Positions 1 to 64,000 of a DNA stretch of 64,000 nucleotides are shown one piece after another (within the stretch, counting starts at the first letter, position 1; every line of letters begins with the position of its first letter). The stretch lies in NCBI GenBank assembly GCA_965205015.1, contig OZ242029.1, positions 3,840,001 through 3,904,000 on the forward strand, given 5' to 3'. The notes under the pieces are model-generated. The model saw only the letters and a program-made list of their open reading frames with translations, did not search any database and was not told the DNA's origin. The position numbers and the translations under genes are program-made. The stretch comes from Candidatus Poribacteria bacterium (lineage in GTDB: Bacteria > Poribacteria > WGA-4E > WGA-3G).

Positions 1-376
1 CTTCATGGATGCTACCTATCGAAACGTAGAAGGTGTTGGGGATCAGTTCGACTGCTCGTTGTCAGTTTTGGCAACTGTTGTGAGTCGGCCATCTCCAGAT
101 CGAATCATAGTAGATACAGGTTTGAAGGTGCTCGCGAAAGAGTTCGGGATTCCACAGCCGATGGGTATAGCAGGGGTGGAGATGACCGGACTCTCTGAAG
201 AGCACGGAAAGATGCAAGTATCGGATACCAACGTTTCCCTCACACCCGGGGATAAACTTGAGATTTTACCGACACACTGTTGTACGACAGTGAATCTCCA
301 CGACAGATATTACGGCATCCGTAACGGGATTGTTGAATCTGTGTGGGACATCGCAGCGAGAGGAAAAGCGCAGTAA
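1..376 (+). CDS. DSD1/D-threonine aldolase-family PLP-dependent enzyme, C-terminal part (5' truncated by window)
   Basis: [29 protein letters not shown] and W..ARG motifs of the D-serine dehydratase-like C-terminal domain. Confidence 0.85.
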
Positions 377-696
377 TGATTACGACAACTACGAATACCA
401 TTGAAGGCAGACAGATTCGACAATATCTCGGACTTGTTACAGGTGAAACTATCATGGGAGCGAATGTTATTAGCGACTTTATGGCAAGTATCACAGACTT
501 TGTCGGTGGACGTTCAGGCACTTATGAGAGCAAATTCTCGGAAGCGCGTGAAACAGCACTCCGAGAGATGGAAGAAGAAGCGAAGCGCAAAGGGGCAGAT
601 GCCGTAGTCGGTATTGACATCGATTATCAGGTCCTTGGTGCCAGTAACGGTATGCTGATGGTGACAGCGACTGGAACTGCCGTGAGGACTGGATGA
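376..696 (+). CDS. YbjQ/UPF0145 heavy-metal-binding domain protein
   Basis: [53 protein letters not shown]; ATG 376 overlaps the upstream TAA (TAATG). Confidence 0.92.
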
Positions 697-702
697 ACTT
701 TT

Positions 703-787
703 GTGGGAGGGGTTTGTAACCCCGATTTCCTTTGGGATACGTGAAGGTAACAAATTCACCTAACGAACTACAAGGAGAAATTAAAAG
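703..787 (+). repeat. Family A ~85 nt element (degenerate copy), ending at the ATG of the next gene
   Basis: GTGG + hairpin GGGGTT-TGT-AACCCC ... TACGTGAA ... CACCTAACGAACTACAAGGAGAAATTAAAAG-ATG; matches the 3' ends at 33679-33707 and 45273-45302. Confidence 0.65.
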
Positions 788-1972
788 ATGAAAATGCGCC
801 CTTCTATAGTTAAATTAAACCCTATTCGGAAATTTGCTTACCTCTCCAGTTTGCTTGTTGCGAGTATCTTCATGCTGACACAGGTACCTGTGGAAGGCTA
901 CATCGCAAAACGTTACACCATCAGACAAATCGTTGCCGAAAGCACCAACATCGTATTCGGGACGGTCTCCGAGGTTAACGTCAAGCGACGGACGGCGAAG
1001 GTCAAAGTGGAAGAGAACCTTAAAGGCACCAGCGAATTTCAGGAGATTCGGATTCGGTTCGACGTCTACAAGGGAGAGGCAGATCATAGGGACGAAATTA
1101 TCCATTTCCTGAAAGCAGGCGAACCTATTATTGTCTTTTACCTGAAAGCAGGCGGACGCATTGACAGTCTGGCACATACAAGGGGGAGATGGTTCCAAAC
1201 GCAGGTCACAGCGAAAAACAGGGAACGCACAGAGTGGGGATGGTGGCTCTTTACACACTTTGAGAAATATCTCAACAGAGACAAGGTCTCCAGGCGAGAT
1301 TCAACCCCGGATTTTCAAGAGGAATTGCGTAATTTACTCAGCGGAGACGCCCTTGAACTGCTGCTACTCAAAACGGATAGATATGACTCAGAACCTCGCG
1401 CGATTGCCGAACTTGATGCTGTAGCAGACTTCGGTTTTGTGTATCATGCCACGAATGACCGTAATTTACCGACGCTCCGTGAAGCAGATATTCTATGGAT
1501 CGGTTTTCGATCGCTCTCCGAAGGGAGATACCGGCTTAACAAGAAACAGGAGAATCGGATTAAGGAATTCGTGAAAAACGGTGGTATTGTCATCGCCTCT
1601 GGACAGGATAGCGATAAGGAGCGTCCATGCGGTAGCGGTTGGTTACCCGAACCACTCACGGGTGTAGAAAGCCCATCTCGGAACGATTTCCGAACCACCT
1701 CTCAGGCGGGTGAACTGTTTAAGGCACCGAACCGTATCCGGTCAGGGCAACTTTCACTTGATGATTCATGGAAGGGGTGGAATGAGAAATATGAGATCCT
1801 CGCGACAACCAACGATGGCAAAGAGATCGTCGTCGCTAAGTTGAAACACGGCAAAGGGATATATCTGGTCACTAACCTCCACAATCAGAGGGACTCGCAG
1901 GTCTCTAAGAACCGTCGAATGCTTGAGAATTTGGTGCATTTCGCTGTAGGATTTTTAGAGACGTCTAAGTAG
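788..1972 (+). CDS. Secreted hypothetical protein with a C-terminal class I glutamine amidotransferase-like domain
   Basis: 394 aa ORF, N-terminal hydrophobic signal, IKEFVKNGGIVIASG and GKGIYLVT..RRMLENLV patterns. Confidence 0.6.
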   Translation: MKMRPSIVKLNPIRKFAYLSSLLVASIFMLTQVPVEGYIAKRYTIRQIVAESTNIVFGTVSEVNVKRRTAKVKVEENLKGTSEFQEIRIRFDVYKGEADHRDEIIHFLKAGEPIIVFYLKAGGRIDSLAHTRGRWFQTQVTAKNRERTEWGWWLFTHFEKYLNRDKVSRRDSTPDFQEELRNLLSGDALELLLLKTDRYDSEPRAIAELDAVADFGFVYHATNDRNLPTLREADILWIGFRSLSEGRYRLNKKQENRIKEFVKNGGIVIASGQDSDKERPCGSGWLPEPLTGVESPSRNDFRTTSQAGELFKAPNRIRSGQLSLDDSWKGWNEKYEILATTNDGKEIVVAKLKHGKGIYLVTNLHNQRDSQVSKNRRMLENLVHFAVGFLETSK

Positions 1973-1986
1973 CAGAGGAAAATCAG

Positions 1987-3630
1987 ATGAGAAACGCGAC
2001 CCGGATTTTTGGGATTTATGTGATTCCCATGATGAAATCTTCGATAATCGTGGTGAATCATAAAATCATAAAAACCGTAGTTCAGACTTTAACCCATAAC
2101 CGAAGACCGATAACTGCTTTTCTGAGTCTTTTCTTTCTTTTCTTTGCTTCTGCACGCCCTGCACACGCAGTCATTCCGCAATTACTCGGACCGCTCACGG
2201 CGTTGCTAAGCATCGTTCCACAGATCCTTGCTTTTGTTGGGGTCGCCCTTATCACTGGACTCGTGTTTGCACGAGACACGACCAAAATGCTTTTCTATAG
2301 GTTCCGGGACTTTGCGATTGCCCATAAAGTCACTGCTTCTGTCCTGAGTGTAATTTTCCTCGTTGGATTCGGGTGGGGTTCCTATACACTCATTCGGATG
2401 ACCTTAAGTCCAATGGCGTCATCCCGTGAAGCAAAGGTGCCCAGAACAGAAATAGGGAACAGACAGGCAAACAGGTCTTGGTCAAGTTTCCGAGGTGGGA
2501 AAAGTCGGACTGGACATGTGGACACCCTCCCAGGTCCAACGAGCGGAACCCCGGCATGGATTTTCAAAGATGAAGAGCCGATGGCGGTTGACTTCTCCTC
2601 GTCTCCAGCGGTTGTTGGGAACCGACTCTATATCGGTTCTTCGCACGGTTCCATCTTTTCGTTAGGCGGTGCGACTTACTGTATTGATACGGAATCGCAG
2701 AAGATCCTCTGGCGGCATACTTCCTCGATCCCAATATTTTCATCGCCTGCGGTTGCTGGCGGTCGGGTTTACATCGGTGAAGGGTATCACCACGACAGCA
2801 ATTGCCAGCTCCGGTGCCTTGATGCACGCACGGGTGAGCTCATTTGGTCATTCCAAACAGCGAGCCATGTTGAATCAACGCCGTTTATCAGTCAAGGAAA
2901 GCTCTACTTCACGGCAGGGGCTGATGGGGTCTACTGTATTGATGCGTTAGAGGGAAAACAAATTTGGCACTATCCAGAGATTCACGCCGACATGGCGCCT
3001 GTTGTGTATAACGATAAGGTCTACTTCGGCACAGGCTATGGAGATTATCGGATTTATGCCGTTGATGTGCAAACAGGTGCCGAGGTATGGTCGAAGCAGA
3101 TGCCGTATCCCGTGTGGGGGAGTCCGAGCGCAGACGAAGATATCGTCTTTTTTGGACTTGGCAGAGGCAATTTTTCCGAGAGTGCTCCGATACCCGCGGG
3201 TAAAGTTGTTGCACTTGACACCGAAACTGGCGATCTCGTATGGGAGCATGAGGCAGAGGATGCGGTCCTGACAGCCATCGCCGTTCAGAACGGTTATGTC
3301 ACTTTTGGTTCGCGCGATGGGTATGTTTATTCGCTCCAGTCAACAGATGGGGAACTCAACTGGAAAACTGACCTTGGTGGACCCGTTGTTTCCTCACCTG
3401 CTGTAACGATAGAGACTGTCTATGCGGCGACGAAAAACGGGTATATCTACGCCCTTTCCGCTGATAATGGAAAAGTGCAGTGGGAGTTTGATACGGGAAT
3501 TATTAACCGGAACATAGAACTGTATTCATCACCCGCGATTGCCAATGGTCTGCTCTACATTGGCTCCAGCGATCGCTATATTTTCTGTTTTGGTGGGGAT
3601 GAAGGTCGTGAAATGATTGGTAATCGGTGA
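1987..3630 (+). CDS. Membrane-anchored PQQ-binding-like (BamB-type) beta-propeller protein
   Basis: Repeated SSPAV/LYIGS/CLDA.TG..W units, W..FRGG..RTG start of the propeller, several N-terminal hydrophobic segments; exact start uncertain (1987 or 2029). Confidence 0.85.
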   Translation: MRNATRIFGIYVIPMMKSSIIVVNHKIIKTVVQTLTHNRRPITAFLSLFFLFFASARPAHAVIPQLLGPLTALLSIVPQILAFVGVALITGLVFARDTTKMLFYRFRDFAIAHKVTASVLSVIFLVGFGWGSYTLIRMTLSPMASSREAKVPRTEIGNRQANRSWSSFRGGKSRTGHVDTLPGPTSGTPAWIFKDEEPMAVDFSSSPAVVGNRLYIGSSHGSIFSLGGATYCIDTESQKILWRHTSSIPIFSSPAVAGGRVYIGEGYHHDSNCQLRCLDARTGELIWSFQTASHVESTPFISQGKLYFTAGADGVYCIDALEGKQIWHYPEIHADMAPVVYNDKVYFGTGYGDYRIYAVDVQTGAEVWSKQMPYPVWGSPSADEDIVFFGLGRGNFSESAPIPAGKVVALDTETGDLVWEHEAEDAVLTAIAVQNGYVTFGSRDGYVYSLQSTDGELNWKTDLGGPVVSSPAVTIETVYAATKNGYIYALSADNGKVQWEFDTGIINRNIELYSSPAIANGLLYIGSSDRYIFCFGGDEGREMIGNR

Positions 3631-3642
3631 TAAGGAGAAAAA

Positions 3643-4479
3643 ATGAACAAGTGTATTTTTCTTTTCGCAATCGCTCTGCTCGTTTTCGGCACCAATACGA
3701 TAGCAGATGCGCAGTGGCGCAGTAAAACGCACGATGTTTACAATGCCCTCACAGGGATCGACGTTAAAATTGACGGTGAGCTTGACGAATGGGAGGGGGT
3801 CCTTGAGACGGTCACTGGCACCGATGGAAAACCGTTTTGTGGTGTTGAATACTCTGGTAATGTATTTCAAGAGCACAATGGTGGCAAGTGGAAAGGCGCT
3901 GATGACCATGAGACCTGCTTCATGATTACCTGGGACGCGGAAGCTGTCTACATTGCACTCATTGTCACTGACGATGAACATGAACACGCTGCCGCAGCTG
4001 CATGGAACGGTGACGGGGCGCAACTCGCTTTTGAAATGAGTGGTAAACGGAGCCCTGGCATACAGATGTGGCTCTACAATGTCGGTTTAGATGATAAAGC
4101 AGAGAGCATTCTTCCAGTAGCACTCAATGAGAATCCCGGTGGGGCAGGTATTGCGCCTGATGACGATATCGTTGTTATCCGAAATGAAGCCGAAAAGAAG
4201 ACCTACTATGAACTCAGATTCACAGCCGAAGAGTTGCAGGTAAAAGGGGAAAAATTCAGCGAGAGCTTTGAATTCGGACTCGGCATCTGTGTCAATGACG
4301 GTGACAGAGAGGCAGGCCAGGAAGGGCAGAAGGGGTGGAGCGGTTGGTATACGCATTCTATCGTTTTTGGAAAGAACTCGGAGCATACGGGTTTGGTCGT
4401 TCTTACGAAGGAAGTACTTGCTGTCGAAGCCTCTCACAAGTTAGCCACGACATGGGGTACTTTAAAATCCGTCCGATGA
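3643..4479 (+). CDS. Secreted CBM9/DOMON-like sugar-binding protein with Poribacteria-type C-terminal tail
   Basis: Signal peptide, IDGELDEW, WD..AVYIALIVTDD, WNGDG, VNDGD; ends LAVEASHKLATTWGTLK; AAGGAG RBS. Confidence 0.75.
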   Translation: MNKCIFLFAIALLVFGTNTIADAQWRSKTHDVYNALTGIDVKIDGELDEWEGVLETVTGTDGKPFCGVEYSGNVFQEHNGGKWKGADDHETCFMITWDAEAVYIALIVTDDEHEHAAAAAWNGDGAQLAFEMSGKRSPGIQMWLYNVGLDDKAESILPVALNENPGGAGIAPDDDIVVIRNEAEKKTYYELRFTAEELQVKGEKFSESFEFGLGICVNDGDREAGQEGQKGWSGWYTHSIVFGKNSEHTGLVVLTKEVLAVEASHKLATTWGTLKSVR

Positions 4480-4494
4480 GAGACAAAAAATAGG

Positions 4495-4524
4495 AAAAGC
4501 CGCCTAAAATTGGCGGCTTTTTTT
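4495..4524. terminator. Bidirectional intrinsic terminator
   Basis: AAAAGCCGCC-TAAAATT-GGCGGCTTTTTTT between convergent genes. Confidence 0.85.
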
Positions 4525-4539
4525 ATCTGCTTGATAAAC

Positions 4540-5571
4540 CTAATGATCGTGATGGTTGGATTTGTGGTAATGTAATCGGAGCAGATCGACACCGAAATCG
4601 TCTGCGATGTGCCGCCACACGGAATGGATATGGTTCGCATCGTTTTGCGTATTGTCATATTCTACAAAGAAAAAGGGACCGTGTAGCCTATAGTAGTGTG
4701 GGGTTTTGGGGGTCTCTCCTCCCGCCCAAGCGAAATGGATATCGCTAACGTTCCCTTCGCGTAGTTTACGGAGTTCTATTTGGGCAACCTCGTCAGGCAG
4801 TCGATCGATGTATTCATGCACGAGGGTCATCAAGAGTTCACGCTGGGATGTTTCCATAGATTCTGCGGCTAATCCTTCAACAGCCTCAAACTCGACTTTA
4901 GGGACGTCGCGCGTCAAAATATCGGAGGGGGCATCGGCATTGATGATTGTTTGACGCTTTTGCGTGGCATTCAGACTTGTCAGGAGTTGGCGCGCAATAT
5001 CTTCCTCAGCGGAAAGGACTCTTAATCCCTTTTTCTCGCCTTGGGGCACCTCTGCCGGATTCGACCCGAAGAAAAACGGGTTTGGTGAAATCAGTTCGCG
5101 ATTGACGACCGTAAAGTTAAGCGAAACATGGTGTCCCTCAGCACGCCACCCCCAGGCGCCATTGCCGGTCGGATCACCGAATACGGTAAAAAAGTAGAGT
5201 CCAGGGTCTCGTACCAATCGCGCTTCCCCGGCGGCTTTTTCAATCTCGCCGAGCGTTGTTTCTAAATTAATAATTGCCCGGGCTTTCTGATACCCCTTCG
5301 CACTCAAGCCGCTTTCCATGAGAGCGAATGCTGCTGCCTGCTGTTTTGTATTCAGTTTATTGAGAGAAACGCCTTCCCGCTCCCACATTTCGATGGGAAT
5401 GTAGTGCCACCGGAACCGTTCATTTCCATCAAATGGAAGTGCTGCCTCTTGACGTAACGCCGGTGTTAATGTATCCAGAAAGTTGCCTGCTGCTCGCGCC
5501 ATCTGTTCCGCTGTCTCTGAAGCGGGAATAAACAAAGGTTTTTGTTCGGGATGGGTATGTGTGTGTGCCAC
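4540..5571 (-). CDS. DUF3500 domain protein
   Basis: W.Y.P..R.G, LSAKGY, WGWRAEGHHVSLN, FAWAG, YYRLHGP, VEYDN, NHIHSVWR..DFG; likely GTG start 5571 after GGAGG. Confidence 0.85.
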   Translation of the reverse strand: MAHTHTHPEQKPLFIPASETAEQMARAAGNFLDTLTPALRQEAALPFDGNERFRWHYIPIEMWEREGVSLNKLNTKQQAAAFALMESGLSAKGYQKARAIINLETTLGEIEKAAGEARLVRDPGLYFFTVFGDPTGNGAWGWRAEGHHVSLNFTVVNRELISPNPFFFGSNPAEVPQGEKKGLRVLSAEEDIARQLLTSLNATQKRQTIINADAPSDILTRDVPKVEFEAVEGLAAESMETSQRELLMTLVHEYIDRLPDEVAQIELRKLREGNVSDIHFAWAGGETPKTPHYYRLHGPFFFVEYDNTQNDANHIHSVWRHIADDFGVDLLRLHYHKSNHHDH

Positions 5572-5722
5572 AAAAAGTACCTCCATTAGCATAGGACGCC
5601 GATACGCAGCCCGCGTCCTACAAATCAAATTAATTGCGTTTGCCCTACGAGGAACTATTTTAAACGAACTACGCGTGAAAATCAAGTGCTTTAATAATTT
5701 TCAGCAGTAATATCAAAGATTC

Positions 5723-5751
5723 TTGACAATCGGCTACAAATTTTGTAAACT
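5723..5751 (+). promoter_or_regulatory. Sigma70-type promoter for the ECF operon
   Basis: TTGACA-17 bp-TAAACT. Confidence 0.65.
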
Positions 5752-5852
5752 TATTTAGATGGCTTCCGTTTAAGAGGTCAGAGGGAATAGAGGCGTAGGT
5801 TTGGATGTAGTGTCGCCTTCTTCGCATTGGATGTTAGCGGTTGCGGAGCGGT

Positions 5853-6452
5853 ATGTGTATAGCGGGAATTATGGACAAATTGATTGACGATGAAATGTTA
5901 GTTGCTCAGTTTCAATCCGGTCGCCAAAATGCTTTTGATGAGTTGATGAAACGCTATAAAGCCAAGATTTTCTCGTACCTTCTGCGTTCTGTCAGAAATT
6001 ATGAGGATGCTGAGGATATCACCATCGAAGTGTTTTTTAAGGCGTACCGCGCCCTTGAGAATTGGCAACCGAAAGCCAAGTTTTCAACATGGCTCTATAA
6101 GATCGCGTCTAATCTCGCTATTGACTATCACCGTACGAAAGCGCGGCATCCTGTTTCTGCCTTGGAGGACATGGAAATCCCTGAAGCGAACCTCGTTGCG
6201 ACGGATCTTTACAGCGACCCTGTCCAGCAGGTAGAAGATCAGGAACGCGGACGTATCATACGGGAGGCGATCGATCAGCTCTCCCCGAAACAGAAAGCCG
6301 TCTTTATGTTAAGTCGATATGAAGGTTTACACCTGAAAGAGGTCGCTGAAACGTTGGAGATGGCGGAAGGGACCGTAAAAATTCACCTTCACCGGGCAGT
6401 CAAACGTTTACAAACGTTGTTACGACCGCTCTGGGAAAATAATGAAATTTAA
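5853..6452 (+). CDS. ECF sigma-70 factor (RpoE/SigW-like)
   Basis: DAEDITIEVF, KFSTWLYKIASN, region 4 LSPKQKAVF..EVAETL..GTVKIHLHRA; start 5853 or 5871. Confidence 0.92.
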   Translation: MCIAGIMDKLIDDEMLVAQFQSGRQNAFDELMKRYKAKIFSYLLRSVRNYEDAEDITIEVFFKAYRALENWQPKAKFSTWLYKIASNLAIDYHRTKARHPVSALEDMEIPEANLVATDLYSDPVQQVEDQERGRIIREAIDQLSPKQKAVFMLSRYEGLHLKEVAETLEMAEGTVKIHLHRAVKRLQTLLRPLWENNEI

Positions 6453-6472
6453 AGAAAGGAGACGCATTTATT

Positions 6473-7093
6473 ATGCCTAAATGTATAAAATCTGGAGGGC
6501 AAGCGATTGATTATGCTTCTAAACTGCTGTCGCCAGAAGAAGTAGAGCCCTTTGAAGAACACCTTAAGAGCTGCCCTGACTGTACCGAAGCAGTTCAATC
6601 TTTTCGGACTGTCTTACAGTTGACAGACACGGCACAAGCGGAATTGCGTGTGCCTGAACTCGCGTTACAAGACATTGAAATGAACGTCTACAAACGTCTC
6701 GCCGCGGCACACGAGCAAACGCTGCTTTCGCGGGTGCGTGCATCCATTGCGAACTTCGGTTCCCTTTTCCGTTGGTATAGAATTGCTGCTGCTGCGAGCA
6801 CGATTGTTATTGCCATAATAACGATCACGCTTCTATGGGGAAGGTTTTTTCCAGATGCCGTACCGCCGCTGCCGGATGAGCAATCCGCTGTCGCCCGGAT
6901 CGAACAATATCGTCAACAAGATATCCAACGAAACTTAGAGGAGGCACTCATCACGCATCACCTCCGAAACGATGCCTGGGATACAGAAAGTCAGCTCTAC
7001 CGCATGAAAGAACAGGCAGATGGGACCGATTGGATGGCGGTTGCGGATGCCCATCTTCAGAACCTTCAATCTGGAACCTTGAATACACCATAG
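6473..7093 (+). CDS. Zinc-finger (zf-HC2) transmembrane anti-sigma factor
   Basis: HLKSCPDC (HxxxCxxC), one TM helix, directly downstream of the ECF sigma gene. Confidence 0.85.
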   Translation: MPKCIKSGGQAIDYASKLLSPEEVEPFEEHLKSCPDCTEAVQSFRTVLQLTDTAQAELRVPELALQDIEMNVYKRLAAAHEQTLLSRVRASIANFGSLFRWYRIAAAASTIVIAIITITLLWGRFFPDAVPPLPDEQSAVARIEQYRQQDIQRNLEEALITHHLRNDAWDTESQLYRMKEQADGTDWMAVADAHLQNLQSGTLNTP

Positions 7094-7159
7094 CGGAATA
7101 GCAAGCGTATTTCTAAATGACGAATCCCTCGGTCCCGCTTCTTTTTAAGGATTCCTAAA

Positions 7160-9148
7160 GTGGTAAATCAGGCAATGTGTCTAATAAGTAAAATTAAAAA
7201 ACTTCTCTCACACGTGCTGCTGATGTTTCTCCTCTGCGCGTTTGCTTATGCTCGCTTTGAAGAGGTACACGTCTTAATTGAGGCAGGACACTACACGGAA
7301 GCGAATGATAAACTCGAAGCACTTGCGGAATCTGCTAAAGATATTGCTGTGAAAAGTTGGTGTTATTATCAGATCGGTGAGATCCACTATAACTATACGC
7401 ACCAGTACAACAAAGCGATCGGGGCTTACGATAAAATTCTAAAACTTGAGGAAAACGGGCTTGCTGCTGAGGAGCTTTTCCTCGCCATTATCAAAAAAGG
7501 GGATGTCCATGCCCGCATGGGCAATTACCAGGACGCTATCCAAACTTACGATAGGTTGATTAAACTTGCCCCTGCTTCACATTTCGTGCATAAGACTGGC
7601 TTACAAAAGATACGGGATATTAACAACGCACTCGCTGACTTACGAGAACAGCAGCGTATTGCGATCCAGTATACAGGGACACCCCTTGCGGCTATCGCTC
7701 AATTTCAGATCGCTGAACTCTATCGGAATCATTCCCAACTCAATCAGCCTGAAAAGGCAATAGAAAAGTATGCGTCACTTCTCGAAGTGCACCCGAATGC
7801 GATTATGGCACCGGAAGCGAGATGGCGCATCGCGCATTTAAGGCATACCGTTCTGAACCAATCGGCTTTAGCAATGGCGACCTACAGAAAAGTCGTTGAG
7901 GATTACCCGACCAGCAATTTCGCTGCGGAGGCACTCTTTCAAATGGCAAGTATCCATCGCACAGCCGAGAAGTATTCATTGGCAATCCCCGTCTTTGAAA
8001 AATTGAAACAGAGGTACCCGAACTTCTGGAATATGCACGCTGTTCTCTATTGGACAGGTGTTTGTTATGAGAAAAGTTTAAACTATCCGAAAGCGATAGA
8101 GGCTTTTGAAACGTTCGTTCATGCCTATCTGCCCCAACTCGACCCAGGGTATTTAGGGCAGATCTCAATGCATGACAAAAGTGTGTCTGAGGTGAAGACA
8201 CAGATTGATCAGAAAATAGAGGCGCTCGCGGACCAGATGTCGGAAGTGGAATTAGAACGGTTGAACAAAGCGAGTGCAGATCGGAATTTTTCTGAAGCCT
8301 TAAGTATCGCTCGGCATCTCATCGCTACGGCACCGTATACCCCTCAAGCAGAGCGGGCAGCGGAACGACTTCCGACACTTCAGCAACTCACAGCCATCGA
8401 AAACCTGCGTGAGAAACTCCAAGACCAAAACTTGGTGCCGATAGAGGCAGCACGTGCGCGTTTGCAAATCGGGACCATCTATGAACGGAAACCTTTACAG
8501 GACTATCCGAAGGCAATTGCGGCGTATCAAGAGGTATTGAAATATCACGCCGAGTTGACGCATGCCGCCGAAGCACTCTACCGCAGTGGACGCATCTACG
8601 CTGAGCAACTCGCCACACCTAACGAAGCGATTCACGCTTACAAAAAGGTTATTGAAACGCATCCGAACACTTTACAAGCGATGATGGCAAATTTTCAGCT
8701 GGGTGAGCTTTACAGAGGACTTCATCGTTACAATGAGGCACTGCAAGCCTACGAAACGACGATCGGGTATCCAGAGCGGGATCGCTACATCGCAGGCGGC
8801 TATAAGGACAGTTTCGCCGATAGAGCGCAGTTTCGGATCGGACGTGTCCATTACGAGGACAGACGTTACAACGAGGCGCGTTTCGCTTTTGAGGAGTTCA
8901 TTCAAAACCGGACGCAGTCCCCCCGTCTCGCTGCTGCTTATATCTATCTGGCGGCTATCTGTGAAAATCGCAATGAAAACGCCCAAGCCGCTTACTATTA
9001 CAAAAGGGCGAAAAATCTACTCACAGACAACCCTGTGCAAATGACGACGCTCATAGAAGAAGCGAGGGGTCTCGGAAATCTACAAGTTGCCGCTGATTCA
9101 AATACAGTTATGCGGTTCCTTGAAGAAAAGCAGAAAAATCTTAAGTAA
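7160..9148 (+). CDS. Secreted multi-TPR protein (CpoB/BamD-like repeats)
   Basis: Signal peptide and many repeats of type A.F.IA..Y...KAI..Y..L...YP.S. Confidence 0.85.
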   Translation: MVNQAMCLISKIKKLLSHVLLMFLLCAFAYARFEEVHVLIEAGHYTEANDKLEALAESAKDIAVKSWCYYQIGEIHYNYTHQYNKAIGAYDKILKLEENGLAAEELFLAIIKKGDVHARMGNYQDAIQTYDRLIKLAPASHFVHKTGLQKIRDINNALADLREQQRIAIQYTGTPLAAIAQFQIAELYRNHSQLNQPEKAIEKYASLLEVHPNAIMAPEARWRIAHLRHTVLNQSALAMATYRKVVEDYPTSNFAAEALFQMASIHRTAEKYSLAIPVFEKLKQRYPNFWNMHAVLYWTGVCYEKSLNYPKAIEAFETFVHAYLPQLDPGYLGQISMHDKSVSEVKTQIDQKIEALADQMSEVELERLNKASADRNFSEALSIARHLIATAPYTPQAERAAERLPTLQQLTAIENLREKLQDQNLVPIEAARARLQIGTIYERKPLQDYPKAIAAYQEVLKYHAELTHAAEALYRSGRIYAEQLATPNEAIHAYKKVIETHPNTLQAMMANFQLGELYRGLHRYNEALQAYETTIGYPERDRYIAGGYKDSFADRAQFRIGRVHYEDRRYNEARFAFEEFIQNRTQSPRLAAAYIYLAAICENRNENAQAAYYYKRAKNLLTDNPVQMTTLIEEARGLGNLQVAADSNTVMRFLEEKQKNLK

Positions 9149-9234
9149 TCAAAATTATGGTAGCGTTGAACGCCTCTGAACTTTGCGATTCCATTTAACC
9201 AATCCTACCCAATTTCTGATACGTCCTCGTGCTA

Positions 9235-10563
9235 TCAGTTTTTTAAAGTTGAATGGAACTCCACAGGGTAAGGTGCTGCTGCTGTCAAACTTTTATGCGA
9301 ATCCGGCAATCTTTTCAGTTCTGCAGCTGCATGGGTCTGGATGTCATGCAGATTCGGAAAATCATATACCAACTCCCCATTTTGGATAATCGGAATTAGG
9401 AGTGGCTGTCCCTCGGGGGTCGGTTCATCCCAGGGTGTCACGCAATCTCTGACATAATTCCCATCAACATCGGCAACACGATACATCTGCTTTTTGCCCG
9501 GTATCGTGGCTTTAGAGGGCTCATCCAGCGACTGTTTCCCGACAGGTCGGCCATCGCTTTCGACCAACTTGTAAACACCACTGAGTGCAGAGGTTCCCCC
9601 TTCACCGGTCATCGAATCGAAGTTCGCACCCGTCGCGAGCCGTGTGCCGACGCCGAAGCTATCGATGGGCGCACCATTTTTGAGCAACGTGTCTATCTGA
9701 AATTCATCGAGTTCATGGCTGGCGATAATTTGGACATAATCGAGTCCTGCCGCATCAAGGATACGCCGGACCTTTTTACTGAGCGTTAAGAGGTTCCCAC
9801 TGTCCAATCGGACGGCACGCAATCGTACCCCGCGCGCCTCCATCTCCTTTGCGACAATGCAAGCATTACGCGCCCCCTGAAGTGTATTGTATGTATCAAT
9901 TAGGAGGGTTGTGTTGTTCGGAAAGGTAGTCGCGTAATCACGGAAGGCTTCTAACTCGGTAGGGCGTTCGGAGATGAACTTATGCGCCATCGTGCCAACG
10001 TAAGGTATATTGAAATAGTGGCCGGCAAGCACTAACGAGGTCCCGCTCGCGCCACCGATAAAAGAGGCACGAGCGGCGAGGATTCCGGCGTCCCTGCCGT
10101 GTGCTCGCCTTGCACCGAAGTCGAATACAGGTCTGCCTCGTGCGGCTTCTACTATCCGTGAGGTTTTCGTGGCAATCAGCGTCTGAAAGTTCATGACACA
10201 GAGCAGATAGGTCTCAAAAAGTTGGACATCTCTGGAGCGACCTGTGACATTGATAATCGGTTCATTGGGAAAAACGAGCGTGCCTTCAGGAACAGCGAAA
10301 ATGGAACCCTCAAAGCGGAAATCCTTAAGAACGGCAAGATAGTCAGAACTCAGATCGCCTCGGTGTGCCAACCAGTCGAGCGCAGCATCCGTGAAACGTA
10401 AATTTAAGACGTAATGGATAACCTGTTCCAATCCAGCGGCTATGAGATACTGTCCTTGTGGGACTTCTCGGACATAGTAGTTCGCTGTGACGATTGCCTT
10501 GTTCTGGGCATTGAAATCTGCCTGCCCCATCGTGAGTTGATAATAGTCAACGAAGAGTGCCAT
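9235..10563 (-). CDS. pncB: Nicotinate phosphoribosyltransferase
   Basis: DYYQLTM, DFGARRAHG, GTMAH, LLIDTY, VRLDSG, FGVGT, GVYKL; true start MALFVDYY at 10563. Confidence 0.95.
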   Translation of the reverse strand: MALFVDYYQLTMGQADFNAQNKAIVTANYYVREVPQGQYLIAAGLEQVIHYVLNLRFTDAALDWLAHRGDLSSDYLAVLKDFRFEGSIFAVPEGTLVFPNEPIINVTGRSRDVQLFETYLLCVMNFQTLIATKTSRIVEAARGRPVFDFGARRAHGRDAGILAARASFIGGASGTSLVLAGHYFNIPYVGTMAHKFISERPTELEAFRDYATTFPNNTTLLIDTYNTLQGARNACIVAKEMEARGVRLRAVRLDSGNLLTLSKKVRRILDAAGLDYVQIIASHELDEFQIDTLLKNGAPIDSFGVGTRLATGANFDSMTGEGGTSALSGVYKLVESDGRPVGKQSLDEPSKATIPGKKQMYRVADVDGNYVRDCVTPWDEPTPEGQPLLIPIIQNGELVYDFPNLHDIQTHAAAELKRLPDSHKSLTAAAPYPVEFHSTLKN

Positions 10564-10597
10564 ATTATCTTCTATGAGCAAAGCAGATCTCGGGGGA

Positions 10598-10688
10598 GAA
10601 GACTGGAAGACTGGAAGACTGGAAGACTGGGGGGCATCTATCCTTCCATCCTTCCCCCCTTCCAACTTCGCTCCTTCCTTCCTTCCAA
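10598..10688. repeat. Family B element: (GAAGACTG)x4 arm plus CCTTCC-rich arm
   Basis: Tandem octamers followed by partly complementary ATCCTTCC repeats; core shared with 12172-12238. Confidence 0.8.
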
Positions 10689-10694
10689 TGGATT

Positions 10695-13082
10695 TCATAG
10701 ATCCTCTCCCTCAGTGAGAATGAGTCTCTGATTGATAGACAAGTTTCGATGCGTATCCACTTGACCGGAGGGCCAGACAATTTCAAGGATATCCACCTTC
10801 GTATGTGTTCCAAGCCCGATTTCAAGGGACAAACTGTTGGTCGATCCGAATCCACATCCACCGCTGACTTCTCGGTAAATTACGTCATTACCGATATGCA
10901 GGGTAACTTTGGCACCGATACCATCCCGATTGCTTTTGACCCCGACGAGTTTTAGGGTGAGATGGTTGTTTCCAGTGCCATTGTTGCGATAGAAGAGATT
11001 GTGCCACTGGTCGCCGATAAATGCGCCGCCGACGGGGACATAGATATCAACATCGCCATCCGTATCGATATCACCAAAGGTTACGCCGTGTCCTTTTCCG
11101 ATGTTTCCTAAACCCAGCGCAGCCGTCGCGTCCGTAAAAGTGCCATCGCCGTTATTGCGGAAGAGCGCATCGCGTTCGAGTCGTCCCATCTGTGGCGCGC
11201 CGGTGGCAAGATAGATGTCGAGGTAGCCGTCGCTATTGATGTCCCCAAAATTCGCTCCCATCGCGCCATACGCGTGGTAGAGTCCCGATTCACGAGTGAC
11301 ATCTGTGAAGGTGCCATCGCCGTTGTTGCGATACAGCACTTGCCGGTCAGCATCGTGGGGGGCAGTGCCTGTGATTTGACCGGCGATGAAGGCTTGAAAA
11401 GAGCCTGAGTTTGAGATGAAGATGTCCAGATCCGCATCGTTGTCTACATCGAGAAAGAAGGTAACAAAGGCATCCGTAACAGGGAGACTCATACCTGTCG
11501 TCGGGGTAACATCGGTGAAGGTGCCATCGCCGTTATTGCGGTAAAGCACATTGGATTGCCCGAAGTTGACGACATGCAGGTCGATGTGTCCATCCTTATC
11601 GTAATCCCCCCAAGCGGTGCCGAGGGAATTCCCGGTATCTGCGACACCGGCAACATCTGCGGTATTCGTGAAAGTGCCGTCCCCATTGTTGCGATATAAG
11701 ACATTCGCAGCACCATCACCGATAACACCGTCAGCAATATAGAGATCAATGTAGCCATCATTGTCGTAATCCGCCCACGCGGCACAGAAACTACTCTGTG
11801 GGTCTGCGACACCTGCGGTGTGTGTGACATCGGTGAACGTGCCATCGCCGTTGTTATGATAGAGTGTGTTCTCTGCCGCACCCGACCAACCGCCACGGGT
11901 GATGTAGATATCCAAATAGCCATCGTTATCGTAATCGGCGAAGAGTGAACCCCAACCGCCTCTTGGATCGGCAATACCTGCTGCATCTGCTGTGTTTGTG
12001 AAAGTGCCATCGCCGTTATTGCGGAAGAGGGCGTGGGGTTGATACGTGCCCACCGCGACGATGTCTAAATCTCCGTCGTTATCATAATCTCCCCAGGCAC
12101 TGCCGCGTCCACCATCAACTTTGTCCATTTTTAACTCGGGGGCGATATCGGTAAAATAGTTGTCAGTTGTCGGGTGGAAGGGTGGAAGGGTGGAAGATTG
12201 GGGGACATCCATCCTTCCATCCTTCCTTTCTTCCATCCAAACGCCGCTGATGGCTATTTTAAACTCTGCTGGCAAGTCTTCTGGATAGCCACCGAGTTTG
12301 CTGTATGCTGTCCACAAGTTCCACAAGGTTTCGGGGTCGCGAGGTTTCAAACGGAGCGATTCTTTGAAATTCTCAACGGCTTTTTCAGGTGCGCCGTGTC
12401 GGAGATGATAGACTCCCAGATAGTAGTACGCCCCAGAATGACGACGGTAATTTTGGATGATATTTTCAAAACGTTCAGCGGCTTTGTCGGCTTCGCCGAG
12501 CCGGAATTCGGCTAAACCGAGTTGGAGCATCGCCTCCAGATTGTTCGGTTCGAGGTGCAGCACCTTTTCAAACTGGCGTTTGGAGGCGGAGAGATCCGGG
12601 ACGAGCATCTGTTGCGGCGCCCCCAAGAAATAGCCGAGCCTGATGCGTGCCTCGGTATCGTCAGGGTTTACCTCCAGAGCATTGGTGAGCGCAGCAGTAG
12701 AATCAGAAAAGCGTTGTTGATAACTGAAAACCTGTGCCAGCGTTAGGTATGCCTTTGAAAGTTGGTCCTTGTGGGAAGGGTTTTTAACCCCGATATCCTT
12801 AAGCAGCCCTATCAGCGTTTGCAACGTTTCTTCGGCAAGTCCCCATTTCTGTTGTCTAACATAGGTGCGGGCGAGCAACATGCGTACATCGTGAGCATTG
12901 GCATCGATCTGCAGGCACGCCTGAAACGCTTTTTCCGCTTCAGCGAAGTTGTTCCTATCTAATGCGTCCATGCCTTTCTGATAGTGCGCCGTGAGTTGCG
13001 GATTTACATCACGCTGCGGTGTATCTGTATTGCATCCGATACCGATGAAGAAAATAAGGAAAATAGAAAAAATCGCTCGCAT
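10695..13082 (-). CDS. Lipoprotein with TPRs, FG-GAP/VCBS propeller and ASPIC/UnbV domain (CRTAC1 family)
   Basis: IGIGC lipobox-like signal, TPRs, repeated DYDNDG..D and LYRNNGDGTFTD, SNRDGIGAKV and WPSG C-terminal domain. Confidence 0.92.
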   Translation of the reverse strand: MRAIFSIFLIFFIGIGCNTDTPQRDVNPQLTAHYQKGMDALDRNNFAEAEKAFQACLQIDANAHDVRMLLARTYVRQQKWGLAEETLQTLIGLLKDIGVKNPSHKDQLSKAYLTLAQVFSYQQRFSDSTAALTNALEVNPDDTEARIRLGYFLGAPQQMLVPDLSASKRQFEKVLHLEPNNLEAMLQLGLAEFRLGEADKAAERFENIIQNYRRHSGAYYYLGVYHLRHGAPEKAVENFKESLRLKPRDPETLWNLWTAYSKLGGYPEDLPAEFKIAISGVWMEERKDGRMDVPQSSTLPPFHPTTDNYFTDIAPELKMDKVDGGRGSAWGDYDNDGDLDIVAVGTYQPHALFRNNGDGTFTNTADAAGIADPRGGWGSLFADYDNDGYLDIYITRGGWSGAAENTLYHNNGDGTFTDVTHTAGVADPQSSFCAAWADYDNDGYIDLYIADGVIGDGAANVLYRNNGDGTFTNTADVAGVADTGNSLGTAWGDYDKDGHIDLHVVNFGQSNVLYRNNGDGTFTDVTPTTGMSLPVTDAFVTFFLDVDNDADLDIFISNSGSFQAFIAGQITGTAPHDADRQVLYRNNGDGTFTDVTRESGLYHAYGAMGANFGDINSDGYLDIYLATGAPQMGRLERDALFRNNGDGTFTDATAALGLGNIGKGHGVTFGDIDTDGDVDIYVPVGGAFIGDQWHNLFYRNNGTGNNHLTLKLVGVKSNRDGIGAKVTLHIGNDVIYREVSGGCGFGSTNSLSLEIGLGTHTKVDILEIVWPSGQVDTHRNLSINQRLILTEGEDL
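12159..12256. repeat. Composite repeat (heptamer arms around a family B core) inside the coding frame
   Basis: GTTGTCAGTTGTC-(GGGTGGAA)x3-GATTGGGGGACATCCATCCTTCCATCCTTCC...GCTGATGGCTA; resembles intergenic copies at 10598-10688 and 19095-19215. Confidence 0.75.
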
Positions 13083-13139
13083 ATCTGTTTTTTGTCTGAA
13101 TCAGGATTAGTGTTAGCCGTCAACTGTCGAAAACCATAA

Positions 13140-13312
13140 ACTTGCTCTTGAAAAATTGTCACCAGTGCGTCAAACGCCGCGGCAGCTCGCTTGAGGAGTT
13201 CGCCGTTACGCATCCCGTTCCACCCCTGCCGAGAAACCGTCGTGACTTGAAAATCCGCATCAAAGTATCGTACCAATCGCCAGTCTAAGTTTTCATCAAG
13301 GAGAACGCGCAT
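13140..13312 (-). pseudogene. Truncated DUF5615 PIN-like (VapC45-type) toxin
   Basis: MRVLLDENL..TV..GW.G..NGELL..A..FDALVT, then similarity is lost and the expected second half is absent. Confidence 0.7.
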
Positions 13313-13348
13313 GTTGTTTTGAATCTCCGAACGTTGGAGGACTGTTGG

Positions 13349-13418
13349 TATTCCTACAACAGCGTGGGGGACGAATGTAGACGCGTAGGAATAACACTTC
13401 CGATTTAGTGGGAGTGTC
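13349..13418. repeat. REP-like hairpins between the antitoxin and toxin genes
   Basis: TATTCCTAC...GTAGGAATA and ACACTTCC...GGGAGTGT inverted repeats. Confidence 0.55.
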
Positions 13419-13420
13419 TA

Positions 13421-13651
13421 TCACCGCTGGTGTGATCGGATGGTTCGGGTCAGCGCGAGTTCCAAAAAAGCGATTGCCTGTTCCCGAGAGACCGAAGGGA
13501 ACCCTTCAAGAAAATAGTCAAGACTCTCGCCGGCTTTGAGATGATCAATAAGTGCTTTTACAGGAACACGAGTACCTGTAAACACAGGTGTTCCCCCGTG
13601 GATCTCAGGATCTTGGTTTATCACATGCTCAGGTTTCATCTTGTGTATCAT
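13421..13651 (-). CDS. DUF433 domain antitoxin
   Basis: DPEIHGGTPVFTGTRVPV..L..GES...FL..FPSVSREQ. Confidence 0.93.
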   Translation of the reverse strand: MIHKMKPEHVINQDPEIHGGTPVFTGTRVPVKALIDHLKAGESLDYFLEGFPSVSREQAIAFLELALTRTIRSHQR

Positions 13652-13736
13652 AACCCCCGATCGTTCTTATGTCTGATTGGTCATAAGTATACCACATATT
13701 AAACCTGATACCAATGGTAAATGGAGTTAGGAAGAA

Positions 13737-13814
13737 TCGCGAGTAGGGAAAATCCGCAGAAATCCGCAGAAATACCCTATCAAAAACACCCCAAGCAAAA
13801 ACACTCGCTCCTAC
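13737..13814 (-). repeat. GTAG-type REP-like hairpin interrupted by a TTTTTGCTTGGGGTGTTT module
   Basis: Minus strand reads GTAGGAGCGAG-TGTTTTTGCTTGGGGTGTTT...(ATTTCTGCGG)x2...CTCGCGA; the same module occurs at ~21236 and ~33507. Confidence 0.55.
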
Positions 13815-13835
13815 AAGAATGGTTAGGGAGCGCGG

Positions 13836-15218
13836 CTACAAACCAGCCAGCCTTGCCTTCAACACTTCTATTGGGACGGGTTTTGTCAAATCCATGAGAT
13901 AGATCCGCATGTGATCGGAACGATCGGAACTGAATACGAGCGTTTTTCCGTCTTTTGAGAGACTCGGTTCGAAATGGGCACCGATGTGGTTCGTGAGTTG
14001 CGTTTTGTTTGTGCCGTCGGTGTTCATCATCCAGAGTGTATAATGATTATGCGCGTTCGAGACATAGAGTATCCGTTTGCCATCCGGACTGAAAGTGGGG
14101 TGGTAGTGGGAACCTGTATTCGTAAACGTTAGCTGCTGGACCACACCGCCTCCGGCATTGACACTGAAAAGTTGGTAGATGTCGTCCACCATTCCGGTGA
14201 AGGCGATCTGCTTTCCATTGGGTGCCCACGTTGGATGTCCATCGTCTACATCGTTGTGGGTCAGTTGCTTCTTGTTGGTGCCGTCGATATGAATGACGTA
14301 GATTTCTAAGGTATCATTATTCTCTGCGGGCGAGGTGACCTCGCCCCTACGGGATTCAAAGGCGATTTGTTGCCCATCCGGTGAAAAGACAGGGGCGCGC
14401 TGCGCGCCTTCTATATCAAGGAGTGGACGTTGGTTTCTTCCATCGGCATCCATGAGGTAGATCGTCGCAGTCCTCGGATCGGAACCACTCGCCTGGACAG
14501 ATGGGAGCATCATCCCGCCACGTGTGCGCTCAGAAACGAAGGCGATAGATTTACCATCGGGTGAAAAAGCAGGCATGTATTCATCAAGTTCATCGGTATG
14601 TGTCAGCTGCTGTAGCGTGCGAGTTGTGAGATCCATGAGATACAACTCGGCGTTCTGGAGACGATTTGAAGCGAAAGCGAGCCATTTTCCATCGGGTGAA
14701 ATTGCGGGACTATAATCGTCGGTATACTTTGCAGTAAACGTCATCATATTCCCTTTTTCAGTGAAGGTCTGCTCGTAGTCGTCGCTGCCTTCAGTGCGAA
14801 TCCGTTGGACGTGGTAGGCGTCTCCTGTGAGACCTGCTAATTGAAGGAGGATTTCTTTTTTGGGGGAATCGCTCAGCAGCTTTTGGAATTCGGGGCGCGC
14901 GAGGGAACGGTTACCACTGTGCCAGTGGACGCGCCCGAGGGCGAGTGTTATGTCTGCGCGTTTGGGTGCCAACTTTGCTGCATCTCTGAAGGCATTGACG
15001 GCTTGCGTAGCGTCTCCTAATCCTTCATACGCCAAACCGAGCTGATAATAAGCCTCGGCGTTGGAAGGGTTCTGCTTCAGTGCTGCCTGAAACTGCTGAA
15101 TGGCAGACGGAGTGTCGCCTGTTTTAAGGAAGGCTTTGCCGCGCTCAATCGTGGGATCCCCTCCGCACGCAAGCAGAATTAGGAGTATAGAAATGAATAG
15201 ATAGAAATAGTTTCTCAT
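13836..15218 (-). CDS. Lipoprotein with TPRs and TolB-like PD40 propeller
   Basis: LLACGG lipobox, TPRs, repeated P.FSPDGK.IAF.S.R; ATG 15218 overlaps the upstream TGA (ATGA). Confidence 0.9.
   Translation of the reverse strand: MRNYFYLFISILLILLACGGDPTIERGKAFLKTGDTPSAIQQFQAALKQNPSNAEAYYQLGLAYEGLGDATQAVNAFRDAAKLAPKRADITLALGRVHWHSGNRSLARPEFQKLLSDSPKKEILLQLAGLTGDAYHVQRIRTEGSDDYEQTFTEKGNMMTFTAKYTDDYSPAISPDGKWLAFASNRLQNAELYLMDLTTRTLQQLTHTDELDEYMPAFSPDGKSIAFVSERTRGGMMLPSVQASGSDPRTATIYLMDADGRNQRPLLDIEGAQRAPVFSPDGQQIAFESRRGEVTSPAENNDTLEIYVIHIDGTNKKQLTHNDVDDGHPTWAPNGKQIAFTGMVDDIYQLFSVNAGGGVVQQLTFTNTGSHYHPTFSPDGKRILYVSNAHNHYTLWMMNTDGTNKTQLTNHIGAHFEPSLSKDGKTLVFSSDRSDHMRIYLMDLTKPVPIEVLKARLAGL
14328..14350 (-). 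repeat. GTAG-type REP-like palindrome, in frame within the CDS
   Basis: GTAG-GGGCGAGG-TCA-CCTCGCCC; 22/23 identical to 20372-20394. Confidence 0.8.
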
Positions 15219-16864
15219 TTTTGCCTTATACGGATTCGCTGGTTTGCTGGGATATTGTGAAGCTTCTGCGTTTTCCCGTTCTGCCAAGTGATTTGTAATG
15301 TCTCAATCTGTGTGGCATCTCCCACACCAAATTCCGCGACGAAACTGTTCGCGGACATGTAGCTCTCACCGGCGTAAATTTCTCGGACCTGCGTCTGATC
15401 CGCCGTTTTCACCTGAATTTTCGCGCCGATGGCGTCTCGATTCGCGCCTGTTCCAACGAGTTTGACATAGAGCCAATTGTCGCGGTTTCCGCCCTCATTC
15501 CGCAATAGTGTCGGTGGGGCATGGTTGTTGACGATGAAAATATCGACGTCGCCATCATTATCATAGTCCCCAAACGCTGCGCCGCGACCGACTCGGATAG
15601 GGAGTGCCCCAATTCCTGCCTCTTGACTGACATTGGTGAACGTCTCGTCCCCATTGTTTCGGAACAACATATCAGGCTGAGGGATAAGCACCTCTGGACG
15701 ATTCAGCTCCTGGAAGGTGCTACCGTTCGTCACAAAGATATCCAAATCCCCATCGTTGTCATAATCAAAGAGGGCGGTACCCCATCCGATCTGTTTGATA
15801 CTCTCTTCAGCAAGTAGGGATGTATAGGATTCATCTACGAACCGGATCTGTTTAGCATCTGCGTCCTCTGCAAACAAATTTCTGTAGAGTGCGTTTTCCT
15901 CGTCCACCCAATGGCTCATAAAGAGATCGATATCACCGTCAGCGTCGTAATCACCAGCCGTGAGTCCCATAGAACCGCGAAAATCCGCTGCCCACGACTC
16001 GTTGCTGACATCCGTGAACGTGCCGCCTCCATCGTTGCGATAGATATGGTTCGTGGTGGTATCATTTGCGACATAGAGGTCCAGGTCGTTATCGTTATCA
16101 AAGTCGCTAAAGATGGCTTGCATACTTCTACCACCTACTGCCGCGATGCCCGTTTCATCGGTTACATCGGTGAAAGTGCCGTCCCCGTTGTTCCGATAGA
16201 AGACGTTATCTTGTGGCGCAAAGACGTGCGGATTCAGGGCACTCGGTACAGGTTTCCCAGATTGTAGGGATTCTGCCTTCATCTGTTCCAACTGTTTTAA
16301 GTCATAAGTAACATAGTTGCAAACGTAGAGGTCCAAATCAGTATCGCCATCTACGTCCGCGAAGGCAGCACCTGTGCTCCACAATTCGCAACCGACACCA
16401 GCGGCTTCCGTTACATCGGTAAAGGTGGCGTTTCCGTTGTTCCGATAGAGGACATTCTCACCGTAGTTGGTTAGGTAAAGGTCGAGGTCGGCATCACCGT
16501 CGACATCTGCGAAGACACACCCCATGCCGTAGCCTTGATGCCCAACACCCGCGGCACGGGTGATGTCCGTAAATGTGCCGTCCCCGTTGTTCCGATAGAG
16601 GGCATTGGCGTTTCCCTTATTCGTTTTGCCCTCTTGTGTAAAGGGACCGGGAATATTGACAATATAGAGGTCTATGTCCCCGTCGTTGTCTATATCGGCG
16701 AATCCTGCACCGGAACCCATGTCTTCTGGGAGTAGGCTGGAACGGGTTCCGCTTGAATGCTCAAACCGAATACCGGCTTCATTTGTGACATCAACAAAGG
16801 TAACAGCGTTGACAGTGATGGGTGTCAGAATAAAAATTGCGAGTGTTGCAAAGATGGAATGCAT
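15215..16864 (-). CDS. Secreted CRTAC1-family protein (FG-GAP repeats plus ASPIC/UnbV)
   Basis: FVDVT.EAGI.F.H, E.MGSG, D.DNDGD.DLY, RGAAFGDYDNDGD.DI, NRDAIGAKI. Confidence 0.93.
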   Translation of the reverse strand: MHSIFATLAIFILTPITVNAVTFVDVTNEAGIRFEHSSGTRSSLLPEDMGSGAGFADIDNDGDIDLYIVNIPGPFTQEGKTNKGNANALYRNNGDGTFTDITRAAGVGHQGYGMGCVFADVDGDADLDLYLTNYGENVLYRNNGNATFTDVTEAAGVGCELWSTGAAFADVDGDTDLDLYVCNYVTYDLKQLEQMKAESLQSGKPVPSALNPHVFAPQDNVFYRNNGDGTFTDVTDETGIAAVGGRSMQAIFSDFDNDNDLDLYVANDTTTNHIYRNDGGGTFTDVSNESWAADFRGSMGLTAGDYDADGDIDLFMSHWVDEENALYRNLFAEDADAKQIRFVDESYTSLLAEESIKQIGWGTALFDYDNDGDLDIFVTNGSTFQELNRPEVLIPQPDMLFRNNGDETFTNVSQEAGIGALPIRVGRGAAFGDYDNDGDVDIFIVNNHAPPTLLRNEGGNRDNWLYVKLVGTGANRDAIGAKIQVKTADQTQVREIYAGESYMSANSFVAEFGVGDATQIETLQITWQNGKTQKLHNIPANQRIRIRQK

Positions 16865-16865
16865 A

Positions 16866-16962
16866 TAAAGTGCCTAAAGTGTACCAAAGTGTGCTAAAGT
16901 TGTTGTGGCATATCTACAAACTCCCCAACTTTACCGGCTTTAGAACACTTCCCAACTTCCTT
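16866..16962. repeat. Short-period arm element (AAAGTG repeats ... ACTT repeats)
   Basis: TAAAGTGCC-TAAAGTGTAC-CAAAGTGTGC-TAAAGTT ... AACTTT..GCTTT..CACTTCC.AACTTCC; fills the whole intergenic gap. Confidence 0.6.
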
Positions 16963-18321
16963 CTATGTTTCCAAGAAATTGGTAAAAATGGTTCCACTGT
17001 GAAAGCGTTCATCGTTGAGGATATTCTGGAAGAGCGGAATCGTGGTTTTAATACCTTCAATTTCAAATTCAGACAATGCGCGTTTCAACCGCGCGATCGC
17101 CTCTTCTCGATCCCTGCCCATTGCGATGAGTTTCGCCACGAGTGAATCGTAGTGTGACGGGACAGTATACCCGGTGTAGAGATACCCATCCACCCGAATC
17201 CCGATGCCGCCGGGGGGATGGTAGGCGGTAACAACCCCTGGTGAAGGCATGAACTGATTTGCTGGATCTTCGGCATTAATTCTGCATTCAATGGCGTGTC
17301 CTTGGATTTGAATATCGGATTGGTTATATCCGAGTTGATCTCCCATCGCGAGCCGAATCTGTTCTTTGATGAGATCAATGCCGGTGATACTCTCGGTGAC
17401 GGTATGCTCGACTTGAATCCGTGTGTTCATTTCCAAGAAATAGAAATTCTCATCTTTATCGACAACAAACTCGATGGTTCCAGCATTTGTATAGCCGATC
17501 GCTTTTGCGGCTTTTGCGGCGGCTTTACAGATATCGTTGCGAAGTTTCGGTGGAATTGAGGCAGCGGGTGCTTCTTCCAAGAGTTTCTGTTGTTTCCGTT
17601 GGATAGAGCACTCCCGTTCACCGAGGTGGACGACATTCCCGTGGGTATCGCCGAGGATTTGGACTTCAATATGTCGGGCTTCTTCAATCCATTTTTCAAT
17701 GTAGACGTCCCCGTTCCCAAAAGCCGCTTCACCCTCTGCTTTCGCGGTGTGAAATAGATTAAGGAGGCTCGGCTGATTTTCGGCGATTCGGATGCCCCGC
17801 CCGCCACCACCCGCCACGGCTTTGATCCCGATAGGATACCCGATTTTCTCAGCGAGCTGCGCGGCCTCCTCGGCGGTGTCAACTGTTCCTTTTTTGTTGT
17901 TTTTACGCCGACCGCCTTGGCTGCCGGGTATAAGTTTAAGTCCGGCTTTTGCGACAGTCTCGCGTGCCTTCACTTTATCCCCCATGGTGGCGATATCTGC
18001 GATGGAGGGTCCAATAAACTGTATCTGATGCGCCTCACAAATTTCCGCAAATTGCGCATCCTCAGCGAGGAACCCCGCGCCCGGATGAATTGCGTTGACA
18101 TTCGCGTAATCCGCAACAGTGATGATATTGGAGTATTTGAGATAACTCTCGGCTGAGGGCGGTGGACCGATACAATACCGCTCGTCAGCTAATTTTACGT
18201 GTAGTGCGTTTTCATCAGCGGTTGAATAGATCGCTACCGTTTTTATCCCCATGTCTTTGCAGGCACGGATGATACGGACAGCGATCTCACCGCGATTTGC
18301 TATCAGTATTTTTTTTATCAT
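16963..18321 (-). CDS. accC: Acetyl-CoA carboxylase biotin carboxylase subunit
   Basis: KILIANRGEIAVRIIRAC, GGGGRG, ERECSIQR, EMNTRIQVEH, ECRINAEDP, YDSLVAKL. Confidence 0.97.
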   Translation of the reverse strand: MIKKILIANRGEIAVRIIRACKDMGIKTVAIYSTADENALHVKLADERYCIGPPPSAESYLKYSNIITVADYANVNAIHPGAGFLAEDAQFAEICEAHQIQFIGPSIADIATMGDKVKARETVAKAGLKLIPGSQGGRRKNNKKGTVDTAEEAAQLAEKIGYPIGIKAVAGGGGRGIRIAENQPSLLNLFHTAKAEGEAAFGNGDVYIEKWIEEARHIEVQILGDTHGNVVHLGERECSIQRKQQKLLEEAPAASIPPKLRNDICKAAAKAAKAIGYTNAGTIEFVVDKDENFYFLEMNTRIQVEHTVTESITGIDLIKEQIRLAMGDQLGYNQSDIQIQGHAIECRINAEDPANQFMPSPGVVTAYHPPGGIGIRVDGYLYTGYTVPSHYDSLVAKLIAMGRDREEAIARLKRALSEFEIEGIKTTIPLFQNILNDERFHSGTIFTNFLET

Positions 18322-18430
18322 GTTTTTTTATGGTTTTCGGTTCGGATTTTTTCTGCCGAGAAAATCCTTGAGGTAGTCGGTTTTTCGGTTAAGAGGGTAT
18401 CGTTTAACAAAAACCTCTTGTCCGATAACC

Positions 18431-18536
18431 TTAACCATCAACTCGTGCTTTAACACTTATAACGAAGGGTTTTTGCGAATCAACGCTGAATGCGCGTGTG
18501 GCATTCATCGGGGTGTTTCTTCAAGTTGATGGTTAA
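18431..18536. mobile_element. MITE-like element with TTAACCATCAAC terminal inverted repeats (106 bp), nested in a heptamer-arm element
   Basis: TTAACCATCAAC...GTTGATGGTTAA; left 24 nt differ at 2 positions from the copy at 27765. Confidence 0.75.
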
Positions 18537-18558
18537 AACTGATAACCGATAACTATTC

Positions 18559-19080
18559 CTAAGAAATCTGCTTCACTCGGAACAGCGGTTGCGCATATTC
18601 AACCGCCTCACCATCGTCAGCGAGAATCTCTAAAATCTCACAGTTAAATGGAGCTTCCACAGGATTGTAAGTTTTCATGACTTCAAGGACGGCAACGGGT
18701 TCACCGGTTGCAACGATATCCCCAACTTTTACAAAGGACGGTTCGTCAGGGGCAGGGGAGCGGTAGAAGCGCGAGGGCATAGGGGCACTGATATAGGCAT
18801 TATGTGCCTCCGTACCCCCTTCGGCATTCGGGGGCTCTACAGGAAGCTGCGGCGCACCTACTGACACATTTGTCTCTGCGGGACGTGGTGAGGACTGTTC
18901 ATATACGCCAGGGTTCTCGCGATGCCTGGAAACCTGTACCTCAAACTCGTTGTCCCGGATGCGGACTTCCGAAAGGTCGGTACGGACAAGAATTTCTGCC
19001 AACTGTTCAACAATTTCTAAGAGATCATTGTTGTTGTGTTCAGCAGATTGAGATTTATCCTTGGATCTGTTTTGACGCAT
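18559..19080 (-). CDS. accB: Biotin carboxyl carrier protein
   Basis: FYRSPAPD..FVKVGD, EVMK biotinylation site, VEYAQPLF; adjacent to accC. Confidence 0.93.
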   Translation of the reverse strand: MRQNRSKDKSQSAEHNNNDLLEIVEQLAEILVRTDLSEVRIRDNEFEVQVSRHRENPGVYEQSSPRPAETNVSVGAPQLPVEPPNAEGGTEAHNAYISAPMPSRFYRSPAPDEPSFVKVGDIVATGEPVAVLEVMKTYNPVEAPFNCEILEILADDGEAVEYAQPLFRVKQIS

Positions 19081-19092
19081 TTGTTTTTTTAA

Positions 19093-19216
19093 TGGTTGTC
19101 AGTTGTCGGTTAAAGAAGCATTTTTGTAGCAATTACCCCATTTTGGAATATTCCAAGTAGCGGAAATTGTTAGCAGAAGTCTCTTAACCGATGGCCGATA
19201 GCCAATAACCGATACC
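19093..19216. repeat. Family C heptamer-arm palindromic element
   Basis: GTTGTCA-GTTGTCGGTTAAAGA ... TCTCTTAACCGA-TGGCCGA-TAGCCAA-TAACCGA; related copies at 18330-18556, 19787-19843, 21215-21368, 25706-25801, 33422-33450. Confidence 0.7.
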
Positions 19217-19218
19217 TA

Positions 19219-19776
19219 TTATATCCTTTCTACATATTTTCCGGTGCGTGTGTCAACTTTGATACGCGTTTCGTTCTGAACGAACAACGGCACATTAACA
19301 ACACCGCCCGTCTCTAGCGTGGCACGCTTCGAACCGCCGCTGACAGTATCGCCTCGTAATCCTGGGTCGGTCTCAACGATCTGAAGCTCAACAAAGTTCG
19401 GAAGTTCAACGGCAAGTGGGATTACCCCTTCCATTTTGACGGTGACCGTTTCACCCTCTTTTAGGAACTTCAGGTCGTCTCCGATGAGGTCTACAGGGAG
19501 TGTGTGTTGTTCAAAGGTCTCGTTATCCATAAACCACAATGCCTCTCCATCCCGGTACATATACTGCATCTGGTGATCCATGAGTCTGACGGTTTCGACA
19601 TTTTCATTCGCGCGAAACGTCCTGTCCAAGACGGCACCGTCGGAAACACGTTTGATTTTGGTGCGTGCGAAGGCACCCCCTTTTCCTGGCTTGACGTGCT
19701 CACAGCTGACTATGGTATAAATCGTATCATTGAGTCGGATAACTAACCCGTTGCGTAAATCGTTAAGTGCTGCCAT
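19219..19776 (-). CDS. efp: Elongation factor P
   Basis: HVKPGKGGAF, DPGLRGDT, LETG..V.VPLFV, VDTRTGKYVER. Confidence 0.98.
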   Translation of the reverse strand: MAALNDLRNGLVIRLNDTIYTIVSCEHVKPGKGGAFARTKIKRVSDGAVLDRTFRANENVETVRLMDHQMQYMYRDGEALWFMDNETFEQHTLPVDLIGDDLKFLKEGETVTVKMEGVIPLAVELPNFVELQIVETDPGLRGDTVSGGSKRATLETGGVVNVPLFVQNETRIKVDTRTGKYVERI

Positions 19777-19843
19777 TTCTTCCTCTTTATTGGCTATCGG
19801 CTATCAGTGTTGACTGCTGATGGAAACCGATGGCTGACTGCTA

Positions 19844-20458
19844 TTAAAGCAAAGCAATTGCTTGTTCCAAAGCCTTTGCTCTGTGACTCATCTGGTTTTT
19901 TATTTCTTCTCCTAATTCTGCGAAAGTCTGATGATAACCATCGGGTACAAACACAGGGTCATAGCCGAAACCGCTCTCTCCCACAGGATCATGCCTGATG
20001 TGTCCCTCACACACACCGAGGACCACCTCAGGTTCGGCATTCGGATGTACCACCGCAATCGCGGCGATGAATCGTGCCTGCCGATTGTTAACACCTTCAA
20101 GTGCCTGAAGGAGTTTTGCAACCCGGGTCTCATCCGTTGCGTCTTCACCCGCCCAGCGTTTGGAGTGAATGCCTGGTGCGCCCCCGAGAGCATCTACCTC
20201 CAATCCGGCATCATCGGCGAGGGTAAGATGGGATGTATATTCAGCAATAATGGATGCCTTTTTAACAGCATTCTCCGTATACGTTTTCCCATCTTCAATT
20301 ACCTCTGGGGCATCTGGATAATTTTCCAAAGAGATAATTTCGATAGGAGAGGCAGAGGACCTATCCTGTACGGGCGAGGTAACCTCGCCCCTACGGCGGA
20401 GCATGTTCGTGAGTTCTCGTACTTTACCTTGATTACGCGTCGCTAATACGAGCTTCAT
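19844..20458 (-). CDS. rdgB: RdgB/HAM1 non-canonical purine NTP pyrophosphatase
   Basis: [43 protein letters not shown]; follows rph. Confidence 0.95.
20372..20394 (-). repeat. GTAG-type REP-like palindrome, in frame within rdgB
   Basis: GTAG-GGGCGAGG-TTA-CCTCGCCC, encoding part of RRGEVTSP. Confidence 0.8.
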
Positions 20459-21194
20459 CTAAATTCTCCAACATCATCCGATTTTGGAGTCGGATCAGTT
20501 GTTGTATACCGCCAACGGCGAGATCCAGCATTTGGTCATACTCGGTACGCGAAAAGGGTTTTTCCTCTGCGGTGCCTTGTATCTCTATAAATTTCCCGTT
20601 CCCTGTCATCACAATGTTCATATCGACATCCGCTGTTGAGTCTTCCGTATAACAGAGGTCTAACATCGGTTGACCGTCAATAAGTCCGACACTTGTAGCG
20701 GCAATGTTATCGGTAATAGGAAAATTTTTAATTCGTTTCCTTTTAACAAGTGCTTGGCAGGCATCCCAGAGCGCGATGAAGGCACCTGTGATAGATGCAG
20801 TGCGTGTGCCCCCATCAGCCTGAATGACATCACAATCGACCCAAACGGTATGCTCTTGCAAGGCATCTAAATCTACCGCGGCACGTAAGGAACGCCCGAT
20901 AAGACGTTGGATTTCCTGTGTTCTTCCGCTGACGCCGCCCCGGGTTGCCTCACGTTGCATCCGTTCAGAAGTAGAGCGGGGTAACATAGAGTACTCCGCT
21001 GTCACCCATCCCCTATTTCTGATACGCTGGTTACGCATAAAACGCGGCTGTTGGTCAATCACAGAGGCGGTGCATATCACCCGGGTATCCCCAGTCGCGA
21101 TGAGAACAGAGCCTTCGGCATGTTTGATATAGTGTCGTTTGATTGTGACGGGACGCAGTTCATCTATCCCGCGTCCATCCTCTCGGGTTTCCAT
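20433..21194 (-). CDS. rph: Ribonuclease PH
   Basis: [46 protein letters not shown]. Confidence 0.98.
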
Positions 21195-21365
21195 GTTCTC
21201 TTTCCTATTTTTTATTCGTTATCGGCAGTCAGGTGTTTTTGCTTAGGTGTTTCCCGAGGTTTTCTACGAAAACCCTTTCAGCAGTCGGTAAACAGGGCAT
21301 CGTTAAACGAAAACCGTCTTACCGATCGCCAATTGTCTCTTTCCCATCTTGCTGACCCCTGACGG

Positions 21366-21578
21366 CTATTCTAAGGTTTCCAGCAATGCCAATGCTTTTG
21401 TGTAACTTTTCCGCTCAAGATAGTGCAGAAGCATCTTAGGGGCTGTCGGTGCGAGCGCTTGAGAGAGTGCGTTAATCTGTTTTAACTGTTCCATGATATC
21501 CTCGCCTGTCTCAATCCGCTGCATCATAGTTTCCAACGCTTGCCGAAGGTCAGAAAAACGTTCAATTTCAGCTTGCAT
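21366..21578 (-). CDS. Small conserved hypothetical protein
   Basis: 70 aa helical ORF ending LLHYLERKSYTKAL, overlapping the upstream gene in the same operon. Confidence 0.7.
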   Translation of the reverse strand: MQAEIERFSDLRQALETMMQRIETGEDIMEQLKQINALSQALAPTAPKMLLHYLERKSYTKALALLETLE

Positions 21579-22485
21579 CTAATGGCTCCAATTCATCAAC
21601 GGCTTTGCAGGTTCGCAGAGAGACGTTGTTAGGCGATGGATCGTAACCTTTCCACGCATAAGGATCGACGCCAGAAACTGGGATGATGCATCGTCGATCG
21701 GCACTGGCGGGACGTTCTCCGTCTTGAATTGACCAAGGTAACAACGACCATGAATTGCAGTAATGGTTCACCAAAACCCTGCGATATGTATCTCCCCGGT
21801 TTTTACGAGAACGGTGAAGTAGATAACCGTTGAAAAACACTAATGCGCCGGTTGTAACTTCAACGGGCACCTCATCTGTGTCATCAAAACCGTAACTCTC
21901 CCAAGCAAAATCGAACTCATCAGGGTTCTCGTGGTATCTCTGTGGGTAGAGATATCCTTTGCGATGTGAGCCGGGAAGGACCCACAAACATCCATTTTCT
22001 ATGGTTGCATCGTCCATTGCCGTCCACGCGCCAATCAAGGAGCGATCGCGGGTCGGAATATAAAATTCGTCCTGATGCCATGCCTGCCCCTGAAAATCTG
22101 GCGGTTTTACAAAGAGCATCGACTGCATACACTTGACGCTTCCGTCCCAATACGGAAGATGTGCCGCAGTTATCTGACTCAGGATACCACAGATTTTCGG
22201 GTGCTTGACGTATTTCTCGATAATTGGACTGACGAAATGAGGCTGATGAATGCAAAGGATACGTCCAATTGCCTCTTCATCACCGATATCTTCAGGAAGC
22301 GGTTGGAGGCTGTCACACGGATATCCACCTTTCGCAAGCGTAACAGTATCCTGCCGCAATTCCTCTACCTCATCCAGAGAAAGCAGATCTGGGACAATAA
22401 GATACCCATTATCAATAAAAAATTGGACCTGTTCCTCAGATATAATTTGTGGCACCTCAATCGGTGCACTCGGTTCAAAGTTCAT
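21568..22485 (-). CDS. Phytanoyl-CoA dioxygenase (PhyH) family Fe(II)/2OG oxygenase
   Basis: WHQDE, DDATIENGCLWVLPGSH, LLHRS..N. Confidence 0.92.
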   Translation of the reverse strand: MNFEPSAPIEVPQIISEEQVQFFIDNGYLIVPDLLSLDEVEELRQDTVTLAKGGYPCDSLQPLPEDIGDEEAIGRILCIHQPHFVSPIIEKYVKHPKICGILSQITAAHLPYWDGSVKCMQSMLFVKPPDFQGQAWHQDEFYIPTRDRSLIGAWTAMDDATIENGCLWVLPGSHRKGYLYPQRYHENPDEFDFAWESYGFDDTDEVPVEVTTGALVFFNGYLLHRSRKNRGDTYRRVLVNHYCNSWSLLPWSIQDGERPASADRRCIIPVSGVDPYAWKGYDPSPNNVSLRTCKAVDELEPLDAS

Positions 22486-22520
22486 TTTTTAATCTATTGC
22501 TCCTGTGCGCGAGCCTATAA

Positions 22521-22575
22521 AGGAACGCATCCGATAGTTCTAACGCCCGTTATTTCACCGCAAGGTAAAATTAAA
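22521..22575 (+). repeat. Family A element 3' portion; its TTAA contains the stop codon of the vWA gene
   Basis: GGAACGCA..ATAGTTC.AACG..CCGCAAGGTAAAATTAAA aligns with 38596-38650. Confidence 0.75.
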
Positions 22576-24709
22576 CACGGTTGGCGAGGAACATCTCTGT
22601 TATTGCTAAAGCAAAAACCGCAAACATAAGATAGATCCATACATTCTGATTACGCTCTACATCCTCATTGTATTGCGCCACGAGTTCTGCTGTGGGTTTA
22701 TCTTCGACTAATTCGTCAGCCGTGCCTTTCAGCATACTCGTGAGCTCCTCAATATCACGCGCTGCAAGATCGGACTCCGTGGTATCAACGTTGACGACAA
22801 AATAGTCTGTAACTTCTGTGCCAGACCTATGAACTGAATAGATACCGGGCATTGCTGTGTCCGAATATAAAACACTATTTTGTGGTATATTCTCTGCTGT
22901 AGGTGTAACAGCTGTGTTCTGTCCCAAGCGCGTCTCACTGTTATTTGGATTGAAGATAGCGATCTCTTTGTTCCTGGTTCTACTCTTATTCTCAGTTTCT
23001 GAAACCTTTAGTTCTATGGTGTCTCCGACGCGGTAATCCGGCAGTGTTTCTGCGTCTTTCAGTGCGAGATACTTAATAGCTTCATGAAGGAAAGGTAAAT
23101 AAACGGCGCGAATCGGTAAATCGTTCCATTCTCGGTCTATGGTCGAGGTAAAACAGAGGACACGCCCCAGGTTTCCGTAAGGTTTCTCAAAGAGTGCAGG
23201 ACTGCCATCATCATAAGAAGCAATGACGGTGGCATTTTCCGTGGGTACCGCCTGAAAAATTCTATAAAATCGCGCCTTACCAAAATCGCCATGGTTCGGT
23301 TCCTTGAACGCAGCGAAAATCGGGTGTTCGTACTTCACTGTCGCCAGGACACGGAATTGCTGACGATCGAAAGCATCGCCGACGGGTCGGACGAAGTTAC
23401 AGGGCATCAAACCTATCTTGCCACCAAGGCGTTGTTCGTAGGCTTCCGTGTCTATGTTATCGCCCACTGTCAGAATCAATCCACCGCCTGCAGCAACGTA
23501 GGTCGCCACGCGTCCGGCTTCATTAGAAGAGAGTTGTGCTACATTGGCAAGCACCAGAACATCGGTACGATCGAGCGTCGCCGCGCTGGGCACCGAACTC
23601 GATTCGGTAAAATCAATAGGCACCGCGTCACGACCTGCCGTAAACGCCATTTTCATGAAAAACGTTTCCATTGTCTGATAGGAGCTTTGTGTCCGCGGTT
23701 TGTCACTGACCGCATGAACCCTGATTGACCGGAGACTTTGTAAAGTGAAATAGCGTTTGTTGTCGACCTGGAGCGCATCTTCAGGCAGTTCAACCCAACC
23801 TGTATGCGTCGCCTCGTCCTGAAAGTCCACACTGAAAGCAGCATCGGCGAGATCGTCTGGCTCAATGTCCAGCTGAACGGTGTGAATCATATTTCCATCT
23901 ACGAACAGACGGACCGGTAGATTTTCAACTGCCTCATCACTGAAATTATGGACGCGTGCAACCAGATAGGAGGTTTGCTGTTCCTTCAGGATTACGGGTG
24001 GTACATTGAGATCTGTTATCGCGAAATTCTGCGGTTGTTCAGGATGGACATCGATAAACTGAATTTGGACATCAGCGTTGAGTTTATCCGTTTCAATGAA
24101 GTTCTCCCATCCGCGTTTTTGCATATCCGCAATCACGTAAATCTGTTTTTCACCGATAGGAATAGACGCAAGTATTTCGTCAGCGGTTTGCAGCGCATCT
24201 AAATAATCTGTAGGTTTATAGGTGGCTTCTGCATCGTTCAAAGCCGCCTGAATGTGTGAAAACTCTGAACCGAGTGGTGCAACGACACGAGCACTGTCCG
24301 AAGAAAGAATAAGACCAGCGGCATCGGTGGCATCAAGCCCGTCAAGAATTTTGATACCCTCCTTTTTTGCGTTCTCAAATACTTTCTCATATTGCATACT
24401 ATAGGAGGTATCCAAAATGATAATTGCGTTTCGTTTGCCCCCCGTTTTCTGGGCAATGATTGGGGCTTCCGCGAAGAACGGTCGCGCAAACGCAAAACCG
24501 AGCAGTGCCAATATCAAAATACGCATGAGCAGCAGCAGTAACCGTTTCAATTTATGCCGTCTCACGTTCGTCTGATGCGACATCTGGATGAAACGGATGG
24601 TACCGAACACCAATCGTCTCGCGCGTTCCCGGTTCAACAGGTGTAAGATGAGCGGAATTGAGGCACCAACAACACCTGCTACCGCGAATAAAGGGGCTAA
24701 AAATATCAT
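22571..24709 (-). CDS. BatA-domain/vWA membrane protein with Ig-like and GATase-like domains
   Basis: N-terminal PLILHLL..FG..RF..LL.R..AFARP (BatA), MIDAS DTSYS, DNKRY, C-terminal TM ending EMFLANR. Confidence 0.9.
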   Translation of the reverse strand: MIFLAPLFAVAGVVGASIPLILHLLNRERARRLVFGTIRFIQMSHQTNVRRHKLKRLLLLLMRILILALLGFAFARPFFAEAPIIAQKTGGKRNAIIILDTSYSMQYEKVFENAKKEGIKILDGLDATDAAGLILSSDSARVVAPLGSEFSHIQAALNDAEATYKPTDYLDALQTADEILASIPIGEKQIYVIADMQKRGWENFIETDKLNADVQIQFIDVHPEQPQNFAITDLNVPPVILKEQQTSYLVARVHNFSDEAVENLPVRLFVDGNMIHTVQLDIEPDDLADAAFSVDFQDEATHTGWVELPEDALQVDNKRYFTLQSLRSIRVHAVSDKPRTQSSYQTMETFFMKMAFTAGRDAVPIDFTESSSVPSAATLDRTDVLVLANVAQLSSNEAGRVATYVAAGGGLILTVGDNIDTEAYEQRLGGKIGLMPCNFVRPVGDAFDRQQFRVLATVKYEHPIFAAFKEPNHGDFGKARFYRIFQAVPTENATVIASYDDGSPALFEKPYGNLGRVLCFTSTIDREWNDLPIRAVYLPFLHEAIKYLALKDAETLPDYRVGDTIELKVSETENKSRTRNKEIAIFNPNNSETRLGQNTAVTPTAENIPQNSVLYSDTAMPGIYSVHRSGTEVTDYFVVNVDTTESDLAARDIEELTSMLKGTADELVEDKPTAELVAQYNEDVERNQNVWIYLMFAVFALAITEMFLANRV

Positions 24710-24712
24710 TCC

Positions 24713-25687
24713 TCAAAGGACTCCTTGACGCTTCGCAAGATAGGACGCCAGTGCTAAATCAATCGGTGTTGCTGTTGTTATCAGGTTGTAATCAATATCC
24801 GATTGCCGTAGGGCGAGCCTATAAGTATCAAGAAATTCGTTGAAATTATTCAAATAACTCTCCTGAATCGCTTGCGGCGTTGTGATAATCTCAGCATCAT
24901 TTTCCGAATCGATAAAACGGATAAGGGCTTCTGCACTCCTTCCAGCTTCAAAGTCATCAAATGCAAGTTCCTGATGTGCGAGCACATGAAAGACGATGAC
25001 TTCGTGTCCCTCATATCTGAGATGCTCTAAACCCTCAACGACCTCTGTTTGATCTTCATCGTAGAGGTCGGAGACGAAGAGGACTAAGCCTCGCTTCGTT
25101 AGACGTTCCGCGATTTGATGCAAGGGCGTCCCCATCCGTGTGCTTTTTGCCGTCTGGAGCGTCTCCAACGTGAGTAAGATCGAATGCAAGTGCGATGTGC
25201 TACTACGAGCGGGAAGGTATTGGCGAAGTGTATCATCAAAGTACGCGAACCCAACGGCATCCCGCTGCTTTGCCATAAAATAGGCAAGTGATGCGATGAG
25301 GAAACTGGCGTATCTCAACTTTGTTAGCTTTTGTCCTGTACCGCTCTCCTCTATCGTCGGATCATCCACTTGTGCCGCATCCAACGGATGCAACATAGAC
25401 GCACTGGCATCCAAAAGGAGGTAGCAATTGAGATTGGTTTCTTCTTCAAATTGTTTAATATAGTAACGATCCGTGCGAGCGTAGGCTTTCCAATCTATAT
25501 GTTTCGTATCGTCTCCGGGCATGTATTGTCGGTATTGCGAGAATTCGACACTGAACCCGTGGTATGGACTTTTATGGAGTCCGGAGATAAAGCCTTCAAC
25601 GACAAATTTGGCAATTAATTCAAGATTCCCGATTCGGGCGAGGATTGCTGGATCTAAAAATGAGCGTCCTGCTGGGCTTTGTTGCAT
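24713..25687 (-). CDS. DUF58 domain protein (MoxR-vWA system component)
   Basis: GLHKSPYHGFSVEF.QYRQY.PGDD..IDWKAYAR, KQFEEETN, LDASASM. Confidence 0.95.
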   Translation of the reverse strand: MQQSPAGRSFLDPAILARIGNLELIAKFVVEGFISGLHKSPYHGFSVEFSQYRQYMPGDDTKHIDWKAYARTDRYYIKQFEEETNLNCYLLLDASASMLHPLDAAQVDDPTIEESGTGQKLTKLRYASFLIASLAYFMAKQRDAVGFAYFDDTLRQYLPARSSTSHLHSILLTLETLQTAKSTRMGTPLHQIAERLTKRGLVLFVSDLYDEDQTEVVEGLEHLRYEGHEVIVFHVLAHQELAFDDFEAGRSAEALIRFIDSENDAEIITTPQAIQESYLNNFNEFLDTYRLALRQSDIDYNLITTATPIDLALASYLAKRQGVL

Positions 25688-25804
25688 ACGTATTCTCTCG
25701 AAGGGCGGTCAGCAATCAGTCATCAGCAGTCAGTTTGAAGAGGCGTCCGTTTAAGAACGCCCTTTTCTTGCTGACAGCCGAAGGTTGATGGCTGATAGCC
25801 ATTC

Positions 25805-27745
25805 TTATTGTTTCCTCAAAATAAGTAGGGTAAGGTCGTCAAATTGATCGGCTTCTCCCTGAAACCCCATGACTGCTTCGTGCAAATATTCTCGGATCCC
25901 CTCAGCGTCAGAATCCTTGCAGGCTTTGCAATCCTTTACGAGTCGGTCTTCCTCATAGTATTCATCTTCAATATTGACGGTTTCCGTAACACCGTCTGTA
26001 TAATATACGACGACATCCCCACTTAAGAGCTGGACATTCTCCGCTTCATACTCAGCGATGCTTGACACCATATCGTTCGGAAACATCCCGAGTGGAATAC
26101 CGCCAACCTCTTCACCCAACCACTTACAGGTGCCATCCTTTCTGATGAGCAGTGGCGGATTATGTCCTGCATTGAGTGTCGTCAAGATATCCGTATCGGG
26201 GTTAAGGTGACTGTAGAAGAAAGTCGCGTACTTCTCTTCTGTTCCACTGGCGTAAAGGAGCGAGTTAAGCGTCAACGCCATATCGATAAGTTCAGCGTAC
26301 AAGGCGGTCACACTGAGATCGTTTTGCTCTGAATCTTCCGCCGTAGCGTTTTTTCCACGCGACAATTCGGAGATAAGCCCTGCGCGCAGTGTTGCCATGA
26401 GAAGTGCCGCTTGCATCCCTTTTCCAGAAACATCTGCGATTGCGAGTCCCCAATGTCCGGTTGACAAGGCGATGCAATCATAATAGTCGCCGCCAACGGG
26501 ACCGCGTGGCTCATAATGCCCGGCAATTTCGTATCCAGGAATGTGAGGTAGCATCTCCGGAATAAGGTTCTCCTGTATCTTTCGAGCTTCCTCCATTTCC
26601 GCTTGTAATTGACGGGCTTCCAATGCTTCTTGATGTAGGTGCGCGTTTTCAATAGCGACCCCTGCCTGTTTCGCAAAGGAATCAAGTAGGATAACATCCT
26701 CATCGGTAAAGGGGGCGATCATACCCCCACGTTCCTCTTTATCGCCAACAACGAGGATGCCCAAAATGTCCCCGTCGCGTCCGGGAATAGGGACTGCCAT
26801 CAAATTCTTTCCACCGAAAAGTGTATCGGATTTTGATGGGCAGTGCCCCGGCAAACCTTCTTTGACAACAGATTTCAGCATGTCTACGGACGTTGTTTCC
26901 AAGGATACGGGTGTCTCTTCACCGTAAGGAACGATGGGCCAGTTAGCTCCGGACTCGGCTGTGGAACTTTCAACCAATGTCTCTGGAAAAGTGTAGTGCA
27001 TCTCAATTTCTTGACGTTCCGGGTCGGTGAGCATAAGTGCCCCCGCGTTAGCGTCTAAGAGTGAGACGGCTTGGTGCACGACCTGTTCTGCGGCGGCTTC
27101 AGGTTGTAAGAGTTGGCAAATTTGCGGAGCACTTTCAGCAAGCATGAACAATCGGAATTTTTCGCTTTGAACGCCCTCCACCATTTGCGAATAAGCGATG
27201 GCGATCGAAATTTGGTGGGCAAGCGTTGTTAATAATTCCTTCTCCCATGCTTCCAATGCTTCTCTGCCCAAAAAACTGCCTAAACCAATCATTCCGAGAA
27301 ATTCATCTTGAATTTTCAGAGGCACCCAAAGACGTATGTCAATCGTTTCGACGAAGTTGGCAGTCCGATTAAAGAAGGGTTCAAGACCTTCTGGAAGGTT
27401 TGCATTCTCAATGAATGGATGTTGCAGCAACCCCTCAATTTCGCTTTGTTCAACGGTGATAGGGGAGAATACTTGCTCTGGCGATGACGCAACAACCTCA
27501 AGATTCTGCCGCGTCGGGTGGTAACGCAGTATTGCGCCGCGGGTGACTTGCAAAGTTCCAAGCGTGATCCGGAGATAGGTTTTACTTGAATGATTAAAGT
27601 TGCTGTGTCCAGAGATCAACGTTTGTCCCAAATGTTCTAACTCGGAGAGACTAAAGATAAGCCGCTCCATCGTCTGTTCTGCGGTATTTGGCGTTATATG
27701 GGTTTGCAAACTGCCTCCTGACGTAGGCTTGCTTGAATCTTTCAT
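25805..27745 (-). CDS. GAF-GAF-SpoIIE PP2C phosphatase (RsbU-like)
   Basis: Two GAF domains, VGGDYYD, IADVSGKG..AAL, NAGHNPP, YTDGVTE, DDLT; start placed at 27745 because the longer start lies in a MITE. Confidence 0.93.
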   Translation of the reverse strand: MKDSSKPTSGGSLQTHITPNTAEQTMERLIFSLSELEHLGQTLISGHSNFNHSSKTYLRITLGTLQVTRGAILRYHPTRQNLEVVASSPEQVFSPITVEQSEIEGLLQHPFIENANLPEGLEPFFNRTANFVETIDIRLWVPLKIQDEFLGMIGLGSFLGREALEAWEKELLTTLAHQISIAIAYSQMVEGVQSEKFRLFMLAESAPQICQLLQPEAAAEQVVHQAVSLLDANAGALMLTDPERQEIEMHYTFPETLVESSTAESGANWPIVPYGEETPVSLETTSVDMLKSVVKEGLPGHCPSKSDTLFGGKNLMAVPIPGRDGDILGILVVGDKEERGGMIAPFTDEDVILLDSFAKQAGVAIENAHLHQEALEARQLQAEMEEARKIQENLIPEMLPHIPGYEIAGHYEPRGPVGGDYYDCIALSTGHWGLAIADVSGKGMQAALLMATLRAGLISELSRGKNATAEDSEQNDLSVTALYAELIDMALTLNSLLYASGTEEKYATFFYSHLNPDTDILTTLNAGHNPPLLIRKDGTCKWLGEEVGGIPLGMFPNDMVSSIAEYEAENVQLLSGDVVVYYTDGVTETVNIEDEYYEEDRLVKDCKACKDSDAEGIREYLHEAVMGFQGEADQFDDLTLLILRKQ

Positions 27746-27764
27746 AGGATTGCATCCAGATGAT

Positions 27765-27817
27765 TTAACCATCAACACGTACTTTAACCTGTATCGCGGC
27801 GTCGTGTTGATGGTTAA
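27765..27817. mobile_element. Short MITE-like element (53 bp) with 15 bp perfect TIRs
   Basis: TTAACCATCAACACG...CGTGTTGATGGTTAA. Confidence 0.75.
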
Positions 27818-27954
27818 GGTTTTTATTTTTTATATATGTTACGACAAACATATTCCTAAGGCACGGGAACATGTCCTCCCCAAAAGGCGTCCGCGAATAT
27901 AAAGCAAAACAATTTCTAATTTATTTCCGGATTAAAAATTGACGACGCCAAGCG

Positions 27955-28299
27955 TTATAGATTCGCGACAGCAGATTCTTCGTCTGGAAAGATACCTGCG
28001 TATTTGGCAATTGCCATCATGCGGAATGTGCGTTCCTGTGTGGCAGACAACCCACAGAAATTCAGGGTGCCTTCGCGTTCAGTGAGTGCCTCTATAATTT
28101 CAATAAGTATAGATATACCAATGCTGTTAATGAGTGTTGTTTTTTCAAGGTTAATGACGAGTTGCGTACAACCCTCCTGAATGAGTTGCTGTGCTTTCTC
28201 GGCGAGTTGCTCTCCGAGGGCATCATTCAGGTATCCCGTTGTTTCAATGATCGCGTGCTCTTTCGCCTCACGAATTTGAATATCGAATTTGTCCAACAA
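27955..28299 (-). CDS. STAS anti-anti-sigma factor (RsbV/SpoIIAA-like)
   Basis: GYLN, LVINL...INSIGISIL phosphoacceptor motif, EESAV; AGGAGG RBS. Confidence 0.9.
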   Translation of the reverse strand: MLDKFDIQIREAKEHAIIETTGYLNDALGEQLAEKAQQLIQEGCTQLVINLEKTTLINSIGISILIEIIEALTEREGTLNFCGLSATQERTFRMMAIAKYAGIFPDEESAVANL

Positions 28300-28506
28300 A
28301 TCGCTTACCTCCTTAAGTTCTTAACTTGGACTTGTGACCGGTTTCCCCAAGACAGAAACGTGATATATAAGAAAAACATGTCGTTATAACAGCCTATTTG
28401 ACACAACTTCCCGAATTATCCGCCGTGCGTTCAAAATGTGGCACTATAGATATAGTGTCCAACGGATTTCCTCAATAGGAGACCTGTGCAATAACGACAC
28501 AACACC

Positions 28507-28938
28507 CTATTGAGAGGACTTCTTTTTCGTGAAACTGACGGTTGTCCCGTTAGGGCTGCTTTCTATAATCACTTCATCCATTAAAGCTTTAATGATTTGT
28601 AAGCCTCTTCCGCGCTTCCGTAAATCGGGGTGTACACTTGGCCTACCAAGTAAGCGGGTACCGTCCAGTGTATCTGCTGTTATACCGACCCCTCGATCCG
28701 TAATTTTGACCTCTAATTGATCATCCGTAACTAAAAACTGAATATGTACTTCCTTATCCTCGCTTTGGCTATGTTCAGAGGCGTTGATGCAAGATTCGAT
28801 GATAGCGAGTTGAATCTCTTCAACTGCTTCTTCGTTGAAGTCTTTCAATTCAGCGAGGACGGAGCCAGTTTTCGCTGCGGCAAGTTCCATATCAGGGTAC
28901 ATCGGTATAGTGAGGAGTACTTTGTGTTCATTTGACAC
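28507..28938 (-). CDS. RsbW/SpoIIAB-like anti-sigma factor Ser kinase (HATPase_c)
   Basis: LAIIESCINA.EH, ITDRGVG, RGRGLQIIKALMDEV, GTTV. Confidence 0.92.
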   Translation of the reverse strand: MSNEHKVLLTIPMYPDMELAAAKTGSVLAELKDFNEEAVEEIQLAIIESCINASEHSQSEDKEVHIQFLVTDDQLEVKITDRGVGITADTLDGTRLLGRPSVHPDLRKRGRGLQIIKALMDEVIIESSPNGTTVSFTKKKSSQ

Positions 28939-29083
28939 GCTAATCTTCCCTCCTTGCTATGATTTATGTTTGTATTAAGAATCCTATAAAAATCCACCTA
29001 AGTTGGCACTTTCCGGAAATTAAAGGTTTATGAAAAACTTGATTAAACATAATACTATATTTTTTGAAATTATGTCAAGAATT

Positions 29084-29638
29084 TTATGGCACAAGCGACT
29101 TTGTCTCGTCAACAATCCAGCGAGCCTCAGCTATTCGTGCAGATGCTTCTGATAATTCCGGTTGATAGGTCGCAAATTTCACCTTATCACAGTTGGTGAG
29201 CACGTGTCGCGTCCGTTCAATGTATGGTGTGGCTATTTCAGCACGTAGCATCGCCTGAAGTAATCCTGTCGTTGTCAATTCCAACGCTGGAATTTGATAA
29301 CGTGCATCGATATATTGGCGGAGGACATAAGCAATTTGGGTATGATAGGTCTCCATGTCGCCACGCGTTAACCAATCAGCGGCTTCAATTGCCGTCAGTT
29401 TCTCGTAGGCTACCTCATGTGCCAACGGTATATCATTCTCATCCGTTGCAGGGACAGGCGGCGGTTGACGGCGTTTTTGGAGAGAATACCATACCCAAAT
29501 AGATGCCAAACCGAGTATCGCTGTACCACTGATAAAATAAGGCAGTAGGTTCTGCGACATTTCTAAGGGCGGTTTGATGTCGCGTAGGTTTTGCCCTCCT
29601 AAAGTCCCCTGCATAAGTATTTGTATAAGTACAGACAT
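29084..29638 (-). CDS. DUF4381/BatD-associated single-TM protein
   Basis: LRDIKPP, TM helix, LRQYI..RY..ALELTT, DKVKFA. Confidence 0.75.
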   Translation of the reverse strand: MSVLIQILMQGTLGGQNLRDIKPPLEMSQNLLPYFISGTAILGLASIWVWYSLQKRRQPPPVPATDENDIPLAHEVAYEKLTAIEAADWLTRGDMETYHTQIAYVLRQYIDARYQIPALELTTTGLLQAMLRAEIATPYIERTRHVLTNCDKVKFATYQPELSEASARIAEARWIVDETKSLVP

Positions 29639-29692
29639 ATTTCTTTCGGAAAGATGCGACGGACAATCAGATATATCCGGAACCGGGACATT

Positions 29693-30283
29693 TCACTCAG
29701 CGAGAGGTTGAATAACTATCGACTTTGGTGAAGTTGGACAGGCGTATTGACATACCCCACATCCTGTACATCCGGCATCAATAACCTCTACAATGTCATC
29801 TGACGTGAATTGAATTGCATCCTCGCCAATCGGACACGTATCGACACAGTAAGTACAATCCACATCTTGCGTCCGAAGACAGGTTTCAGCGCTGAAAACC
29901 GCCACACCGATTTTAATATCTTCGGCATAAACGGTTTGCAAAGCACCGCTGGGACAAACGTACATGCATGCCAATGAATCGCAAATGACGCACGGCTGTT
30001 CCTCAGGATCGATATAGGGTGTATTTGCGATATCGGGTTGGGAGGTCTGTAACGGGAAAATAGCGTTTGCGGGACAATTCTTGACGCAGTTGCCACACCG
30101 GTGGCACTTTTCTAAGAATTCCACTTCCGGCAACGCTCCGGGCGGTCGAAAGAGCGGACGGTTCCCCGGTTCCTCAGCAGGCACATGGTCGCTGATCCGG
30201 TCATCAAGGAATTCGGCGACCGGTTGGATGAGTTGGTTCAAGGCTTCCTTGAAAAAGCCGCGTCTCCCCGTTTCATCAGGCAT
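29693..30283 (-). CDS. NapF/NapG/MauM-type multi-[4Fe-4S] ferredoxin
   Basis: GRRGFF, RPPGA, four Cys clusters (CHRCGNCVKNCP, CVIC...C...CP, C...CTYCVDTCP, CTGCGVCQYACP). Confidence 0.88.
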   Translation of the reverse strand: MPDETGRRGFFKEALNQLIQPVAEFLDDRISDHVPAEEPGNRPLFRPPGALPEVEFLEKCHRCGNCVKNCPANAIFPLQTSQPDIANTPYIDPEEQPCVICDSLACMYVCPSGALQTVYAEDIKIGVAVFSAETCLRTQDVDCTYCVDTCPIGEDAIQFTSDDIVEVIDAGCTGCGVCQYACPTSPKSIVIQPLAE

Positions 30284-30330
30284 CTTTAGGGTCCATCCCT
30301 GAGCGTCGTGCTCGGCGTTCGCGCGGCACT

Positions 30331-30963
30331 TTATTTTTCGCTGACTTTAGAGATCCGGTAACAACATTTATGGCTTCCCTGCATGAGATGTTCCACTCGA
30401 ACGACTTTCGCCCCCAAGGATTGCCGGAAAAGTGCCGTCTCAATTTCGCAGACATGCGGGTACTCTTGCGCGATCAAGGCGATAGGGCAATTATGTTCTG
30501 TTAAGACGTAATCATCCTCATTTTCGTCGAAGCGTGCCATGTACCCTTCTTCATCACGGATTTGGGCAAGTTCCTTGACCCGTTCGGGCAATGTTTTGCC
30601 TTGGAGTCGCTGTTGATAAGTGTCCAACTGTGATTTCATCCGTCCACGGAAGACTTTGTTGATAAAATCGGGACCGTTAAATTTGGCGACCTCATGCATT
30701 AACCCAACAGCAAAGTTAGCATAAGTCGTAGGGAAGAGACTATTTGCTGCATCGGTCAATTGATAGATATAAGGTGGACGGCCACGTCCCTGCTTTTCCC
30801 GGTAGTGCTCGACCAACCCCTCTGCTTCAAGTATGGCGAGGTGTTGCCGGATTCCCATCTGACTGATATGCAGTGCCTCTTTCAACTGACCGACGGTCAT
30901 GCCGGCACGCATTTTCAGCAGTTGCAGGATTCGCATTCGGGTTTCGCTCATTTCACAATTCAT
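30331..30963 (-). CDS. SufR-like ArsR-family HTH regulator
   Basis: TR.RIL.LL, IRQHL..LE..GLV, GRGRP..Y.LT, EHNCPI..IA....VC..E, C-terminal C.Y. Confidence 0.85.
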   Translation of the reverse strand: MNCEMSETRMRILQLLKMRAGMTVGQLKEALHISQMGIRQHLAILEAEGLVEHYREKQGRGRPPYIYQLTDAANSLFPTTYANFAVGLMHEVAKFNGPDFINKVFRGRMKSQLDTYQQRLQGKTLPERVKELAQIRDEEGYMARFDENEDDYVLTEHNCPIALIAQEYPHVCEIETALFRQSLGAKVVRVEHLMQGSHKCCYRISKVSEK

Positions 30964-31019
30964 GTGATTTCCTCGCAGGATAAGCTTGCAAACATTACTT
31001 TATTTCATCATTTTTTAAA

Positions 31020-31048
31020 ATTATATCACAATTGGACGTTCAATTCAA
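31020..31048 (-). promoter_or_regulatory. Sigma70-type promoter for the SufR-like operon
   Basis: Minus strand TTGAAT-17 bp-TATAAT with extended TG. Confidence 0.65.
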
Positions 31049-31070
31049 GGTTTAACCCACTATTTTTCTT

Positions 31071-31099
31071 TTGTCTATTTCTCGCGTATGTGATACAAT
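31071..31099 (+). promoter_or_regulatory. Divergent sigma70-type promoter
   Basis: TTGTCT-17 bp-TACAAT with extended TG. Confidence 0.55.
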
Positions 31100-31157
31100 T
31101 TTGTAAAGGAACCTGATCGCAAGCCGATCGTAAAAGGATGGAAAGGAGCAGGTAGAG

Positions 31158-31964
31158 ATGCAGAACGAACTCACCGAATCACAAATTAATTTTTATCAGG
31201 AAAACGGATTTCTTGTCATTGAGAACTTTCTGGACGCTGCAGAATTGGCGGAGTGGCGGCGTTGCACCGATGCGTCTGTTGAGGAACGACTCGGGAACTC
31301 AGTCGAATTTATGACGAACCAGATGGATGCCAAGCAGTTTTACGCACGCGTTTTTACACAGTGCCTCCGCTTGTCAGACACGCATGCTGGGATGCGAAAA
31401 TTGGTGCACGATCCGAGACTCGGTAAGATGGCAGCGCAATTAGCCGATGTTGATGGTATGCGCATTTGGCACGATCAAGCCCTGATTAAACCGCCCCACG
31501 GCAATCCCACTGCATGGCACCTCGATGTCCCGTACTGGTCCTTTGATTCACGGGATGCCGTCTCGTTTTGGGTTGCGTTGGACGACGCTACACTTGCCAA
31601 CGGATGTATGTGGTATCTGCCAGGAACTCATAAAACAGCCCGCTTTGATAATGTTGGCATTGGAATAAATATCGGTGAACTGTTTAACGTATACCCAGAA
31701 TGGAAACAGATTGAACCGCAGTGTGCCCCGTGTCCCGCAGGCTCTATTGCATGGCATAACGGTCTCGTTGCCCACGGTGCAGGTGCGAACATGACGCTCC
31801 ATCACCGCAGGGCGATGACGTGCGGTTTCATGCCTGATGGATGCACTTTCAACGGAAAGCGAAATATTCTACCGGAACCCTACTTTAACTCGCTGGAAAT
31901 TGGGGATGTGCTTAACGACGATATCCAAAACACACTTATTTGGCATAGGGATCGGGATGCTTAA
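31158..31964 (+). CDS. PhyH family dioxygenase
   Basis: WHDQALIK, WHLD, LDDAT..NGCM.YLPGTH, VAHGAG.N..RRA. Confidence 0.92.
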   Translation: MQNELTESQINFYQENGFLVIENFLDAAELAEWRRCTDASVEERLGNSVEFMTNQMDAKQFYARVFTQCLRLSDTHAGMRKLVHDPRLGKMAAQLADVDGMRIWHDQALIKPPHGNPTAWHLDVPYWSFDSRDAVSFWVALDDATLANGCMWYLPGTHKTARFDNVGIGINIGELFNVYPEWKQIEPQCAPCPAGSIAWHNGLVAHGAGANMTLHHRRAMTCGFMPDGCTFNGKRNILPEPYFNSLEIGDVLNDDIQNTLIWHRDRDA

Positions 31965-32027
31965 GAGGTAAACTTAGAACATTGCCCTCACAGAAATAAC
32001 GACTGGACACAGCAAAGGAGAATGGAT

Positions 32028-33422
32028 ATGGCAAAACAACCCAATATCGTATTGCTCGGCGTTGATTCACTACTCGCGACACACATGAGTTGTTACGGGT
32101 ATCACCGATTGACAACACCACACATCGACCGGTTTGCGGCGGGTGGCACTCTCTTTGAGAAAACGTATAGCCCACACATTCCAACGACGAGTGCTTATGC
32201 ATCAATGCTGACCGGATTGGACACGTTCAGCACGCAGGTCGTCGCATTACGGCACCAAGGCCCGCTCCGCGAAGAGGTCAAAACGTTGGCAGAAATTCTT
32301 CGAGATGAAGGCTACGATACCACCTGTGTTGGGTTCAGCGGACCGAGTGCACGTGGGTTCGACACCTATCTTGAATATTCTGGATGGGGACCCGATGAGA
32401 GCGGACGGAGTCCGAAAGCGGAAAATCTCAACAAAACAACCCTCCCTGAACTGAACCGGCTGATCGATCAGAGCGACGAAAAACCGTTTTTCCTGTTCCT
32501 GCGCCACATGGACCCACACTCCCCCTACCTACCCCCCGCCCCTTATGAACGGATGTTCTATCACGGTGACGAATGCGATCCGAGCAACAAATCTATGGAA
32601 CCGGTGATGACGTTTAAACCGTTTTGTGATTACTTCGCCTCATGGATGCCACCCGGAATTACCGATAAAGATTACGTCATCGCGCAATATGACGGCGCAA
32701 TCGCTTATATGGATGCGTGTATTCAGACGCTCTTCAATGCCCTTGAAACGCGCGGTGTGTTGGACGACACAATTGTCGTCATCAATGGAGATCACGGCGA
32801 AACCCTCTATGATCATGAATGTTGGTTTGACCACCACGGTATCTACGATGTCACCTTGCACGTGCCGCTGATTATCCGTTATCCTGGACGTGTGCCTGCT
32901 GGCGAACGCGTTGCCGGCTATAATCAACATAAAGACCTCGTGCCGACGCTCCTTGAATTAGCAGATATTGAAACAGACATCGCATTCGACGGACAGAGCC
33001 TTACCCCCTTAATGAACGGCGAGATAACCTCCTACGACAGCGAGTTCTACATCACAGAATGTACGTGGATGCGGAAACACGGTTGGCGCACCCCGGAATG
33101 GAAACTCATCGTCGCGCTTGAACCCGACTTCCATTTCAAACCCCCTGTCGAACTCTATAACCTTATCCAAGACCCCGATGAGAACAACAATCTTGTTGAT
33201 GAACATCCGGACATCGTCAATGTGCTCGAGACTCGGATGAAGCGTTGGATTCTTCAGCGGGAACAGGAGACAGGCTTGACGAACCCGATTATGACGCAGG
33301 GCGATTGGCATGGACACAAGGGTGTCGGTCCGTTCAAGTCATCGGAACAGGCATATAACACGATGCACATTGGGGATGCGGGTGCAGCGGCGCGTTTACA
33401 GGCGAAATCTCGCGATGAATAG
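32028..33422 (+). CDS. Sulfatase-like hydrolase (alkaline phosphatase superfamily) with Thr at the nucleophile position
   Basis: PNI..GVDSL..H, TPHID, PTTSAYASMLTG, DPHSPY, GDHGE, HVPLI, ELYNL..DP.E. Confidence 0.88.
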   Translation: MAKQPNIVLLGVDSLLATHMSCYGYHRLTTPHIDRFAAGGTLFEKTYSPHIPTTSAYASMLTGLDTFSTQVVALRHQGPLREEVKTLAEILRDEGYDTTCVGFSGPSARGFDTYLEYSGWGPDESGRSPKAENLNKTTLPELNRLIDQSDEKPFFLFLRHMDPHSPYLPPAPYERMFYHGDECDPSNKSMEPVMTFKPFCDYFASWMPPGITDKDYVIAQYDGAIAYMDACIQTLFNALETRGVLDDTIVVINGDHGETLYDHECWFDHHGIYDVTLHVPLIIRYPGRVPAGERVAGYNQHKDLVPTLLELADIETDIAFDGQSLTPLMNGEITSYDSEFYITECTWMRKHGWRTPEWKLIVALEPDFHFKPPVELYNLIQDPDENNNLVDEHPDIVNVLETRMKRWILQREQETGLTNPIMTQGDWHGHKGVGPFKSSEQAYNTMHIGDAGAAARLQAKSRDE

Positions 33423-33482
33423 CTATTAGCCATCAGCAGTCAGCAATCAGAGGGTGGTGTTGCAGTGCCTGTCCGCAAGCCT

Positions 33483-33590
33483 GTCGACCGTAATGAAATT
33501 GCGGAGTTTTTGCTTGGATGTTTCTTCAGGTATACGGAAATGGACTGTGTAATCTAAACGCACCTGACCGAACCGCAAGCAAAATTAGGA
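33483..33590 (+). repeat. Family A variant carrying an internal TTTTTGCTTGGATGTTT module
   Basis: GTCGACCGTAATGAAAT...CACCTGACCGAACCGCAAGCAAAATTAG. Confidence 0.7.
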
Positions 33591-33618
33591 ATGTGTTTAT
33601 CTTCACAGCACTAAAAAC

Positions 33619-33707
33619 ATAGCCTGTAATGTAATGGAAGGCGGGTCTACGGAGAAAGACTTTCAAGGTCCAACCCGCCTGACCGAACCGCAAGGAAAAT
33701 TAAAAAT
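33619..33707 (+). repeat. Family A ~89 nt element ending at an ATG
   Basis: ATAG-CCT-GTAATGTAATGGA-AGG-CGGGTCTAC...CCTGACCGAACCGCAAGGAAAATTAAAAAT-ATG. Confidence 0.85.
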
Positions 33708-34529
33708 ATGCCAGATTATAGACGAGATCAGGTTTTAGAACGACTGAAAGCAGAATTGGATAGAGATAAACCGTTACTCGCCGTGGGTGCGGGAACAGGT
33801 ATCACGGCGAAATTCGCGGAACAAGGCGGCGCCGACCTGATTGTGATTTACAATTCTGGTCGCTACCGGATGTCGGGGTTCGGCTCCTGCGCTGGACTGT
33901 TGGCTTATGGGGACGCGAATGCTATCGTTATGGAGATGGGTGAACGTGAGGTGCTCCCTGTTGTCAAAGAAACGCCTGTTATCGCTGGCGTGAACGGTAC
34001 AGACCCGACGCGCCGGATGAGCAACTTCCTCAAACAGGTCCGAGATGTCGGGTTCGACGGGGTTAATAACTTCCCAACCGTCGGTGTGATCGACGGGAAA
34101 TTTCGGCTAACGCTTGAAGAGACAGGGATGGGTTTCTACAAAGAGGTTGAAACGATCGGTATCGCGCATGAGATGGACCTTTTCACCATCGTCTATGTCT
34201 TCAATCCAGAAGAATCCGAGAACATGGCGAAAGTCGGCGCGGACGTTATCATTGCGCACATGGGGACGACGGTGGGTGGTACTATCGGTGCGGAAACGGC
34301 TTTCACGATCGAGAATGCGGCGGTACAGGTCCAGAAGATTTGCGACGCGGCACGAGCCGTGAACCCGGAGGTCATCTGTTTGGCACACGGTGGTCCCATA
34401 TCAAAAGCACCGGAGGCGGCGTTTATCAATGAGAAAACAGATGCCGTTGGCTTCGTCGGTGCCTCCAGCATTGAACGGTTTGCCTGCGAAGAGAGTATCC
34501 CGCGGGTTACGGCTTCCTTTAAGGAATGA
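33708..34529 (+). CDS. TIM-barrel signal-transduction / PEP hydrolase family protein (Tm-1 C-terminal-like)
   Basis: GAGTGITAK, DLIVIYNSGRYRM.G.GS.AGLL.YGDAN, NFPTVG, HGGPI, GASSIER. Confidence 0.92.
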   Translation: MPDYRRDQVLERLKAELDRDKPLLAVGAGTGITAKFAEQGGADLIVIYNSGRYRMSGFGSCAGLLAYGDANAIVMEMGEREVLPVVKETPVIAGVNGTDPTRRMSNFLKQVRDVGFDGVNNFPTVGVIDGKFRLTLEETGMGFYKEVETIGIAHEMDLFTIVYVFNPEESENMAKVGADVIIAHMGTTVGGTIGAETAFTIENAAVQVQKICDAARAVNPEVICLAHGGPISKAPEAAFINEKTDAVGFVGASSIERFACEESIPRVTASFKE

Positions 34530-34555
34530 AAGCCAGATCACGCAAATTGCAGTCA

Positions 34556-34643
34556 GTAGGTTGGGTTGAACGCAGTAAAATCCAACCTATTTAAAAAAAT
34601 ATCTCCAGCCCCGAACCCGGTAGGTGCGGTTTGCAACCGCGCC
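34556..34643 (+). repeat. Two GTAG-type REP-like hairpins
   Basis: GTAGGTTGG...CCAACCTA (34556-34590) and GTAG-GTGCGGTT-TGC-AACCGCGC (34620-34643). Confidence 0.7.
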
Positions 34644-34721
34644 GTAACGATGAAACGTCTGAGCAATTAACGACCTGTGAATATATAAGCGTATTTATTA
34701 TGCTTGTATAAGGTGATTTTA

Positions 34722-35561
34722 ATGTATGAAGAATTAGATGGAATTAACCCTCCAAACGATGAAGATATTTTGTGGCGATACACGAACTTTGAGGTATTTG
34801 TTAATCTGTTAGATACAGAAGCTTTGTATTTTACAAGAGCTGATAAATTCGAGGATCCATACGAAGGATTTATACCCCAAAGTATTATGGATGCCTACAA
34901 ACAATCCCTTGAGCGTGTTACCCCAGCAGAGTTTGTCGAAGCAATTATGAAATGGTACGAACCTTCTCGTAAATATGTCATGTGTAACTGTTGGCATCAG
35001 AATGTAGTAGAGTCAATGGCAATGTGGGAAAAATATCACATGCGCAATAGTGGTGTTGCTATAAAAACAACCATGGAAAAAATGAAAAGTAGTTTAACAA
35101 GCGAGTATTCTATTTATATCGGTAAAATGGAGTATATCTACGGTAACACGGATGATGACCAATATATGCAAAACTTTCTACAAAACAATATTCCATTGGC
35201 TAAAAAGTTGACATATTTCCCTTATTTCCTAAAAAGAAAAGAATACGAACATGAGCAGGAAGTTCGATTAATCGTTGATATTGATCCTTTTGTTATGGAC
35301 GCTCTTAATAATCAAACTGTGGAAACTGTAGATACTTTTTTAGAGACTGGATTACCGGATATATGTGACATCGGTATGCTTTTCAATATTGATGTAAGTA
35401 CGTTGATTGATGAAGTCATTGTCTCACCCTACGCGAAGGATTGGAGTACAGAAACTCTCAGCTCAGTAGTTCAGAAATTCGGATTTAATTTTGATGTTAA
35501 ACCATCAACACTTTTAGACCATCCTACTTCAGACGAACTTATCAATGGTGGAGGTTTATAA
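34722..35561 (+). CDS. DUF2971-like protein, AT-rich
   Basis: LWRY, F.R.DKFEDPYEG, NCWH....ESMAMW..Y, GVAI, KRKEYEHEQEVR, LIDEVIVSP. Confidence 0.8.
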   Translation: MYEELDGINPPNDEDILWRYTNFEVFVNLLDTEALYFTRADKFEDPYEGFIPQSIMDAYKQSLERVTPAEFVEAIMKWYEPSRKYVMCNCWHQNVVESMAMWEKYHMRNSGVAIKTTMEKMKSSLTSEYSIYIGKMEYIYGNTDDDQYMQNFLQNNIPLAKKLTYFPYFLKRKEYEHEQEVRLIVDIDPFVMDALNNQTVETVDTFLETGLPDICDIGMLFNIDVSTLIDEVIVSPYAKDWSTETLSSVVQKFGFNFDVKPSTLLDHPTSDELINGGGL

Positions 35562-35959
35562 TGGAACCTATAAATGTTGTTGTTGACGAAAAATTTGAAC
35601 AAATTCTAAAAGAAGAAGCGAAAGAATTTTCTATAGATTGGTCATTAGTAGAAATTAAATGGGTTCTTTATGAGGAATTGCTATTAACGCACTTACAACC
35701 TCCGTTGGGCAAAAATATGGTTAAAATGGTAGTTTTAGGATTCAAAGGGGAAATTTCAGTGCAGGATGTAGACAAATGGTTCCGTTCTTATCGTTTCACA
35801 TATTGTATTTACTACAAAACCGCCGATACAGCAGCTGAAAAGATGGAGATGCTTAGTCTGGGTGCTGAAGGCACAATCAGCGATATAGCGATAAAACTCC
35901 GTGATATTTTCAGTGGTTTCAAAGGTGTACTGCCATCGGAAATTCGGGCCACCCTCTAA
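35561..35959 (+). CDS. Hypothetical protein, AT-rich, translationally coupled to the upstream gene
   Basis: 132 aa ORF, TAATG overlap, GGAGG RBS. Confidence 0.7.
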   Translation: MEPINVVVDEKFEQILKEEAKEFSIDWSLVEIKWVLYEELLLTHLQPPLGKNMVKMVVLGFKGEISVQDVDKWFRSYRFTYCIYYKTADTAAEKMEMLSLGAEGTISDIAIKLRDIFSGFKGVLPSEIRATL

Positions 35960-36042
35960 ACCAAGATTGTGCTATGATAACAATCTAAATGATGTGCAGC
36001 AAAATATCTTCAAAAAACGACGAGTAAATAGTGGAGAAAGTG

Positions 36043-38430
36043 ATGTCCAGTCCTGTCAAAGAAATAGAGATTTTAACTGCCGATGATGCCGAGTTGATGC
36101 GTATCAGTCGAGAAGGAACGCTCTCCTTAAGTCTGAACGAGATGCAGACGATTCAGACGCACTTCGGAACCCTCGGACGCAACCCCACCGATGTAGAAAT
36201 AGAGACTATCGCCCAGACGTGGTCTGAACATTGCGTTCACAAAACATTCAAAAGCACCATCCTCTATTCCGAAGAAGGCAAAGCATCAGAGCAGATTGAC
36301 GGCTTGTTTCCAACCTTCATTCAACGTGCGACTGAGGAGATAGCGAAACCGTGGTGTGTCTCCGTCTTTTCAGATAATGCCGGTATCATCGAGTTTGACG
36401 AGAAATTCAATCTCGTTTTCAAGGTAGAAACACACAACCATCCCTCAGCGATTGAACCGTATGGGGGGGCTGGGACCGGGATAGGCGGTGTCATTCGAGA
36501 CTCACTCGGTACGGGACTCGGGGCAAAGCCGATTCTGAATACGGATGTATTCTGTTTCGGGATGCCGGATACACCCTACACGCAGCTACCGAAAGGCACA
36601 CTTCATCCAAAGCGTGTCTTTAAAGGCGTTGTCGCTGGCGTGCGCGATTACGGCAACCGAATGGGGATCCCTACGGCGAACGGTGCTATTCTTTTTGATG
36701 CCCGTTATACCGCAAATCCACTCGTCTTCTGTGGGAATGTCGGTTTAATACCGAGAAACAGGTGTGAGAAATCCGTTGAACCCGGTGATCTGGTGGTTGC
36801 GATCGGTGGACAAACCGGGCGTGATGGCATCCACGGTGCCACCTTCTCTTCTGCAGAATTGGACGATACTTCTGAAAGTCTCGGTAGTGTGGTGCAGATC
36901 GGCAACCCGATTATGGAAAAAAAGATTGTCGATGCCCTGTTGCAGGCGCGGGATCGGCATCTTTATCGTTCCATCACCGATTGCGGTGCTGGAGGATTCT
37001 CGTCCGCTGTCGGAGAGATGGGAGAAGAGATAGGGGCAGAAGTGCACCTCGAACGCGTTTCTCTGAAATACGAAGGGCTCGCGCCGTGGGAAATCTGGCT
37101 CTCCGAAGCACAGGAGCGGATGGTCATTGCCGTGCCACCTGAGAATCTGGATGAACTCATGGCAATATGCGAGGCAGAAGTCGTTGAAGCCACAGTCCTC
37201 GGGACTTTCACAGATACACATAAACTGCAAGTTTTCTATGAAGGCACTATAGTTGCCGACTTGGAGATGGAGTTCTTGCACCATGGACTGCCAATGCCGG
37301 TGAAGGAGGCGGTTTGGGAGCCGCCGAAGCATCCAGATATGGCATCGCGAGATGGAGAAACCGAGAATTATACCAATGACCTCAAACAACTTCTCGCAAG
37401 TCCAAACATCGCGAGTAAAGAATCCGTTATCCGGCAATACGACCACGGTGTCCAAGGGGGTATGGTTATCAATCCGCTTGTCGGTGTGGAAAACGACGGA
37501 CCGAGCGACGCATGCGTAACGACTCCTGTCTTAGGCAGTCGAAAAGGTGTCATTGTTGCGAACGGCATCAATCCGAGATATAGCGACGTGGATCCATATC
37601 TCAGCGCAGCTGCGGCGATTGATGAGGCGTTACGGAATGTTGTCGCTGTCGGGGGAACCTTAGAAAAGACTGCGTTACTGGACAATTTCTGTTGGGGGAA
37701 TCCGGACAAACCCGACCGGCTCGGTGAACTCGTCCGTGCGGCGAGAGCGTGTTACGACATCGCAACTGCTTACGGCACACCCTTTATTTCCGGTAAAGAT
37801 AGCCTCTACAACGAATACAGGGATACCACGACGGGTGAACAACGCGCGATCCCTTCGACACTCCTTATATCTGCTATCTGTGTTATGCCTGACATTCAAA
37901 ACGCCGTTACAATGGACGTGAAAACGCCAGGCAATTTGATTTATGTCGTGGGGAATACCTACGCGGAATTAGGCGGTTCGCACTATTTCGGCATTCACGG
38001 GTTCGTCGGAAACACTGCCCCTGCCATTCGTCCAAGTGAGGGTAAGTTGACAATGGAACGTCTCAGTACTGCCATCAACAGTGGATGGGTGCGCTCGTGT
38101 CACGACTGCTCTGAAGGCGGTATCGGTGTAGCGGCGGCGGAAATGGCATTTGCGGGTGGCTACGGGATGTCTCTGCGTCTTGACAATATCCCGAGAGGCG
38201 AGGATATCAATGCTGACGATTTCCTACTCTTTTCAGAATCGAATAGCCGCTTTCTTGTAGAGATTGAACCGCAACACCAAGATGCCTACGAAAATCACAT
38301 GGCGGGGATACCCATTGGCTGTCTTGGCACTGTTTTAGATACATCCGAATTTGTTATCAAGGGAAAGACTGGACGTTTGATCGTTGAAACGTCCATTGAT
38401 ATTCTCAAATCTGCTTGGCAGGTTTTTTAA
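36043..38430 (+). CDS. purL: Phosphoribosylformylglycinamidine synthase subunit PurL
   Basis: QTWSEHC.HK, KVETHNHPSAIEP.GGA.TG, TGRDGIHGA, DCGAGG, SEAQERM, SGKDSL.N, HDCSEGG. Confidence 0.96.
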   Translation: MSSPVKEIEILTADDAELMRISREGTLSLSLNEMQTIQTHFGTLGRNPTDVEIETIAQTWSEHCVHKTFKSTILYSEEGKASEQIDGLFPTFIQRATEEIAKPWCVSVFSDNAGIIEFDEKFNLVFKVETHNHPSAIEPYGGAGTGIGGVIRDSLGTGLGAKPILNTDVFCFGMPDTPYTQLPKGTLHPKRVFKGVVAGVRDYGNRMGIPTANGAILFDARYTANPLVFCGNVGLIPRNRCEKSVEPGDLVVAIGGQTGRDGIHGATFSSAELDDTSESLGSVVQIGNPIMEKKIVDALLQARDRHLYRSITDCGAGGFSSAVGEMGEEIGAEVHLERVSLKYEGLAPWEIWLSEAQERMVIAVPPENLDELMAICEAEVVEATVLGTFTDTHKLQVFYEGTIVADLEMEFLHHGLPMPVKEAVWEPPKHPDMASRDGETENYTNDLKQLLASPNIASKESVIRQYDHGVQGGMVINPLVGVENDGPSDACVTTPVLGSRKGVIVANGINPRYSDVDPYLSAAAAIDEALRNVVAVGGTLEKTALLDNFCWGNPDKPDRLGELVRAARACYDIATAYGTPFISGKDSLYNEYRDTTTGEQRAIPSTLLISAICVMPDIQNAVTMDVKTPGNLIYVVGNTYAELGGSHYFGIHGFVGNTAPAIRPSEGKLTMERLSTAINSGWVRSCHDCSEGGIGVAAAEMAFAGGYGMSLRLDNIPRGEDINADDFLLFSESNSRFLVEIEPQHQDAYENHMAGIPIGCLGTVLDTSEFVIKGKTGRLIVETSIDILKSAWQVF

Positions 38431-38511
38431 GTATTCGCAAGGCGTTAAATCAAGCGATTGGTTTATTGACTGTTTTTCCTCAAATCCGCCTGCGCCGTTG
38501 TTGCAGGCTAT
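38423..38511 (-). repeat. Family A-related element in reverse orientation; terminal TTAA contains the purL stop
   Basis: Minus strand ATAG-CCTGC-AACAACGGC-GCAGG-CGG...TTAAAAAA; 5' hairpin nearly identical to 45214-45240. Confidence 0.7.
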
Positions 38512-38529
38512 CGTCTTAAGTTAAGGATC

Positions 38530-38651
38530 GTAGCATAAACTGTTGGTTTGTGCAGTCAAAACTGTAGTCCGTAATGAAATGGAGGACGGATAGATGGAAC
38601 GCACACAATAGTTCAAACGTCCTTGATAATTCCGCAAGGTAAAATTAAAAA
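38530..38651 (+). repeat. REP-like hairpin plus family A element ending at the purQ ATG
   Basis: GTAGCATAAAC-TGTTG-GTTTGTGC, then GTAG-TCC-GTAATGAAATGGA-GGA-CGG...CCGCAAGGTAAAATTAAAAA-ATG. Confidence 0.85.
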
Positions 38652-39440
38652 ATGAAACCAAAGGCACTTATTTTACGGACTGCAGGCACGAACTGCGACG
38701 CGGAAACGGATATGGCGTTCCAGTTCGCGGGAGCAGAGACAGCGTTAGTCCATATTCAACACCTCATATCAGGCAGAGTTAATCTTGCCGACTATCAAAT
38801 TCTCGCGATCCCCGGTGGATTCTCCTACGGCGATGACATTGCGGCGGGTATCCTGTTAGCCGTCGAGATGAAACACAAACTGACAGACGCGTTGAATCGA
38901 TTTGTCGAAGATGGCAAGTTAATAATTGGCATCTGCAACGGGTTTCAAGTGCTTGTGCGAACAGGCTTACTGCCCGGCAATGGAGCATCAGAGATGCGGC
39001 AGCGCGCCACATTGGCGATGAATACCTCAGCGAAATTCGAGTGTCGGTGGGTGGATCTGGAAACACAGGAGAGTCCGTGTGTCTTTACAACCGGAGTCAA
39101 AGCACGTATGTATCTCCCCGTTGCGCACGCTGAAGGTAGATTTACTGCCCCCGCGAAGGTGCTCTCAGAATTGGAAGCGAACGATCAGGTCGTGTTTCGG
39201 TATGCCGAGAATAGATACCCTAACAATCCGAACGGTTCCGATAGCGATATTGCGGGTATCTGTGATGCAACGGGCAAAATTTTCGGATTAATGCCCCATC
39301 CAGAACGGTTCCTGACGAAATGGAATCATCCGCGTTGGACACGGAACCCCGCGAACACCCAAGAGATCGATTCTGAAGAAGGCGACGGATTGGTTATCTT
39401 CAAAAACGCGGTTAATTACGTCTTTTCTAATTTTCCTTAA
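38652..39440 (+). CDS. purQ: Phosphoribosylformylglycinamidine synthase subunit PurQ
   Basis: GTNCD, PGGFSYGD, GICNGFQ, AHAEG, NPNGS, MPHPER. Confidence 0.97.
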   Translation: MKPKALILRTAGTNCDAETDMAFQFAGAETALVHIQHLISGRVNLADYQILAIPGGFSYGDDIAAGILLAVEMKHKLTDALNRFVEDGKLIIGICNGFQVLVRTGLLPGNGASEMRQRATLAMNTSAKFECRWVDLETQESPCVFTTGVKARMYLPVAHAEGRFTAPAKVLSELEANDQVVFRYAENRYPNNPNGSDSDIAGICDATGKIFGLMPHPERFLTKWNHPRWTRNPANTQEIDSEEGDGLVIFKNAVNYVFSNFP

Positions 39441-39448
39441 ATTAAAAA

Positions 39449-39883
39449 ATGTCAAATAAGTTATATCGGCGTCTACTCCCATTTTATATGAAATTGCCTG
39501 TCTTTTGGGCATTCATAATTCTTTCGGTATTAGGACAACTGCTTTGGGTGGTTGTCGTTTCACAGGATGTCCGGATTGACCTCCGGTGGTCGAGTTTCGG
39601 CTACGGCTTAGGGATCGGTTTGGGTTTCATGCAGGGGAAGTGGACGTCTCGGCTGTGGGATCAATCGTATCTACAGGTTCTAAAGCGGCAGATAACTTTC
39701 TGGGAAGCAAAAGGTGCGAAACTTCTGACCTTTTATACCTGCGTTGCACTCGGTTTACCGATTCTTTGTCCCTTCCTTATTCGTTCACTCGATACGTTGG
39801 TGGGCATCCAATCCTATGTTTTCGGCTTTATCGGCGCGATGAATGTGGCGTTGCTGCTCTGGGTGCGGCGCATGCCAAAGTGA
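39449..39883 (+). CDS. Hypothetical membrane protein (about 4 TM)
   Basis: 144 aa hydrophobic ORF 8 bp after purQ. Confidence 0.7.
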   Translation: MSNKLYRRLLPFYMKLPVFWAFIILSVLGQLLWVVVVSQDVRIDLRWSSFGYGLGIGLGFMQGKWTSRLWDQSYLQVLKRQITFWEAKGAKLLTFYTCVALGLPILCPFLIRSLDTLVGIQSYVFGFIGAMNVALLLWVRRMPK

Positions 39884-39921
39884 ATTTACAGTAAATAGTC
39901 ATTTTAAACATTGACAAGTAA

Positions 39922-39950
39922 TTGAAAAGTCGTTCCAAATGTGGTAAACT
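39922..39950 (+). promoter_or_regulatory. Sigma70-type promoter
   Basis: TTGAAA-17 bp-TAAACT with extended TG. Confidence 0.55.
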
Positions 39951-39996
39951 CTATGTAAGGATGAACAGATTCAGAACGATTACTGGAGAATTCAAC

Positions 39997-40515
39997 ATGC
40001 GTCCGTTGACAATTTCCCTACCAGATTACCTCTATAAAAAACTGGCACAACAAGCTAAAGTGTCTGAAACCTCCCTTGAAGAACTTGTGTTGTTTCAACT
40101 CAAGCGCGACGAGGCAAAAGGTGCTGCCCTGACCTTCTTACAAAAGCGAGCGGGTAGATGTTTGACGGTAAGAGAACCTATTCTTAAACAATCAACACCC
40201 GCTACTTGGGTAGTTCCCATTTTCACCAACGTCGCGCCTCCTGTCGAAGTTGGGGAGATATTCGTTGATGCTAACACTGGCGAAATTTTAAGCGCAGAGA
40301 TGGACGTGACTGAAATGATTAAGAAGGGACACGTGAGTTTTGGGTTTAAGTCTCTCGCTGTTGAAAAGCAGAAACGTTTGGCAGAACTCCTTGCCTTGAA
40401 CAATGAAAAAGTGTTAGAATCGGAATCAAAAAAAGAAATGGAAGCACTCCTCGCTGAAGAGCAAGCTCTCCAAATTCAAAATCTCGAAACACTGGAGAGA
40501 CGGCTTTTATCATGA
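39997..40515 (+). CDS. Putative antitoxin: RHH-like N-terminus, PepSY-like middle, helical C-terminus
   Basis: MRPLTISLPDYLYKKL..A...SLEE, W.VP...GEIFVDANTGEI, QKRLAELL......L...E.EAL; GGAG RBS. Confidence 0.65.
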   Translation: MRPLTISLPDYLYKKLAQQAKVSETSLEELVLFQLKRDEAKGAALTFLQKRAGRCLTVREPILKQSTPATWVVPIFTNVAPPVEVGEIFVDANTGEILSAEMDVTEMIKKGHVSFGFKSLAVEKQKRLAELLALNNEKVLESESKKEMEALLAEEQALQIQNLETLERRLLS

Positions 40516-40529
40516 GCAAGGCGTGATAT

Positions 40530-40937
40530 ATGCGTATAGGTAATCCATTGCGCAGTCCTGTGGCAAGCCGCGCAAATGAACGGTGTGAGTATTGTCAATA
40601 TCCAGAACAATTTTCTCCCTCCTCCTTTCAAGTCGAGCATATTGTGCCAAGATCAAGAGGCGGTCTGACAGAACCTACCAATCTGGCACTTGCCTGTTCA
40701 CATTGTAACGCGCACAAGGCTACGCGCGAAAACGGGACTGATCCATTGACGGGAATAGATGTTAGACTTTTCAACCCCCGGATTGATGACTGGACAGTTC
40801 ATTTTCTTTTAAATCGAGAGACTGGAGAGATTGAGGGACAAACATCAATAGGTCGGACAACAGTCGAAATACTCCTAATGAATGCTGAACAACCGATTCG
40901 AGCACGCAGGAACTTGATAAAACTTGAGGTTTTGTAA
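40530..40937 (+). CDS. HNH endonuclease (putative toxin)
   Basis: RCEYC, EHIVPRSRGG, NLALACSHCN..K, LFNPR..W..HF, GRTT..L.MN. Confidence 0.92.
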   Translation: MRIGNPLRSPVASRANERCEYCQYPEQFSPSSFQVEHIVPRSRGGLTEPTNLALACSHCNAHKATRENGTDPLTGIDVRLFNPRIDDWTVHFLLNRETGEIEGQTSIGRTTVEILLMNAEQPIRARRNLIKLEVL

Positions 40938-41027
40938 AAACACAAGAAGTCCTGTCAATCGATGAGTGCTGATTCTTGAAATACTTCCGACCCCTACGGA
41001 GATTTCTCACTTAAACCTCCCGAAAAT

Positions 41028-42767
41028 ATGAAACTTGATAGAAACCAAGAAAAAGCCGTGAATCACGGCGCGGGTCCTGCTATCGTCATCGCGGGACCCG
41101 GTAGCGGCAAAACGACAGTCGTAACGGCACGAATTCTGAACCTTATCCAGACGCATAACATCCCACCTTTACAAATTCTTGCTATTGCCTTTAATAGAAA
41201 AGCAGTTGAAGAGATGGAGACGCGCATTTTGAGAGAACTGATGCCGTCACAGTCCTCTGATAAGACTGAAACAGATAAAAAACCCGAAATTCGGACGCTT
41301 CATGCATTCGGTAAAGATATTATCACTGAAAACTATAAACGTGCGGGATTCAACGAATATCCTGAGATCTGGGCGGGGCAGATAGACGAAATCATCGCAC
41401 AAGAACGGATGCAGATTGAACGGGAAGCCTCCAATGTTTCGGTTGCCATCTATAAAATAGAGAGTAAAAGTACCGGCAAATGTTATATTGGACAAACGAC
41501 ACAGCCAGAACGGCGGTGGAAGGAACACTTTGAAGACTCATCAAATGACAGACTTCGACAAGCGATCCGATCTGAAGGCGCGTCAGAATTCAGTTTTGAG
41601 GTGCTTGAACGGGTGCCAGGGCGAGAGGCGAACCCTCGCGAGGCACACTGGATTGATTTCTACAAAAACCAGACAAGTGTGTTTAATCGTGCAGATCCGT
41701 TGCGAGTGCAGTATAGCAACCAACTAATTCTCGAAATGTTCTGTCAGCATTTTGATATCCCATATAAAGAACACCTCGACAGAAACCCTGATTTTGAGAA
41801 TCTCCGCGATCGCTTCAACGAGATAAAAGAGACCGTTATGCGAGCGAAACGCAAGGTCACCACCGGATTGTTCGACCCAACAACCCTTGACGACCCCGTA
41901 GCACAGGCATTTGCCGTAAAATATGAGACGCTCAAAACCGAGGCAAACGCCGTCGATTTCGAGGATATGATTATCCACGCCGCGAACCTGCTTGAAACGT
42001 GCCCGGATCTTCGGCAAACCTATCGCGACAGATACCCGTATCTGCTTGTTGACGAATTCCAAGATATTTCACCCACCGACTTCCGATTGGTTTCGCTTTT
42101 ATCGGCGAACCTCTTTGCTGTCGGCGACGACGACCAAGCGATTTACGGGTTTCGTGGCGGCGATTCCGAAATTATGCAGGAATTCACGGATCGACGCGAT
42201 GTCGCGAAATACGAAATCACGCGAAACTATCGCTCCACATCAACGATTGTTGAGCACGCAAGAGCCTTGATTGAACGCAATGCGCCGCGCATTCGTAAGA
42301 ATCTCCGCGCCCACAATCCATGCCAGCAGGACATAAAGATTGTCGGAACGACCCCTGAGACTATAGAAACCCTCTTACGCCGTGAATTGAGATCCTCTCA
42401 GGAGACCGCTGTGTTGGCGCGCACGAACTACGAAACCGACTGTATTCAAGAGATGCTCGCTGGACACGCGCATCCTGTCGAGGTGACGACGATCCACAGA
42501 GCCAAAGGTAGGGAATGGGAAAAGGTTATCCTTGTCCATAACACATTGGCGCGGCGTTTCCCGCGGCGTGATAGTAAACTCGCAGAGGAGCGTCGTGTCT
42601 TCTACGTCGCGATGACGCGTGCTAAAGCGGAATTAGTGGTGCTTGGTGGACAGTGTCCGTTTGTGCCGGAGTTTGAGAAAATCCGCAAAAATATCGGTTA
42701 CTATCTCCGACAGTTTGCGTATTGGCGGGCGAGAAGGAAATTGAAAAAGAAAAGTGACTCAAAATAG
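41028..42767 (+). CDS. UvrD/PcrA-like SF1A helicase with internal GIY-YIG nuclease domain
   Basis: AGPGSGKT, AFNRKA, TLHAFG, VDEFQD, VGDDDQAIYGFRG, NYRS, TIHRAKGRE, EERRVFYVAMTRAK; inserted AIYKI...CYIGQT...RWKEH...E..WI. Confidence 0.9.
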   Translation: MKLDRNQEKAVNHGAGPAIVIAGPGSGKTTVVTARILNLIQTHNIPPLQILAIAFNRKAVEEMETRILRELMPSQSSDKTETDKKPEIRTLHAFGKDIITENYKRAGFNEYPEIWAGQIDEIIAQERMQIEREASNVSVAIYKIESKSTGKCYIGQTTQPERRWKEHFEDSSNDRLRQAIRSEGASEFSFEVLERVPGREANPREAHWIDFYKNQTSVFNRADPLRVQYSNQLILEMFCQHFDIPYKEHLDRNPDFENLRDRFNEIKETVMRAKRKVTTGLFDPTTLDDPVAQAFAVKYETLKTEANAVDFEDMIIHAANLLETCPDLRQTYRDRYPYLLVDEFQDISPTDFRLVSLLSANLFAVGDDDQAIYGFRGGDSEIMQEFTDRRDVAKYEITRNYRSTSTIVEHARALIERNAPRIRKNLRAHNPCQQDIKIVGTTPETIETLLRRELRSSQETAVLARTNYETDCIQEMLAGHAHPVEVTTIHRAKGREWEKVILVHNTLARRFPRRDSKLAEERRVFYVAMTRAKAELVVLGGQCPFVPEFEKIRKNIGYYLRQFAYWRARRKLKKKSDSK

Positions 42768-42782
42768 GAATTGTGGTATAAT
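42754..42782 (+). promoter_or_regulatory. Sigma70-type promoter
   Basis: GTGACT-17 bp-TATAAT with extended TG. Confidence 0.55.
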
Positions 42783-42840
42783 TCTACTAAAAGCGGGTTT
42801 GAATTGGCACAATCGCTAAAAAAACAGAAGGAGCACACAA

Positions 42841-43110
42841 ATGACAAACGAAGAACTTTATCAACTGATGAAAGATGGTTTCGATCAGATGAAAACAGAA
42901 ATCAACCAACGTTTTGCAGAGGTCAATCAGCGTCTGGATAGGGTAGAGACCCGGTTAGATGGGATGGATGCCCGGCTCCGCACGGTTGAAAACGGTATAT
43001 CCGAACTCAAGGGCAAGCAAAATGCAATTGCGGGAGTGCGGAGTTGGATAACGGTTGCATGTGCCATCGGTGCCATAATTATCTCCATTGCCGTCGCTAT
43101 TTTCAAATAA
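42841..43110 (+). CDS. Small coiled-coil protein with C-terminal TM anchor (XhlA/Bdr-like architecture)
   Basis: Heptads INQRFAE-VNQRLDR-VETRLDG-MDARLRT, hydrophobic tail, AAGGAG RBS. Confidence 0.8.
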   Translation: MTNEELYQLMKDGFDQMKTEINQRFAEVNQRLDRVETRLDGMDARLRTVENGISELKGKQNAIAGVRSWITVACAIGAIIISIAVAIFK

Positions 43111-43169
43111 CCCTCAAACGCCTGCCATAAAAAATTGCTCCATTACAAATACCAAGTTCCAGTCTCTGT

Positions 43170-45095
43170 ATGGCAAACGCAACCTTGAAAAACCAAAATT
43201 CCCACCCCGGCGTAACGTTCCGTGCCATTGTCCTCGGTTTGCTACTGATCCCAGTAAATACCTACTTCATCATGGCAAACCACCTCAAATTCTGGAGCAC
43301 TCTCCCGACGACGATGTCCCTCATCTATAACGTGATTATCACGTTGATGGTGCTCATTCCGTTTAACCTGCTGCTGAATCGGTTTCTGCCGCGGTTTGCG
43401 CTGAGACAGGGTGAACTTCTGACGGTCTTCGTGATGCTGTCGCTGTCTTCGGCGATCGCGGGGCACGATATGATGCAAACGGTTATCCCGACGATATCGG
43501 ATGCGTTTTGGTTCGCGACCCCTGAGAACGAATGGAAACAACTGTTTTGGCGGTATCTCCCGCCGTGGCTGACCTCTAACGATATGGCAAGCCTGCAGGC
43601 GTTCTACGACGGAGAGAGTACTATCTATAGGATGGTCCATCTGCGCGGATGGTTACGCCCGATTCTCTGGTGGACGCTCTTTCTGACGGTTCTCATCTGG
43701 GTGATGATCTGCTTGGACGTTTTTCTCCGAAAACAGTGGATCGAGCATGAACGATTGACATACCCTATCGTGCAATTGCCGTTGGAAATGACAAGGCTCG
43801 ACGGACGACTTTTCCGATCGCCGATGATGTGGCTTGGGTTCTTGATTGCAGGCGGTATCAATCTCATCAATGGTCTCCATGTGCTTTTCCCCGAGATCCC
43901 TGAAGTCCCGGTACGGCACGCTGAACTGGGTCAATACTTCACACAGAAGCCGTGGAATTCAATGGGATGGACACCGGTGTATGTGCGTTCGTTCGCCGTT
44001 GGACTCGCTTATCTGATGCCACTGGAAATGTCGTTTTCAATTTGGTTTTTTTACTGGTTTTGGAAAGCACAACGGATCCTGGGCAGCGCACTCGGTCTTG
44101 ACGTTATGCCGGGGTTTCCTTATGACTGGCAACAGGTGATGGGGGGGTATCTTGTGCTTGCGTGTCTCGCACTGTGGGGGGGACGCCGCTACTTTCTTAG
44201 GATGCTCAAGTATATCTTTCGATGGCGTAAGGCTCCCGGCGACATTGACGACAGTAGAGAACCGATGCGTTATCGCTGGGCGGCAATTGGGTTAGTGTGC
44301 GGTTTGTTTTTCCTATGCGCTTTTTCACGACAAGGTGGAATGGAATTCTGGACAATCGGACTCTACTTTTTAATCTATTATCTGTTAGCAATGAGTCTGA
44401 CGCGTATCCGTGCTGAAGTCGGACCGCCGACGATACGGACGTATGCAACGCCTCACGATATCCTTACAGATATTTTCGGCACGCGATTGATTTCGCACGG
44501 TAGTCTAACGATGATGCGTCTCTATCTCACCTTCAATCGTGGGTCGCGCGCCCATCCGATGCCGCATACACTCGAAGGCTTCAAACTCGCAGAGGAAACA
44601 GGCATGCACTCCGGCAGACTCATCGTGGCGATGATGTTCGCCGCGGTGATCGGGATTCTGGCATCGTTTTGGGCGTATCTCGTCGTCGGATACAATATCG
44701 GTGTTGTGAGTGACCTGGGCACGGGGGGGTATAACCTTTTGCAGAGTTGGATCTATCACCCGGTTGACACCGATGTTCCTGCCGTGATTTTTATAGGCAT
44801 CGGTGCCCTTTTTACCGGCTTCTTCTGGTGGCTACGCACAATATTTCCGTTCTGGCCCTTTCATCCTGCGGGGTATATGGTCGCCGGTGAAAGATCAACG
44901 ATCGGTCGGTTGTGGTTTTCGATACTTATCAGTTGGGGTGTCAAAACAATCTTGCTGAAAGTGGGTGGGATCCGCCTCTATCGTAAAGCGTATCCGCTCT
45001 TTTTAGGACTGATTCTCGGGGAATTCATGGTAGGTGGTGTATGGGTGCTGATTCGACTCATCACAGGGATGCCGATGTATTCTTTTTATAGATGA
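43170..45095 (+). CDS. OPT-like polytopic membrane transporter (DUF6785 + DUF6784)
   Basis: Many TMs, LRKQWIEHERLTYPIVQLP, R.RAEVG, WPFHPAGY, PLFLGLILGE. Confidence 0.8.
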   Translation: MANATLKNQNSHPGVTFRAIVLGLLLIPVNTYFIMANHLKFWSTLPTTMSLIYNVIITLMVLIPFNLLLNRFLPRFALRQGELLTVFVMLSLSSAIAGHDMMQTVIPTISDAFWFATPENEWKQLFWRYLPPWLTSNDMASLQAFYDGESTIYRMVHLRGWLRPILWWTLFLTVLIWVMICLDVFLRKQWIEHERLTYPIVQLPLEMTRLDGRLFRSPMMWLGFLIAGGINLINGLHVLFPEIPEVPVRHAELGQYFTQKPWNSMGWTPVYVRSFAVGLAYLMPLEMSFSIWFFYWFWKAQRILGSALGLDVMPGFPYDWQQVMGGYLVLACLALWGGRRYFLRMLKYIFRWRKAPGDIDDSREPMRYRWAAIGLVCGLFFLCAFSRQGGMEFWTIGLYFLIYYLLAMSLTRIRAEVGPPTIRTYATPHDILTDIFGTRLISHGSLTMMRLYLTFNRGSRAHPMPHTLEGFKLAEETGMHSGRLIVAMMFAAVIGILASFWAYLVVGYNIGVVSDLGTGGYNLLQSWIYHPVDTDVPAVIFIGIGALFTGFFWWLRTIFPFWPFHPAGYMVAGERSTIGRLWFSILISWGVKTILLKVGGIRLYRKAYPLFLGLILGEFMVGGVWVLIRLITGMPMYSFYR

Positions 45096-45107
45096 AGATT
45101 TTTAAGG

Positions 45108-45302
45108 TACGTGAAACCGCTAACTTCCGTGACCGAACCGCAAGGAATAATTAAAAATAAGAATGAAGTGTCTTGTAGCATAAACTGTTAGTTTGTGCGG
45201 GTTTAACGGGACCGTAGCCTGCAACAACGGGGCAGGCGGGTCTACAGAAAGGCACGTGAAACCTTTAACTTCCCTGACCGAACCGCAAGGAATAATTAAA
45301 AA
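45108..45302 (+). repeat. Tandem family A 3' end, REP-like hairpin and full family A element ending at an ATG
   Basis: TGACCGAACCGCAAGGAATAATTAAAAA twice (45130 and 45275); GTAGCATAAAC..GTTTGTGC at 45175; GTAG-CCTGC..GCAGG at 45214. Confidence 0.88.
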
Positions 45303-46319
45303 ATGAAGATTGTTGTTCTTTCTTATAGTCACCACGGACGCAGTATGGCGCGCACGGCGCACGAACTCGGACACGAGATTGTAGGCGTCATGGATGCCGA
45401 AGCGGGACCTCGGCAACAGTTGGCAGACGATTTCCAATGTCCCGGGTATGAGACGGCAGGAACGTGCCTTGATGCGAGCAAACCGGACGCGGCTCTCGTC
45501 GCGGGGAAACACATTGAGATGCCCGACCATGTGCAGGCGTGTGTGGACCTGCGTATCCCCTATCTCTTGGATAAACCCTTCGCCGATTGTGCGGATCGGC
45601 TGCGTCCAGCCGCTGAGGCATCCGAAAAGCACGGCGTTTTCAGTGCGCTGGTGCTACCGAATCGTGCGAGTCGAATCGTGAGTGTCGTCAAAGAGATGGT
45701 CGCTGATGGGAGTTTGGGTGACCTCGTCCTATACAACAGCAGATTGAATAACGGTCCCCCATCTCGCTATGACCCGACCCCTTCGGCTTGGCATAGCACG
45801 CCGAGTATATCGGGGGGTGGATGTTGGGCAGTCGAAGCGGCACACGGCATTGACACATTCCTTCAGTTTGTTGGCGATCGGGAAATTACAGTTGTCGGCG
45901 GGGTCATGTCCAATTCCATGCACGGCCGCGTTATAGAGGACAGTGGCGTTGGCGTGCTACGAACAGAAGACGGTATCACGGGCATAATTGAATCGGGGTA
46001 TAATTATCCGTCTGGCAAACGGGGTGGCGATCATTTCTTTAGATTTATTGGAACGAAGGCATCCGTATTTGAGCAGTACGGTCGCAACGGTGAACCTCTG
46101 ATTGAAGTGCATACGACCGAAGGGGTCCAGTTTAGTGAGGACATCTCTCACGGCGCGAGGATTCAAGGTGTGATGGGGGGTGCCTTTGATGCCATCCGCG
46201 ACGGTGGCGCCTTTGAACCGACGGTTGTCGATGCGGTGCGTATCCTTGAAATCCAAGATGCCGTTTATGCGTACGCTCGACAGGGTGTAATCACCCACGG
46301 TCCGCATCCAATGGGTTGA
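45303..46319 (+). CDS. Gfo/Idh/MocA family oxidoreductase
   Basis: Rossmann-like start, LDKPFA (EKP variant), GSLGD, SGGG...E..HGID. Confidence 0.85.
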   Translation: MKIVVLSYSHHGRSMARTAHELGHEIVGVMDAEAGPRQQLADDFQCPGYETAGTCLDASKPDAALVAGKHIEMPDHVQACVDLRIPYLLDKPFADCADRLRPAAEASEKHGVFSALVLPNRASRIVSVVKEMVADGSLGDLVLYNSRLNNGPPSRYDPTPSAWHSTPSISGGGCWAVEAAHGIDTFLQFVGDREITVVGGVMSNSMHGRVIEDSGVGVLRTEDGITGIIESGYNYPSGKRGGDHFFRFIGTKASVFEQYGRNGEPLIEVHTTEGVQFSEDISHGARIQGVMGGAFDAIRDGGAFEPTVVDAVRILEIQDAVYAYARQGVITHGPHPMG

Positions 46320-46344
46320 CGACCTTCAAAATGTGTGATAGAAT
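46316..46344 (+). promoter_or_regulatory. Sigma70-type promoter
   Basis: TTGACG-17 bp-TAGAAT with extended TG. Confidence 0.6.
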
Positions 46345-46381
46345 CTTGCCATCGAAAAAATGGAATTGGAAGGAGTAGAAT

Positions 46382-47410
46382 ATGCCGAATCTAAATATGT
46401 CACAAACGCTTGCATGTGCCGTTGCTGCGGGTTTCGCGTTAGCACCTGCGTTGATTGGAAACGCTGCAAGCCACAATGCTATCTTTGCCCCGGATGCCGA
46501 ACTTAAGGAACTCTTCAATGGGGCACATTTTACGGAAGGTGTCTCCGTCGCGCCGGACGGGACGGTCTATTTCAGCGACATCACCTTCACCGATCAGACG
46601 GATATGCAAGCGGGGAATATCTGGAAACACGATCCAGAGACTGGAGAGACAACCGTTTTCCGTTCTCCGAGTGGGATGTCCAACGGCACAAAGTTTGACG
46701 CACAGGGACGTCTGGTTGTCGCAGAGGGCGCGGATTTCGGGGGACGCAGGATTACCCGAACAAACCTGACGACGGGGAAAAGCGAAATTATTGCCGGTCT
46801 GTATAACGGAAAACCCTTTAACTCGCCGAACGACCTGTCGATTGATGAGCAGGGGCGCGTCTATTTTACGGATCCTCGGTATGCCGGGCATGAACCTGTT
46901 GAACAACCCATCTTTGGCGTCTATCGGATCGATCCAGATGGTTCTGTTCATCTTATCGTTACGGATGCTGGCAAACCCAACGGCGTGGCGGTTTCGCCTG
47001 ATCAGCAAACGCTTTATGTCATCAGTCATGACAACGGTGCGATGGATAGTTTTCCTGAGGATGTACCACTGCTGAATGGACGTATGGCACTCCTCGCCTA
47101 TGACCTCTCACCGGAAGGCACAGCGACTTTCCGAAAAGTGCTGGTGGACTATGCCCCACAAGACGGGCCGGACGGTATGGTGGTTGATGCCGAAGGAAAT
47201 CTCTTCGTAGCGGTGCGCGATGAAACCCGACCGGGTGTCCGTGTGTACACGCCTGAAGGGGAGGAATTGGCGTACGTCAAGACCCCCGATAAACCCACAA
47301 ACGTCGCCTTTGGACGTGGCAAAACGAGTAAGACGCTCTACATAACCGCAGAAAATTGCCTCTACAGCATCCAAACGATGAAAGAAGGATATCACCTGCC
47401 AGCAAGGTAG
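46382..47410 (+). CDS. Secreted SMP-30/gluconolactonase
   Basis: FTEG, YFSDI, SNG..FD.QGRL, NSPND, YFTDP, PNG.A.SPD, PDGM..D..GNL. Confidence 0.93.
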   Translation: MPNLNMSQTLACAVAAGFALAPALIGNAASHNAIFAPDAELKELFNGAHFTEGVSVAPDGTVYFSDITFTDQTDMQAGNIWKHDPETGETTVFRSPSGMSNGTKFDAQGRLVVAEGADFGGRRITRTNLTTGKSEIIAGLYNGKPFNSPNDLSIDEQGRVYFTDPRYAGHEPVEQPIFGVYRIDPDGSVHLIVTDAGKPNGVAVSPDQQTLYVISHDNGAMDSFPEDVPLLNGRMALLAYDLSPEGTATFRKVLVDYAPQDGPDGMVVDAEGNLFVAVRDETRPGVRVYTPEGEELAYVKTPDKPTNVAFGRGKTSKTLYITAENCLYSIQTMKEGYHLPAR

Positions 47411-47429
47411 CCTGGTTCTACTCTTTCAT

Positions 47430-49160
47430 CTATTTTCGTATCAGCATTTTCCGGGTTGCGGTGAAATCGCCAGCCGATAACGTATAAAAATACGGTCCAC
47501 TTGCGACAGGTTCACCGAGTTGGTTTCTACCATCCCAATACGCCGCACGGCTGCGGCTTTGATAGACGCCGACCGCCTTATGCCCTAATGACAAACGCCG
47601 AACGAAAGTGCCGTCCATCGCATAGATGCGTAGCGTTACATCCGCGGCTGTCCCTAACTGATAGGGAATCCACGTCTCCGGATTGAATGGGTTCGGGTAG
47701 TTCGCTAACAGTGCTGTCTCTTTTGGTGCCAATACCAACAGAAGTTGCTCAAGGAAACGGATAGCGTGTTGTGAAGTTGAATCTGTGAGGTTGAGTCGCT
47801 CGACAGTGGAAAGCCACTGCTGCACGGTCTCTGGAGAGAGGTGGGAAAGGTTAACAGCAGCCGGCGCGCCTGCGACTGTTTCCCCCAAAGCCGCAGTCAC
47901 GGCGACGAGGTCCCGAATGTCAACGGTCCCATCGTCGTTGACATCCAGATCTCCGGGACATGGACTACATCCGGGCCCAACGCTGTTGATATAGGCGGGT
48001 GATGCGTCAGTCTGTCCGAGTGCCGCGGCCACAGTGACGATATCTCGAATATCAACTATCCCATCGCAATTGACATCGGCTGGATGTGGCGGTTGGAAAG
48101 GCGCGGATTCAACGTTCCACCGCAGCACCTTGCCGGACGCATTCACACCTGTGAGCCTCCCCGAACCGAAGGTTAGGCTTAAGATACGACCTTCATACCC
48201 CTGATCTCTCGCCTCAATTGTTCGAAGGAGCTCCCCCGTCGATACATCCCAGATGTGAACAAACCTGCCAGTACCGCCACTTGCGACCGTCCTACCATCC
48301 GAACTGAAGGCGATGCTATCAGTACTAACCCCACCCTCCGCATTAAGCCCGCGGATGGGTTCGCCCGTCTCCACATCCCAGAGACAGAGGGGCATAGGAC
48401 AGAGGACATGACTTGCCCCAACTGCAAGCGTCCTACAATCCGGACTGAATACTAAGTGGGGCGCCCAGATATTCTCAATCGTGCGGACGATCTCACCGCT
48501 TGAGACACTCCAAAGGCGGATGATGCTATCCTCACTCCAACTTGCGAGTATCCTACCATCGGGCCTGAAGGCGACCTTCCGGACAGCATCCGGATGCTCA
48601 AGTTTGCGGAGGGTCTTCCCCGTCGACACATCCCAGAAGCGGACAAACCCACCCCCTTCCGGATTCCGCTGAACCGCATTCGCGACTGTGCGTCCATCCG
48701 GGCTGAAGGCTATGCTATTGACCTGCTCACCCACAGACTCCTCCCGCTTCACAAGTTCGTGGACAGTCTGACCCGTTGATCCACTCCACACACAGACCCT
48801 ATCCTCAGAATCCACAACTACACACGTGCGTCCATCTGGACTGAACGCTATGTCAGAGGAAGGACTACCGCACTGCCGAAACTGGTAGATAATCTTACCG
48901 GTCGACGCACTCCAAATGTTTGCAATTACTACATTCACACCCGCGAGCGTCCCACCATCCGGACTGAATACTGGGATATCGAGAGGGAACCCATCTTTCC
49001 ACTCCTCACACCGTTCCTTCCAATTTCTATGCGTTTTCATCCACTCCGCACACGGTTCGAGTTGTGTGGATGCCGCATGCTGTACAAAACAGGGCAGCGT
49101 ACTGACGCTCAAAACCATTAGCAGCGTTAAGATGAAAAAAAGTCTTGTTTTCACTTTCAT
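47430..49160 (-). CDS. Secreted WD40 propeller with dockerin-like EF-hand repeats and FlgD-Ig/T9SS-type-A-like C-terminal domain
   Basis: AFSPDG..LAS..WDV.TG repeats; DVNCDGIVDIRD and DVNDDGTVDIRD; ETALLANYPNPFNPETWIPYQL..WDGRN..GE.VASG.YFY..RKMLIRK; start MKVKTR after GGAG. Confidence 0.9.
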   Translation of the reverse strand: MKVKTRLFFILTLLMVLSVSTLPCFVQHAASTQLEPCAEWMKTHRNWKERCEEWKDGFPLDIPVFSPDGGTLAGVNVVIANIWSASTGKIIYQFRQCGSPSSDIAFSPDGRTCVVVDSEDRVCVWSGSTGQTVHELVKREESVGEQVNSIAFSPDGRTVANAVQRNPEGGGFVRFWDVSTGKTLRKLEHPDAVRKVAFRPDGRILASWSEDSIIRLWSVSSGEIVRTIENIWAPHLVFSPDCRTLAVGASHVLCPMPLCLWDVETGEPIRGLNAEGGVSTDSIAFSSDGRTVASGGTGRFVHIWDVSTGELLRTIEARDQGYEGRILSLTFGSGRLTGVNASGKVLRWNVESAPFQPPHPADVNCDGIVDIRDIVTVAAALGQTDASPAYINSVGPGCSPCPGDLDVNDDGTVDIRDLVAVTAALGETVAGAPAAVNLSHLSPETVQQWLSTVERLNLTDSTSQHAIRFLEQLLLVLAPKETALLANYPNPFNPETWIPYQLGTAADVTLRIYAMDGTFVRRLSLGHKAVGVYQSRSRAAYWDGRNQLGEPVASGPYFYTLSAGDFTATRKMLIRK

Positions 49161-49325
49161 GTCTCCGTTTTCCGAACGCAATCTTACCTTTTTACAAAGC
49201 GTCCGAGCAAAATTGTGTCGTTTCGCTGAATCTACTCTAATTTCCTGCATAACAGCCCCTCCAGTTGTGAATTTTACGCCCATTTTAGCAGAGAAGGAGT
49301 ATGAATTAAGCATATTTTCGTTGGC

Positions 49326-50729
49326 CTATTTAGTTGGAGGATGGAGGTTGTGCCACGGTGTAGCACTTTCATAGGCATGCCCAACCTGACATAACAACGG
49401 TTCTGACAGGTGCTTTCCGACGAACTGAATGCTCAACGGTAGCCCTTCGCTGTTCATGCCGCACGGCACAGATAGCGTCGGTGCGCCGTTGTAGTCAAAC
49501 GGCACGGTGAACCGCTGGAATTTCGGATCCCGGGCATCATACCGTCCATACAACATCTTTGGCGTGACGCGGTGTGGTGGGGCTGACATTGACGGACAGA
49601 CCAAGACATCGATCTCCGCAAACACCCTTCTGAAATGCCCTGTACAAGCAGCTCTCAAATTGTTTGCTTTGGCATATCCCGCGCCTGTCACCTTCGCGCC
49701 CATATCCAGCCACCCTTGGAACCAAGGACCGTAATCCTCCCGTCGCGATGGATAGGTGGCGGCGTGTGCTAACACTGCCTCTGTTGAACACAGCGTGGGC
49801 CATGCGGAGACGTATTCATCGACATCCGGCACTTGCACTTCAACAATTTCAGCACCTTGGTCTGCCAAGACTCCCACACCCGTGCGTACTGCTTCGGCGA
49901 GTTCAGTGTCAATGTCGTTCGTGGCATAGTTCTCGTCAAACCCGATGCGAATACCTCGGAGGTCCTGCCCGATTCGCGCAAGCATGTTAGGGACAGGATT
50001 TGGCAGGGAAGTCGGATCGTTTGCATCAAATCCAGCGATCGCCTCCAGCATAATCCCGGCATCCGCGACACTTCGCGTCATCGGACCGACATGGTCCATC
50101 GATTCCGCAAGCGCGAGCACCCCGTAACGACTAACCCGCCCCCATGTCGGTTTTATGCCGACAATTCCACACGCCGCTGAGGGGAAACGGATGGAACCGC
50201 CTGTGTCGCTGCCGAGTGAGCCGAAACACAATCCTGCCGCCGTTGCAACACCGGAACCGCTCGACGATGAACCTGTCCACCGGTCGGGATTCCACGGGTT
50301 TTTTGGGATGTCGAATTCAGAGTTGTAACCGCCCATCGCGCCTTCAGTCAGGTTGAGTTTTCCAAGCAACACGGCACCCGCTGCTTTAAGCTTTGCAATA
50401 ACAGTGCCATCAAACGATGGAACGTGATCAGCGAGGACTTTCGCCGCTCCCATCGTGCGGACACCCTTCGTGAAGCAGAGATCCTTCACGGCGATAGGGA
50501 CCCCGTGAAGTGGACCTCGATGCGTCCCCGACTCAATTTCCCGTTCTGCCGTCTGCGCTGCAGCCATCGCGGAATCCGCCATCACCGTCGCATAACTCTT
50601 CAATCGACCGTCAAGTGCGTTGATGCGTTGCAACATCGCAGTCGTAATGTCTACAGGCGATACCCGTTTTGCGGCGATCGCTTCCGAGAGCTCGGTAATC
50701 GTTCTGAAGTGAAGTGGCGTTTCATTCAT
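49326..50729 (-). CDS. Amidase signature family enzyme (GatA-like)
   Basis: GPLHGVPIAVKD, GSSSGS, GSDTGGSIRFPS, G.KPTWGRVSR. Confidence 0.93.
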   Translation of the reverse strand: MNETPLHFRTITELSEAIAAKRVSPVDITTAMLQRINALDGRLKSYATVMADSAMAAAQTAEREIESGTHRGPLHGVPIAVKDLCFTKGVRTMGAAKVLADHVPSFDGTVIAKLKAAGAVLLGKLNLTEGAMGGYNSEFDIPKNPWNPDRWTGSSSSGSGVATAAGLCFGSLGSDTGGSIRFPSAACGIVGIKPTWGRVSRYGVLALAESMDHVGPMTRSVADAGIMLEAIAGFDANDPTSLPNPVPNMLARIGQDLRGIRIGFDENYATNDIDTELAEAVRTGVGVLADQGAEIVEVQVPDVDEYVSAWPTLCSTEAVLAHAATYPSRREDYGPWFQGWLDMGAKVTGAGYAKANNLRAACTGHFRRVFAEIDVLVCPSMSAPPHRVTPKMLYGRYDARDPKFQRFTVPFDYNGAPTLSVPCGMNSEGLPLSIQFVGKHLSEPLLCQVGHAYESATPWHNLHPPTK

Positions 50730-50768
50730 GTGCTTTCTCCCAGTAAAAGTTGACTGAAACTGATCTGT

Positions 50769-52712
50769 TTATTTCCCAATCGACACCCGAAACACGCCAC
50801 CGCCGACTGTGCCTGCGTAGAGAGAACCGTCATGTATTACCAACGAATCAACCCGGCGACGCAGTGAACCAATCCGTTCCCACCGCTTCTTATTTTCTGT
50901 CCATCGGAAAACACCCTCATAATATGTGCCTATGTAGGTGTCAGTACCATCTGTTTCTATTGTCATAACGGATAGATCTTCCAATCCGTCGTTTAGCCGT
51001 GTCCAAGAGTTACCGTCGTTCGTGGAACGGAAAACGCCGTTCTCCCAAGAGGTTGCGTAAAATATGGGTCCAAACCATTGTAGATCGGATATGAAATTAC
51101 CTACCATATCTGAACTGATAAGTTTCCACGATTTTCCTGCACTGTCTAACCGAAAAATCTCACCGCGCTGGGTGCCAGCATAGATTTTCTGTCCATTCAC
51201 TGACAGCGCCGTGACGACATGTCCTTCCAAGCCAAGACTGGTCCACGAATCCGAGCCCTGCGTCCAGCGAAAAACGCCTCTCCCTTGGGTGCCGACATAA
51301 AAGGTTGACCCGACGATCTCCATGCATTCGATCCCGTATAATTCACCGTCAGTTGCCAGTTCGATCAACGAGTTGCGCGCCTCATCCAATTGGAAAATCC
51401 CACCGACTACATCGCCAGGGGCATATTCGGTAGCTGCGACATAAAGCTTTCCACCCGCTTCAGACAAAGCCGCAAAATGATATGAAACAGGCAGTGAAGG
51501 AATCTGGACAGGTTGCCACGACTCTCCATCGTCAACTGAATAGACGAGCCTATGTCCTATTCCAGCGTAGATTGTTCCTCCAAGCACTTCCAATTCGGTG
51601 ACGGATGTATTCGTTAGCCCTGTGTTGGCTTCCGTCCAAGAGTTGCCACCATTCATTGTGCGAAAGACACCACCCTCCTGTGTTCCCACAAAGACAATGT
51701 CCTCACGCACTGCGAGCACTGCAGAAACCGTCCAGTCTATTAAGCCATCGTTGACAATGGTCCAAGAATCGCCTCTATCTTCCGATCGGAAAACGCCACC
51801 ACCATAGGTGCTCGCGTAGAGTGTTGTCCCAAATGTTGTCAATGCCTCAACGGTATGTGTCATCTCTTTGCTGGTGATGCGTGTCCATGAGTCCCCTTCG
51901 TCATCTGAACGGAAAAGCCCATCGTTTCCACCCATAAGTATGCCCATATAAAGCAGGTTTTCCATAGCAGCGAACGCGTCAACGCGTATCGTAGCTGGAG
52001 AGTACGGCGGTAGCGGTGTATCCCCCGATTCGAGACGTGCTTTATCAATGGGTCCCATGTCCATCGGTTGTGGAACAAAGCCTGCATTGATGGGTGTCCA
52101 TGAATTATCGCCAAATCTTTTGCGGAACGCTCCATCTTCCGTCCCCGCAACAAGCGTTGTCTCTATTTTCGAGAGCTCACGGATTAAGCGGTTTTCCAAT
52201 CCATCGTTTATGGGCATCCAAGAATCCCCATCATCTGAATACCAGACACCGTCCCCGAACGTGCCGATATATACGCGCGCACCAATCGTCACAATATCGC
52301 TGACGGACACACGCTTTGGGGGGGTTGGGACGTGATGCCATGTGTCGCCGCTGTCAGTTGAGGCATATAACTCCCCACTGCCGGCGTAGAGCATCTTTCT
52401 TTTCTGCGCGTAAACTTCGGCATATAAACCGTCTCCGGAGAAATCAGGCAGTCCCGTATTGACGGGTGTCCAAGAATCACCGAGATTTGTTGAACGGAAG
52501 ATACCGGCACCGCCCGTTCCGGCGAAAAGTATGCCTTCAGGCGTCGCATAGAGCGTGTTGATCTCTCCACCGTAGGGACCGTTGGTTTGTACCCAATCGT
52601 CTTCGTTGGATTTAGAGCCGACATCTGCCTTAAGTTGTGGTGCCAAACCGACGAAGAACATGACTGTGGCGATCCAAAGAATGGGCAACATACCCTTCGT
52701 TTGTTTCTTCAT
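50769..52712 (-). CDS. Secreted Asp-box/BNR-repeat beta-propeller protein
   Basis: Signal peptide, NGPYGG, repeated GVFRS.D.GDSW...N.GL. Confidence 0.85.
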   Translation of the reverse strand: MKKQTKGMLPILWIATVMFFVGLAPQLKADVGSKSNEDDWVQTNGPYGGEINTLYATPEGILFAGTGGAGIFRSTNLGDSWTPVNTGLPDFSGDGLYAEVYAQKRKMLYAGSGELYASTDSGDTWHHVPTPPKRVSVSDIVTIGARVYIGTFGDGVWYSDDGDSWMPINDGLENRLIRELSKIETTLVAGTEDGAFRKRFGDNSWTPINAGFVPQPMDMGPIDKARLESGDTPLPPYSPATIRVDAFAAMENLLYMGILMGGNDGLFRSDDEGDSWTRITSKEMTHTVEALTTFGTTLYASTYGGGVFRSEDRGDSWTIVNDGLIDWTVSAVLAVREDIVFVGTQEGGVFRTMNGGNSWTEANTGLTNTSVTELEVLGGTIYAGIGHRLVYSVDDGESWQPVQIPSLPVSYHFAALSEAGGKLYVAATEYAPGDVVGGIFQLDEARNSLIELATDGELYGIECMEIVGSTFYVGTQGRGVFRWTQGSDSWTSLGLEGHVVTALSVNGQKIYAGTQRGEIFRLDSAGKSWKLISSDMVGNFISDLQWFGPIFYATSWENGVFRSTNDGNSWTRLNDGLEDLSVMTIETDGTDTYIGTYYEGVFRWTENKKRWERIGSLRRRVDSLVIHDGSLYAGTVGGGVFRVSIGK

Positions 52713-52718
52713 GGGTGG

Positions 52719-53582
52719 CTAATTCAAGGCACTCACACGCGGACGTCCTAAGAGGCTCATCAACCGATCGTCTGCATTTTCCAAAGCGTCTTTCGGAACA
52801 GGCACACCGTTGCAGAGACTAAACCGCCAATACGCCCAGTAGGCGGCATATTGCGATTGCAAAATATAACGCGTCTTACCCGAAAGATTCGGTGCCCCCC
52901 GATGCCAACACTGTGGATCCTGTAGATAGATGTCGCCCGCCTTACATAAGATAGAAACCGGTTTATTCCCTTCAAACTCAGGATTGTCCTGATCGTTGGG
53001 ATGTCTGCCGGAATAATGGCTACCGCGGACGTATTGCGTCGGTCCCTCTTCAATCGTATCAATATCGTTCAACGCCATCTGGACGGTGAACCACATCACA
53101 GGCATCCGCAAACGAGGATCGTGGCGCGGCATCTCTTCGGTAACCGGGAAGTGCACCGAGCCGTCAACATGCCATCGGTCAATCGAGAGCCCGGGGAGGT
53201 TCCGTAGGACGTTCTGTCCACAAAACTTGCAGTTCTCACCGACGATCGCCTCTGCCAAACTCAGAATCGGTTCACGGAGGAGCATATCCCGGAAAATCGG
53301 ATCGAGTTCGATCGTGTTCCGTAAAATAAAGGGTAGCGTTTCTTGGGATTCGGCATGCGCACCCATCTGGATGTATCTGACATCCGCAAGTTCAGGATTC
53401 GTTATCTCTGCGAGTTGTGGATCCGAGAAAAGTTCATCGCTTTTTTCTCGCAATGCGGTGACCTCTCCCTCAGTTAACACTCCCGGAATATAGACGAAGC
53501 CATCACGGAAGAATTGCTCGGCAATCTGTGCCGTTTTCTCTTCGCTAAAAGGCTCGCCCTTGAGAATTGGACTGTTTGCCAT
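52719..53582 (-). CDS. PhyH family dioxygenase
   Basis: WHVD, GPTQYVRGSH, KAGD, WHRGAPN.S..R. Confidence 0.9.
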   Translation of the reverse strand: MANSPILKGEPFSEEKTAQIAEQFFRDGFVYIPGVLTEGEVTALREKSDELFSDPQLAEITNPELADVRYIQMGAHAESQETLPFILRNTIELDPIFRDMLLREPILSLAEAIVGENCKFCGQNVLRNLPGLSIDRWHVDGSVHFPVTEEMPRHDPRLRMPVMWFTVQMALNDIDTIEEGPTQYVRGSHYSGRHPNDQDNPEFEGNKPVSILCKAGDIYLQDPQCWHRGAPNLSGKTRYILQSQYAAYWAYWRFSLCNGVPVPKDALENADDRLMSLLGRPRVSALN

Positions 53583-53613
53583 GTTGTGTCTCCTTTTTTA
53601 CCCAAAAGCCATA

Positions 53614-53641
53614 GTAGGGTAGGCACAAGACCTACCCCTAC
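53614..53641. repeat. GTAG-type REP-like palindrome
   Basis: GTAGGGTAGG-CACAAGA-CCTACCCCTAC. Confidence 0.7.
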
Positions 53642-53682
53642 AGACTTGAAAACCTGTGTTAAAACGTCCAAACCTATTGGGT

Positions 53683-55140
53683 TTAATCCAGATAATCCAT
53701 TTCTGGTAGCAGATTCCATCGGTACTGGTCTGCTGGTTGTATGTTCCGTCCCCATCTGCCGAGAAGTTGTGTGTCGGCTTGTTTCGCAGCCATCTGCGTG
53801 GCAATCGAATCCGGGTCCCAACCCTCCAATACTTTTTGTGTCAAATGTTCTAAAATGTCTTGGCATGCGGGATCGTCTACCCGGTCTTGCAATTCGTTTG
53901 GGTCATCCTTTAAATTGAAAAGCTGCGGGGGGTGTCCGTGATAGTAATTCAACTTCCACTCACCCTCTCTGACCATCCGATGATAGCACCCGTCATCGGT
54001 ACAATATTCAGAGAAGGCGAGGTCTTCCCATTGTGTATCCTCATCGCGGAGGAGCGGTAAGGTGCTTCGACCGCGGGAATGTGGTAACGGTGGTGCACCG
54101 AGTGCATCGAGCATCGTGGCGTTCAAATCAAGCGAACTGACAACCCGATCGCACCGCACGCCTTCCGGTAAAGCCCCGCGCCACGATAAAATTGCCGGGA
54201 CCTTCACGGAATGTTCATAAAACGTCTGTTTCCACCAGAGTCCGTGTTCGCCGACCTGCTCACCGTGGTCTGAACTGTAGAGGATGAGGGTGTTCTCATC
54301 CAACCCGTTTTCTCGGAGTGCCGTTAAGATCTGTCCAATCATCACGTCCATTCGTGTGACTAACGCCCAATATGCCGTGCGTGCGCGAAGTATCTCGGCA
54401 TCCGAGACCTCAACAATACCACACTTTTCACGCCACCACCGAAAGTAGGGATGCAACGCCTTTGAGAAAGGTTCAGGATGTTGCGGCATCGTCATCTGCG
54501 CTTCATACAGTTGATAATCCTCTTGACGGGCAACGAAAGGTTGATGCGGGAGCATGAACCCGACGGAAATCGAAAAGGGAGCGTCTAAAAGTCCTGCCCG
54601 TTTCTGGACACCGAGTCGGTTGAGGGAATCAACCGTTGCAGCGGTTACATCCTCATCGTGGACCTGATAGGCACTTTGACCCGCTCCCGATTTCTCAAGG
54701 CTTACACGTGCCGGTCCTGCAGTTCCAGAAAGTTCGCCGTGGTCAACGCCGCTCCCACCGTGGTAGTTTGGACCGTGGTCCCCGACGAGGCGTTCGGCAT
54801 ACCCGTGCAGTTGATCGGGTCCGAGTGCGTGCATTCGTCCGATAAGCACCGGTTGATAACCCGCCGCTCCCATCGCATGTGCAAATGTAGGGATACTGGA
54901 GTCAAGGATGTGACTGTTCGTCCAGACAGCGTTCTCATGTGGGTAGCGTCCACTCAACATTGACATCCGGGATGGCACGCAGATCGGAGAGGGGCAATAG
55001 ACGTTTTCAAAGACCACCCCCTCGGCGGCGAGGCTATCGAGATGAGGTGTCTGCACCAACGGATCGCCGTAGCAACCCGTCACATAAGGATCATGCTGGT
55101 CGGAATGGATATAGAGTAGATTGGGACCTTGAGGAGGCAT
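53683..55140 (-). CDS. Cys-type sulfatase (choline-sulfatase-like)
   Basis: SDQH, CVPSRMSMLSG, GRMH, PH.P, SDHGE, WWKQ..E.S..VP. Confidence 0.92.
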   Translation of the reverse strand: MPPQGPNLLYIHSDQHDPYVTGCYGDPLVQTPHLDSLAAEGVVFENVYCPSPICVPSRMSMLSGRYPHENAVWTNSHILDSSIPTFAHAMGAAGYQPVLIGRMHALGPDQLHGYAERLVGDHGPNYHGGSGVDHGELSGTAGPARVSLEKSGAGQSAYQVHDEDVTAATVDSLNRLGVQKRAGLLDAPFSISVGFMLPHQPFVARQEDYQLYEAQMTMPQHPEPFSKALHPYFRWWREKCGIVEVSDAEILRARTAYWALVTRMDVMIGQILTALRENGLDENTLILYSSDHGEQVGEHGLWWKQTFYEHSVKVPAILSWRGALPEGVRCDRVVSSLDLNATMLDALGAPPLPHSRGRSTLPLLRDEDTQWEDLAFSEYCTDDGCYHRMVREGEWKLNYYHGHPPQLFNLKDDPNELQDRVDDPACQDILEHLTQKVLEGWDPDSIATQMAAKQADTQLLGRWGRNIQPADQYRWNLLPEMDYLD

Positions 55141-55176
55141 CTAAAATCCCTCGTGAAACTTCATCGGATTTCCTTC

Positions 55177-55204
55177 ATTATAAACAGATATAGGTTTTTG
55201 TCAA
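55177..55204 (-). promoter_or_regulatory. Consensus sigma70 promoter for the sulfatase operon
   Basis: Minus strand TTGACA-16 bp-TATAAT. Confidence 0.7.
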
Positions 55205-55234
55205 GAGAAGCGGTTTCCTAAGTTATTGTTCGTG

Positions 55235-55263
55235 TTGACATTTGAACGGTTTTTCTGTAGAAT
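55235..55263 (+). promoter_or_regulatory. Divergent sigma70 promoter for the VOC-PhyH genes
   Basis: TTGACA-17 bp-TAGAAT. Confidence 0.7.
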
Positions 55264-55326
55264 AAAGCCTAATTTCAATACGTCTTTGACATATTTGGTT
55301 CATCTCACCCAAAAGGAGACAGGACA

Positions 55327-55731
55327 ATGGCATTTTTGAGACACATCGCACTGCGGACGAAGGATATGGAAGCCTCGCGTCGCTTTTACGAAACCATCGG
55401 TTTTGCGTTTGTTGGGTATCGGGGACGCGGTGGGTTAGACCTCTCGGATGGCACGCTGAACATGACGATTCTCCAATACAACGGTACCGAACGCCCGCCG
55501 TTTGAGGAAGGCACAGAGTTTATCCATTTCGGTATCATCGTTGAGGATTTGGCGAGTATTTACAGCACCCTCAAGGATGGCGGTTTTGAATTGATCATGG
55601 ATAACGTGAAAAAAGGGGATGAGATTGATGACGACAAGCCCCCGGATCGCTCCTTCAAAGTTGCGGATCCCGACGGAAATGTCGTCGATATTACCTGCGC
55701 AAAAGATGAATGGCGTGGCGTGACGGTCTAA
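55327..55731 (+). CDS. VOC/glyoxalase family protein
   Basis: LRHIAL..D...S..FY, HFGI.V.D, DPDGN..DI. Confidence 0.9.
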   Translation: MAFLRHIALRTKDMEASRRFYETIGFAFVGYRGRGGLDLSDGTLNMTILQYNGTERPPFEEGTEFIHFGIIVEDLASIYSTLKDGGFELIMDNVKKGDEIDDDKPPDRSFKVADPDGNVVDITCAKDEWRGVTV

Positions 55732-55749
55732 TTTGCATTGGGAAGAACA

Positions 55750-56574
55750 ATGACATTTCAATTTCGAGATTCTATGGTCAATGAATACCTTTCGGAAGGG
55801 TATCTTATCCTTCGGGGGATTGTGCCACCGTCGTTGCTTACGGATTTACGCCGAGAGGCGGAGAAGGCACGCGATCTGGCACATAAACGCAACGGACCGC
55901 AAACGCAACGGATTCAGCCGCTATCCAATTACGGCGATGAATTGGATCTGAAACCTTTTTACGACTATACAGAGTTACCGGAACTCCGTGACGCTATCGA
56001 AAAATTACTCGGTCCTGACTACACGCACGGTCACGTTGATATCATGGGACTCCTTGTTGAGCCCCTTGAGCATCCGTGGCACATCGGTTGGCACCGAGAT
56101 GGCGTTGTTGAGGTTCCGCCTGAGGCGCGGGACGAGATCGTCAACGCAAGGTTGGCAGAAGTTTGGTATGACCTACGCCACTTCAATCAGGTCAACTGCG
56201 CGATTTATGCAGATTCCTGTACGTGGTTCGTCCCGGGCAGTCATCTACGCCAGTGGGATCTGCCCGGCGAAGCACAATCAACAAACGATCCGAAACTGCG
56301 GAAACCTGCTGAGGGTCAGTCCAACGCGGAAGCCGAGCGATTCTGTTTAGAGCATTGTCGGCAGTTTCCGGGCGCGATTCAAGTGCATCTGGGACCGGGA
56401 GATTTCATGGTTTACCGGAACCTCGCGTGGCATACGGGGAACTACATCACCTATCAACCGCGCGCAACGATTCACGATGTCGTCCGCTATGAAGGAAAGA
56501 AAGACTGGACGGATTGGCAACAGACGAAATTGGATGCCGTCAAACGGATGAAGGAAAAACATTCTGAATTATAA
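55750..56574 (+). CDS. PhyH-like dioxygenase
   Basis: EGYLI, WHRD, VPGSH, LGPGD...Y....WHTG.Y...R.T.H. Confidence 0.82.
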   Translation: MTFQFRDSMVNEYLSEGYLILRGIVPPSLLTDLRREAEKARDLAHKRNGPQTQRIQPLSNYGDELDLKPFYDYTELPELRDAIEKLLGPDYTHGHVDIMGLLVEPLEHPWHIGWHRDGVVEVPPEARDEIVNARLAEVWYDLRHFNQVNCAIYADSCTWFVPGSHLRQWDLPGEAQSTNDPKLRKPAEGQSNAEAERFCLEHCRQFPGAIQVHLGPGDFMVYRNLAWHTGNYITYQPRATIHDVVRYEGKKDWTDWQQTKLDAVKRMKEKHSEL

Positions 56575-57771
56575 CCGATCGACTGTGTATGCCTCTAACA
56601 ACGCTTCGTCCACATCTACACCAAAGCCGGGGGCATCGTTGAGCGTGAAAAATCCATCGTGAGGTATAGGGCGCAAGCGACGATACAATTCGTTCTCAAC
56701 GCCGTCTCGGGAAGGTCCGAAGGTCTCTGCCATACACGGCATCGGAAGGCAGGCGGTGAGATGCAATCCCCACGGGGTCCCTGCTTGGTGGAGCCATGTC
56801 GGGATATCGCCTTCAGCGGCTTCACGTGCGATGCGTAAACATTCCGTGAACCCACCCGCCCAACTAATATCGGGTTGAATCATATCCGCTGCCTTCCAAC
56901 GCAGCAACTCCCGAAATCCGTATCGCGTGAATTCATGTTCACCGGAGACAATCCAAGCCGGTTGGACATCGCGGACTAATTGTGCCATGCCTGCGTAGTC
57001 GTCAAGTGGGATCGGTTCTTCGATCCATTTGAGATTCACATCAGAAGCTGCCTCGGCGAAACGGAGCGTATAATCCACATCCCAACGGAGATAGATGTCT
57101 GCCATTAATTCTGTTTCCGTTCCGACAGCGTCTCGTGCGGCGTGTATCAATTCGACGTTTTCCGCAAACCCATCTTCACCCTCCGTAAGACCGTTACGGA
57201 GCGGCAGTTTACAAGCAGCGAAGCCGTTCTCCGCGTAATAACCGACATCGGCACCCGTCGCGTATGCCGGGATCTTAAGACGTGGCGTATCCGTAATAAG
57301 ACTATAGACAGGTGTGTCCACAATCTTTCCACATAGGTCAACAAGCGCGAGTTCGATGCCGCTCAAGACGTAAATCACCAAACCGCGTCGCCCATAAATG
57401 GAGGTGATATGATACAGACGCTCCCAAATCTCCTCAACCTCAAGCGGGTCGCGTCCGATGATGAAGTTCTGGAGGTGTTTCTCAATGATGAGCGCGCCAG
57501 CAAGTCCGCCACCGCCAAGACCGTATCCTTTCAACCCCTTATCGGTGGTAATTTCAACGACTAACGCCCCGGCTTGTGCGGCGAAAGGACCCCGCCAATC
57601 GACATGTGCCGTCTGCGTAGCGGGTTTCTGCCACTGTCCCTTAGCAAACCCCAAACCGGGCATTGCGCGAGGGTTCAGGTTGACGTGCCACGTCCGAATT
57701 CCGACAACGGTATGCCGCGTTTTGGCACGTGTTTTCCATGTATCCGCTAATGTAGGTTGATTGGATTGCAT
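56569..57771 (-). CDS. Mandelate racemase/enolase superfamily sugar-acid dehydratase (L-rhamnonate dehydratase-like)
   Basis: YGRRG....LSGIELAL.DL.GK, AYAT, KLP, MAD, WIEEP, GEHE, QPD, PGFG. Confidence 0.88.
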   Translation of the reverse strand: MQSNQPTLADTWKTRAKTRHTVVGIRTWHVNLNPRAMPGLGFAKGQWQKPATQTAHVDWRGPFAAQAGALVVEITTDKGLKGYGLGGGGLAGALIIEKHLQNFIIGRDPLEVEEIWERLYHITSIYGRRGLVIYVLSGIELALVDLCGKIVDTPVYSLITDTPRLKIPAYATGADVGYYAENGFAACKLPLRNGLTEGEDGFAENVELIHAARDAVGTETELMADIYLRWDVDYTLRFAEAASDVNLKWIEEPIPLDDYAGMAQLVRDVQPAWIVSGEHEFTRYGFRELLRWKAADMIQPDISWAGGFTECLRIAREAAEGDIPTWLHQAGTPWGLHLTACLPMPCMAETFGPSRDGVENELYRRLRPIPHDGFFTLNDAPGFGVDVDEALLEAYTVDRL

Positions 57772-57833
57772 GAGATGTCTCCTTTAAAAGTCCCTTCTGA
57801 TTGACAGCAAATGTTTGCAAATGCCCCTATAAG

Positions 57834-59867
57834 TCATGATGGCAGCGCAAAATAACCGATGCCTGTGAAGAAACCAACTATCATCCAGAGTCCCACCATC
57901 ACGTACTCGCCGAAAATCAGACCGAACGCGACGGGTCGAATCTTTCGATACGTTGTGGCACCGCCAAACTTAAGTGCCATATATTTAATGAACCACCCGA
58001 TCAAAATTGACGACCAGAGGTGAAAAGGTGGATACGTTGCGCCGAGAAGGTAACCGATTGGATGCAGAGACCACCAGACAAAATTCTGCCGCATCCAGAG
58101 CATAAACCCCGTAAACCCCGCCCCCGCAATCATACTGTAGACCTCATCCCATTTCGTCTCAATAGGGAATTGGATGAGGCTGCTCATCCGTTGAAAATAG
58201 TTACGCGGCGCGACCACGAAAGCCCAACTCTGTAAAAACAGCGCGCCCTTGTCGTAAATTAGCGTCAACGAGGCGTAAACCGAAACGAGGAGTGCTACGA
58301 CAATTGAGACCCACAAAATCGGCATAATACGTCGACGAGCGAGTTTCACCTCATCTGCTGCTTTGAAACTGTGTAGAAAGTTTGGCATCATAAATTCGCC
58401 CCAATCGCGTAGGAAGGTACGTTGGAAACTCAGGATCGCAAGACTCTTATGTCCTAATGCGTTGGACCCTAAAGTAATATCAATATATTCAGAAGGGAAA
58501 AAAGGAGCCTGCACCAGCAACAGTCCCCCGTTAACCACCATCCAAGACAAAACGATTGATGTGATAAAGATGGAGAGCAGCGTCACGACCGCAACCCATG
58601 TTGTTACACCCGCGACGACTAAAAACACAACGAGAACGATAAACCCTAAGAGAAATCCAAGCAGTGCCACGCGATACGAGACGGGTTCGTTTGAATCGTC
58701 TATTGATTGACCTCCTGTGGTGGAGTGGCTCGCCCTTGCGTGTCCGAGACCAAACGTTTTCCTAAAAACTGTTATGATGTGTTCACGCCCGATCCAGAAA
58801 ACGGCGGGAACAAAAACGAGATAACCGCCCATAACTTGACGGCTACAGCTAATCCATGGACCGATGCTGAGTCCGATCGCGTTCATGATGATATACTGGA
58901 GTTTGAAAAAGAGATAGAAGAACCAGAGGCTAAACGAAACCTCAAGTGTGAGTAAAGAGGCGATCCCGATGACGGAAAAATAGATGACGAACCGCATCGC
59001 GGGCCACCATCCGAGTGTATGCCACGGTTTCTCAGTGAAGACGGTGTAGATATTGTAAATGAGTGGGATCTCCGGCACCCTCGGAAAATGCGCATGCAAC
59101 CCGTTGATAAGGTGCAACACCACCGGCAGTATCATTCCTGCCCAAAGGAGTCTGTTTTTGAAAAAGGTATTGAGGAGTGTGCCGCGCGCCGGTTCAGCAG
59201 CGAGCTGTATCGGAATCTGAATTAAGGGAAACGAAAACCTTTCACGTTCTACCCACTGTTTCCGGAGGATTGTGGAAAGGCAGAGGGTCGTGAAATAGAA
59301 GACGAAAACGAAAAGCCCCCAAACAAGTAGTGGCTTGAGCCAGAGCATCCACGGAACGCTTTCACCCGGAGAAATCCCTTCATAGAAGTCTATGACCGCG
59401 TGCGGTTCCGTGACGACGAGCCATTCTGGGACGTGTGGATGGAGCGTTTCTGACCAATCGTTCTCCGTCGTCGCAAAGTACTGCAGTGCCACAAGAGATG
59501 GAAGCAGAAACTGCAACAACCCCATTGACGGGATGCCGACTGCGACGATTAGCATCATCCAGACAACGGTTAATTCAAGCGCAGAAAAGGCGAAACGCCC
59601 GTTCCGCATCAATTTACGCAACGGTACATTGACGAGGAACACCAAAATGAGAATCCCGAAGATTGAACCAACAGGGAGGTGATTGCCTGCGATCTTGGTA
59701 TTTTGTAGGAAATAGTTGTTGTAGGGTGTGATTGCACACATGGCCCCTATCAAAAGCAGTCCTACGAGAATAGCAGGAAACCGGATTTTTTGGTTTTTTA
59801 ACGCTTGGGGTTCGGTTCCGATTTTTCCGTTGTTAAAATCGGGGTTTTGGGGCGCATTTAGCAACAT
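57834..59867 (-). CDS. OPT-like polytopic membrane transporter (DUF6785 + DUF6784)
   Basis: LRKQWVERERFSFPLIQIP, WWSLHPIGY, RPVAFGLIFGE; paralog of 43170-45095. Confidence 0.8.
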   Translation of the reverse strand: MLLNAPQNPDFNNGKIGTEPQALKNQKIRFPAILVGLLLIGAMCAITPYNNYFLQNTKIAGNHLPVGSIFGILILVFLVNVPLRKLMRNGRFAFSALELTVVWMMLIVAVGIPSMGLLQFLLPSLVALQYFATTENDWSETLHPHVPEWLVVTEPHAVIDFYEGISPGESVPWMLWLKPLLVWGLFVFVFYFTTLCLSTILRKQWVERERFSFPLIQIPIQLAAEPARGTLLNTFFKNRLLWAGMILPVVLHLINGLHAHFPRVPEIPLIYNIYTVFTEKPWHTLGWWPAMRFVIYFSVIGIASLLTLEVSFSLWFFYLFFKLQYIIMNAIGLSIGPWISCSRQVMGGYLVFVPAVFWIGREHIITVFRKTFGLGHARASHSTTGGQSIDDSNEPVSYRVALLGFLLGFIVLVVFLVVAGVTTWVAVVTLLSIFITSIVLSWMVVNGGLLLVQAPFFPSEYIDITLGSNALGHKSLAILSFQRTFLRDWGEFMMPNFLHSFKAADEVKLARRRIMPILWVSIVVALLVSVYASLTLIYDKGALFLQSWAFVVAPRNYFQRMSSLIQFPIETKWDEVYSMIAGAGFTGFMLWMRQNFVWWSLHPIGYLLGATYPPFHLWSSILIGWFIKYMALKFGGATTYRKIRPVAFGLIFGEYVMVGLWMIVGFFTGIGYFALPS

Positions 59868-59887
59868 CGGTTATCGGTCATCGAACA

Positions 59888-61348
59888 TCAGGCTTCGTCT
59901 CTCACTGAGGGACGATAGAGACAGGTTTCCGCATCGACAACACGCCCATCAGGGAGTGTATACTGATTCGGAGTGCCTCGACCCCACGGCTCTTTGAAAT
60001 CTCGGCTTCTCTCTCTATCCACTGCTATCTGTTCCTCAACAGATTTCCATGAGAATCCATCCATGAGTTGATGATGGAGAGATGCCTCCACTTCTTGGGA
60101 TGCTGCTTGACCTGCGAGATTCTCAAATTCACCCGGGTCTGTTTCTAAATCAAAGAGAATGGATTCATCTTCAGGGAAGGCAACATATTTATAGCGAGGC
60201 GTTCGGAGCATACGCATCGGTCCGGTGGTTTGGTTCGACCAGTATTCGGTGATCGCAGTGTTACGCCACCCTTCAGTGTCACCTGTCATAAGATTCGTCA
60301 GTGCTGCGCCATCTAAATCTTCGGGGACAGGAATACCGGCGCTGGTACAGAGCGTTGGGAAGAGGTCGTTTAGCTCGACAGGGGCAGTGACTCGCTCTCC
60401 GTGTGACTGCGGTAGGTGTCTATCCCATACGATTAAAGGCACCCGTGCGGCTGCTTCATAGTAACTTGATTTCCACCACTGTCCGTGTTCTCCTGCCATT
60501 TCACCGTGATCGGTCGTATAAACGATGATAGTGTTATCCAGTAAACCATCGCGTTCTAAAAGTGTGAGCAGATCTCCAACGGTCTCATCAAGGAACTCGC
60601 AACAGGCATAGTAGGCTGCGCGCGCTTTGCGAGCTTCTTCGGTTGGGATTTCATCCGTCTTGAAGTTGTCTCGTAAACCTTTCGCGAAGCGGTGCGTCTG
60701 TTCCAAGTGTCCCTCTGGAACGTTCGGCATATCGATATTATCGGGCCAATACTTATCGAAAAGTCGCTTGGGTGCCGTGAGGGGAAAATGTGGACGGCTG
60801 TAACTTGCCAGCAGGAACCATGGCTGTCCCGAGGGTTGTGATCTTAAGTATTCAAGCGTTTCCGTATTGATAACCCGTTCTTGTAGCATACTGGTCGGAA
60901 TTTCGGTGATTCCAGCGAGTCGCGTGCGTTGTCGTGTACCAGATGGCGTCTTCAAAGGATCTGTTTGGTGCCCAGCATATCCACGTAAATCGCCGTAGGG
61001 GCGAGACTGGAAACCGTTGTTCTGCTCTTTTCCACCGAAGTGCATCTTTCCAACGAGTGCGGTCGCATAACCGTGCTGCGCGAAATGTGCGGGCATCGTG
61101 AGGTGTTCAGGAAACAGGACGGATCCGTTATTCCATGCTGAACATCGATGGGCATATTTTCCGGTTAGCATACACATCCGGGAGGGAGTGCAGAGCGGAA
61201 CTTGGCAGTAGGCACTTTCAAAATAGGTGCCAGATTTAGCGAGCTGGTCAAGATTTGGTGTTTGGACAATGTCATTGCCTTTACATCCTATGGCATGCGG
61301 ACTGTGTTCATCGCTCATCAAAAATAGGATATTCGGTTTTTGAGCCAT
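59888..61348 (-). CDS. Cys-type sulfatase
   Basis: SDEH, CTPSRMCMLTG, GKMH, PHFP, TDHGE, WWKSSYYE. Confidence 0.92.
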   Translation of the reverse strand: MAQKPNILFLMSDEHSPHAIGCKGNDIVQTPNLDQLAKSGTYFESAYCQVPLCTPSRMCMLTGKYAHRCSAWNNGSVLFPEHLTMPAHFAQHGYATALVGKMHFGGKEQNNGFQSRPYGDLRGYAGHQTDPLKTPSGTRQRTRLAGITEIPTSMLQERVINTETLEYLRSQPSGQPWFLLASYSRPHFPLTAPKRLFDKYWPDNIDMPNVPEGHLEQTHRFAKGLRDNFKTDEIPTEEARKARAAYYACCEFLDETVGDLLTLLERDGLLDNTIIVYTTDHGEMAGEHGQWWKSSYYEAAARVPLIVWDRHLPQSHGERVTAPVELNDLFPTLCTSAGIPVPEDLDGAALTNLMTGDTEGWRNTAITEYWSNQTTGPMRMLRTPRYKYVAFPEDESILFDLETDPGEFENLAGQAASQEVEASLHHQLMDGFSWKSVEEQIAVDRERSRDFKEPWGRGTPNQYTLPDGRVVDAETCLYRPSVRDEA

Positions 61349-61503
61349 TAATTCAAAAAATCTCCTTTTTCCTGTTCATCGCCGTTTCAAGAAGTAATTC
61401 GATCTCATCTCTCCGCTTTAGTTTACACGACTTCGCATCAATGTGCAAGTGGATTTTAAGTGAGGTAGAAATATGGAACTACGTTAACTGGCGGATTACA
61501 CGT

Positions 61504-61552
61504 TAATCTTTCTTATCCTGAAAATCCATTAATCCTGCCAATCCTGATTCAG
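61504..61552. repeat. AATCCTG-type short repeat overlapping the 3' end of the GHL10 gene
   Basis: ATCCTGAAAATCCATTAATCCTGCCAATCCTGATTCAGAC; reverse complement GTCTGAATCAGGATT occurs at ~13094. Confidence 0.6.
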
Positions 61553-63565
61553 ACGAGAAGAAACATGCGCCGGTTGTGTTTTGGACTTCGCTACGCCCAT
61601 TCCGAGTGCAGGTAACACAGTCTCGGAGATATCGAGGGAATAGTCAAAAATTGTCCACCCCGAAGCCCCTAAGACACGCGAGCGATAAATCTGCTCAATC
61701 ACCGCATCTGGGGTCAACAGCGAATTCGTGGCAGTGGCACCAATACCCGGATAAATGGCTACCCCTTTCGGCATCAAGGCGAGTTGGTTGGCTAATAACG
61801 CCGTAAAATAGTTTGTATCTTCTGTATAGTTCATCGGGCATACGAAATCGACATACCCCGCCTTTGCCCACGCGATCCAGTCTTGTCCGATAGAAGTAAC
61901 ACACGCTGGATAACCTCCGAAGACGGCTGTAGAAAGCTTGATGTTAGGGTTCACCTCTCGCAAGCGTTTGTGTAGCAAGCGAACCAGACGGGTGATTTGC
62001 TGCGACCGCCACTGAATATACGTGTCGCTATAAATTCCCGTTTCGGGCAATACTGCCGTGGGCCATTCGTCAATCTGCTGTCGCGTCGTAAGCATGAATC
62101 TTTCACGGCACCCCTCACAGTAACACGCATGACTTCCGGGATAACGGATATAATCCAGATGGATGCCATCGACATCGTAATTCGTTACAATTTCCAGAAT
62201 GCTGTCCAATTCCAACTGAACATTTTTCGGGTGTGATGGACAGAGCCAATTGAGGGGTTTTCCGGTCGCCGAGACTTGGGTGCGTCTCTCTTTCCGCATT
62301 TTCTCAACGAATTCTTTCGGTGCCCCTTCCAAATTCCACGTAATCTTCCATACGTGCACCTCTAAACCGTGCTTGCGTGCTGCCGTGACACACTGTGCTA
62401 ACTGATCTCCATATTGCGTAAAGGTTTTGCTCTGCGGTAGGACGTTACTGGCATAATGCCCCACCCCTGCCCACGCCATGTTTGGGAGAATCATGTTCAC
62501 GCCTGCTGCTGCCAATTCTTTGGCAGACCGATCCCAATCGCCGGGATATGCCCCAAGTCCGGAATGGTTCCACACTGCACGCCCCTCGGTTTCACGGCTG
62601 ATATGCGACAAGAAATAGGCTTTTGAAAACGCCTCTCGGCTTGCACGTGCTGTCGTTATCGCAGTATTGTATGTCTTATTGTTATACTTCGAACGCGCCT
62701 TCTCCATCAAACGTTTTCCTGTTTCCAAAGCGTCTACCGCTTCTGGTATGCCGTTTCCGTGGACAAACATCGCCAACGCCTCAAGCCCATCTGTATGCCC
62801 CACAGCCGTCATCGTCGCTATAGCACGTTTGGCAAGGGGCTGTCGAAATTCTGGAACGAGATGTCCTAAGAGCGCAGCGAGAAGTCGTGTCTTGGTGAGG
62901 ATGTCGTCTGGGAGGAAGATGTGGCTGAAGAATACACCCGCTTCGCCCATAAAAAGCGCAGGCAAACCTGTCGATTCGCCTGCCATATTGTGCCAATACC
63001 CGATCACTTTCGTCTGGGGTGTTGTCGGTGTTGCGATTGTAATGTTCCACGATGCCTGTCTAATAGAGGTCGGCAGGTCAGGTATTTCGGGCGCACTCAG
63101 TTGAATGGAAGCAAACTGTCCGGGTGATTCCTCTTTTAGCCAATCCGTTTGCCGCAAACCTAATAACGGTGCGACCGTATCCGCTAAGCTATAGGTTACG
63201 AAGAGCTTACCACCACTCGCAACGAAATCTTTCAAAAGGTCTGTCGTCTGTGCTGACAGGACAGCATTCAATGGAAGCACGATTAATTTACGGGATTTGA
63301 GTTGCGTCTGAGAGAGCGATGATTCTTCAAAAGTATCTGTAGTGAACCCGATGGTGCCGAGCATTCGACTGAATCGCTTGGCGACAGAACGCGCATATTG
63401 AACGTCTCCATCCGATATACCGGACGTGGCTGTTGGTAAGACAATCGCAATCTGTGCTCGCTGTGAGGTGGCAGGGTTGCGTTCACCGATACACCAGAGG
63501 AGTGCACAGACAAGCAAGATGATCGTGAGACTGCGTTGTTTATTTGCGGTTTCGGTCAAAAACAT
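61529..63565 (-). CDS. Glycoside hydrolase-like family 10 (DUF187) protein with N-terminal GATase-like domain
   Basis: EGRAVW, GLEVHVW, WLCPSHP, YDVDGIHLDYIRYP, GQDW..W...G.VD...PMNY; signal peptide. Confidence 0.88.
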   Translation of the reverse strand: MFLTETANKQRSLTIILLVCALLWCIGERNPATSQRAQIAIVLPTATSGISDGDVQYARSVAKRFSRMLGTIGFTTDTFEESSLSQTQLKSRKLIVLPLNAVLSAQTTDLLKDFVASGGKLFVTYSLADTVAPLLGLRQTDWLKEESPGQFASIQLSAPEIPDLPTSIRQASWNITIATPTTPQTKVIGYWHNMAGESTGLPALFMGEAGVFFSHIFLPDDILTKTRLLAALLGHLVPEFRQPLAKRAIATMTAVGHTDGLEALAMFVHGNGIPEAVDALETGKRLMEKARSKYNNKTYNTAITTARASREAFSKAYFLSHISRETEGRAVWNHSGLGAYPGDWDRSAKELAAAGVNMILPNMAWAGVGHYASNVLPQSKTFTQYGDQLAQCVTAARKHGLEVHVWKITWNLEGAPKEFVEKMRKERRTQVSATGKPLNWLCPSHPKNVQLELDSILEIVTNYDVDGIHLDYIRYPGSHACYCEGCRERFMLTTRQQIDEWPTAVLPETGIYSDTYIQWRSQQITRLVRLLHKRLREVNPNIKLSTAVFGGYPACVTSIGQDWIAWAKAGYVDFVCPMNYTEDTNYFTALLANQLALMPKGVAIYPGIGATATNSLLTPDAVIEQIYRSRVLGASGWTIFDYSLDISETVLPALGMGVAKSKTQPAHVSSRLNQDWQD

Positions 63566-64000
63566 TACCTGTTCCCCTCAACATGAGTAGCGGCAAATTT
63601 AGGATTTTCACCTTTGGCAAGAGGTGTTTCCGCGGTTTTCCCCAAAAACCTCTCGATGCCCTGTGCAATAGCAGTGGCGATTTTATGTTGATATGCCGAT
63701 GTTGCGAGCTTTCGTCCTTCCGTTGGATTCGATATAAATCCGGTCTCGATGAGGATAGCAGGTACGTTTGTTCCGATCAATACGACAAACCGTGCGTGTT
63801 TGACCCCACGGTCGACTGCACCTGTGGCTTGCACCAATGTTTGTTGTACCTGTCTTGCCAATCGCTTACTATCTTCGCTTTTGCTCTCCTGTATGATTCC
63901 CTTTAGCAGCGTTTCCAGTTCTTGGATGCTGTAGCCGGAGTCCGCATTTTCTCGGGCCGCAATATCTGCTGAGGCTTTGTCCGTACTGGTAACGCTCAGA
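63565..64000 (-). CDS. N-acetylmuramoyl-L-alanine amidase (Amidase_3), C-terminal part (5' truncated by window)
   Basis: AARENA, DRGVKHARFVVL....PAILIETGFISNP.E..L. Confidence 0.92.
   Translation of the reverse strand, partial: LSVTSTDKASADIAARENADSGYSIQELETLLKGIIQESKSEDSKRLARQVQQTLVQATGAVDRGVKHARFVVLIGTNVPAILIETGFISNPTEGRKLATSAYQHKIATAIAQGIERFLGKTAETPLAKGENPKFAATHVEGNR

Follow-up and report, generated by a model that had tools for sequence, protein, structure and literature searches.

REP sequences are short GC-rich palindromes in which a GTAG-type tetranucleotide lies next to a palindromic stem-loop; they typically form inverted doublets (REPINs), and the cognate RAYT gene is flanked by copies of them. 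Correia elements (CREE/NEMIS) of Neisseria and other MITEs are small, high-copy, non-autonomous intergenic elements that are co-transcribed with their neighbours and can alter their expression, and the PeSL (promoter-early stem-loop) sequences of T4-type phages are phage promoter cassettes placed before unrelated genes. The REP2 (CREN) repeats of Neisseria and the IR-A and IR-B sequences of Borrelia plasmids, as described by Delihas (2011; PMC3184786), have no terminal inverted repeats, carry stem-loops at their 5' side and end at the 3' side in a ribosome site and an ATG which is fused to different ORFs. According to the same source, REP2 measures 120-150 bp, is present in 23-26 copies per genome and is described as carrying a promoter and as marking a regulon that is induced by contact (PMC3184786).

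The repeat studied here, family A, is a lineage-restricted, non-autonomous and dispersed intergenic repeat of about 90-105 nt, one of whose full copies lies at positions 33619-33707 of the window (the whole 64,000-nt stretch of Poribacteria DNA that was analysed). Compared by description, REP2, together with the Borrelia IR sequences, would be its closest described analogue. Like REP2, family A is without terminal inverted repeats, has a stem-loop near its 5' end, is located directly upstream of many unrelated ORFs and appears to supply both their ribosome-binding site and their ATG, a function predicted from sequence. Unlike REP2, it is only 90-105 nt long, it reaches 300-400 copies per genome in the main clade and its single covarying hairpin comes directly after GTAG; the sigma-70 scan, the avoidance of divergent regions and the behaviour of the TATAAT variant also suggest, in contrast to REP2, that no promoter is carried by it.

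The similarity to REP and BIME sequences lies in a GTAG that adjoins a hairpin with compensatory changes, and in the localisation in transcribed co-directional or convergent spacers, with few copies in divergent promoter regions; the same genomes also contain several genuine RAYT-REP pairs. In contrast to REP sequences, the family A stem has only 4-6 bp around a conserved loop of 13-15 nt, the unit runs 60-70 nt further into the ribosome-site module, its copies seem for the most part not to form the inverted doublets of REPINs, and the search for a cognate RAYT gave none. As in Correia elements and other MITEs, family A is small, high-copy, non-autonomous and intergenic, but it lacks terminal inverted repeats, a defined target duplication and a parent insertion sequence, and it is placed in fixed register with start codons. 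With PeSL it shares the combination of a repeated stem-loop and an expression signal ahead of unrelated genes; family A, however, resides in a bacterium, and its signal is apparently a translational one. The literature that we searched on intergenic repeats in Poribacteria, supplementary files aside, contained no description of family A, and a search on RAYT in Poribacteria matched author names only.

From 5' to 3', a full copy begins with (G/A)TAG and a 4-6 bp hairpin with its loop of 13-15 nt, followed by a box (GGATATACGG) that forms nearly invariant columns in the alignment of full copies, a locus-specific middle of about 20 nt, a conserved block ending in CCGCAAGG and a 12-nt A/T-rich tail. 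GTAG was found in 45 of 83 copies and NTAG in 61 of 83. The middle differs among paralogous copies and is kept among orthologous ones, and its pairing with the start of its own CDS was no better than that with other CDSs (P = 0.66). The CC-GCAA-GG sequence, a putative mini-hairpin, was unvarying in 53 of the 54 aligned copies; CCTTGCG corresponds to the same core inverted in place and marks a subfamily. Since the 5' terminus (GTAGCC...) and the 3' terminus (...AATTAAAAA) are not complementary, there are no terminal inverted repeats, and an A-run is found both 4 nt ahead of GTAG and at the 3' end. Minisatellites of 10-11 nt were seen in relatives, inside the hairpin loop and at the junction behind the hairpin. 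Most copies stand alone or form direct tandems and are sense-oriented; inverted pairs occur (for example A5/A6, see below), but their hairpins differ. Between tandem copies there is often an orphan ATG with 15-75 nt from the 5' end of the gene itself, and a tandem duplication that takes in the first codons of a gene is directly seen for this family.

Eight units of the repeat had been listed in the original prediction, and all of them exist in the sequence. A profile (nhmmer) built from 54 full copies recovered seven clear copies or part-copies in the window at E <= 1e-3 (22516-22575+, 33529-33586+, 33618-33708+, 38511-38425-, 38562-38652+, 45104-45157+ and 45213-45303+), whereas the first listed unit, A1, was matched only weakly (738-786, E = 0.22). 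In the nearest genome (G003) the orthologue of A1 is a clear 3' module (E = 4e-11). The 3' motif alone was matched six times in the window against 0.24 expected, and none of 100 shuffles reached this number.

The copy that had been flagged, A4 (33619-33707, plus strand; nhmmer E = 2.9e-21), is full and ends one base before the ATG at 33708 (offset -1), which opens a 273-aa ORF that we take to encode a PEP-hydrolase-like protein (Pfam PF09370). Its ATAG and hairpin P1 occupy 33619-33642, with arms GCCT (33622-33625) and AGGC (33639-33642) and a conserved loop of 13 nt. The conserved box follows at 33643-33652 (GGGTCTACGG; consensus GGATATACGG), and the locus-specific middle, delimited by paralogue alignment and orthologue comparison, extends over 33653-33673. 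The 3' module (33674-33707) consists of CCTGACCGAA, then CCGCAAGG at 33688-33695, whose AAGG lies at 33692-33695, and then the 12-nt A/T-rich spacer to the ATG. In tandem with A4, a degenerate copy, A3, is located upstream (33529-33586, plus strand; E = 5.8e-10); an orphan ATG follows its end, and its 3' part is conserved in G003.

Two further full copies dock at start codons: A6 (38562-38651, plus strand; E = 8.9e-13), which belongs to a second 3' subfamily (…TTCCGCAAGG) and precedes the purQ ATG at 38652, and A8 (45213-45302, plus strand; E = 7.3e-23), at the ATG 45303 of a GFO/IDH/MocA oxidoreductase gene. The partial copy A7 (45104-45157, plus strand) represents a local duplication of the A8 3' half, with 93% identity, and G003 has an empty site at its position. 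A1 consists of the 3' module only (738-787, plus strand) and docks at the ATG 788; the hairpin ahead of it (701-732), with stem GGGGTT/AACCCC, is a different repeat that is found again at 12769-12800. Antisense to its neighbours, the partial copy A2 (22516-22575, plus strand; E = 3.9e-5), which is absent from G003, has its end over the stop of a vWA-domain gene, and A5 (38425-38511, minus strand; E = 1.2e-8), of the inverted-core subfamily (CCTTGCG), has its A-rich end over the purL stop (offset -6). The dockings that had been proposed for the ATGs at 788, 33708, 38652 and 45303 are all exact, and the two antisense copies do overlap the TAA codons assigned to them (vWA, 22571-22573; purL, 38428-38430). 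The genes behind the four docked copies are unrelated, coding for an unknown protein, the PEP-hydrolase-like protein, PurQ and the oxidoreductase.

Genome-wide counts of family A were obtained from relatives of the organism of the window, by counting the motif CCGCAAGG-N(2-4)-AATTAAA in 81 genomes sampled across Poribacteria. Eight genomes had 303-409 copies, 12 had 7-109, six had one or two and 55 had none, and the reversed-pattern control gave 0-1 matches. An 18-base gapped pattern compared with 185,579 species genomes matched at least 115 loci, almost only from Poribacteria among the matches listed; five of the 80 listed loci corresponded to other taxa, with one match each, as by chance. 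One locus (L084), whose flank was without the element and ran into Ns, was left out. G003 is collinear with the window at 84-94% nucleotide identity, and an unselected 400 kb of this genome contained 37 copies according to the profile, about one per 10 kb. Family A is an expansion inside one clade of these uncultivated symbionts of sponges and not a phylum-wide signal, and the dispersed, non-autonomous repeat that had been anticipated was supported by presence and absence between species. A metagenome scan with purQ returned relatives at 63% identity or less, with no close Poribacteria strains and no clean filled/empty pairs.

The relation to start codons was evaluated with 83 non-redundant copies which had been found by their 5' half alone, independently of the 3' end. 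In 50 of them an AAGG was located 9-14 nt before the start of a long ORF, the distance being 12 nt in 36, 13 nt in nine and 11 nt in three of these docked copies, and the start codon was ATG in 45, GTG in three and TTG in two. No other Shine-Dalgarno-like motif was found between a docked copy and the start. Of the 37 copies in the unselected 400 kb of G003, 17 docked within -2 to +3 nt, and three further copies of this genome had an ATG 11-19 nt on, two of them with an AAGGAG of their own and one with a duplicated end module. Among 132 pattern hits, the pattern of which stops short of the ATG, the ATG of a long ORF was present within 1-4 nt in 71. About 40% of the family A copies have no start docked, implying that a leader role cannot be the whole story of this family.

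For the tests of genomic context, genes were taken as longest-ORF calls and not from annotation. The upstream gene was co-directional for 34 of 35 docked copies, against a divergent-upstream background of 22% (P = 1.8e-3). When the placement of 75 hits was tabulated, 51 sense and 10 antisense copies were found in co-directional spacers, four in convergent spacers, one in a divergent spacer and nine in genic or other positions; divergent regions represented 1 of 52 host regions, versus 18% of the spacers of at least 80 nt (P = 3.5e-4). Family A is located mostly between co-directional genes, and divergent spacers are avoided. The 5' ends showed no docking at stop codons, as the gap to the upstream stop ranged from 2 to more than 200 nt.

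Taken as a whole, family A is probably a portable intercistronic leader that carries a ribosome site and a start codon and works on read-through transcripts. This reading was, on balance, favoured over one in which the repeat would be a leaderless-promoter cassette, in which the A/T-rich hexamer located 6-7 nt ahead of the ATG would serve as a -10 box, so that transcripts, having their first base at the A of this ATG, would not need a ribosome site, an explanation that we consider unlikely. Two key positions of a -10 box are indeed well represented in the 50 docked copies (A at -11 in 92% and T at -7 in 90%), and some copies have TATAAT or TAAAAT at -12 to -7; however, T at -12 was present in only 16% of the docked copies, and the variant of family A with a perfect TATAAT was docked least, in just 2 of 12 cases. 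The distance of 12 nt from AAGG to the start, which is 3-4 nt longer than the spacer of 8-9 nt in ordinary genes, would also agree with a promoter rather than with an ordinary Shine-Dalgarno site. Against this, in 344 ORFs without the element GGAG peaked at -11 and AAGG at -12/-13, and TANNNT had no peak, a pattern showing that this host relies on ordinary Shine-Dalgarno sites. The 16S rRNA ends in ...CACCTCCTTTCT, with the canonical CCTCCTTTCT, and variants with AAGGA, which form 5 bp with the 16S tail, were docked in 55 of 79 cases whereas those with AAGGT were docked in 18 of 41 (Fisher P = 0.0099).

Other observations were likewise at odds with transcription from the ATG. There was no -35 sequence at a usable distance, and a simple sigma-70 scan of two element regions called no site in either of them. 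The divergent spacers, which are those that bear promoters, were the ones that the element avoided, and TTG and GTG are found among the start codons of docked copies. Metatranscriptome contigs were also used, covering 5-8% of the sampled words, and stretches that they did not cover were not counted as evidence. Two RNA-library contigs from related strains with 90-95% identity (X1 record 4 and X6 record 26) have their first base at 38632, ahead of the purQ ATG, and another one (X2 record 12) extends 71 letters further upstream, which argues weakly against a start of transcription at the ATG. Many RNA-library contigs contained whole copies of family A, in which transcript ends are not readable as assemblies break at repeats and DNA carry-over is possible. 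Candidate promoters of the ECF or sigma-70 type in the hairpin loop, the box or the CTGACC block were rejected because their spacings do not fit.

Comparison of orthologous loci showed that the leader of a gene can be exchanged. Eight gene starts differed in leader state across the window, G003 and two further genomes (G068 and G061). In five of these the alternative was a native GGAG, GGAGG or AAGGAG at 6-9 nt from the start, two others (13082 and 25687) had an alternative leader without a clear Shine-Dalgarno sequence, and the start of the vWA gene was the eighth. At two starts the window had the native leader and G003 the element, namely at 32022 (AAGGAG-7-ATG) and at the 5685 gene (GGAGG-8-GTG), and in both G068 and G061 the gene that A8 precedes in the window has a native AAGGAG-7 nt-ATG leader; the native and the element ends are alike save for 3-4 extra spacer bases in the latter. 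The element was found before the 33708 gene in 13 of 30 orthologues, and the other 17 had a native AAGGA, AAGGAG or GAGG leader, placed 5-8 nt from the ATG in 15 and 11 nt from it in two (L181 and L187).

In purL of G068 and G061, the element and its ATG stood in place of the native Shine-Dalgarno sequence, the native ATG and three codons, which indicates that the ATG travels with the element. Among five relatives, purQ was preceded by an element in all four whose start could be located (that of L118 was not), with a content that differed among them. The earlier idea of a portable translation-initiation leader is supported by the AAGG 12 nt before starts, by the replacement of native Shine-Dalgarno leaders and by presence and absence between species at about 88% nucleotide identity.

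Of some 16 element sites within the collinear block of 64 kb, about half differed between the window and G003, and three empty sites (the 7160, A7 and A2 sites) retained the terminal T(T)AAAA. These sites hint at an A-rich target for family A, the junctions being blurred since the compared genomes are only about 86-88% identical. The sequence of the copies themselves changes slowly: A4 was 92-96% identical to its orthologous copies in three other species, versus 85-88% for the adjacent CDS and 64-70% for third codon positions, and in six of seven pairs of orthologous copies the final 70 nt were 83-94% identical versus 64-76% at third codon positions. Judged from these comparisons, orthologous copies of family A are under sequence constraint.

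The constraint on orthologous copies and the loss of native leaders also bear on the possibility that family A is a selfish element of the REP type, moved by a RAYT/HUH transposase and with no role in expression, whose docking would only follow from a preferred insertion at targets of the T(T)AAAA type, frequent just ahead of ATGs as well as at TAA stops, where they lie on the other strand. Several features are compatible with this explanation, which we nevertheless regard as improbable. GTAG adjoins the covarying hairpin in the 45 copies that have it, A-runs lie on both sides of the repeat, the terminal T(T)AAAA persists at the three empty sites, and antisense copies have their A-rich end at convergent stops, with two overlaps in the window and two overlaps plus one adjacent copy in G003. 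Y1-transposase genes are also available, with 6-8 hits in each of the five genomes searched (G001-G005). However, a family A hairpin flanked the Y1-transposase gene at none of the 12 loci examined in these five genomes, all six G003 hits included, and 10 of the 12 (not L125 and L161) were bracketed by inverted repeats of their own. The Y1 class of 141 aa is part of a 1.8-kb tnpA+tnpB element, the other, mostly longer, Y1 genes being RAYT-like, and the ends of this resident IS605-like element, aligned from five copies, were unlike family A; nor was there any resemblance to integron attC sites.

Selfish movement beside a target would also leave unexplained that at several sites the native ribosome site has gone and the element is the sole candidate, and that in purL the native ATG and three codons were replaced, which simple insertion does not account for. 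The link to RAYT/HUH transposases made in the original prediction on the basis of GTAG plus hairpin was not supported at the 12 loci examined, even though both features are present; they are a resemblance only to REP/RAYT systems.

Covariation supported one hairpin of family A only. In the core pairs of P1, both sides had changed in 4, 10, 7 and 22 of 54 sequences, and none of 500 shuffles reached the covariation score. The stems of the purQ element differ between sister species and still pair (GTCC/GGAC versus GCAC/GTGC), as do those of the element before the 33708 gene (GATC, GCTC/GAGC and GCGC). The earlier observation that the stem changes while pairing is kept was thus strengthened by double changes in four core pairs, except for the GGGGTT/AACCCC example, which belongs to the other repeat. 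Apart from this first hairpin, RNAalifold retained just the CC/GG pair, which is invariant. We rejected a proposed second helix (CGG/CCG plus AGG/CCT), which had few compensations and more breaks than compensations, and GGAT...ATCC pairings noticed by eye in some copies were out of register between copies. A global fold was rejected as well, the mean z-score against shuffles being -0.32, with only 2 of 54 copies below -2, and a search of Rfam with family A gave nothing at the gathering score (best E = 4-9, far below threshold and at chance level).

The folding and covariation results point to a single small maintained hairpin rather than a structured RNA domain. That many leaders share a structured cis-regulatory RNA (riboswitch, attenuator or thermosensor), as had been proposed and as the covarying hairpin and the conservation of whole orthologous copies, middle included, might suggest, is largely refuted and very improbable given the lack of an Rfam match, the folding z-scores, the broken second helix, the unrelated downstream genes and a middle that pairs no better with its own CDS than with others.

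For the portable leader, we propose a mechanism in which the two parts of the repeat would have different roles. The 5' part (GTAG, covarying hairpin and GGATATACGG box) sits behind the upstream gene in a REP-like manner, a likeness suggested by its position only, and the hairpin may be active at the RNA or the DNA level. The 3' part would give the downstream gene its translation start, made up of an AAGGA that is complementary to the tail of the 16S rRNA, an unstructured A/U-rich spacer of 12 nt and the start codon, the AAGGA presumably acting as a Shine-Dalgarno sequence on read-through (operon) transcripts. The cassette, together with its ATG, has replaced native Shine-Dalgarno leaders repeatedly, and we would guess that it spread to new sites by homology- or microhomology-guided replacement at sequences resembling ribosome sites.

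A broader proposal, which we put forward as speculative and rather doubtful, is that of a self-propagating leader and start-codon cassette overwriting native ribosome sites, and sometimes first codons, in operons, such that 300-400 genes per genome (about 5-7%) in the main clade would share a leader whose hairpin and box are read by a common trans-acting factor; a mobile element would then have built a lineage-specific translational or mRNA-stability regulon that spans the genome.

Family A breaks short-read assemblies at gene starts, and gene callers or start models need to allow for a second ribosome-site class in these genomes, with AAGG at -16. The before-and-after pairs available between sister species allow tests of the origin and the spread of repeats with a ribosome site and an ATG. 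If the reading as a portable leader is true, family A would be of the same kind as Neisseria REP2 but with more than 10 times its copy number, and one small repeat would have rebuilt the translation starts of several hundred genes per genome, the housekeeping genes purL and purQ included.

Directly upstream of two full copies of the intergenic repeat of about 90 nt (family A), we found a second GTAG-plus-hairpin unit that was distinct from this family. It was localised at 38529-38557, before the family-A copy that precedes purQ (A6), and at 45175-45203, before the copy that precedes an oxidoreductase gene (A8), and its stem was roughly GCA(T/C)AAAC/GTTTGTGC. When the window was compared with the collinear genome of the nearest relative (G003), the second unit was missing from G003 at the 45.1-kb site, which makes it an insertion polymorphism in its own right.

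A classic REP-like unit, consisting of GTAG followed by the palindrome GGGCGAGGT/ACCTCGCCC, was present at 14318-14352 and 20362-20396, the two copies being 89% alike. The hairpin at 701-732, which the original prediction had taken as a stem variant of family A, belonged instead to a separate hairpin repeat with a GGGGTTTGTAACCCC core, whose second copy was found at 12769-12800 (91% alike, two copies).

At the start of the vWA-domain gene (24709-24715), the ATG in the window was 3 nt past the TGA of the upstream gene. At this gene start G003 and another relative (G068) had a spacer of 60-90 nt with the family-A 3' module, and the gene began with GTG or TTG, in contrast to the ATG of the window. 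Relatives also carried a minisatellite of 10-11 nt (read as TTTTTGCTTGGG... or, from the opposite strand, as CGCAGAAATAC...), with a variable repeat number, nested within the family-A hairpin loop or immediately behind the hairpin (L049, L053, G003:C1 at about 1097560-1097620 and the compared G068 and G061 stretches).

An 8-nt unit (GGAAGACT / GGAAGGGT) was repeated in two arrays, both with a CCTTCC-rich mirror behind them. They were localised at 10596-10672, just beyond the 3' end of a long ORF (10695-13082), and at 12167-12243, within this ORF. On the minus strand, long ORFs at 11000-12100 and 15500-16700 consisted of degenerate repeats that recur every 150-170 nt or so, and they probably encode repeat-domain surface proteins.

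An IS605-like element with conserved ends, about 1.8 kb long and containing a 139-aa TnpA and a second ORF, was found in relatives (L121, L122, L124, L126 and L131), with several copies in G002, G004 and G005. Several distinct RAYT-like genes were present per genome (L130, L153-L160 and L162; G002-G005), each one flanked on both sides by inverted copies of its own REP family, as in L130, where four tandem REPs with a 50-nt period adjoined the gene. Poribacteria appear to operate several REP-RAYT systems in parallel.

Follow-up and report, generated by a model that had tools for sequence, protein, structure and literature searches.

Helicase-nuclease fusions play central parts in repair and immunity. 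Examples are RecBCD, AddAB, AdnAB, Dna2, Cas3 and Nhi, in which, to our knowledge, the nuclease is always a terminal PD-(D/E)XK or HD domain. A gene of a Candidatus Poribacteria bacterium encodes a helicase with a nuclease of a different type nested inside its motor, which raises the questions of how such a protein is built, whether both parts are maintained, and what it does. Here we report a computational analysis of this gene, which lies in a 64-kb stretch of contig OZ242029.1 (the window, to which all positions refer), and of its relatives. The gene product is a compact SF1A helicase of the UvrD/PcrA type that has the full set of motor motifs, a GIY-YIG nuclease domain in subdomain 1B, and no subdomain 2B.

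Gene and domain organization

The open reading frame begins with ATG, ends with a stop codon at 42765-42767 and encodes a protein of 579 amino acids (Table 1). Pfam assigned UvrD-helicase (PF00580) to residues 4-388 (E 3.6e-61, interrupted by the insert), UvrD_C (PF13361) to two stretches (E 2.9e-22), the last at residues 483-538, and GIY-YIG (PF01541) to residues 140-214 (E 1.7e-10; 41.4 bits, cut-off 22.6). The AF2 model of the whole protein had a pLDDT of 85.8 and a pTM of 0.80. Residues 3-98 and 289-483 were aligned by phmmer to residues 13-107 and 175-380 of Deinococcus radiodurans UvrD. In the model, the first nuclease strand follows directly on the long helix 118-136 of 1B, and the linker behind that domain (residues 221-230) is of low confidence (block pLDDT 56). 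The limits of 1B in Table 1 follow what we take to be the boundaries of this subdomain in UvrD.

A preliminary description had claimed that 579 residues hold all UvrD/PcrA motifs, that a GIY-YIG domain lies in 1B at about 41445-41690, and that only some 20 residues take the place of 2B. The Pfam matches and invariant motif residues, a nuclease domain at 41436-41693 (residues 137-222) with intact catalytic residues, and the UvrD alignment together with the single helix modelled at the 2B site bear out all of this.

Table 1. Features of the helicase-nuclease gene and of the cassette directly upstream (positions in the window)
Feature	Positions	Strand	Evidence
Whole gene, UvrD-family helicase with nested GIY-YIG domain	41028..42767	+	ORF list, Pfam, AF2 model, VIA-align
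Subdomain 1A, N-terminal part, residues 1-100	41028..41327	+	phmmer against D. radiodurans UvrD
Walker A GPGSGKT, residues 23-29	41094-41114	+	K28, T29 invariant 71/71
1B, N-terminal part, residues 101-136	41328..41435	+	Secondary structure of model
GIY-YIG nuclease domain, residues 137-222	41436..41693	+	Pfam, I-TevI alignment, fold match, invariance
1B, C-terminal helical part, residues 223-330	41694..42017	+	Model; D. radiodurans UvrD alignment
1A, C-terminal part, residues 331-390	42018..42197	+	Invariant columns of two alignments
Motif II DEFQD, residues 342-346	within 42018..42197	+	D342, E343, Q345 invariant 71/71
Motif III GDDDQAIYGFRG, residues 366-377	within 42018..42197	+	Q370, R376 invariant 71/71
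Subdomain 2A, residues 391-550	42198..42677	+	D. radiodurans UvrD alignment; model
Site of 2B in UvrD/Rep/PcrA, here one short helix, residues 465-484	42420-42479	+	Alignment, model
C-terminal basic and aromatic helix, residues 551-579	42678..42764	+	Model helix 556-578; alignment; dN/dS 0.143
Variable two-gene cassette: 197-aa protein of no known family and 135-aa HNH endonuclease	39922..40937	+	Pfam HNH E 9.2e-14

Helicase motor

Walker A, motif II (DExQD) and motifs III, IV, V and VI are all present, and residues K28, T29, D342, E343, Q345, Q370, R376, R402, K493, G494, R522 and R531 were invariant in 71 of 71 sequences. The model shares the 1A/1B/2A fold of UvrD, PcrA and Rep (4c2t, 4c30, 3pjr, 2pjr, 2is1, 1uaa), with VIA-align Z scores of 25-27 over 349-416 residues, an rmsd of 2.5-3.2 A and 28-32% identity (Foldseek E 7.7e-25); PcrA (2pjr) and D. 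radiodurans UvrD (4c30; 406 residues, rmsd 2.9) both reached a Z score of 27.2. It differs from these helicases in the absence of 2B, in the GIY-YIG domain nested in 1B and in the lack of a C-terminal extension of the PcrA/UvrD kind. Its scores were below the NCBIfam equivalog cut-offs for pcrA (212.6 vs 911.2 bits), rep (187.4 vs 951.45) and uvrD (179.6 vs 1144.45).

In UvrD, Rep and PcrA, the 2B subdomain is regulatory and binds duplex DNA. Residue 483 of the present helicase aligns to residues 380 and 564 of D. radiodurans UvrD, so that about 183 UvrD residues (381-563) have no counterpart, and the model has a single helix (467-476) between strands 460-464 and 485-488 at this site. The absence of 2B is by itself not unusual. 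The nearest language-model clusters in the Atlas are UvrD-like helicases of 420-520 aa from Bacillota, Actinomycetota, Saccharimonadota and phages, and the closest relatives without a GIY-YIG domain align over the 2B site in one stretch with no large gap. All of these Atlas neighbours were generic compact UvrD clusters and none had a GIY-YIG domain, although the Atlas holds large clusters only and so gives no evidence of absence. Rep with its 2B subdomain deleted, reportedly described by Cheng and co-workers in 2002, is an engineered 2B-less SF1A helicase with a similar core but no nuclease in 1B. A natural UvrD-family helicase without 2B is DarH of the DarHTG system, likewise described with a UvrD-like core but no nuclease in 1B (PMC13069673).

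GIY-YIG nuclease domain

The profile of the domain aligns AIYKI, CYIG, RRWKEHF and REAHWI to GIYQI, VYVG, KRWKRHF and RENFWI of I-TevI, and Y142, Y153, R163, H167 and E205 line up with the corresponding motifs; N220 is presumably the conserved Asn of I-TevI, judging by spacing rather than by the alignment itself. These six key residues were invariant in all 71 sequences. Modelled alone (pLDDT 83.5), the domain has the element order of the GIY-YIG fold (E14-22, E28-33, H36-46, H50-59, E64-73, H74-91). Its best PDB matches were I-TevI, followed by the N-terminal domain of UvrC, and it superimposed on the catalytic domain of I-TevI (1mk0, 1ln0; 28% identity) with a TM score of 0.70 (query) or 0.78-0.81 (target), an rmsd of 2.1-2.3 A and an E value of 2.4e-5. 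With PHROGs, residues 139-220 matched families of homing endonucleases (E 1.4e-14 to 4.3e-12), and the NCBIfam profile of group I intron endonucleases (TIGR01453) matched with 52.3 bits, just below its cut-off of 56.05, over profile positions 3-86 of 215.

No DNA-binding module (NUMOD, zinc finger or HTH) was found behind the catalytic domain with Pfam and NCBIfam. The insert is thus of the homing-endonuclease (I-TevI) type without a DNA-binding module of its own. It differs from I-TevI in being embedded in a helicase, with neither linker nor DNA-binding domain, and, unlike I-TevI, it is not mobile, because it is fixed in all orthologs.

Conservation, distribution and transcription

The preliminary description had allowed for a chimeric assembly at this gene. 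This is excluded, since the architecture is common to 70 full-length orthologs from independent assemblies, including several complete chromosomes; the insert was present in all 70. The dN/dS ratio was 0.098 for the GIY-YIG domain, 0.057-0.095 for 1A, the C-terminal part of 1B and 2A, and 0.143 for the C-terminal helix; these values, obtained from 400 sampled pairs (160-337 usable per segment), are rough because dS is near saturation (medians 1.2-1.5). Purifying selection is as strong on the nuclease as on the motor.

The short form represented by the window gene occurs in one copy in each of five complete genomes of relatives. [quoted passage not shown] The genes purL and purQ and a gene for a 144-aa membrane protein lie upstream in 47, 50 and 51 of 78 related loci, respectively. 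Identity to the window gene tracks that of purQ (purQ 69% and helicase 69% at locus L046; 93% and 90% at L003), and the helicase diverges at about the rate of purQ.

In the region 39300-43300, a scan predicted 8 promoters (5.2 expected) and 6 terminators (4.4 expected), numbers that do not exceed chance, and no Shine-Dalgarno-like motif was evident upstream of the ATG. Metatranscriptomic contigs from four of four runs (two studies) match the gene in part, with 88-99% likeness, for example over 41733-42726 in X4; such contigs drop low-depth regions, which makes uncovered parts of the gene uninformative. They are consistent with transcription and no proof of it.

Genomic neighbourhood and other repair genes

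The cassette directly upstream of the helicase is variable, with the gene for the 197-aa protein in 25 and the HNH gene in 19 of the 78 loci; it is absent in L050 and, where present, always has the gene for the 144-aa membrane protein on one side and the helicase on the other. The HNH gene is missing from 59 of the 78 loci and is therefore no obligate partner, and the cassette is probably no part of the helicase function. A coiled-coil ORF lies near the helicase in 30 of the 78 loci.

A true pcrA is encoded elsewhere in the genome of a relative (G001; 923.6 bits, cut-off 911.2), and relatives keep uvrC (574-596 bits), a 247-aa Cho-like ORF, mutL, and a separate AddA-like protein that combines UvrD with a PD-(D/E)XK nuclease (PDDEXK_1). 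With these genes retained, the helicase replaces no missing enzyme and is an extra one.

Long paralogs

In some genomes (about a dozen loci), long paralogs are found directly downstream of the short form. Compared with the short form, they have further modules: another GIY-YIG repeat, which is catalytically dead, together with GrpE and RNA-binding S1 domains. GrpE (PF01025, 70-95 bits) was found in 11 and S1 (PF00575, up to 197 bits in four stretches) in 6 of 20 scanned proteins, in each case among the 16 with a GIY-YIG domain. Arg, His and Glu are no longer present in the second repeat, both in the long forms and in the orthologs L050 and L052. Two of three genomes searched encode a housekeeping grpE besides the fused GrpE. 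Only one of the five complete genomes has a long form, none lies within the window, and Pfam found neither S1 nor GrpE in the window protein. PF00580 proteins of 1146-1189 aa in G001-G003 were considered as long forms and rejected; according to Pfam they are AddA-like proteins with UvrD and PD-(D/E)XK domains.

Proposed function and alternatives

The preliminary description had proposed a role in repair or anti-phage defence. The conserved position next to purL and purQ, the spread in the phylum and the retained repair genes characterize the gene as extra and vertically inherited, and make maintenance likelier than mobile defence. With moderate confidence, we regard the protein as an accessory helicase-nuclease that has been inherited vertically in a large clade of Poribacteria and most likely serves in genome maintenance, by processing stalled forks, recombination intermediates or transcription-replication conflicts. 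The motor would bind single-stranded DNA and move in the 3'-to-5' direction, as UvrD and PcrA do, and without 2B it is probably free of autoinhibition of the Rep/UvrD type. The constitutive activity that the preliminary description considered possible is a prediction. The I-TevI catalytic domain needs a separate DNA-binding domain for target finding, a task that the helicase core may have taken over. With the helicase core as the targeting part, we propose that the nuclease is aimed by DNA structure (single-strand/double-strand junctions, flaps, forks, D-loops or R-loops) rather than by sequence, and since 1B lies over the DNA path, it would nick a strand at or near the junction reached by the motor.

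Some observations count against a role in maintenance, namely the variable flanks (HNH cassette, coiled-coil ORF, long paralogs), the PADLOC GajB models as best matches and the S1 domains of the long paralogs, which point to RNA. Variable flanks are seen at defence or mobile-element hot spots.

The protein could instead serve in anti-phage or anti-plasmid defence as a single-protein helicase-nuclease that degrades ends of foreign DNA or replication intermediates after loading on them, like the Nhi type or the helicase component of Gabija. PADLOC GajB models match it (E 1.1e-64 to 1e-23), the next gene upstream in the window, of the HNH type, has PtuB-like matches (E 3.6e-12), flanks differ between genomes, with extra paralogs gained and lost, and the nuclease domain has its closest matches among phage homing endonucleases. 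However, the GajB matches are generic to UvrD, no GajA-like partner adjoins the gene, and the HNH cassette is missing from most loci. Single-copy occurrence, purL-purQ synteny in about 50 of 78 loci, presence in 108 of 175 genomes, a dN/dS of about 0.1 and purQ-like divergence also argue against a defence gene, and of the two roles in the preliminary description we retain repair as the most likely and consider defence unlikely.

Somewhat less probable than defence is an enzyme of RNA or RNA-DNA hybrids (R-loops), acting for example at transcription-replication conflicts, with the short form as motor-nuclease core to which the long paralogs add RNA-binding S1 domains and GrpE. The restriction of both modules to proteins with a GIY-YIG domain, the position of the long forms directly downstream of the short form and the GrpE copies beyond the housekeeping gene favour this reading, but the window protein itself has neither module, long forms are rare among complete genomes and missing from the window, and DNA is the substrate of UvrD-family motors and of the GIY-YIG nucleases characterised so far. 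That the insert is the remnant of a homing endonuclease which invaded the helicase gene in frame, and which either still spreads itself or has no host role, is very improbable. The domain is of the I-TevI type, its second repeat in the long forms, L050 and L052 has lost catalytic residues, and there is a precedent in an HsdR subunit into which one GIY-YIG domain has been inserted in frame, an insertion considered to be perhaps without relevance to function (PMC1564403). Yet the insert is kept in 70 of 70 full-length orthologs, without presence/absence polymorphism, its catalytic residues are invariant and its dN/dS equals that of the motor; no intein (Hint) domain occurs among the Pfam matches, and the DNA-binding module for homing-type target finding is missing.

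Comparison with known systems

Beyond generic UvrD/GajB and homing-endonuclease matches, PADLOC, NCBIfam and PHROGs gave no specific named system for the helicase. Gabija consists of the OLD/TOPRIM nuclease-ATPase GajA beside the helicase GajB; no match to GajA was found among the neighbours of the present gene (HNH protein, 197-aa protein, coiled-coil ORF and membrane proteins). AddAB, AdnAB and RecBCD resemble it in that a single chain holds both a nuclease and a UvrD-like motor (VIA-align Z 22-24 with AddA, 20-21 with AdnB). They work as heteromers and carry a C-terminal PD-(D/E)XK nuclease, whereas the 579-aa helicase has no match to the nuclease domain PF12705 of AddA, RecB and AdnAB and carries a GIY-YIG domain nested in 1B. 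Tlr8p of Tetrahymena, an SF1 helicase with a C-terminal GIY-YIG domain, and the GIY-YIG-bearing HsdR likewise join this nuclease to an NTP-driven DNA motor, but as described they differ in motor family and nuclease position, and in neither is the nuclease inserted into 1B of a UvrD-type motor (PMC1564403). Our literature search found no paper on a UvrD-type helicase with a nested GIY-YIG domain. The architecture had been called unusual in the preliminary description, which holds for the nested nuclease and not for the loss of 2B, given that compact 2B-less helicases, DarH included, exist.

A homing-endonuclease catalytic domain has here been captured in the 1B arm and retained intact across a whole clade of sponge symbionts that are not in culture, which clearly exemplifies the domestication of a selfish nuclease module. 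At only 579 aa, the protein is a natural scaffold that would physically couple tracking along DNA to nicking, and it would allow a direct test of the effects of 1B geometry and of the absence of 2B on helicase activity.

The long paralogs with their dead GIY-YIG repeat, GrpE and S1 domains are new here; they unexpectedly connect a DNA motor with RNA binding and with a co-chaperone module of Hsp70, and may widen the range of substrates to RNA or RNA-DNA hybrids. It is conceivable, though we think it rather doubtful, that the short form and the long paralogs (active and dead GIY-YIG, GrpE, one to four S1 domains) together make up an undescribed lineage-specific nucleic-acid surveillance machine, in which a 2B-less UvrD motor would nick the tracked strand during unwinding and the accessory modules would link this unwinding and cutting to the DnaK chaperone cycle and to RNA, be it in nascent transcripts or in R-loops. 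If so, the short form by itself would represent a minimal helicase-nickase of natural origin that is guided by structure. In the short form, the C-terminal helix occupies the place of the GrpE and S1 extensions of the long paralogs.

The 579-aa open reading frame (ORF) encodes a real and conserved helicase with a nested GIY-YIG nuclease (Table). In Pfam, residues 4–388 of the window protein were assigned to the UvrD/REP N-terminal domain (E = 3.6e-61); this match spans just 267 profile positions, so over 100 of these residues belong to an insert. UvrD_C was recovered as two separate stretches, the second at residues 483–538, and residues 140–214 as a GIY-YIG catalytic domain (E = 1.7e-10; 41.4 bits vs. 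a cut-off of 22.6). The NCBIfam equivalog cut-offs for PcrA, Rep, and UvrD were far from reached (pcrA, 212.6 vs. 911.2 bits), and residues 140–220 scored slightly below the cut-off for 'group I intron endonuclease' (52.3 vs. 56.05 bits). The same GIY-YIG segment matched phage homing-endonuclease families in PHROGs (E = 1.4e-14 to 4.3e-12).

The model of the whole protein (pLDDT 85.8, pTM 0.80) was closest to D. radiodurans UvrD in Foldseek (E = 7.7e-25), followed by E. coli UvrD, PcrA, and Rep, and 349–416 residues were aligned by VIA-align (Z 25–27, rmsd 2.5–3.2 Å, 28–32% identity). Using phmmer, residues 3–98 were paired with D. radiodurans UvrD 13–107, 289–483 with 175–380, and 483–542 with 564–628. 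Since residue 483 meets both UvrD 380 and 564, about 183 UvrD residues (subdomain 2B) have no counterpart in the window protein. Its additional residues fall in the interval from 107 to 175 of UvrD; from the limits in the UvrD literature, we take this interval to lie within subdomain 1B. These results support the preliminary description, which had proposed a UvrD/PcrA-type core with a GIY-YIG domain nested in 1B and 2B missing. In the model, a long helix (residues 118–136) continues straight into the first GIY-YIG strand, and the exit linker (residues 221–230) is of low confidence. The absence of 2B is by itself ordinary; among helicases that do not have the insert, the best matches (P0149, P0154–P0158; 40–46% identity) align in one stretch of 284–301 residues across the 2B site and are therefore likewise without 2B. 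The closest cores without GIY-YIG (P0149, P0155, P0156, P0157; 40–46% identity over residues 263–550) are modules within giant proteins of 2273–6513 aa, one of which has a trypsin-like peptidase domain.

Among solved structures, the I-TevI catalytic domain alone was clearly matched (E = 1.8e-4) by a profile made from an alignment of the GIY-YIG domains of 39 family members, with AIYKI, CYIG, RRWKEHF, and REAHWI aligned with GIYQI, VYVG, KRWKRHF, and RENFWI of I-TevI. The counterparts of the I-TevI motif residues are Y142, Y153, R163, H167, and E205, and the spacing of N220 after E205 is presumably that of the conserved Asn of I-TevI. Modelled alone with AlphaFold2 (residues 125–233, pLDDT 83.5), the domain matched I-TevI (1mk0, 1ln0) with TM scores of 0.70 (query) and 0.78–0.81 (target) and an rmsd of 2.1–2.3 Å; the UvrC N-terminal domain ranked second (E = 0.02). 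Pfam, PHROGs, the family profile, and the I-TevI fold agree on the GIY-YIG nature that had been ascribed to the insert from its motifs.

The homologous-protein search listed 120 clusters at 80–100% identity, all with PF01541. By title, 72 of the 78 related loci are from Poribacteria and four from 'uncultured bacterium'; a contig of 1,048 bases bears the label Enterobacteriaceae, and the remaining locus is a PcrA-like gene of Patescibacteria (33% identity) in which the insert is absent. Seventy full-length orthologs were retained (match from residue 1, end at residue 565 at least, identity >60%), excluding loci with cut genes and the tandem-repeat orthologs L050 and L052, which have a split match. 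Y142, Y153, G155, R163, E166, H167, N173, R177, E205, and N220 are invariant in all 71 sequences including that of the window; position 162 is arginine in 66 sequences, glutamine in four, and histidine in one. Over 400 sampled pairs (Nei-Gojobori), the GIY-YIG segment had a dN/dS ratio of 0.098, and the motor segments 1A-N, 1B-C, 1A-C, and 2A had ratios of 0.095, 0.084, 0.057, and 0.088; the 1B-N helix (0.176) and the C-terminal tail (0.143) gave higher values. The constraint on the nuclease is the same as on the motor, the ratios being rough because 63–240 pairs per segment were dropped as saturated and the median dS was 1.2–1.5.

The GIY-YIG profile was found at E ≤ 1e-15 in 108 of 175 genomes of the phylum to which the relative G001 belongs and in none of the other 67, which are mostly first-numbered; this suggests a clade limit, to which incomplete genomes may contribute. 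Among the best 150 matches in a library of 1.84 billion representatives, 34 carried the family GIY-YIG and the others were ordinary UvrD-like proteins. Three small stand-alone ORFs on other contigs of one Poribacteria genome, G006 (open frames of 164–220 aa), match the family profile (E ~1e-11) and are possibly free-standing homologues of the nuclease that was captured.

Coordinates of the helicase gene, its neighbours, and related features
Feature	Sequence	Coordinates	Remarks
UvrD-type helicase with GIY-YIG	Window	41028–42767 (+)	ORF, 579 aa, ATG start
Cassette	Window	39922–40937	197-aa ORF without family match; 135-aa HNH endonuclease
Coiled-coil ORF	Window	42841–43110	89 aa, C-terminal hydrophobic helix; just past helicase; 30 of 78 loci
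Tandem second repeat	L050	6664–6951	Within an ortholog of 673 aa
Tandem second repeat	L052	6670–6942	Within an ortholog of 670 aa
Long paralog	L003	7742–11480	
Long paralog	L022	8247 onward	
Long paralog	L042	7802 onward	
Long paralog	L070	7795 onward	
Long paralog	L041	7812–12227	Three ORFs: 7812–8126, 8497–8808, 8955–12227
Long paralog	L002, L026, L029, L031, L037, L051, L020		L020 cut off
Cho-like ORF	G001:C1	2240881–2241588	247–248 aa
Cho-like ORF	G002:C1	2528056–2528763	247–248 aa
Cho-like ORF	G007:C1	4551722–4552438	247–248 aa
Stand-alone GIY-YIG ORF	G006:C3	188–400	
Stand-alone GIY-YIG ORF	G006:C3	67077–67289	
Stand-alone GIY-YIG ORF	G006:C2	156341–156568	

The motor is intact, an intact nuclease sits in 1B, 2B is absent, and both parts are under selection; a functionless or selfish insert is very improbable. 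Judging from the protein families, the core would travel 3'-to-5' along single-stranded DNA. The I-TevI catalytic domain relies on a tethered DNA-binding domain, whereas here the helicase would direct the I-TevI-type domain, hence by DNA structure and not by sequence. With 1B over the DNA groove beside the junction, cutting would couple to junction arrival, and with 2B absent, autoinhibition of the Rep/UvrD type should be missing. A GIY-YIG family is reported to cut only single-stranded DNA (PMC11893778), which makes a helicase-fed nuclease plausible.

Several PF00580 genes are present in each of three complete genomes of relatives, with a true pcrA among them (in G001, 923.6 vs. a cut-off of 911.2 bits); the preliminary description had raised the presence of a canonical pcrA in the window's own genome as a point to check. 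The PF00580 proteins of 1146–1189 aa were rejected as long GIY-YIG forms, being AddA-like (UvrD + PD-(D/E)XK). G001, G002, and G007 each have uvrC (574–596 bits), mutL, and a Cho-like ORF covering UvrC-model positions 1 to 231–233 alone (~206 bits). Extrapolating from these relatives (81–88% identity), the helicase-nuclease would replace no lost enzyme. Genome maintenance is the role that we favour by a little; a role in defence is unlikely, and one in RNA or R-loop processing slightly more so.

Passages of a GIY-YIG superfamily survey from 2006 (PMC1564403) describe Tetrahymena Tlr8p, in which GIY-YIG is C-terminal to an SF1 helicase, and an HsdR subunit into which a GIY-YIG has been inserted; a UvrD-type 1B insertion is not among the architectures that they list. 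Full-text literature searches found no published description of such a helicase-nuclease. Helicase-nuclease fusions are an already known kind, of which the GIY-YIG nested in 1B is a variant.

In about a dozen loci, a longer family member (proteins P0123–P0140) lies directly 3' of the short form. In the complete chromosome L041 it is broken, either as a pseudogene or by assembly frame errors. It occurs in one of five complete genomes searched and nowhere within the 64-kb window. A Pfam scan of 20 of the 150 representatives detected GIY-YIG in 16, GrpE in 11 (70–95 bits), and S1 RNA-binding domains in six (up to four stretches, 197 bits), and every GrpE or S1 carrier also had GIY-YIG. The long form comprises a UvrD core, an active-type GIY-YIG, a degenerate GIY-YIG repeat, a full GrpE (additional to a housekeeping grpE in two of three genomes searched), and one to four S1 domains; we know of no described helicase-GrpE fusion. 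The second repeat, right behind the first in most long forms and in the short-form orthologs L050 and L052, retains IYKI and YIG; its Arg-His segment and Glu are lost or replaced, so it is very probably inactive. The cluster of the tandem-repeat short-form type (P0036) has 35 member sequences.

The recurrent gene order is purL, purQ, a 144-aa membrane protein, and the helicase. Among the 78 loci, many too short for both flanks, these upstream genes were found in 47, 50, and 51, respectively. On the downstream side, 35 loci have a 641-aa membrane protein, 25 an oxidoreductase, and 23 an SGL-like gene. Helicase identity to the window parallels that of purQ (L003, 90% and 93%; L046, 69% for both), and a remoter group of ~70% identity (e.g., L038, L041, L042, L064–L075) has different neighbours. 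The cassette genes are present in 25 (197-aa ORF) and 19 (HNH, with PtuB-like and IscB-like matches) of the 78 loci and lacking in, for example, L050. They always occupy one site, after the gene for the 144-aa membrane protein and before the helicase, and the cassette may represent an insertion of mobile or defence type. A contig from RNA library X3 fuses 39887 to 41027, the arrangement without the cassette.

Contigs from all four metatranscriptomic runs (two studies) cover parts of the helicase gene with 88–99% likeness (e.g., X4 record 14, 41733–42726; X3 record 11, 41912–42460), and other contigs, 2.4–2.7 kb long, start in the membrane-protein gene, span the cassette, and reach 140–240 bases into the helicase gene. 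Since RNA libraries may hold DNA and the contigs are strandless, this coverage is only consistent with transcription. The coiled-coil ORF that follows the helicase gene has weak XhlA-like and phage-family matches.
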